A DNA stretch of 34,273 nucleotides, taken from positions 1 to 34,273 of the forward strand of contig JAUCBJ010005371.1 in NCBI GenBank assembly GCA_032718475.1, in the 5' to 3' direction. The stretch comes from Nemertoderma westbladi (lineage: Eukaryota > Animalia > Xenacoelomorpha). The notes under the pieces are model-generated. The model did no database searches. It was given only the letters and a program-made list of their open reading frames with translations, and was not told the origin of the DNA. This document shows positions 1-34,273 of the stretch, in pieces. A program made the translations under genes and the position numbers. Each line of letters starts with the position of its first letter. The stretch's first letter is position 1.

Positions 1-501
1 CTCCAGGCACCTGAAGACTTTAAGTTCTTTCGAGCCACAGTGGAAAGTGTATTTTTATACCGGGGTGAGACCTGGACACTGACTAAATCACTTGAACAAC
101 GAATTGATGGTTGCTACACAAGACTACTGAGGGCAGCCCTAAATTATATTATTATTTTATATATACTAAACATCAGCTGGAGACAGCACATGACAAACGC
201 CAAGCTTTATGGCACAATACCGCCTGTATCAACCACCCTCAGTGAACGCAGATTAAGATTGAGTGGGCACTGCTGGCGAAGTAAAGACGAGGTCATACCA
301 GATCTACTTCTCTGGCAACCAACTCATGGAAAGCGTAGTCGTGGACGACCTGCCATAACATATATATATATCAACTTGAAAGGGATACTGAACTTGGGAG
401 AAACGAAATTGCGACAACTATGGAGTATCGGGAAGCCTGGAAGGATCTCATTTCCACTGTCCGAGTTCGCTCGACCTAGTACAGTAGTAGTAGTAGTAGT
501 A
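1..501 (+). mobile_element. 3' fragment of an RTE-clade LINE (post-RT region of ORF2) with (GTA)n tail
   Basis: Translation VESVFLY.GETWTLTKSLEQRIDGCYTRLLRAALN...NISWRQHMTNAKLYG...RRLRLSGHCWR...LLLWQP.HGKRSRGRP is the typical RTE C-terminus. It has a short AT-rich insertion near 144-170 and ends in a GTA repeat at ~484-501. Confidence 0.9.
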
Positions 502-881
502 ATTTCAATTTTCCCCGGTATAAATAGTAAAATAAAATATTTTTTATGGAAATTCATAAATTTATTACATGTGTTGAGAGAGGATCTACTGTATGTACAG
601 TACTGTATAAACGGTTTGCATGTAATGTGAGCAAAATCCTTACACACACCCAAAAGTTATTGCAACTTTAGTGTCTCAAGGGCGTACAACAATACGGAAC
701 TCTATTCCAATCTTAAATATCCAATTTTTGTTTATGTAGTTAGGCGGCTCCCTAGTTCCGTAACCATTGAGGGCCATTTCTCCATAGCACCGAATTCAAT
801 AACTGATAGTATGTGAGAGAATCACATACTATCACTTATGGAATTCGGTGTAACGAATAAATTGGCTGGATTATCTCTCGT

Positions 882-1675
882 AGGGATCGTGGCAGGACAA
901 TTGCCCTCCCAGACAATTGCCCCCAGAGGACAATTAGGACTACCCCCTGGACAATTAATCCCCATTGACACTTACCCACCAAACAATACCTGGAGATTGC
1001 CTCCAATCAAAATTACGAAATAAATAAGGTCGCTCCGAACTAGCAAGATAGTCAAGTTCCTAACTAACTTGTTACAACTTCAAAAAATTTCATCCAGTCC
1101 ATTCCAGTCCATTTTATATTTAAAAAAATTAATGTTTGCTTATTTATGTACCGGTACTCATTAATTCCGACATTTTCCAACTTAAATATTGCATTATGTT
1201 ATAAAAAAAAAAGCTATAGCTAGCATAAGGTCAAAAAAATTGTTCTGCAGAAAAATCGTGGATAATTTGAGAAATACATTAAAATTTAAAGTTTAGAAGT
1301 GGTGATCAAATCAAATTATTCTAGGAAATCTTGGATATTTTAAAAAAATCATAAAAATTTGATGATCAAGGTTAATTATAGGCGTATTATAACTTGAATT
1401 TCATAAAACCACAGGAAATTATTTAAATTATTTCAAGATTTAATAAATATATTCTGTAAATGAGATATCGGGGGACAATTGTCCTGAGGTTAATTGTCCG
1501 GTGAGCAATTGTCCGGGGGACAATTGCCCGGGGGGACAATTGTCCGGGGGGCAATTGTCCGTGGGGCAATTGTCCGGGGGGCAATTGTCCGGGGGGCAAT
1601 TGCCCGGGGGGACAATTGTCCGGGGGGCAATTGTCCGTGGGGCAATTGTCCGGGGGGCAATTGTCCTAGTTCCCG
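882..1675. mobile_element. Putative foldback/MITE-like element whose ends are inverted arrays of the 15-bp unit
   Basis: Degenerate C-rich copies (GGACAATTGCCC) at ~894-980 are the reverse orientation of the array at 1469-1666. An AT-rich spacer lies between them. Confidence 0.5.
1469..1666. repeat. 15-bp G-rich tandem array (consensus GGGGGRCAATTGTCC), ~13 copies
   Basis: Directly visible. The unit contains the palindrome GGACAATTGTCC. It explains the spurious periodic ORFs at 1440-1734. Confidence 0.95.
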
Positions 1676-2635
1676 TAGTGATATATCGGAATGCCACTAA
1701 AAAACATCAACAAATATACATCCACTCTCGCTGACAACATGTACAGCTATCCAATAGGCCTTTTTAGAATTAGAAGTATCACTGAAACAATGTATATCTC
1801 CAACTGGGCATTGGACAAACGTGTAGGGCCTACAATCACTGTCTGATACATAAAGTCCTAAACGTACTTACAGCGGCTGTGTCTCTTTCAACCGAGTCCG
1901 GATTGTTTTCTCCAAGGCACTCAACAACTAAAACAGCTGCCAGGAGTAGAGACGTTAACAGGAGTAGAGACGACATTGCCTTTAACATTGTAGAGTTACA
2001 GTAAACAATTTATTCTTCACGAAGGAAAATACAAACTTCTGTGATTGAATTTAGGGTAAACTCTACCTTCTGTATTATACAGTACAGTATATATTTATAC
2101 AAAGTAATACATGTGCATTAAAGCAAGTGTACACGTGGCAACGTTTTTGTTCGACAACCTGAGTTTTTCACCAAGTTGGTGAGAAATTTGCCACGTAACG
2201 GCCTTTAGTAACGGGTATTACATCATACAGTATTGGATGCAAAGTAGCGCAATGTTAATAAAAGGAACAGTATACTGTATGAATAAATGATTGGTGTTTA
2301 TGAAGAAAAGAAACGAGACTGATAGGACAGTACGTTCTTTCCTAATATAAAATGTGCCAGCCGTCACATAATCCACGGATGGTGACTTTGGCGTACCGGT
2401 ACAAGAAAGTGGAATCAATATATATGAATAAATAGTTGAAATACCTACTTCATGTAGTAATGCTGTAGACAGCACAATGTAGGGCAAGGCAATATATGAG
2501 GAGAAGTGATCGGTGACGAAACAACGGCTGCAAAGCACAGGATCCTCAGTTGGCTGTTACCTATCTATAAGGGAGGGGTTTGTATAGGCACTAATGTCTA
2601 ATTGGGACACAACAATCAGAAGCAAAATTTCTACA

Positions 2636-2717
2636 GCCTTTACTCGGATTCGAACCCGCTCCGCCAAACATTATTGTGAAAGCAGTTCAGGCGCTGTAAC
2701 CTCTCGGACACTGCGGC
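2636..2717 (-). mobile_element. tRNA-derived SINE head or tRNA pseudogene (Ser/Leu-type length)
   Basis: Minus strand GCCGCAG-TGTCCGAGAGGTT (A box) ... GGGTTCGAATCC (B box, 2646-2657), 82 nt. The acceptor and T stems pair poorly, so this is not a functional tRNA. Confidence 0.7.
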
Positions 2718-3156
2718 ATTTTGCATTGCATGTTGACTAATAAATCATAATGGATAGTGGGGTTTATATAAATCCGTCTAGACATAGACGGATAAATGAA
2801 GCCAATAGATTTAAGGAATTAAATAATAAAATACAAATTTAATATTTAATTTGAACGATCATGACCTAACTACCTAATATTTATATACAGTAGATACGAC
2901 ACGCCAAGCTGGGGTGATTCTAAATTAGGAAAACACTAGTAAAACTGTAAAACACTAGGAAAAGGAAAACATAGGAAAAGTACTGTAAAACACCCGACAA
3001 ACAGCGAAAATATTGATCAGAAGAAAATTTAACACAAGTACTTCTCTGAATTGACAATCCTAAATGTACTCCTCGCATAGCACACCTTAAGTAATCACCG
3101 TAAAACATAGGGAAAACAATATAAACCTTCCGGAAAACAGTGAAAAAATTGATCAG

Positions 3157-3479
3157 TGTATGGAGGTCACGACTAACTGTGGAGCCGGAATAATGTCGGG
3201 CGTATAATATACAGGTAGTGGACCACACAAGTACAAACAACAACAATGCTGTGCTGGGCCGTCTGTCTGGCAGTGCGCCCTATGGCTGGAGACCTAACTA
3301 CTACAGCAGTACTGTACTACTGGACTAGCTAAATGCTGTCTATCGGTCGGTGGTATCCTGAGTCTGTGTCAGGGCGTAGTCTCTGAATCCTGGTGAGTCA
3401 TCCCTACAGTACTGCAGTCCCTGAGTATCTGCTGGCATATGGGGCGAGCCATGTAGTGTGGCGAGTTTGTATCACTACA
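3157..3479 (-). repeat. 3' LTR of the Gypsy element (323 bp)
   Basis: TGTATGGAGG...ATCACTACA. Direct repeat of 8043-8373; by eye it differs by 2 substitutions and one 8-bp indel. Confidence 0.97.
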
Positions 3480-3490
3480 CCCCCCTTCTA
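3480..3490 (-). other. Polypurine tract
   Basis: Minus strand AGAAG followed by a G run, directly abutting the 3' LTR. Confidence 0.9.
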
Positions 3491-3514
3491 GTTCGTTGCG
3501 GGGTCAACGAACTC

Positions 3515-6500
3515 TCAGAATCTGTTGGGGGGACGCCTCACGCGGGAGGGGTAGGCTCTACGAGGCCGATCGGGTTGTTGAGTGGGGGGAGTGTCAGCCC
3601 AGTGTATGCGCTTCGGTGGCGTTGCAGGTGATCTTGGGCCGTTGTCCCTCGGTATCCCGATGGCTGTTGGTGTGAGTGGGGTGCACTCTCGTGTGCCGGT
3701 AGCGGCGGTGTCCCGGATGAGGTGGCGGCGGTTCCGGGTGAGGCATCGACCGGAAGGAGTACGTACGGTGTACTTCCGGTTGGGTCTTGTTTCCGTGACA
3801 ATCCCAGTGCGGTCCCATCGCTTCGAGACTGGGTTTTGAATTCGGACCGGGTCCCCTACAGCGAATGGAATAAGGGGTTTGGCTCCGCGATTGTAGGCAG
3901 CCATCTGGGTGCCGTGGAGCGAGGGCAGTGCCTCGTCGAGCTCCGCGCGGGTCAGTTGGTGTTCCCGGAGGAAAGCGCGGCTGTGCATTGGCACTCGCGA
4001 CCGTATGGGGTGCCCAAAGAGAATCTGGGCCGGCGACATTCCATGGGCGCGGGGGGAATTTCTGAGTTCTAGGAGTCCTTCCTGGAAAGCATCTGAGTTC
4101 ATTTTCCCCCCGGTCTTGGTGAGCAACGCCTTGAGTGCCTTCACGGCAGACTCCGCGTGGCCATTGCTCTGGGGATATTCGGGAGACAATACGACGGGAT
4201 CGACCCCCCAGACCTGGAGGAAGTCGGTAAAATTCTTTCCAGCGAATTGTGGACCACCGTCGGAAGCGAAACGTAAGGGGGCGCCAAAACGCGTAAATAC
4301 GTCCCTCGCATGCGTAGCGGTAGAAGCAGAGGTTGGGGGATTCCTGTATTTGTAGACTTCGGGCCAACCGGAGTAACGATCCGCGATGGCGAGGAAATTG
4401 TGACCGTCGAGTGCGAAGAGATCTCCGGAGATTTCCTCGAATGGTCTTGTGGCCTCGCGCTCCCGTAGCATGGGTTCCTTCGCGAGGCTGGGGCGTCGAG
4501 TGAGGCAGGGCTCACAGGACTCGACGGTGGTCCGAACGTCGTTTGTCAGTCCGGGCCAGTACACTGTCTGGCGGGCGCGACGTAGCGTCTTCTCGACTCC
4601 TTGGTGTGCGGCGTGGAGGCGCGCTAGAGTGTCCCGGCGGGAGGCCCGCGGGACTACAATCCGTTGTCCGTAGAGGACGAGGTCGCGGTTGGATGAAAGT
4701 TCATCACGTAACGACCAAAAGGGTTGGACACCAGGGAGTTGGCGGGACGGCGGCGGGAATCCGGTGCGAACGGCGCCGAGGAGGTCGACGTAATCGGAGT
4801 CGGCCCGAGCCGTTGCAGCCAAAGATTGGAGGAGTAGATCGGGGTGGTCGTCATCCGGATCGAGTTCGTCCCCCACAATTGTTGCAGCCACCTGTGACGT
4901 TACAGTACATAGGTAGTGGCCCATGTCTCCGTCGTCAACAAGATCATCGTCGGATGGGTCGTCGACAGGGGAGCGGGACAGAGCATCGGGAATGCGGTGA
5001 TCCTTTCCTCTCCTCCAGATGGTAGTAAATACAAAGGAGGAGAGTTTCGACTTGAGTCGCTGGATCCATGAGTTGTCGTTGGCATCCAGCGTCTGGCGGT
5101 CGAGGATGGACACCAGGGGCTGGTGGTCTACCACCAGCGTGAAATGTGGGAGTCCCACGAGGTAGAGACGGCACTTGTGGGCGGCCCACGCAACAGTGAG
5201 GAGCTCCAGCTCCACCATCGCATAGCGCGACTCGGTTTCCGAAATAAACTGTGAACCGCATTCTACCAACCTCCAGTCGGTCCCGTGCAGCTGAAGTAGC
5301 GCGTATCCCAACCCGTTCTTCCTTGAGGCGTCAGTCTCGAGCTTAGTGTCGAGCTCCGGATCGAAGGAAGCGAGGATGGGTGGGGAGACGAGTGTGCGTT
5401 TGGTCGCCTCGAATGCCGCCTCGTGGTCAGAGTTCCATTCGTATGGATTCCTGGAACGGAGGAGGGGGCGCAGGGGGGACATCGTAGCCGAGATGTCTGT
5501 CGAAAATGGGGTGAGTTGCTCGACCAACCCAACAAAGCTCCTCAAGTCTGTAATGTTGGTTGGTCGAGGGAAATCCATTACGGCGCGGACCTTGGATGGG
5601 TCTGCCTGGATGCCGTCGGCCCCGGCAATGTAGCCTGCAAACTTAACTTTGGGTTGGGCGAGTTGTATTTTGTCAGGGTTGAGTGAGATGCCGGCTGTAC
5701 TACGGCATCGTGTGAGGAACCGTCGGACACTGGCGATGTGGTCGTCCAGGTTGTCGTCGTATAGAAGGACGTCGTCGATGACTTTCACCATACCGGGAAG
5801 TCCACGCAATGCGTCGTCGCCCCGGCGATTGAATTCGTCCCCACTCGATATGAGTCCCATTACGCCCCTCCTATACTTATACCGTCCCCAGGGGGTTACA
5901 AAAGTGGTGAGGAGTTGGGATGCTGGGTCGAGGGGGACCTGCCAATAGCCGGCGGCGGCGTCAAATACCGAGAATATCTTAGCGGTCGTGGATATCCCGG
6001 TAACCGCCACCCGCGGGCTCGGGGTGGGGTAATACGGCCGCTTAACCTGGTCGTTCAGGTGGCGGAGGTCGACGCAAACCCGGAGTTTCCCATTGGGTTT
6101 GCGAGCGACAGTGAGCGGGTGGGCCCAGTCAGTAGGTTCGGTGACCCGCTCGATGACTTCCCGTCGTTCCATCTCGTCCAGGTGGGCGCGCACCTCGTCC
6201 CGTAGCGCAAATGGTATGGGCCTCGCGCCGTTTGCGTGGAACGGGGTGGCGCCTTCCTTCAACTCAACGTGCATCGGCTCGCCGGCCATCGTACCGAGCG
6301 GTCGATCCGTGTCGTCGAATACATCGGCGAATTCGTTGAGGAGGTTCGCGCGTAAATGTGCCGTAGGATCGGTTACAGATGCTACAGAGGCGATGGGATG
6401 AGGGAAGTTGGGGTGGAGGAGTTTGAGATCGACGAGTGACTGGAAGGAGAGGATGAGTCCGTCGACTTCCGGGGAGACGCCAATGTTCACGATCGCCGAG

Positions 6501-6883
6501 TTTCCTGCGAAGAAAACTCGGGCAGCAAAAACTCCCATTATCTCCAGTGGAAGGTCGTTGGCGGCGCGTAGATCCGCAGTGGGGTGAGGAGTAAGGTCCT
6601 GGTTGCAGCCGCCCATCCGGTAGAAAATCTCCTGGCTTAGCACGGTGGCTGCAGCGCCGCTATCCGCGAGGACATTGCGTATGATTCCGCATACGTCATC
6701 ATCGTCCACGCCGCGCACCTCGACCTCGATGCGGGGGAGGTCGCAGGCGAATGTTATTGAGTTTATCGGTCCGCCGCCCGTGATCGTGTTCACTCTCGAG
6801 GCTGGTTTACCCGTTCCTTTGCCGCCCCTGGAACTGGGTTTATGTACCGAGTCGGAACGACAGATTGCTTGGAGGTGGCCCAC
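3515..6883 (-). CDS. pol: Gypsy Pol: aspartic protease, reverse transcriptase, RNase H, integrase
   Basis: [12 protein letters not shown]; [25 protein letters not shown]; RNase H ETDAS...YAMVELE...VDHQPL; [32 protein letters not shown]; C-terminal RNRRHL. It is translated as a Gag fusion rather than from the GTG. Confidence 0.96.
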
Positions 6884-7926
6884 TTTCCACAGTTATGGCA
6901 TTTCGTGTCTTTGGCGGGGCAGTTACTCTTTCCCGGAGGGTGACTGCACCCACAGTTTCGGCATACTCCGGAGGCATTAGATGCGTGTTGGGGCGGAGGT
7001 GGGGTTTGCCGGGAGGTCGAACGCCCACGTTTGTACGACGACGTGAGTTTCGTAACCGGGGTCCCACGCCCGATTATTGAGTCATTACGCTCGCTCGCCT
7101 CCATCGATTGGCAGATGCGTACGCAATCCTCGAGGGAAGGTTGTGGAAGAACCTTGAGGAGTTCGGTGCGGGTCTCCGACGAACGGATGCTGACCAGGAT
7201 CTGCGTCACGATCTGTCGATTCCGACAGTGTTCGCAAAGTTCCACGGCGTCGCCGAGTTCCTCCAGGGCGATCCGGAACGAGTCGAAGTTTTCGTTCGGG
7301 CCCTGTCTCCGGTCGTGGAACTTTATTCCATCGATGGCGATACTGCGCTTTGACCGGAGGTGCGCCTGGAGGGCGTCGAGAACCGTCTCCACGGTGGTTG
7401 CGTCGTCGTCGATGTTGACGTTGAGCGTCACGGTGAGAGTTTGTTGTAGGTCTCGACCAATTGCGGATATTAGCGAATAAACCTGTTCGTCGCGTGGGAA
7501 TGTGGATGCTTGTTGGCGGTGTGCGTGGACTCGCCAGGCCTCTCGCCACCGACGGAACGAGGTGAAGTCGACATCGCTATCGATTTTCTCGAGATCGCGG
7601 ATATCGATAACGCGGCGTTGTGGTTGACGTGTCGGTGCGGGTTGTATCGGACTGGCCCCGCCGGGATTGGTCACACCCGCGCCCGATTGGAGTGCGCCCA
7701 TCAGTTGCGCGATCTGTGCATTGGCCTCGGCGCGCTCGCGTGCTGCACTGTCCTGCTGGTGTATCAGCATTTGAGTTAGTTTATCGAGGCGAGCGTCTGC
7801 GGCCGCCTCGCGTTGAGTGGCGTCAATGTCGCGTTTTGCCAACTCTTGACGCAAGTGGTTGAGAACGTCGATGGCGGGTTCAGTGTCGTCCGAGCCCTGT
7901 TCGGAGGGAGTTCTGTGGTCGGCCAT
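6790..7926 (-). CDS. gag: Gypsy Gag (coiled-coil N-terminus, capsid region, CCHC zinc knuckles)
   Basis: ATG ~100 nt after the [18 protein letters not shown] capsid motif, CRNCGCSH..C knuckle, and a second knuckle CHNCGK split by a frame change into the pol frame. Confidence 0.93.
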
Positions 7927-8030
7927 CAGTTCGCTTCTGCGTTACTCGGGGTTTGGGGTTATGCAGACAGGAGTACCGGTAGGTCCGTAGGTTTAGGATT
8001 GCGTGGTGGTTTCAGTTCACCAACACAAAC

Positions 8031-8042
8031 ACAACTGCGCCA
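8031..8042 (-). other. Primer binding site, probably tRNA-Ser
   Basis: Minus strand TGGCGCAGTTGT immediately after the 5' LTR, complementary to a tRNA 3' end ...ACTGCGCCA. Confidence 0.8.
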
Positions 8043-8373
8043 TGTATGGAGGTCACGACTAACTGTGGAGCCGGAATAATGTCGGGCGTATAATATACAG
8101 GTAGTGGACCACACAAGTACAAACAACAACAATGCTGTGCTGGGCCGCCTGTCTGGCAGTGCGCCCTATGGCTGGAGACCTAACTACTACAGCAGTACTG
8201 TACTACTGGACTAGCTAACTGCTGTCTATCGGTCGGTGGTATCCTGAGTCTGTGTCAGGGCGTAGTCTCTGAATCCTGGTGAGTCATCCCTACAGTCAGA
8301 CAGTACTGCAGTCCCTGAGTATCTGCTGGCATATGGGGCGAGCCATGTAGTGTGGCGAGTTTGTATCACTACA
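8043..8373 (-). repeat. 5' LTR of the Gypsy element (331 bp)
   Basis: Near-identical direct repeat of 3157-3479, with an extra CAGACAGT. Confidence 0.97.
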
Positions 8374-8911
8374 ATCAGCATTAAATTTTACCAATATGCA
8401 GCAAAAAAATAAATTTAAGGTGTCTAATACTGCCCAAAAATCTTGTTGCCAGGCAACCAAAGTACCATAACCAATCAGCATACAGTAAGCAGTATCAGTA
8501 ATATCCTTGTTTAACGGTCAGTCTGGTAGAGGCACAGAGTGCCGGTATTGCTATATTCTGGTAGGCCTATTACCTGATTACAGTATTAGTGCTGTAGTTT
8601 ATTCCAGTATTGCAGTATTGTTAGGGTTAGTTAAAGCAAACTGTAAATATTCCTATATTTCCTGTAGTACTAGTACCGGTAGGCCTATTACAGTATTAAG
8701 ACAGCACGGTTAAAGACTGCAGAGATACCGGTAGCTGATATAACCTAACTGCCTAAGCTAAGATTTTATTATAGGAAGACCGAAAATAACTTATCTTTTA
8801 TTGGCGCAATTGTAGGACTAATCCCATCACATGCGTACTTTTTAACCGGGTAGTGTACAAATTTAGGAATCGCATAATTTTTCTTGAAATTAATATCTCA
8901 TATCTCTCCCA

Positions 8912-8954
8912 ACCACGTACGCGTTTCGACCTTACTGGGTCTCATCAGCGTGGT
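8912..8954 (-). ncRNA. Minimal type I hammerhead ribozyme
   Basis: Minus strand ACCACG-CTGATGA-GACC(CAGTAA)GGTC-GAAA-CGCG-TA|CGTGGT. The catalytic core is complete, with 6-bp stem I, 4-bp stem II, a very short palindromic stem III (ACGCGT) and a GUA cleavage triplet. Predicted cut between 8918 and 8917. Confidence 0.88.
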
Positions 8955-9017
8955 GTCGGATTCGAACCTGGGACCTCGAGGTGGAAGCCGAGACTACAAC
9001 CACTAGGCCACAGGTTC
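8955..9017 (-). promoter_or_regulatory. tRNA-derived internal Pol III promoter fused directly upstream of the hammerhead
   Basis: A box TGGCCTAGTGG (9000-9010), anticodon-like loop CTTCCAC (Gly-TCC-like), and B box GGTTCGAATCC (8958-8968) at tRNA spacing. Confidence 0.82.
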
Positions 9018-9079
9018 TTGAGATATGGAGTATTAATTTCAAAGCCAGCTGCCATTTTATTAGCACCTGATTTTTGATT

Positions 9080-9217
9080 ATTGATAGTAACAATGTGTTG
9101 GCAAGCTGTATTTTTCTTATCATTCGAGGTAAAGACCCCTAGATCCCTTCCTATAATAAATGTATAATAAGAAACACCTCGAAAAATACAGCTTGCCAAC
9201 ACATTGTTACTATCAAT
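9080..9217. repeat. Perfect 37-bp inverted repeat with 64-bp spacer
   Basis: ATTGATAGTAACAATGTGTTGGCAAGCTGTATTTTTC (9080-9116) is the exact reverse complement of 9181-9217. Confidence 0.95.
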
Positions 9218-9561
9218 CGCCTATTCTAAGCATAACGAAACAGCAGTACCGGTACTGTGCGCCTCTACCAACAGACTGGTAAAACAAGGATAGTACTGAT
9301 ACTGCACTGTAGGCGTATGCTGAATAGTTACAGTTCTTTGGTCGCATGGCAACAAGCTTTCTGGGCTGAAATTTCTAGGCTTTCCGAGCTTTCTGGGTTT
9401 TTTTTTATTTTTTGCAGCATGTAGGTCTAGCATACAGGTCTAGGCCTACCTCCGCAGAAGTTTGACCGGTACTGCTGTACTGCAGTAGGCAATACAGCAA
9501 TACAGAAATATCAGAATTCAGAATATCCCTGTATCCAGCCTAAGTTGAGTCAGTTTTGGCT

Positions 9562-10233
9562 ATGGCCCTCAATGGCTCTGGTTCTGGAGCTGTATCTATG
9601 GGTACGTCACCGAAATCTAACAGTACTGTGAAATCAAAGAGGCAATCGCGAGAGAATCGCCAGTCGGTTGTGGATGAGTCGTTGGATACTGTTGAGGGGG
9701 TTTTGTCTCTCTCCCAGGCGCAGCGTAACAACTTAACTAAACCTCAATTGAAGTCGGCGTTGAACCTCGTGTTGAACTCTACCAGTACTGGCGGGTTAAG
9801 CGTGAGCGGAACCGAGGATGAGTCAGAAGTGGCTATCGACACGTCAGTTGGAAAACAAATTCTGTTGGAATTACGCGAGATTCGACAGCAGCTGCAAATA
9901 GAAAAGCATCACGTCGCCGAGTTGACGGGAAGGATAGATACAGCATTTAGGATCATAAATAAACAACAGCAGTTTATTGAGGAGATTGACAGTAAGGAAC
10001 GAGGGAGGAATTTAATCATTACGGGTTTAGAAGAAACCATGGATGATTGTGCAGCGGTGGATAACTTAATGATGGCGTTGAAATTGGACGAAATACGAGG
10101 TACCATCCCAAATTGGGACATCAAGAGGTTAGGGAAAAACGATGCAAACGCTGGTGGCACCAGTACTGCCGGTAGAAACAATGCAAGAGGGCCGAATAAA
10201 CGCACCCGCCCATTGTTGGTTTTGTTACGCTAA
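9562..10233 (+). pseudogene. LINE ORF1 (coiled coil plus start of RRM-like domain), C-terminally truncated
   Basis: Heptad-rich segment followed by EEIDSKERGRNLIITGLEE...IKRLGK...RTRPLLVLL, typical of LINE ORF1p. It stops at a deletion junction. Confidence 0.8.
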
Positions 10234-10235
10234 AT

Positions 10236-11660
10236 GACTACGCTAAATTTAAAAAACTAAAATTATTTATTTTGTTTGTGGATTTTTCCAAAGCGTATGA
10301 TAAGGTGCCAAGGATGAAACTTTTAGACAGATTAAGGAAGGCAGGCTGTGGAAGAATTATGTTGTTAGCAATATTTTCAATTTATAAATGTACAAAAAGT
10401 ATTTTAAAGTCAGCTGTAGTTATTACAGCAACTGGTGTACGCCAGGGTGCATCTACGAGTGTTGTGCTTTTTTGTTTTTATATAGACACGTTGGTCAAAA
10501 TGGTAATGTCATCAGTTTCATCTGATGGTTTTTTGGGTTTATTACATATAATGTTATTGATGGATGATACAATTATTTTGTCCACAAACCGCGACTTGTT
10601 ATTATGTAAACTACGTGCTTTAATTTCCTTTTGCAATGATACTGGGATGGTACTTAATTTGAAAAAAACAAAGTTTTTTGTAATAAATGGTACGACAAGT
10701 GACAAAGTACCATTACATGTTGATGATATTATTGTAAAACATTGTGTAGAGTACATATATTTAGGCTCCATTTTTACTGAAGACGGTAAATTTAATACCG
10801 TATTTAATTTACATAAAATTAAATGCGAACAAGTTGTTAATAAATTTTCTATATTTTGTGCTAAAAATACAGCGTTACCATTTGTACTAAAGAAACAAGT
10901 TTTTGAGGCTGGGGTTGCTTCTGTGCTACTATATGGGTGCGAAGGTTGGCTAACAACCAACATTCGAGCTTTAGAGATATTTTATGGTCGGATGGTTAAA
11001 ACTCTCCTAGGAGTTAGAGAGCAGACACCAACCAATCTTTGTCTCATTGAAGCAGGCATGCCAGCTATAGAAACTCGTATTTTACGGTGCCGTAAACGAT
11101 TTTTGTTGAAGGCAGCAGAATCTTTACCTGCAGATTGCCCTTTTCAGTTAGCTTTAAACTTATGTAAAGGTGCTGACACACCTGGTTCTAGAATGATAAA
11201 AGATGCATTATGTTGGCATGAACCTGGTGTATTTAATAGTAATATTGTTAATAATGTTTGTAATAAACCAGAAACTGCAACCAAATTTTTCACTTATAGA
11301 ACAATTTTAAATCCATCGTTATCGTGTCATCCTATTTATAATTTGAAATCTCCTCTGGTGCCTGATTATTTACGCTTATCCTTTTCAAGATGTCGGTTGA
11401 TGTCTCATAACTTGCTGATTGAGAAAGGTAGATGGCAGCGCATACCCCGCGAAAGCAGGGTTTGTAGCTGTGATAATGTGTCTATCCAAGATGAGACACA
11501 TGTATTACTCAATTGCAGGTTAACGGCAACCATCCGAGATTGTTTCCCAAATATTAATTTCGCAACGTTTGGTAATATAAATGAGCTTTTTGATATAAAC
11601 TTAACAGAAATCTACTCAGTATGTAAATACATAGATTTAGTACTAGCATTGTATAAGTAA
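10236..11660 (+). pseudogene. LINE ORF2 fragment: RT core and C-terminal zinc-finger-like motif (RTEX/Proto2-like); endonuclease missing
   Basis: FVDFSKAYDKV, GVRQGASTS, LLMDDTII, YIYLGS, LLYGCEGW, and RLMSHNLLIEKGRW..R..RVCSC...DETHVLLNC. Followed by a 3' UTR with AATAAA (~11799) and a (CTAT)n tail at ~11807-11821. Confidence 0.9.
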
Positions 11661-12204
11661 ATTTAATAATTATTTAATTTATTAGGTTCGTGAGATTATA
11701 GAGTAATATTTTGATTATATCTGGACAGTTATTTTTTTTTGTTTTTGTGATTTCGTGTGTAGTTCAAGTTTTGTGCACTATATAAATCATTAATTGTCAA
11801 TAAATTCTATCTATCTATCTAGGTAAAATTTTATGATGATCAATTTTTTCACTGTTTTCCGGAAGGTTTTATAGTGTTTTTATAGTGTTTTCCCTATGTT
11901 TTACGGTGATTACTTAAGGTGTGCTATGCGGGGAGTACATTTAGGATTGCCAATTCTGAGAAGTACATGTGTTAAATTTCCTGCTGATCATTATTTTCAC
12001 TGTTTTCCGGGTGTTTTACTGTTTTACTAGTGTTTTCATAATTTAGAACTATCCACCAAGCTGCTGCAAAGCCACAAAATTTAGTGGTTATTTCTCATAG
12101 ATAGAATCCCTCAAACAATAGGTTTAACACGTCGGTGAAAGTACTTGGCCCTAACAATATTTATGTCCTCTTTCAGATGAGGGAAAATAAAAAAAGTAAT
12201 AGCT

Positions 12205-13844
12205 CCAGTAGTTTTCGACCCTAAACTCAGAATTATTGCCAGGACCCAACTTACTCCACTCGCTTTGGGAATACTACTACGACTCCGGCAGTATTCCATC
12301 GCCTTTGCATCTGATATTGAAGGCATGTTTCTACAGGTGAAAGCGTTGCAATGAGACCGATATAGCTTATGGTTCTTATGGTGGCCTGATGGTGATTTCG
12401 ACAAAGAACCGGTAGAGTACTGGATGCCTATCCAGGCCTTCGGTATTATCTCTAATCCATCAAATGCTTGCTCGATAGTGTGTACCACTGCTGACGAAAA
12501 TCGAGACGCCTTCCCCAAAGCAGTCATCGATAACATCAAATGTAACATCTACATGGACGACAACCTCAAATCCCTGCCTACGGTAGAAGAAGCAATCGAG
12601 GTTGCCAAGGGAACGGTAAAGTGTCTTCAACGTGGTGGATTCTGGTTAACTACATTCACCAGCAACTCCCATGAGTTTCTGGAGGCGATCCCAGAAAAAG
12701 AACAAGGTGCTAAAGATCTCGACCTCATTAAAGACGACCTTCTCGAAACTAAAACACTCAGATTGAAGTGGGATACAGAGAGGGATATTTTGTTCTTTCA
12801 ATTAAAACAACACGATAATCATGTTCGAACTAAGAGGATTTGCCTGAGTATTCTGAGCACATCTTTCGATCTGTTAGGATTTATTAGTCCTGTAATCCTG
12901 GTTGCTCGGAGTCTAGTCCAACAAATGTGGCTTGAAAACCACTCTTGGGATGATCCACTTAAGGGAGAACTGATAAAGAAGTGGATGAAGTGGGAAGACT
13001 CTTTACCAGCTATTGAAGACTTTAGGATTTCCATCTCGTATTTCGGTCACGTTCTCCCCACTTATTCCTATCAACTCCATGTCTTTGGAGATGCCAGCGA
13101 TATTGGAATAGGTATAGTAGCCTTTTTGAGGGTCGAAACTTCGGAAGGAATTAAAGTTTCATTGGCCGCCTCAAAGGCTTCGATAAACAACAAACTACAG
13201 GTCCCTAGAGTGCAGTTAAAAGCGGCATTAAACGCTACCGCCATCGGCAGGAACATAATGGAACAGATAGAATATCCGTAGGATAAATCTGTTTATTGGA
13301 CAGATGCATTACACATTCAGGAATATTTGACTAACGAAGTCTGCCAGTTCAGCGACTTTGTCACCAACCGAGTAGCTGTTATACTTAAGTTGGACTAATA
13401 GAGACCAATGGAGACATTGCCCTGGAACCATTAATCTAGCCGACATCGCCTCCAGAAGAGCTACACCTAAAGAACTGATGGATATGCCAGATTGGTTAGG
13501 TGGCCCTGACTTCCTAAGTAAAGAGGTGGAGGAATGCCTCCCCCCCCCCCCCCCCCCATCTTACAACGGTTGAGATCAGACAAGCCAAGGGAGCGGAGAC
13601 TGTTAAAACAAAGACCCGGATGAGTAAATCCAAACTGTTCAAACCAGCGATAGATCTGTCAGTCCTGCATACTGCTGATGACGATAATAAAGATCCTAAG
13701 CGAGTCTCTGGTTAGGCGGTTGTTTATATTCAAGAGCGAGATTGGAAGACTGGTATACCAGATGTCTCTGAAGGACTCTCTCCTATTATTCAGAGAGTGA
13801 TGGTGTATTATAGTTCTTGGAATAGGCTTTGTAAAGCCATAACT
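12205..13844 (+). mobile_element. Decayed BEL/Pao pol fragment (RT and RNase H)
   Basis: GPNLL, SDIEGMFLQV, YMDD, WDDPL, QLHVFGDAS motifs, with stops and frameshifts. Same family as 22351-26850. Confidence 0.9.
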
Positions 13845-14260
13845 TTTGATGATGGCTCCACCTACTGGCTCCAGACCAGAAGTCGAGGATATCCTGCCAA
13901 GTACCTAACTGATCTAGACTTTGCTGATGACATAGGAGTACTCTCAGAATCACTAAAGGTAGCCCAACAGCTCCTCATCTCATTAGAACAGGCTGCTTTT
14001 AGTGTTGGTCTTTTTATTAACTCCAGAAAGAGCAAAATTTTGGCAGTTTTTTGAAAGTCCTCAGCAAGTCTCTGATCAGATGAGCATAAGCTCAAAGGAT
14101 GGTATACTTGAGCATGTAGACGACACTGGCCTTGAAGATGCGGATGATCTAGCAAAGTCATGGGTGATAGGGAGTTGTGGCGGCGCAATTTTGTCGACAA
14201 GCCAGCACAGCATCCTTGAAAATGCAGCTGCAATGCAGCATGCCGATCCTAGTAGTAGTA
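13845..14260 (+). mobile_element. Internally deleted RTE LINE fragment
   Basis: YLTDLDFADDI motif. Aligns by eye with 29260-30082 but lacks ~29490-29970. Ends in a short GTA repeat. Confidence 0.85.
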
Positions 14261-14379
14261 GAGAATGCTATGCCGGTGTACAAGGCTGAGATAACTCCCT
14301 CTTGAAATGACTCCCCAGTTATCTCAGCCTAGGCTGAGAACACTCCCCTTAGACTGAGCCGGCTTAGCAACAAAACTGT

Positions 14380-14965
14380 GCTGCCACGATGCAATCCTCA
14401 ATCGACATGCTGCAATGCAGCATGCATTAAGAATGCTAGGCCGGCTTATCGAATAAATTGCGCCGCTGCCACCCCCTACCCCCATGATTTTCGCAAAATT
14501 ATCCGCATCTTCAAGGTTACGGTCCTTTAAGAAACGTCTCAAGAAAGTCATGGTCTTCTCACCACGATTATTCTATCCATGAGGCTGCCAAAACAAAAAA
14601 ATATACAGGCTGGTCCTCACAGCAAAAGCAATGACCTGTGAAGCGGATGCGACTCTGTTAAAGGTAAAACTTTTGGGTACCAATCTATTGAAAGTCAAAT
14701 GTTGTATGGATTCTGATTGGACATTGTACTTGACAGAGTCAACCCGATGTAGCATTCTTGTGTATGTGCCATCCAGAGATTTATAGTTTATTATTGGTGT
14801 TATGTGTTATGTTTGCCGACTTTGCAAAAGCTGTGCGCAACAAAAAGTTGTAATACAGAGATTTGGTGTCCTCACCTCGGCAGTTAGAGCCTAGCATGGA
14901 TTCCCATATTGCTCTAAGTAATAGAACCTTATGTTTCCGTACCTGACTTCCGGATCCATGATTCA
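14380..14965 (-). mobile_element. Diverged RTE LINE 3' fragment, inverted relative to the preceding copy
   Basis: Minus strand matches ATCATGGATCCGGAAGTCAGG (cf. ~29509), LFWQPHG, CTTGAAGATGCGGAT and the 3' end of the 28950-30082 copy. Confidence 0.78.
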
Positions 14966-17008
14966 ATGTAACAGAAAATTCAATGGCTTTCATTGGGATT
15001 AGTTTTACAAAGAAAAATATAAATGCTATCTCAGATGCGCAACTCTCTGATGGCCCCTGGTTCGAAATTTAAATCATGTTTTGTATCGAATTGTCAATTA
15101 CCTCGTAACGAATCCAACTCTATAGTAAATAGGTTAATGGATTAAGACATGCCACCAAAGAATGTGGGACAGGTATGGCTGATTTATTGATCAAATGGGT
15201 TCGAAGCAAATGTTCCGCAAACCTTCTCGAGCGTTAAGTGGACTCACAACTCAAGCCCTCCTTCCCTCTCCGTAGGTGGACAATAAACAGAGTTGGGCGC
15301 CTTTGGCTAGCTATCCCTACAACATGCAGCATCCCAGAGTGCTGCACTAGGGCGTTTTCTTATTCTATCTATAATGAAGGGAGCAGGTCATTGCTAATGC
15401 AAGAACCTTCCACGAATAATAAAGGTGGTCGACCTTCAAAATTACACATATAACCGCAAGAATACAACTTACTATGATTAAAGATTATCGAAATGGTCAA
15501 AAATTAAGTCAATTATGTCACTGTATGACCAACACCACTGAGGCGAGGGGAGCAGAAAGGGGTGGTGTTGGATTAGGTTTATGATGAGTTAAGGATAATT
15601 TTATTATAATTAGGGAAGTGCAAGCAAGATATGGGTTCGATTGATAGAAATATCATTCATTAAAGTTAATAAACAATCTCTTTACAATTGGGTGACAAGA
15701 GATAATGATTGTTGACGTAGAAGTATGATAGTTATCTGCAATTTGTTTTAAATCTTACCGCAAGATCTTTTATTCTATTAGCTAATATCTAAACAAACGC
15801 CTTGAATCAACAATCTTATCACCATCAACAATTGATTGATTCGATCCGACGATCGGAGTTGTTGGTATTTGAATAATAAATGTATGTTGTAGAAACACAA
15901 GAACGAGGAAATCACGAACATTTATTGAGAAACTGTAACTGCGAACATAACCAGCAGTTACTATAAGTTATAGCTCAATGTAGAGTAACCCGACCCTTTT
16001 AGCTAATGCTGAATCACACAACCATTGTTTGACCACAATCTATTTATGCGGTCTGTGTTGAAATTATAAACATGAACAAACTAACGAATGAATTACAGTA
16101 TATATAGTTATGGGTACAGTATAATATATAAATGAAATAAGAATATTATAATGAGACTACTATCTACAGATATAAAATTCTAAAAATCTACAAAGTAACA
16201 TTTAAAATTTACTACGTCAGTTTTTCGTAATTTATTTTAAACAAGCAAATATATTTATTCGAAATTTAAAAAAATATTTGATGAAAAATGTAATAATGGA
16301 ATTTGAGATTTGTAATTTGACCAAACAGTAAAATCATTCCATGGCTTATAAGTCCGAGCAAGAAGCAAATATCGTACAACAACATACTTGCAAGACTGCA
16401 TATTAAATTGAAATCAAGTTCCGAATAAAATTATTTTAACAAAAATAATACAATTGATATTTAATGGCATAGGCCTATCTGCAATAAGGGTAAGGCATAT
16501 TAATTAATAATAGAGTTAATATTATCTTTAATGATATATGTATGTAAGCTCACACTACAGCAGCACTCCAAATTATAGTGTGAGTCTTTATAAACAAGAT
16601 AATACGTAAATAGTACGTACACAGCACCAATCTTCAAAATTTTCTTGTACCTGTACAAAATACATACACATGTTAGTTATCCTGTGTAATAATAATATTT
16701 ATCGGATATCACACAAAAAGCAATTAATGTTTAACCTCTAGAATAAATTGTTTTGTTTATTGGATTGCAAAGCTACGCAATATGAAAAAGTCGCCCGCAA
16801 ATTACAGCGAAAAAAAAAATATAAAGAAAAAATACACATTACACATTACAATGAAAAACTAACATATAAATGTTCTAAAACCAGAGTAGGACCTATAATA
16901 TTTAATCAAAGTCTATACATCTTTGTATACCTTTGCCGTTTAGATATATTAAACTAAATATTATATTTTAAGGACATATAATAAATAATTAGAATTAATA
17001 TATGTATA

Positions 17009-17949
17009 CACCATGACCCGTAATATAGTGTCATTTTCTGATAACGCGCACCCACCCCCCCCCCCCCCCCCCACCCCTCCTCAACTTTTTCGACAAATCT
17101 TTATCATATTGCTTGAAATTTGAAACACAACTAGTTCCACTCACCGTCGATGACCCCGTGAAGCCGGAATTTTCGATTTTGCGTTGAAATTTTTTTTATA
17201 AGTGTTTTGAAAAAGTATCTATTGCGAAATCGCACATTCGTAGACATTCTTCACATTAGTCATAGTGATCATAATGATGTCATAATGAAATAATTTTCAT
17301 ATCATTAAAAAGCGTGCGTTGCAATGATTCCAAATATGTAAAAATATCTGAATTTGGTTGAGAAACAACTGAGATATAGGCTTTCAATGATTGCAATAAG
17401 TATCGTTCGCTGCAGGCCATTTATTCTATTTAATAAATAAACCCAAATTCTAGAATGTGTTATATATTTTATAAGTTGGTTGGCAACAGCGGTATTCCTA
17501 TCCAATATATTTATTACGTAGCTATTCATACTTAAACAAAATGTTCCAGAACATCGTGTATTTATTAAATAGAATAAATGGCCTTCAGCAAACGATACTT
17601 CTTGCAATCTTTGAAAGCCTACATATATCTCAGTTGTTTCTCAACGAAATTCAGATATTGTTACATTATTTCGAATCCTTGCAAGGCAAGCTTTTTAATG
17701 ATATTAAAAAATTACGACTAATGTGAAGAATGACCACGATACGGAGGGTGCGATTTCGCAAAAGACACTTTTTTAAAACGCTTATAAAAACAATTTAAAG
17801 GCTAAATCGAAAATTCCGGCTTCATGGGGTCATCGACGTGAGTAGAACTAGTTCTGTTTCAAATTTTAAGCAATATAATAAAGATTTGTAGAAAAGGTTG
17901 AGGGGGGTCCGTATCATCAGAAAATGGCACTATATTACGGGACTTGGTG
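17009..17949. mobile_element. 941-bp foldback MITE with TA target site (Tc1/mariner-like ends)
   Basis: TA|CACCATGACCCGTAATATAGTG ... CACTATATTACGGGACTTGGTG|TA. Arms ~17009-17439 and ~17558-17949 are imperfect reverse complements. Confidence 0.9.
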
Positions 17950-18566
17950 TATATTGGACAGTACTTTGGCACTACGGCACCATACACTAGATATAAATGT
18001 TACTAAAAATACTATAATATTGTACTAATGGTTTGTTGTACCATAGTATAACAACACTGCAAGTAAGTCTACTTAGCATGTTCTAGAACTACAATAAATA
18101 TTATACTACTTGAAAGCATATGTGAAGCGATTTAAAAAAAAGTCTGTAGGGTACAAAGTGCTATGAATATATATGTATATGTATATACTGTACTGATTCG
18201 AAGTACCTACAATACTTTGGCCGAGCTACGAGGTGGAGGGAGGGGACTCTATACGCAATCACTCTAGAACACTCTCTAGTAGATTCTTGTATATTGTTTT
18301 GGTTAGATAACATTCCACTGTAACCCGCTCGTTTCCTCAATTGATAATTGAAATTGGTAATTAAAAACGATGCTAGACAGAATTTCGTTGAGATTGAAAT
18401 TCGATTGACTTGCATTAATAGCCCACCTCACCCCGTATCTTAAAATTTATGTTATAAATATATAATAACTACATATGATAGACAACGTCTTAAATTATTA
18501 CTGAAGTAAATTCATCGACCAATTCATTCTTCAGCTGCACTACTAGCGCGCATTGTTACGCATCAT

Positions 18567-19289
18567 CTAATCAAAGTCGTTGGTAATAGTCGTGCAGTAC
18601 GGTACTGTGCAAACGAATTCCTCATCATCCTGGAGCGGTTTACGAAGTTTATCATAACGGCATGGGAACTTAGAGCGGGTGCAACGATGCCGTTTCATAC
18701 ACTTTCCGAACTGACGGAGACACGTAAAATCATCGAACGCGCACTTCTGGCAGGGGTACTGCTTGGGGCGCAGGTAGCACGCCAAGCAGCTCGTGTGCTC
18801 ACACATGTCGAGCTTACCATCTTCCGTGTCGCAGGGTTTACCTCCATCACGGACACCTTGCGGGGCCGAACACACCGCTTTCGGGTTGGCGCGACACAGC
18901 TCTGGGCTACACTTTGGGCGGCACCAATTTTTGGTGCTCGGTTGATCCGCCAGCTGCATGGCCGTGCGAGGTTTAATTCGGGGCAAACAGAGGCCTTTGG
19001 CCCCAGCAGGAAGCGATGTTCCCTTTTTGATGGTGACGCCGCACATGAGACCTTTGTCGCACTTTCCAAGATATCCGTCCCTTCCACCGCATCTCTCACC
19101 TTCGACTTTAGCGCATACCGGACAGCATCCACATACCGCGGTACTTGTGCCCCCCGGGCAGTTCTTTAAATCAGATAACTTTTTATCACAGTATATTTTC
19201 TCGCAAGGGGGACAAATAATTGATTTTACCGCGGGCAGGTTGCCAATAATGACAGCGCAGAACAAGCTGGCATATAGAGTTATATACAT
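18567..19289 (-). CDS. Secreted cysteine-rich protein: signal peptide, IGFBP N-terminal (IB) domain, unassigned 16-Cys C-terminal domain
   Basis: Single 240-aa ORF that is GC-richer than its flanks. Hydrophobic N-terminus, 12-Cys IB pattern with CGCCPVCAKVEGERCGG...GKCDKGLMC, and 16 further Cys after a linker. Confidence 0.9.
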   Translation of the reverse strand: MYITLYASLFCAVIIGNLPAVKSIICPPCEKIYCDKKLSDLKNCPGGTSTAVCGCCPVCAKVEGERCGGRDGYLGKCDKGLMCGVTIKKGTSLPAGAKGLCLPRIKPRTAMQLADQPSTKNWCRPKCSPELCRANPKAVCSAPQGVRDGGKPCDTEDGKLDMCEHTSCLACYLRPKQYPCQKCAFDDFTCLRQFGKCMKRHRCTRSKFPCRYDKLRKPLQDDEEFVCTVPYCTTITNDFD

Positions 19290-19438
19290 AGTTAATTAAT
19301 AACAATAATTACATCATGTTATAATTGTTATCTTGAAACAAGAAACAAAATACCAAATAGTACCTCAGTGTAAGTAAATAAAAAATTTGTTAATGCAATT
19401 CCTGCAAAGGTACTTCACAGAAATATGTTGGCAGAATG

Positions 19439-19450
19439 TTTATATATAAA
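19439..19450 (-). promoter_or_regulatory. Candidate TATA box of the IGFBP-domain gene
   Basis: TTTATATATAAA ~150 bp upstream of the ATG. Weak evidence in AT-rich DNA. Confidence 0.3.
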
Positions 19451-22350
19451 GTGGCTAATTAATTAATGACCCCTTGTGTGAATATGATTGACAAGTGGAT
19501 ACAATGTATAAATGATGTCGTAAATTAACATTTTTATATACATAAAGGTCCATAAAGGTCCACTCTTGAAAGAAAACAATTAATACCTTAGGTTCACCTA
19601 GGTGTGTTCTAAGGGAACTTTACATTAAGTAGTTTGAATATGTTAACACTTTAAGCCAATCAAGGTGGTATTATGTTGGCTATATAGACACCCACTTGGC
19701 AAGAAACGATTCACCCTGTGGCGTTTAACAATTAATTATCGCAAACACAGCACAGTTTAACTACTGCATAATTAATACACTCCTAATATTAAAGCGGAAT
19801 GAGAGATAGTTACAAATCCACAGCTCTTTTGTGTTGAAGGAATTGCCACATCGCGTTCGCCTGACTGGTGACAACCGCATTAGGCTTAGGTCGCGAATAC
19901 ACCCACCCCAGCTTGCTCCACCAGAGCTGGTGGGTAGTCCATCAACCAATCTCCGGGAACAATCAACATCGATTCAAGGCGATGTTCTAAAGCGATAATT
20001 TGGACTCGAAGGCGCCAATTGGGAGGGGTGGGCCCAAGGCTACCTTGGCCGAGTATTATTCTGCATATTATCATAGCTAACAACTTCTTAACGGACTGTC
20101 AAGCGTGAAAGATGCGTTAATGCGATGTTGAGATTTTTCTAATTAAATCAACAAAGGAGAAACGGTAAGTAGACTGTGTACAGTTAAAATTTCATTACAC
20201 TTTCTGATTTCAAAGTAACTAATAACACTGGAAGTGCCAGTGCCAGAAATATATTCCACTAATATATTATATTGATATGACATTTATAATGTGAGTCTGG
20301 CCGTAAGTAATTGCCCAGGCCTCCACCCCTAAACAATAACTCAAATGTAATGATAGTATAATTGGAAGACAAATTGAATGTGATAGTGTGGGAACCACAC
20401 CTGATGGGGATTACAGCAGGCAGCTGGGGTGAGAATACTAATCGAATCAGTTCTACCATCCGGGAAAAAGAGAAAAGATTTAAACCCAATATATTTCCTT
20501 ACACCTTAACAATTAAGGAGATGAAGCTGATTTGACCTCTAACAATAAATAATGACAATAAACATACATAAATACAATAATGCAAACATACATTAAGGGC
20601 CACTCACTTGCCACTTTACTTAATAGTTATACCTAAGTTCCTTGAAACGTTCCTATGTTAATATAATCACTTAGATGAAATTATTTAACTTATTATTATG
20701 TTTAATTCTTCCAAAGAAAACAGATACAATTCTGCAGATATCTGCGGTTTATTCACCGAACCTGGCTGCATATTATAGGATTATACTAAATCTTTTGTTA
20801 GAAAGTCAACTTATCCGCATTCTGGACCCGGTTTTACAAAGCATCTTAAGGAAAAACTTGACATTAAATTGAACCTCAAGGCTATTTATCCACTTCAATT
20901 TTTCATTGAAAATCTTAGAGCGTTTTACAAAACTACTTGACTTGAAACGTTCCTTGAAATCCACCTTGAACTTGAGGGGCTATATTCAGTTACATATTTA
21001 AGCCGAATCAACAGTTTATTATTTGTAAAAAAAACTGCATTGACGTTGTTTACTTACGTAATTTACTGATCCAGATGGGCTGGAAAGTATCCCATTGCTT
21101 TATGATGTCAATTGGTCTACGGGTGCATCAAAATAAGGATTTCTCCGTTGGACGAGTATCGAGAAGGCGAACTTCTATTCATTCAGCAAGTTTTCAGAAA
21201 GTTTCAGAAATTCAGAAAGTTTTCGATCGAAATTTCGCGCTTACTGTTGCGCAACAGGTGCCATTGGTAAAGCTATTTGACGCATGTAGAAGTTTTCTTA
21301 AAGTTTGTGGCGATTGTATTCATGTGAGCAAAGCATGATGTGGCAGTGAGACTGAAAAAGTGTGAACTCTGTCACGGATGCGTTGTTGAAACATTTTCCT
21401 GAGCTAAAGTCAAATTTCCCGAACGCACTGATTGGCAGGCAACAACTGTGAATGACCGGTCTCACAAACAACCGTTGGTTTGCCAGGTGTTGTTGGATTA
21501 GTAATAATTTATATTAATGAAAATAATTAATTTATTACATGGGAAAAAAGCAGAACTTTTTTCACTATTCTCGAGGCATTTTATTTACCGAGCGCAATTA
21601 AGGTTAATAAAGGTCGAGAGAATATTGAAAAACATGTACTACGTATTTTTACCATTTAATACTTAGTTTTATTCTTAAATTGGTACATGTTGTTGCTCAA
21701 TTCTCTAATTATAATACAGAACGATATAGTCTTATAAAATAAATTGAACTGTAAGTGTTTTAATATATTGCTTCCATAGTTACTGCGAATCCAATTATTG
21801 TACTCTTCAACTCCTGATGTTGCCTTACTCAATGTTAAATAATTTAGTGTTCTCGAATATTTATTACGTAACTAGCAGACTAGAGAGCCGCTTAACAACA
21901 TAAAACAATATTGAATATTGAATTCCGATTTGGAGTACAGGTACGCATTTCAGACACTATAGTTGCAACTTTTTCTTCGTTCAAAAAAAGTAAAATCAAT
22001 GCGATCCTATGCATTACTTATTTCCCTAGGGAAAATTATTCGGTGTATATTCGAGCGAAAAAGTAACAATTTAAGAATAAATTATTATAATTTTATACGT
22101 TGGTAAATTTAATTGTATTGTAAATTTTTATTATATTGTTACAACTAAGTATTAATATTTAAAACGAATTACATTTTTTGGGAACTTTATAAAAGTTAAC
22201 AAAAAATTTCAAATTAACTAATATTATCGTTTTAATTATTTGAATTGAATTCTACGTTTTTTTCAAAGAAATTCAGTTCTTAATTACTGTACCTAATTCG
22301 ATAGTTTCAACAATATCTTTTTCTTATGCTATCAGTAACAATGACTCTGA

Positions 22351-25300
22351 AGTCTTTGGTTTAACAGACTCCGCTCCCTTGGCTTGTCTGATCTTCGCGG
22401 TGGTGAGATGGGGGGGCCATTCCTCCACTTCTTTACTCAGGAAGTCGGACCTAACCAATCTGGCGTATCAGTTAGTTATTTGCGTGTAGCTCCCCTGGAG
22501 GCGATGTCGGCTGGATTAATAGTCCCAGGCCAATGTCTCCATTGGTCCACCTTTGTGTGACTGAGTATAATATCTACGCAGTTAGTGACAAAGACGCTGA
22601 ACTGGCAGACTTCGTTAGTCAAATATTCTAGAACGAGTAATGCTTCCGTCCAATAAACAGTTTTCTCCAACGGGTATTCTATCTGTTCAGTGATATTCCA
22701 ACCAATGGCGGTAGCGTATAGTGCTGCTTTTAACTCCGCTCTAGGGACCCGCAACTTGTTGTTTATTAGAGCCTTTGAGGCGGCTAAGGAAACCTTAATT
22801 CTGTCTGGCATTTCGACTCTCAAATAGGCTACTATACCTATTCCAATGTCGCTGGCGTCTCCAAACACGTGGAGTTGATAGGAATAGGTGGGGAGAACAT
22901 GACCGAAATATGAGCGAAAAATCTTAAAGTCTTCAATAGATGGTAAAGAGTTCTCCCACTTCATCCATTTCTTCAATAGTTCACCCTTTAGTGGGTCATC
23001 CCAAGAATGGTTTTCGAGCCACATCTGCTGGACTAGACTCCGAGCAACCAGGATTACTGGACTAATGAATCCCAATGGAATGAAATCGTGCTTAGAATAC
23101 TCAAGCAGATCCTTTTAGTTTGAACAGGATCATTGCGTTGTTTTAATTCGAAGAACAAAATATCCCTCTCTGTATCCCACTTCAGTCCGAGGGTTTTGGT
23201 TTCCGAGAGGTCGTCTTTAAAGAGGTCGAGATCTTTAGCACCTCGTTCCTTCTCTGGGAACGCCTCCAGAAACTCACGGGAGTTGCTGGTGAATTTAGTT
23301 AACCAGAATCCACCGCATTGAAGACACTCTACCGTTCCCTTGGCAACCTCTATAGCTTCTTCCACCATAGGTAGTGACTTAAGGTTGTCATCCATGTAGA
23401 TGTCACGTTTGATGTTATCGATGACTGCTTTGGGGAAGGTTGATTTTCATCAGCAGTAGTACGCACCACTGAGCAGGCATTGGACAGACTAGAGATAATG
23501 CCGAAGGCCTGGATTGTCATCCAGTACACTACAGGTTCTTTGTCGAAGTCACCATCAGGCCAGAATAAGAACCGTAAGCTATCTCCGTCCTGTTGCAATG
23601 CTTTTACCTGAAGAAACATGCCTTCTATATCGGAAGCAAAGGCGATAGAATACTGCCGGAGTCGCAGTAGTATTCCCAACAGTGATTGAAGTAGGTTGGG
23701 TCCCGTCAATAACTCCGAGTTGAGAGATTGTCCCTTATACAGCGCAGAGCCGTCGAACACCACCCAGTCTTCGTTGGGCTTTCCGGGTTTGGGAACGTAG
23801 TGGTGTGTTGTATGTTCTCCGTCACAGGTGTATCGGTTGGAACTCGCTCCGCATATCACTTGTTGATGAACCATTTCAACAGGGTCTTGTGAATCTCTTT
23901 GGCTTTATCATTCCTCGATAAGCGTCGATGTAGCTGTTCGATTCTCTTGATGGCTAACGGTCAATTGTTTATGAAGCTGGGTTCTCTCTTCCGGAAAGGT
24001 AAACCAATCTTGTAACGACCCTCCTCTTGTAGATAATGAATAGTCGTCGCTTGGATCTGTTTAGCTCTCTCCTCCTCTACTGATAGGGCCCTATAATACG
24101 AGTTGGGTTCCACAGCTTCTTGCATAAAGAATCACACTGCAAGTTTATCCCTCAGTTTAGCATTGTATCGCTCCACTACCTTGTTGAGCTCATCATCCTC
24201 ATAAGCCAACAGTTCGTTATTAGGCTGTATTAAGTTACAGAGTTCGATTTGATTGGATCAAGTTTGAATTTCTGTGAGGGGTTCGGGTTTGATAACGTTC
24301 TCCTCGTCATAAAGTGTTTGTGTATCGTCGTTATCTGAGGATCATGGAGTTTCCTCAGCTGTCAGAGTCTCATCCATCACGGCATCTACACTGTTATACA
24401 CTTGAGGGACATGTTCGTCCTATCCTCTTTCTCTGAGGGTACGTCCAGAGGGTCCCATGAGGTACCAACCCACTTTGGTTCTTCCCGCGTAAATTTGTAA
24501 GGGTCGCGGTTGCGCAATGCGCATGTCGTTTTTCTATAGTCTCGAGCGCTTCGTGCGCATTTTAGCTGATGAGCATCTGAACTTCCGGAAAATTGGGTTT
24601 GAATCTGGCAACTCGGTGTCTCTGGGCGAAGGAGTCTTCATCCCAGTCATAAGGAAGGTTCTACTTGACTAGCGGCAAAGTTCTTAATAGCTACCATCTT
24701 AATGGACCTTATGCTGTTCCTACCAGATTCATCATGTGGAGTTGATAGTGATCCCATATAATAGTCCGTAGCTACGGTTGATTTCCATACCTGCATGATT
24801 CCTGAGAGATTTAATTTGGTTCGTAATTTCTCCTGTCCTGCAAATATGTCCTTGGCCAAGTCCTTGTCTATAAAGGTGCCTGTACAACCTGAATCAAGGA
24901 GGGCGTTAATGATTAAACTCTTACATTGTCCATGTATACTGAGCTGCACCACTGGGAATTCTCGTATGCCACTCGATGGTTATGAGACCTTCCATGCGAA
25001 CTGTTTATCTGGAGGGGATAGTTGGACTTCCTCTTCGTTGGTTGTCGCTTCATGGCTAAGGGCACGGTACACTGTCGTCTTGATTAGATAACAGGATTCG
25101 TTTTCATCGGAAAACTCATCGGGGCTGTAGACTCTGGTCAGTATCAATCACATCTTAAAATTGGACATGTAACTCAGGCTCACTCACCTTGCCAAACTCG
25201 CTATGTAATAACGAGTGATGTTTAGCTCTGCACTTAGTGCACCTAGTGGCTGAGTAGCAATATCTCCTCAGACAGTTGTAACATAACCTCTTATCCCAAG

Positions 25301-26850
25301 TTACACTATGTCTATCCCTGAGGTCCTTCTTTAGGAATTCCTCACACTTACTGAGGTGATGGGGTCCTTCACATGACACACACGTAGGTTTAAGATTAGT
25401 TACCTTAGGTTGTATGGTGTTCTTTCTTCGGGCTTCTTACTGAGAATTCTTTTGGGTGACATTGGAGGAGTCTTATGCTGTTCTTGCTTTCCGTCATTCT
25501 GCCGATATTTGGGTTTCCCCATGTCTTTGCTCTTACCTGTATAATAGACGTCAGCAGTATCTGGTCCACTGTCCTCATTGTAGGAGGTTTGACTCTCATA
25601 CTCGGTGTAACATACAGGCGTTACCTTTCTCCTAGCTACTGGTTTCTCGCTTACCTTGGTTTCAGGAGTATTCTCTCTAGACTGTTTAATCAGCTGTAAT
25701 CTTACCTCTCCAGTCAGGAAAGACATAAGGTCCGCCATTGTAGGATCTCTATTATGTTGATCCTCCAACTATAGCACCTTTTTGTCCCAACAGGGTACCT
25801 ACTCCACCCTTAGGTAAAGATGCCGCTACCGCTCCTACCACCATAGAACTCTGCTACTCATGAGCTTTACCTAACCATTCCAACTGTCTACAGATCTCCT
25901 GAACCTCATCAGAAAACTCTATAATTCCATTGCTAGGGAATTTCTCTATAAGAAAGAACAGTGTCAGTGGATTCCCCATACACGAGTTGATCGGCCAGCT
26001 GATTTTTCCACGTGGCAATTCCCTGAATTCATTGATTTCGTTTCGATTTCGATTTCGATTCATTCGTTGATTCATTGAAACCATACCCGCACCGCTACCT
26101 GCAGGGAGGTATCTTGTCTTCTTTTGGAGGCTTCTTCGAATGCTGACAAAATTAGTATAATCCTTAAGATCTGCTCCCGCACTTGGAACAAGAGTAGTCC
26201 TTGCGCTTGAGGTTCCAACTGTCCTCGGAATAGTTGAGTTTCCAGTTGTCCCAGGGAGTTAAAGAATCCCTGCATGTAACCAGATGCTGACCTCTTCCAC
26301 ACCACAGGGTCTCGGGGTCTCCTGATTTACTCCTAGCTGATGTAAGTCCTCCCATGGAACTTCGGAGAAGTTAAAGGGAATTGTGGGTCCGGGAAAGTTC
26401 CATTGCGATTCAACTAAGGATTCCAATTCTTCCCACGAATATCCGGCGTAACTCTCTTTAGTTGGTCTTCTATTCTTTACCCAATCCACTAAATCTTCCA
26501 AAGCTGAAAGAATTTGGGTGAGCATACCTCCAGGGAGAAAGAAGAGGGGGTTGGCGTCAGCTACCTCCGCTATTCTCTGATCAGCCGCTGTAGGTGTCAG
26601 TTCCTTGGTACTAGAGCGGTTATCGCTGGATCGCTTAGGGGTTGCTGGTGGTTCATTCCGATGTAGTTGTTCTGCTGCCGCAGCTTGAACTCGTTTCACT
26701 TGGGCCCTAGTGCCTATAATAGACCTATGGTGCTCAATTAACCTAGGTTCCGACACAACCACTGTAGGGATAGCCTTTCTTACAGTAGGTGGGGACTTAC
26801 ACTTTGGTCGGGTCCTTTCTACACTTTAATCAGGGTCACAGATCGTCTGT
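22351..26850 (-). mobile_element. Decayed BEL/Pao retrotransposon (gag, zinc knuckles, protease, RT, RNase H; integrase and 3' LTR absent)
   Basis: BEL-type knuckles CEGPHHLSKC...LCYNCL...CTKCRAKHHSLLH; protease ALLDSGCTGTFI; VVFDGSA..SLNSELLTGPNLL; MDD; QLHVFGDAS; NPADIASRG. Many stops and frameshifts. Confidence 0.92.
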
Positions 26851-27656
26851 TCTAATATGCTATCTGACATGGTGTATTTTGAATCAGACATTATAAGATG
26901 TTTCTTTACTGAATGCCTATTACTATACAACAGTCAAGTTGGCTTAACTCATCAGTATCAACTGTCAGTCTTACAGGTATAATGTATTGCTACCTAGGCA
27001 ATACAGACAGATAACAATGCATGAAATAGTGGTATACAATATATGGTATATATAACAGCATTACAGAAAACTGATATCACTCCTGAGTACCGGTATATGC
27101 GCCTAGCCTAAGTTATATAAGTATATAATAAGCATACTGTCAGTACCGGTACGATCAATAATTAAACAATAATTGATCAGTCAGTTTGTAAGAATTAGTT
27201 TCTCTTTACTTAGTGCTGATGTCAAGTAATAGGTTCAGCATATAGGACTTAGTTAGGTCTAACAGGTCTACGGGCTTAAATCTGATGAAGTTTTAAATTG
27301 AGATATATTTATATATATACCGACAGTGGGTTAAATCAATATTAATCCAGATGTTCAGAGGATTATCAACCACAGTAAGTTATTGTTGTATATCATAATG
27401 AATTATTGTTCTTACTCAGTCAGAAGTCACAATAATGATGGTAAACGCTCCTTTAGGGAGAGTTTATAGACACTAATTAAGAATAATTTCTACTGACTAA
27501 GTTACTTATCACTACGAAATTACTTAAATACGTGCGACGGGTTGAGATTACACAATCTCTAAGCAAACAATAAACAAAGGTTACACGTACAATTTTAAGG
27601 GTAAATTTAACAGGAATTTTATTAACCAGAACTTTGAATTTCTGGTTCTTACAGGA

Positions 27657-28379
27657 TTACAGTACAGATGTATAGTCTTGACCATCCCGTTGTTGCACAG
27701 CCAAAAGGTCCTTGATGTCCAAATGACGGTTTCAAAGACTTCGAAGATGCTCTTCAGTCAATCTAATGACTTCATCTAGTGGCCTATTAGTGTCCACTTT
27801 TATTCCAACAGAATTGTTAATTGTCCGTAGGAACCCTGAACAGCAACACTCCCAGAACAGGCCAACTTGAACTTCTCTCGGCCGGTTATCTATGTCCACC
27901 AACTTGCCATAGTTCGACCATAATGGCTTCCATCTTAGGAACGCACGATGATCTGTATCCTCCTTCAATATTGGTGGTTTTTTGATATCCAGTTTTGGCA
28001 AATGTCTCCAACCACCCCCACCAGCATCCTGTGGTCTAGGAACCACAACTGGTACTTCCTGAAACTTGTCATAAGATCTTCGAAGCTCAATTACATCTGC
28101 CTTCGCATCGGCGAAAGCAATCTCATGCACTAGGATTCCTGCATCATAGTCTGCGTCATCTGACTCAATGTGACAAAGAATTTCCTCATCTACAGATTGG
28201 AGCTTAATCAGTTTCTGCCCCCAGTTCTCAATTCGTTGTTCCAGTCTACATGGATTGGTCCCGACATGATATGCTGCAATTGTCCCTTCAGTTGGGGTCC
28301 TTATCTTTGTCACAACAGCCTTTAATGCGCGTCTTGACCGAATCAAAGCTTCGACTTTGTCTCTGGGTGTGGGTGCCAT
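27657..28379 (-). pseudogene. gag: Truncated gag of a second LTR retrotransposon
   Basis: DHRAFLRWKPLW...REVQV...EEHLRSL*NRHLDIKDLLAVQQRDGQD parallels the capsid region of the Gag at 6790-7926. It has an in-frame TGA at 27732-27734 and a PBS ~35 nt upstream. Confidence 0.75.
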
Positions 28380-28414
28380 CTTCAGTTATAATATTTCTTC
28401 GCCCTCAATACCCT

Positions 28415-28758
28415 ACTCGCAGCGCCATGAACTAATACCTCATTAGGTTCGTTTTAAATTGGTTCGAAAGAATAATTATAAGTGAAACATTTTAATAAAC
28501 GTTGTTTTGTATATGCAATAGACCGACAGATAATTTGGCTACGTATTTAATGAATAGTAATAGATATAAGTCGTTCAACAGATGTGTGTCCTAACAACAA
28601 TGAGCACCCGCCACCTATCATAGGAAAGGCAATAATGACACAAGCTATTATTACAGATATAATACAAAGTGACATACAGTCGTTCGACAGCTGTCAATCG
28701 TAAATAATAAACACCCACCACCTATCATAGGAAAGCAATAAAGGCACGAACTACTACA
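28415..28758 (-). repeat. PBS (28415-28427) and probable 5' LTR (28428-28758) of the truncated element
   Basis: Minus strand TGTAGTAGTTC...GGTATTAGTTCA followed by TGGCGCTGCGAGT (tRNA-Ser-like PBS). No partner LTR in the window, so the outer boundary is tentative. Confidence 0.6.
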
Positions 28759-28764
28759 ATTTGT

Positions 28765-28950
28765 TACGAAGGGATGAGAAATAGTTGAACCACTCCTCCT
28801 CTGGAACCTGTTCGAGGTAGGAACTGGACAAGAATTTCCAGTGAGAATGTTCCAAAACCATTTCCTGTCAGACTCAAATTCTTGGATGAGATTGTGCTCT
28901 CTTCTTAATTCAAATACATGCTTTCTCTCTCTAATGAGTGCCTTATAAAT
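28765..28950 (-). mobile_element. Short fragment of LINE ORF2 linker region
   Basis: YKALIRERKHVF...ESDRKWFWNIL resembles the K..W tether region between endonuclease and RT. Confidence 0.45.
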
Positions 28951-30082
28951 CCGCAAAGAAAGACAGAGACAGGCATCTAGCTGTTATCTTTGTTGACTTC
29001 TTCAAGGCCTTTGATTCAGTCTCTCGCTCACGTATGTTCAGCATACTTTCATTATATGGGATTCCTGATGAAATTATTGCAGCAATCAGATCAGTATACG
29101 ATGGTTCGACAACATTTGTGTCTACTGTTGACGGTGACACAGAACCATTTGAAGTGTTATGGGGCGTCCTCCAGGGAATCACACTTGCACCATTCTTGTT
29201 CATAATTATTGTTGACTATGTTCTACGCATGTCCTTAGATCATCATAATGATGATGGGGTGATGATAACTCCACCTACTGGCTCCAGAATTCGAGGAAAT
29301 CCCGCCAAGTACCTAACTGATCTAGACTTTGCTGATGACTTAGGAGTACTCTCTAGGAGCTGCTTCTAGTGTTGGTCTTTTTATTAACTCCAGAAAGACC
29401 AAAATTTTGACAGTAAACTTTGAAAGTCCTCAGCAAGTCTCTGATCGGATGAGCATAAGCTCAAAAGATGGTATGCTTGAGCATGTGGATGACTTCTGTT
29501 ATCTGGGATCATGGATCCGGAAGTCAGGTGAGGACCTTCCAATACGTAAGGGAAAGGAATGGGCAGCCTTGAATAGGCTTTCCAGGATTTGGAAGTCACC
29601 GAGAATTAATCGGAAACTTAAGGTCCGATTATTTAGAGCAGCAGTAGTTCCAGTACTCCTCTATGGGAGTCCATGCTGGGCTCTATCTGCTGAGGACACC
29701 AAATCTCTGGATGGCACATTCACAAGAATGCTACGCCGGGTTCATTGTGTTAAGTACAATGCACACATCTCCAACCAGACACTATATAACATTGGAGGTG
29801 TCTCATTGGTTCCCCCAAGCTTGACACTAGAACAAAATCGCCTCCGCTTTGCAGGACATTGCTTTCGCCGTGAGGACCAGCCAGTGCATAATCTTGTACT
29901 TTGGCAGCCTCATGGAGTGAATATGCATGGTGGACAGCGCATGACTTTCTTGACACGCATATTAAATAAAGGACACTGGCCTTGAAGATGCGGATGATCT
30001 AGCAAATGTCATGGGTGATAGGGAGTTGTGGCGGTGCAATTTTGTTGATAAGCCGGCACAGCATTCTTAAAAATGCAGCTGC
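28950..30082 (+). mobile_element. 5'-truncated, frameshifted RTE LINE
   Basis: FVDFFKAFDSV, GVLQGITLAPFLF, DLDFADDL, FCYLGSW, RLRFAGHCFR, LVLWQP. Confidence 0.92.
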
Positions 30083-30902
30083 GTCAATACAACTGCATCA
30101 ATAAAGATAAAGGCTCGAACAAAGGTTGAATAACGAACGGAAGGCAATGTGTAGTAAACAGATATCCCTTGGCCACTCGGAATATTTTTAGAAGATTCAA
30201 CTCTATCTACATCAGATTCGTCGTTTGAGTTAATAATCGAATGTGTTTCATCATTCTGACCACCATTTACATTACCATTATTAATAGACATCATGCAGTC
30301 CACAGTCAAGCAGTCATGTGATAGTTATATCTGTATATCTGTATATATTTCAAGAACAACAGTTTAAGTGCTGAAGGGCAGAAAGGCCACCGGCCAACAC
30401 AATAGCAAGAGGTCACCCGAGGTGTTTGTTTGAAATTGAATTGATATATCTGAATTCAGGCATTATTATAAAATAATTTCAGTAGGCCTACTGCAATTGC
30501 GCCAGCCAGCCAACAAGGCCTATCCATCTATCACTGGATCAGTTCAGTCCCCTCCCCCCTGCCCCCGGGTACTTCAGTACCTACTGTAATTTCTTAGATT
30601 ACCGGTGTTAGGTGTGGTTATATCAGTACAGCCAACAGCAGTACATGACATTTATAAATCATGGTTGTGCTGTCTGGCTGTTGTGTTGTGGAATGTGGAA
30701 GGGTTTGACTTTTCCGCGTAGGTGTAGGCTACGCGTAACCTACGCGTAGGTAAGTAGGCTACGCGTAGCCGATGGAATGCAGTTTCACGTAGGTAAATTT
30801 TTGCGTAGGTAGGCCTAACCAATGAATGAATAGAACTAGAGCCTTTATAAAAGAGAGGTAAATTGAAATAACATCAATATACAGATATATGAAGTTATAT
30901 TT

Positions 30903-30945
30903 TATAATAATAATAATAATAATAAAATAAATTTGTATAGCGCTA
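30903..30945 (-). mobile_element. L2/CR1-group-type retroposon 3' tail
   Basis: Minus strand AGCGCTATACAAAT followed by (TTA)n, a common L2-type LINE/SINE terminus. Confidence 0.55.
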
Positions 30946-31089
30946 AATTTACAATAATTAAAAAGTACACTAAGGCTCTTAAGTCACTATCTAAAGATAT
31001 TTGTACATAGCGATAAAGTACGATAAACGAAAATAAGAAACTCAATTAACAGATTAATGCACCAAATACAGACAAATTAGTGAAATATT

Positions 31090-31532
31090 TAGGATATTAA
31101 AACGGACAAGTAAGCGGTAAACGAATATGTAAAATATTTAGAGCATTAAAATAAAACCGGCAAATTTTGATAACGTTACACAATTGGGGCATTAAAAACA
31201 GGCAGATATGTGACGACACGACAACGATCAGCATAAGTTCAGTGATACAATTACAAATACTTAAATTAATTACTACAAATTGACAATGCAGTTTGTAATT
31301 TTATTGCGTGTCGAAAAGTATCAAAATAGACAAATTCGTGATCAACTAATATAAGCAAAATAATTAATTAGGGATTTAAAACGGACAATTAAGTGACAAA
31401 CGAATATGTAAAATATTTAGAGCATTAAAACCGGCAAATTTTGATAACAATAATTGGGGCATTAAAAAACAGGCAGATATGTGACACGACAACGATCAAC
31501 ATAAAGTTCAGTAATACAATTACGAATACTTT
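31090..31532. repeat. Imperfect direct repeat, ~170 bp x2 (31090-31265 and 31370-31532)
   Basis: Shared blocks AAACGAATATGTAAAATATTTAGAGCATTAAAA, AATTGGGGCATTAAAAA, GGCAGATATGTGAC, ACGACAACGATCA. Confidence 0.88.
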
Positions 31533-32563
31533 AATAAATAAAACGGTTCAATCAACAGTTCAGTTCAAATTTTCAATATAAGTAAAATTAATTAGAGCTT
31601 GTTAAAATACATGGTTAAAAAAAGTTTGTACGATATACATAATGCAGTATACATACCAACATTATTAGAGCATTAAAAGACAGTTCAATGAATTTTATTT
31701 ATAATATTTATATTTAACGTCAAGCTACTAATAGTAAAAAACCGTACCGGTAGGTATCATAGCCTCGTTTAACTTTGCCACTAGGCGGCACAAGTGCCGC
31801 CCAGTTGAATCAATTTGCCGCCCAGTCACAGCCAGAGTGCCTTCCTAATATATTATATCTGGACTAGCCTCAGCCAGCGACCAATCTAATATGTATCAAT
31901 CCCAGTAAAGTACCTACATAAACTTCTAAAGGAATAAGTGATTGACAGCACAGAGATTTCAATGGGTGATAGCCATAGTACAGTAGTAGTAGTAGTAGTG
32001 GAGGGATGAGTCAGTGTCCAACCCAATACGACCTTTACTAATGTTAGTAAAGGTCGCGCCTTTGGTCCAATCATTGTGTAGATGTCTATAGATTCCTGAT
32101 AGGCTTACTGCAGTTAATTGGTGCCTCAGATGGATATTGGATAGTTCCATCTTCCAAGGCTGCTTGCTATCACCATACTTACCTGTCTGGCACCTTTAAC
32201 CCCGCCCTACCCCTGTTAAGAGTAGTCAGTTTTCAGTATATGTTACTATTAGTATTCAGGAGAGATTTAGAAGTTTATTAGTCATTATAAACTACCCCGA
32301 GACGGCATTACATTGCATCATTGCTTTATTATGTAATAAATTGGTTTTGAAAATTAAGTGTTTACCTACTTAATTAGGGTTCGTCTATGTACATTTATTA
32401 ATAATTTGATATAATTATAATAATACTATTATTATTTTATTAATAATAATTTATTAAGTTTTAATAATGATTTTTATGATACTGTATATTTATTTATTTA
32501 TTTATGATACTGATATCATTTTTCTTATAAATTTAATTATATTATTTTTAATAAGTATATTTA

Positions 32564-32858
32564 GGCCCATGTGAAGAATACCAGACTTTCTGCCGTTATA
32601 TTTCACTTTGCAGTTACCCCCATGTGAAGAATATCAGGTTTTCACAAAAAAACACAGGTTACAGACGGGTTGAATCTAACCAAAACAATAAACGAATTAG
32701 TATATGTACAGCTTATAAGACAGAAATTAGCGCTATAAAACACTTAATAAAGATAAATTAAAAAAACATAAAATTAAAAAAAATACAAAATCTTCATATA
32801 TAAAATTCCAATAAAAAGTCCACCGAAAAGTGAAATCCTGGAATTCTTCACATGGGCG
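32564..32858. mobile_element. ~295-bp MITE
   Basis: TIR GCCCATGTGAAGAAT(A/T)CCAG at both ends, a third internal copy at ~32618, and a flanking direct repeat AGTATATTT (32554-32562 and 32859-32867). Confidence 0.8.
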
Positions 32859-34008
32859 AGTATATTTTGGCCGACAATAATTTAATTATTTATTAAAGAA
32901 ATAATTATTATAAGATTAAATTCAAGTCTTATAATCTAGCACTTTTACAGCTATATATAGACAGGGGAAGTGGACGCAAATCCCATCTTGGCGAATTAAT
33001 ATCCCGCCTCAGTTAAATTATCAATTTAGGGAAAGGAGCAGGTTACAGGGTTACAGTGGCATGTTATTTTAACCAAAACAATAAACTAAACAAAACAGTT
33101 TACAGTTTTATTTTTGAGAGTAATCAGCTGTTATTTGCGTCGAATTTCCCCTGGAGAGGGATTAATTTTTATTGCATCCAGTTCCCCCCCCCTATCTGGC
33201 TATATAATATTACAATTTCCGGCTCAAATAAATTTGGTGCATACTACAGGTACCTCCTATTTTCTACACATTAATAACCTTACCACCGATTTTAATCTCC
33301 CGATCCTTAATACCGATTTTTTTTTCATTTCATCTAGAGCAACATTTCATCAGAATTCTAAATCTGAAGTCTGTTTGTTTATAGCTTGTCCCGTTATCAA
33401 AATATCGTTTATTGTTTTGGTTAGAAAAGCCGGCAGCCTCTGTAATCTGCTCCTTTCCTTCAAATGGTATCAGACACTTATTCAAGTTACTTTATTTCAC
33501 TAATAAATTTGTAAAACTTTTAGAGAGAAAGCAGTTTTTTCAAATAGTATATAATTATTAAATTTTATTTCTTACCTTATAGATAATTAATTAATTTTTG
33601 ATTGGGCTGTGTATGGCATTTTCTCACCTATTAAATATAAATTGTAAATGTAATACAGTATGTACATGTAATTGATTTAATGTTACATCTATTATATTGA
33701 AATATAAATGGCTATATTTTATGATGCAATAAATTGAATTATTATTGGTTTCATTTAATTTTTAGTGTAATGTAATCTAATGTTATTATTTTCTTTCTAG
33801 ATGGCCTTATTGTTAAAAATATTCGGAAATAATTGTATAATTATTAATTTTGTTATCAATCCTGTTTTAACCACCTCTGAATTTCCGGTATAGGTGCCAC
33901 ATTTTCTATTATAATTTAATATTTATGTAAAATAATGATTTAATTAATTTTTGTAAAATTAGTTGTTGCTTCTTATAGAAATTATATCCATTATTGTCAA
34001 TAAACAAT

Positions 34009-34273
34009 ATATTGCCGATTGCCGCCTACGCGTCCCAGTGCTGGTTTGCCAACCGCGGCGACATGAAACTCATCGAGCAGCTACAGCACCGGGCCACGCG
34101 CTGGGTGACGTCGTCTGACCACCTCTATAAAGACAGACTCCTCCAACTTAAACTGCTTCCCCTCAACCTTTACCTGGAACTGCACGATCTCCTCCTGCTT
34201 GCTGCCATCATCAATAATCGGTTCGATTTTGAATGGCGTCCATTCGTCAAGTTTCATACGCCACCTGCTAACC
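34009..34273 (+). mobile_element. 5'-truncated CR1-group LINE, ORF2 C-terminal region; runs off the window
   Basis: Abrupt GC rise. Translation LPIAAYASQCWFANRGDMKLIEQLQHRATRWV...YKDRLLQLKLLPLNLYLELHDLL. Confidence 0.85.

What the first reader, a model, noticed from the sequence alone, without database searches (positions are those of the whole stretch)
8912..9017. tRNA/Pol III promoter fused directly to a minimal hammerhead ribozyme: candidate SINE-like retrozyme family
Seen: on the minus strand, consensus A and B boxes are followed 3 nt after the B box by a complete type I hammerhead (ACCACG-CUGAUGA-GACC/GGUC-GAAA-CGCG-UA|CGUGGU). Ribozyme stem I replaces the 3' acceptor strand of the tRNA. 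Established: minimal type I hammerheads with tiny palindromic stem III are typical of Penelope-like elements and animal non-LTR retrozymes and are thought to cleave best as dimers; the Schistosoma Sm-alpha repeat has a comparable tRNA-plus-hammerhead layout. Inference: a non-coding, self-processing Pol III mobile RNA (~100 nt 5' product) mobilised in trans, probably by a Penelope-type RT. This family may be undescribed in this host.
Basis: partly seen in the sequence, partly recalled or inferred. Interest (0 to 1): 0.85.

Follow-up and report, generated by a model that had tools for sequence, protein, structure and literature searches.

The report
tRNA-headed hammerhead retrozyme, Penelope-style ends
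The tRNA-like promoter boxes and hammerhead motif are real and sit in the middle of a young, many-copy 411-base non-coding repeat of an animal, which likely makes its own RNA, is predicted to cut it into unit-length pieces and is likely pasted back by a Penelope-type jumping-gene enzyme, a design already known from blood flukes.

Summary
Observation confirmed. On the minus strand lie an A box (9010-9000), a B box (8968-8958), 3 nt, and a complete type I hammerhead (8954-8912; Rfam RF00163 26 bits, below the 34-bit cut-off; 1 descriptor hit against 0 of 200 shuffles). The 106 nt are the middle of a larger element. Sequencing contigs give a 411-nt head-to-tail unit in roughly hundreds to thousands of near-identical copies. 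This copy (about 8763-9217) is one rearranged monomer with an inverted 101-nt end piece. Copy ends cluster at two points about 55 nt apart around an AC-rich stretch, like the Penelope 'tail'. Best reading: an Sm-alpha-like non-LTR retrozyme. It is likely transcribed by Pol III, predicted to cleave as a dimer and likely mobilised by a Penelope RT. The mobile RNA is likely the unit, not the 100-nt 5' piece. Against this: a T4 run lies before the unit end, no partner enzyme was found, expression and cleavage are untested, and covariation could not be tested. The host was not identified beyond 'animal'. The scan noted 411/412-nt units of the same description four times elsewhere in this genome, and similar designs in other genomes (unchecked notes). 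Verdict: new member of a known kind.

The parts
8779..9116 (-). Body of the repeat unit, 338 of 411 nt, 41% G+C, non-coding
   Evidence: Summed contig depth 1.5e5-8e5 in X1 over 8770-9149 against about 30 in the flank 8710-8749; X4 contig 17 matches 8779-9116 with 4 differences; the two 91-95 aa frames over it have no Pfam hit
9011..9017 (-). tRNA positions 1-7; presumed Pol III start near 9017 (inferred)
   Evidence: Position relative to the A box; pairs with 8970-8964
9000..9010 (-). A box
   Evidence: Sequence; box consensus recalled
8958..8968 (-). B box
   Evidence: Sequence; box consensus recalled
8912..8954 (-). Type I hammerhead, predicted cut 8918/8917 after GUA; stem III is the palindrome CGCG, predicted to form between two copies
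   Evidence: stem II probability 0.7-1.0, stem I 0.24-0.57, stem III self-duplex -9.5 kcal/mol
9020..9042 (-). 5' arm of a 23-bp inverted repeat that encloses the tRNA-hammerhead cassette
   Evidence: 87% complementary to 8906-8884; paired in the fold of the body
8884..8906 (-). 3' arm of the same inverted repeat
8783..8786 (-). Only run of four T on the ribozyme strand in the 403 unit bases held in the window; possible weak Pol III terminator
   Evidence: kept in the family (loose-end consensus)
8763..8778 (-). Tail-less end of this copy; follows a 39-nt gap relative to the family unit
   Evidence: 8778-8765 equals 9147-9160, 14 of 14; family contigs instead join 8779 to 9116 on the opposite strand through 8 nt
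9117..9217 (+). Inverted 101-nt piece of the same unit, spanning its head-to-tail junction
   Evidence: Joint 8779-9116 'opposite strands' in 5 of 5 runs that hold the element; X6 contig 6 spans 9144-9217; 9181-9217 is a perfect inverted copy of 9080-9116
9162..9217 (+). AC-rich (64% A+C) stretch between the two clusters of copy ends; likely the Penelope-type 'tail'
   Evidence: Long unrelated loose ends at 9074-9077 (X1 17, X2 21, X5 4, X6 3 contigs); ends at 9165 and 9169; a tail-only piece 9160-9215 in X6
9123..9130 (+). 8-bp inverted repeat with 9176-9183, closing a stem over the unit junction; the inversion junctions seen lie at or near it
   Evidence: Fold; window junction 9116/9117; X6 contigs 4 and 5, X5 contig 25
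8751..8762 (+). Left half of an imperfect 12-bp direct repeat (10 of 12) with 9219-9230; possible target duplication, unverified
9219..9230 (+). Right half of that imperfect direct repeat

Best explanation
This is one rearranged copy of a young, many-copy, non-coding 411-nt repeat whose unit carries tRNA-type A and B boxes directly ahead of a type I hammerhead motif; it is likely a Pol III-transcribed non-LTR retrozyme of the Sm-alpha kind, predicted to cut itself as a dimer and likely pasted in by a Penelope-like retrotransposon's enzyme. Shown: the motifs, the repeat family, the 411-nt closed unit, the clustered ends and the inversion. Inferred: (1) Pol III starts near 9017 in a tandem copy and partly reads through the single T4 run into the next unit. 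(2) Two hammerheads pair through their CGCG palindromes and cut after GUA. This frees a 100-nt leader and a unit-length RNA that has the promoter at its 3' end. (3) A host ligase may close that RNA into a 411-nt circle. (4) A Penelope-type RT/endonuclease nicks AT-rich DNA and starts copying at either edge of the AC-rich tail. This gives tandem, 5'-truncated and inverted copies. This copy has one hammerhead, a 39-nt gap and no tail downstream of its promoter, so it is likely a dead end.
For: Motifs and chance control. Family: 2584 contigs laid in X1, 932 in X2, 69 in X5, 1 in X4, 9 in X6; in X1, 2141 of 2584 are at least 95% alike. Closed unit: X4 contig 17 (441 nt) carries the same end sequence at record 13-30 and 424-441, a period of 411, equal to 338+8+65 from the window's own pieces. 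Size, G+C below 50%, no ORF and hammerhead type fit non-LTR retrozymes (PMC7229834, parts 2-4 read). A Pol III promoter followed by a hammerhead, working from tandems, is described for Schistosoma (PMC6765202 passages). PLE hallmarks are partial tandems, an inverted 5'-truncated copy and an optional tail at one end (PMC8557442 passages); the tail lies between two RT start sites in an AC-rich stem loop and targets are AT-rich (PMC11167929 parts 1-2). The window copy and X6 contigs 4 and 5 each show an inverted tail piece joined to a tail-less end. Depth rises toward the tail in X5 and X6. Xenopus retrozymes are PLE-derived (bioRxiv 10.64898/2026.07.22.740005 parts 1-3).
Against: No cleavage, expression or circle was observed. 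A closed contig also arises from a terminal direct repeat over 30 nt or from tandem DNA, and X4 is only guessed to be RNA. I saw no tandem array myself. The T4 run at 8786-8783 could stop Pol III at 235 nt (a terminator of four or more T is recalled). T-run scarcity is not significant (P 0.67). No partner PLE was seen: no GIY-YIG family among 62 frames of the window, and no host genome is held. The tail here is about 55 nt against 30-40 nt in print. Stem I is only 24-57% formed in the ensemble. The Rfam score is below the curated cut-off. The family is too young to show selection: 0 of 43 hammerhead positions against 5 of 295 other body positions carry a segregating substitution of 2% or more in X1, which is no real difference. 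In print only 1 of 9 Xenopus retrozyme dimers cleaved in vitro, and the PAc hammerhead was not needed for insertion in vitro.
Confidence: 0.55

Rival explanations
1. The 411-nt unit is the terminal repeat (pLTR) of a protein-coding Penelope-like element that has taken a tRNA-derived promoter; the many short copies are its truncated insertions.
For: PLE terminal repeats carry hammerheads (PMC4209133). In X6 two contigs deeper than the hammerhead body (117 and 43.6 against 11.9) share the tail and then run on into other sequence for 350-750 nt, as an ORF would follow the tail in PAc. Unchecked scan notes report this layout in other genomes (e1-8796959, e1-10341848, e1-10117909).
Against: The unit closes on itself at 411 nt. 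The hammerhead is of the canonical, not the PLE min-HHR, shape. No listed loose end points to one dominant long continuation: agreement is 0.4-0.54 at 9077. The tail-sharing contigs were not shown to hold the tRNA-hammerhead cassette.
Confidence: 0.15
2. The element is the same Pol III and hammerhead RNA, but a LINE reverse transcriptase, not a Penelope one, copies it, as for ordinary SINEs.
For: Tail ends fall in an AAT-rich run. An imperfect 12-bp direct repeat flanks this copy. LINE RT fragments are common in the window. One unchecked note describes four 412-nt units joined to a LINE tail between 14-bp repeats (e1-10596620).
Against: Two end points with an optional tail and repeated inverted 3' pieces are PLE signatures. 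BLAST of the element against the window found no match to the LINE fragments there. A ribozyme behind a SINE head would cut off the promoter in ordinary monomeric SINE transposition (PMC5786205 passage).
Confidence: 0.12
3. The unit moves or amplifies as DNA, as a non-autonomous rolling-circle (Helentron-like) or tyrosine-recombinase (Crypton-like) element, or as a satellite. Its ends are shared with sister families, and the tRNA-hammerhead cassette is cargo inside a hairpin.
For: Sub-terminal inverted repeats with unequal outer ends. High-depth contigs share only the end segments (X5 contig 25, depth 1106; X6 contigs 2 and 3). One X1 contig lacks exactly the cassette (joint 8902-9018, depth 31). 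A closed unit also fits circular DNA intermediates.
Against: In X1 and X2 the contigs that leave at 9077 are long and unlike each other, as single-copy flanks would be. The three inversion junctions seen differ from one another. An intact hammerhead in a 150-450-nt tandem unit is a known retro design. The features of Helentrons are recalled, not tested; for Crypton I read passages of PMC13565253 only.
Confidence: 0.1
4. One reading: the mobile species is the ~100-nt tRNA-like 5' cleavage product, a minimal SINE.
For: The 100-nt piece folds as a stable rod (-34.3 kcal/mol) and holds the whole promoter.
Against: Depth does not drop at 8917 or 9017 but runs from 8779 past 9149. No listed loose end sits at the cut site, though the tables were cut.
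Confidence: 0.03

Closest known systems
Schistosoma Sm-alpha / Sj-alpha SINE-like hammerhead retroposons (primary papers not held; seen through passages of PMC6765202, PMC2770079 and PMC8490949)
   Same: tRNA-derived Pol III promoter followed by a type I hammerhead; multi-copy; the cut leaves the promoter at the 3' end of the unit, so tandems are needed; similar size class (335 bp in PMC8490949).
   Different: Unit 411 nt; the hammerhead scores below the RF00163 cut-off; stem I starts 3 nt after the B box, at tRNA position 66; a 23-bp inverted repeat encloses the cassette; the ends show a Penelope-type tail and inversions, which the passages I read do not report for Sm-alpha. The promoter-to-ribozyme distance in Sm-alpha could not be read. 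The host is not shown to be a flatworm or not.
Metazoan non-LTR retrozymes (PMC7229834; PMC7761336; bioRxiv 10.64898/2026.07.22.740005)
   Same: 150-450-bp non-coding units, G+C below 50%, canonical type I hammerhead with a weak palindromic helix III, self-paired fold (body z = -3.5), PLE proposed as mobiliser.
   Different: PMC7761336 says that these elements seem to harbour no promoter and show no motif that names their partner. This family has both candidate features. Circular RNA is not shown here.
EN+ Penelope-like elements, e.g. PAc/Poseidon of Anolis (PMC11167929, PMC8557442, PMC4209133)
   Same: Two end points around an AC-rich tail, AT-rich sites, inverted 5'-truncated piece, partial tandem, hammerhead in the repeat.
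   Different: No ORF; hammerhead of canonical rather than minimal shape; tail about 55 nt rather than 30-40; tRNA-type promoter.
tRNA-derived SINEs (SINE2)
   Same: A and B boxes in a decayed tRNA head.
   Different: The head lies in the middle of the unit, about 100 nt from the body's start, and a ribozyme follows at once; no LINE-derived tail was identified.

Membership tests
Type I hammerhead ribozyme | Core CUGANGA...GAAA...NUH with stems I and II paired | tested here: met
   All core letters present, 10 of 10 Watson-Crick pairs in stems I and II; 0 of 200 shuffles; Rfam 26 bits, under the cut-off of 34
Type I hammerhead ribozyme | Self-cleavage at the predicted site | not testable with these tools
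   Bench assay needed; only contigs were available for this DNA
Type I hammerhead ribozyme | Covariation or selective conservation among copies | tested here: inconclusive
   Family nearly uniform; hammerhead variants at most 0.4% of depth in X1 and X2; one X5 contig (depth 401) has five changes in the motif, four of them in the core or breaking stem II; organisms C and D gave nothing
Non-LTR retrozyme | Non-coding unit of 150-450 bp, G+C below 50%, with a type I hammerhead | tested here: met
   411 nt, 41% G+C in the body, no Pfam hit
Non-LTR retrozyme | Tandem copies in the genome | tested here: inconclusive
   Head-to-tail junction and a closed 411-nt contig seen; a terminal direct repeat would look the same; the window holds a monomer; arrays appear only in unchecked scan notes
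Non-LTR retrozyme | Expressed as unit-length linear and circular RNA | not testable with these tools
   No raw RNA reads were offered
Non-LTR retrozyme | No LTR, primer-binding site or polypurine tract | tested here: met
   By eye: the tail starts TG and ends near CA, but no tRNA primer site follows it and no purine tract precedes it on either strand
Sm-alpha / Sj-alpha family | Pol III A and B boxes upstream of the hammerhead | tested here: met
   (sequence only; promoter activity untested)
Sm-alpha / Sj-alpha family | Sequence homology to Sm-alpha and a schistosome host | not testable with these tools
   No Sm-alpha sequence was available from a tool; host unidentified. Filed as the same design, not as a family member
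Penelope-like element (autonomous) | ORF with PLE RT and GIY-YIG endonuclease | tested here: not met
   None in the element; no GIY-YIG family among 62 frames of 75 aa or more outside the LTR element
PLE-mobilised non-autonomous element | Optional tail, inverted 5'-truncated piece, partial tandem | tested here: met
   few junctions seen, tables cut
PLE-mobilised non-autonomous element | 3' end shared with an autonomous PLE of the same genome | not testable with these tools
   No genome held
Helentron-like or Crypton-like non-autonomous DNA element | Fixed ends on both sides, partner transposase, insertion-site rule | tested here: inconclusive
   Sub-terminal inverted repeats present, but ends vary (9160-9169, 9074-9077, 9215-9217); no partner could be sought

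The most novel reading that the evidence does not exclude
This is an independently born 'SINE of Penelope' outside the blood flukes: a tRNA captured so that its 3' acceptor strand was replaced by hammerhead stem I. The result is a self-promoting RNA circle that parasitises a Penelope enzyme through a shared 55-nt tail. With the scan's other notes, such tRNA-headed Penelope parasites would be a recurrent, unrecognised class across animals. That would answer how some retrozymes are transcribed and which enzyme moves them.
Probability: 0.4. Interest if true: 0.65.

Novelty: new member of a known kind. Interest (0 to 1): 0.42.

Why it matters
Animal retrozymes are described as having no promoter and no motif that names their mobiliser (PMC7761336). 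The only Pol III case in the papers I could read is Schistosoma Sm-alpha and its relatives (PMC6765202). A young, abundant family with intact A/B boxes, an intact hammerhead and Penelope-type ends offers one small element in which both questions can be tested: Pol III read-through into a circle, and trans-mobilisation by a PLE protein for which an in vitro assay exists (PMC11167929). The design itself is not new, which caps the score.

Tried and rejected
Whole-genome copy search: no genome is held. Runs: no RNA holder listed; X4 is only guessed to be RNA, and its single contig at depth 13.8 may be DNA. Of 13 runs listed, 8 were laid: 5 held the element (X1, X2, X4, X5, X6) and 3 gave nothing (X9, X10, X12; no proof of absence). 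Public collections: a general B-box-plus-hammerhead pattern gave 4 viral, 10 metagenome and 3 genome loci; none is this element. A tail pattern gave 0 genome loci and 2 viral loci that are 19-20-nt chance matches. A first local pattern missed the site because its gap was too short. T-run depletion as support for Pol III read-through: not significant (P 0.67; the A-run excess is matched by 5 of 110 background windows). Host phylum from the IGFBP-domain gene: named hits at 34-41% in a sea cucumber, an annelid, a bryozoan and a fish, unnamed hits at most 47% over near-full length, Atlas not diagnostic; the names of the closest hits could not be looked up, so the host stays 'animal'. TRIM or Helenus/Ajax-type LTR element: rejected, no primer site or purine tract; PMC10886601 mentions hammerheads only in a reference title. 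OMEGA/Fanzor guide RNA: considered, no nuclease ORF and no support in PMC13565253 passages. Functional tRNA gene: rejected. Literature on tRNA-headed hammerhead repeats outside schistosomes: 8 searches showed none in the listings or the passages read. Ferbeyre 1998 is not held, Laha 2000 was not read, the supplement of PMC7229834 could not be read, bioRxiv supplements are closed, and Repbase was not available; any of these may already hold such families.

Full report
Observation. On the minus strand an A box (9010-9000) and a B box (8968-8958) are followed after 3 nt by a type I hammerhead (8954-8912) with all core letters, a 6-bp stem I, a 4-bp stem II and the palindrome CGCG in place of stem III. 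Rfam's Hammerhead_1 model matches at 26 bits, below its gathering score of 34 (E 0.025 on the window; 1.2e-4 on 171 nt). A strict descriptor finds one site in the window and none in 200 shuffles. The 5' strand of stem I occupies tRNA positions 66-71. The tRNA part is not a tRNA gene and refolds as a rod. By PMC4209133 (parts 1-2 of 4 read) this is the canonical metazoan type I shape, expected to need a dimer, not the PLE min-HHR.

Setting. The window is animal DNA rich in transposon debris: an LTR element at 3136-8373, LINE RT frames, Pao fragments and an IGFBP-domain gene. No genome is held. The host could not be placed further.

The element is larger than the finding. Laying contigs of public runs on the region (8 of 13 listed runs laid, 5 held it) shows summed depth of 1.5e5-8e5 from about 8779 to beyond 9149 in X1, against about 30 for the single-copy flank. 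Summed depth is no copy number. Dividing by 1 to 31 overlapping words gives a rough range of several hundred to about ten thousand copies (my arithmetic on X1 and X2). In X1, 2141 of 2584 contigs are at least 95% alike, so the family is young. The window copy differs from nearly all contigs at 8874, 8910 and 9065. With the family's letter at 8910, five more pairs can extend stem I past one bulge (read by eye).

All 5 runs join 8779 to 9116 on the opposite strand, so 9117-9217 is an inverted piece of the same unit. X4 contig 17 (441 nt) repeats its end sequence with a period of 411, which equals 338+8+65 from the window's pieces. X6 contig 6 spans 9144-9217. The unit therefore closes head to tail. 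This may be a tandem, a circle or a terminal direct repeat; the contigs cannot tell these apart, and X4 is only guessed to be RNA. A 23-bp inverted repeat (9042-9020 / 8906-8884) encloses the tRNA-hammerhead cassette, and the body folds more stably than shuffles (z -3.5).

Ends. Long, mutually unlike loose ends gather at 9074-9077 (X1 17, X2 21, X5 4, X6 3 contigs). This is 3-6 nt further along the unit than the window's own end at 9217. A second group of ends lies at 9160-9169 (two X6 contigs, and the window's end at 8763). One X6 contig holds only 9160-9215. The stretch between the two groups is about 55 nt and 64% A+C. The window copy and two X6 contigs each have an inverted tail piece joined to a tail-less end, with junctions at or near an 8-bp inverted repeat (9123-9130 / 9176-9183). 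The loose-end tables were cut (366 rows not shown, 3), so these counts are partial. PLE insertions are described with partial tandems, an inverted 5'-truncated copy and an optional 30-40-bp tail (PMC8557442 passages). In PAc the tail lies between two RT start sites in an AC-rich stem loop (PMC11167929 parts 1-2 of 4; lead from scan note e1-10341848). An imperfect 12-bp direct repeat flanks the copy.

Mechanism. Most likely (0.55) Pol III starts near 9017 in tandem copies and reads partly through the single T4 run. Paired hammerheads would then cut after GUA, the unit-length RNA may be circularised, and a Penelope-type enzyme would copy it from either edge of the tail. Every step is inferred. 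The same logic is in print for Sm-alpha, where the promoter ends up at the 3' end of the cut unit and single copies cannot spread (PMC6765202 passages), and for retrozyme circles (PMC7229834 parts 2-4 of 6). The link of retrozymes to PLEs is argued in bioRxiv 10.64898/2026.07.22.740005 (parts 1-3 of 5). This copy has one hammerhead, a 39-nt gap and no downstream tail, so it is likely inactive as a donor.

Results against. The T4 run may end transcription at 235 nt, and T-runs are not significantly scarce. Stem I is 24-57% formed in the ensemble. Conservation of the core cannot be told from youth (0 of 43 against 5 of 295 positions varying at 2% or more in X1), and one X5 contig carries a broken hammerhead at depth 401. 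No partner PLE was seen (0 GIY-YIG among 62 frames). Some deep contigs share only the end segments, which also fits a coding PLE's terminal repeat (0.15) or a DNA element with shared ends (0.10). A LINE partner (0.12) is possible, and one unchecked note points that way. In print 8 of 9 Xenopus retrozyme dimers did not cleave.

Comparison and novelty. It works like Sm-alpha and meets the sequence criteria of non-LTR retrozymes. Membership of the Sm-alpha family by homology could not be tested. PMC7761336 (passages) states that retrozymes seem to lack promoters. Eight literature searches showed no tRNA-headed hammerhead repeat outside schistosomes, but primary Sm-alpha papers, supplements and Repbase were not seen. 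Other papers seen as passages: PMC2770079, PMC8490949, PMC5786205, PMC6309819, PMC10886601, PMC13565253 (passages and outline). The scan's sequence look-up found nothing. Its word and genome look-ups list four 411/412-nt or five-unit notes of this description in the same genome, and related designs in others; these are unchecked and are not counted as evidence. Verdict: a real, young retrozyme-type family, new member of a known kind, interest 0.42.

Noticed in passing
window 2640-2717 (minus): A second tRNA-like head with a B box at 2656-2647, longer box spacing and no hammerhead behind it; probably an ordinary SINE.
   Followed up: partly
window 8432-8552 and 9242-9366: Inverted arms (79% over 128 nt) on either side of the element: it sits inside an older fold-back repeat.
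   Followed up: no
window 3136-8373: LTR retrotransposon with 93-100% alike LTR segments, a 383-aa gag-like frame and a 1125-aa pol frame with RT, RNase H and integrase domains.
   Followed up: no
window 18567-19295 (minus): Uninterrupted 242-aa frame with an IGFBP domain and a cysteine-rich C-terminal part without a Pfam name; near-full-length relatives at 34-47% in scattered animal phyla.
   Followed up: partly
window 9544-11660; 12265-13615 and 22352-23679; 1454-1696; 17005-17953: LINE-type RT fragment; two inverted Pao/BEL fragments; a 15-bp tandem array; a fold-back element.
   Followed up: no
L004:601-650; L005-L008 and L012-L014 at their match positions: In 8 of 17 loci from the general pattern scans (one viral contig and seven near-identical metagenome loci) a T-arm-like hairpin is followed directly by a complete type I hammerhead; ARAGORN calls no tRNA there. 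It may be a prokaryotic or phage parallel of tRNA-plus-ribozyme layouts.
   Followed up: partly
window 8902-9018 (joint in run X1): One contig at single-copy depth lacks exactly the tRNA-hammerhead cassette between the arms of the 23-bp inverted repeat: a deletion derivative or a cassette-free ancestor.
   Followed up: no
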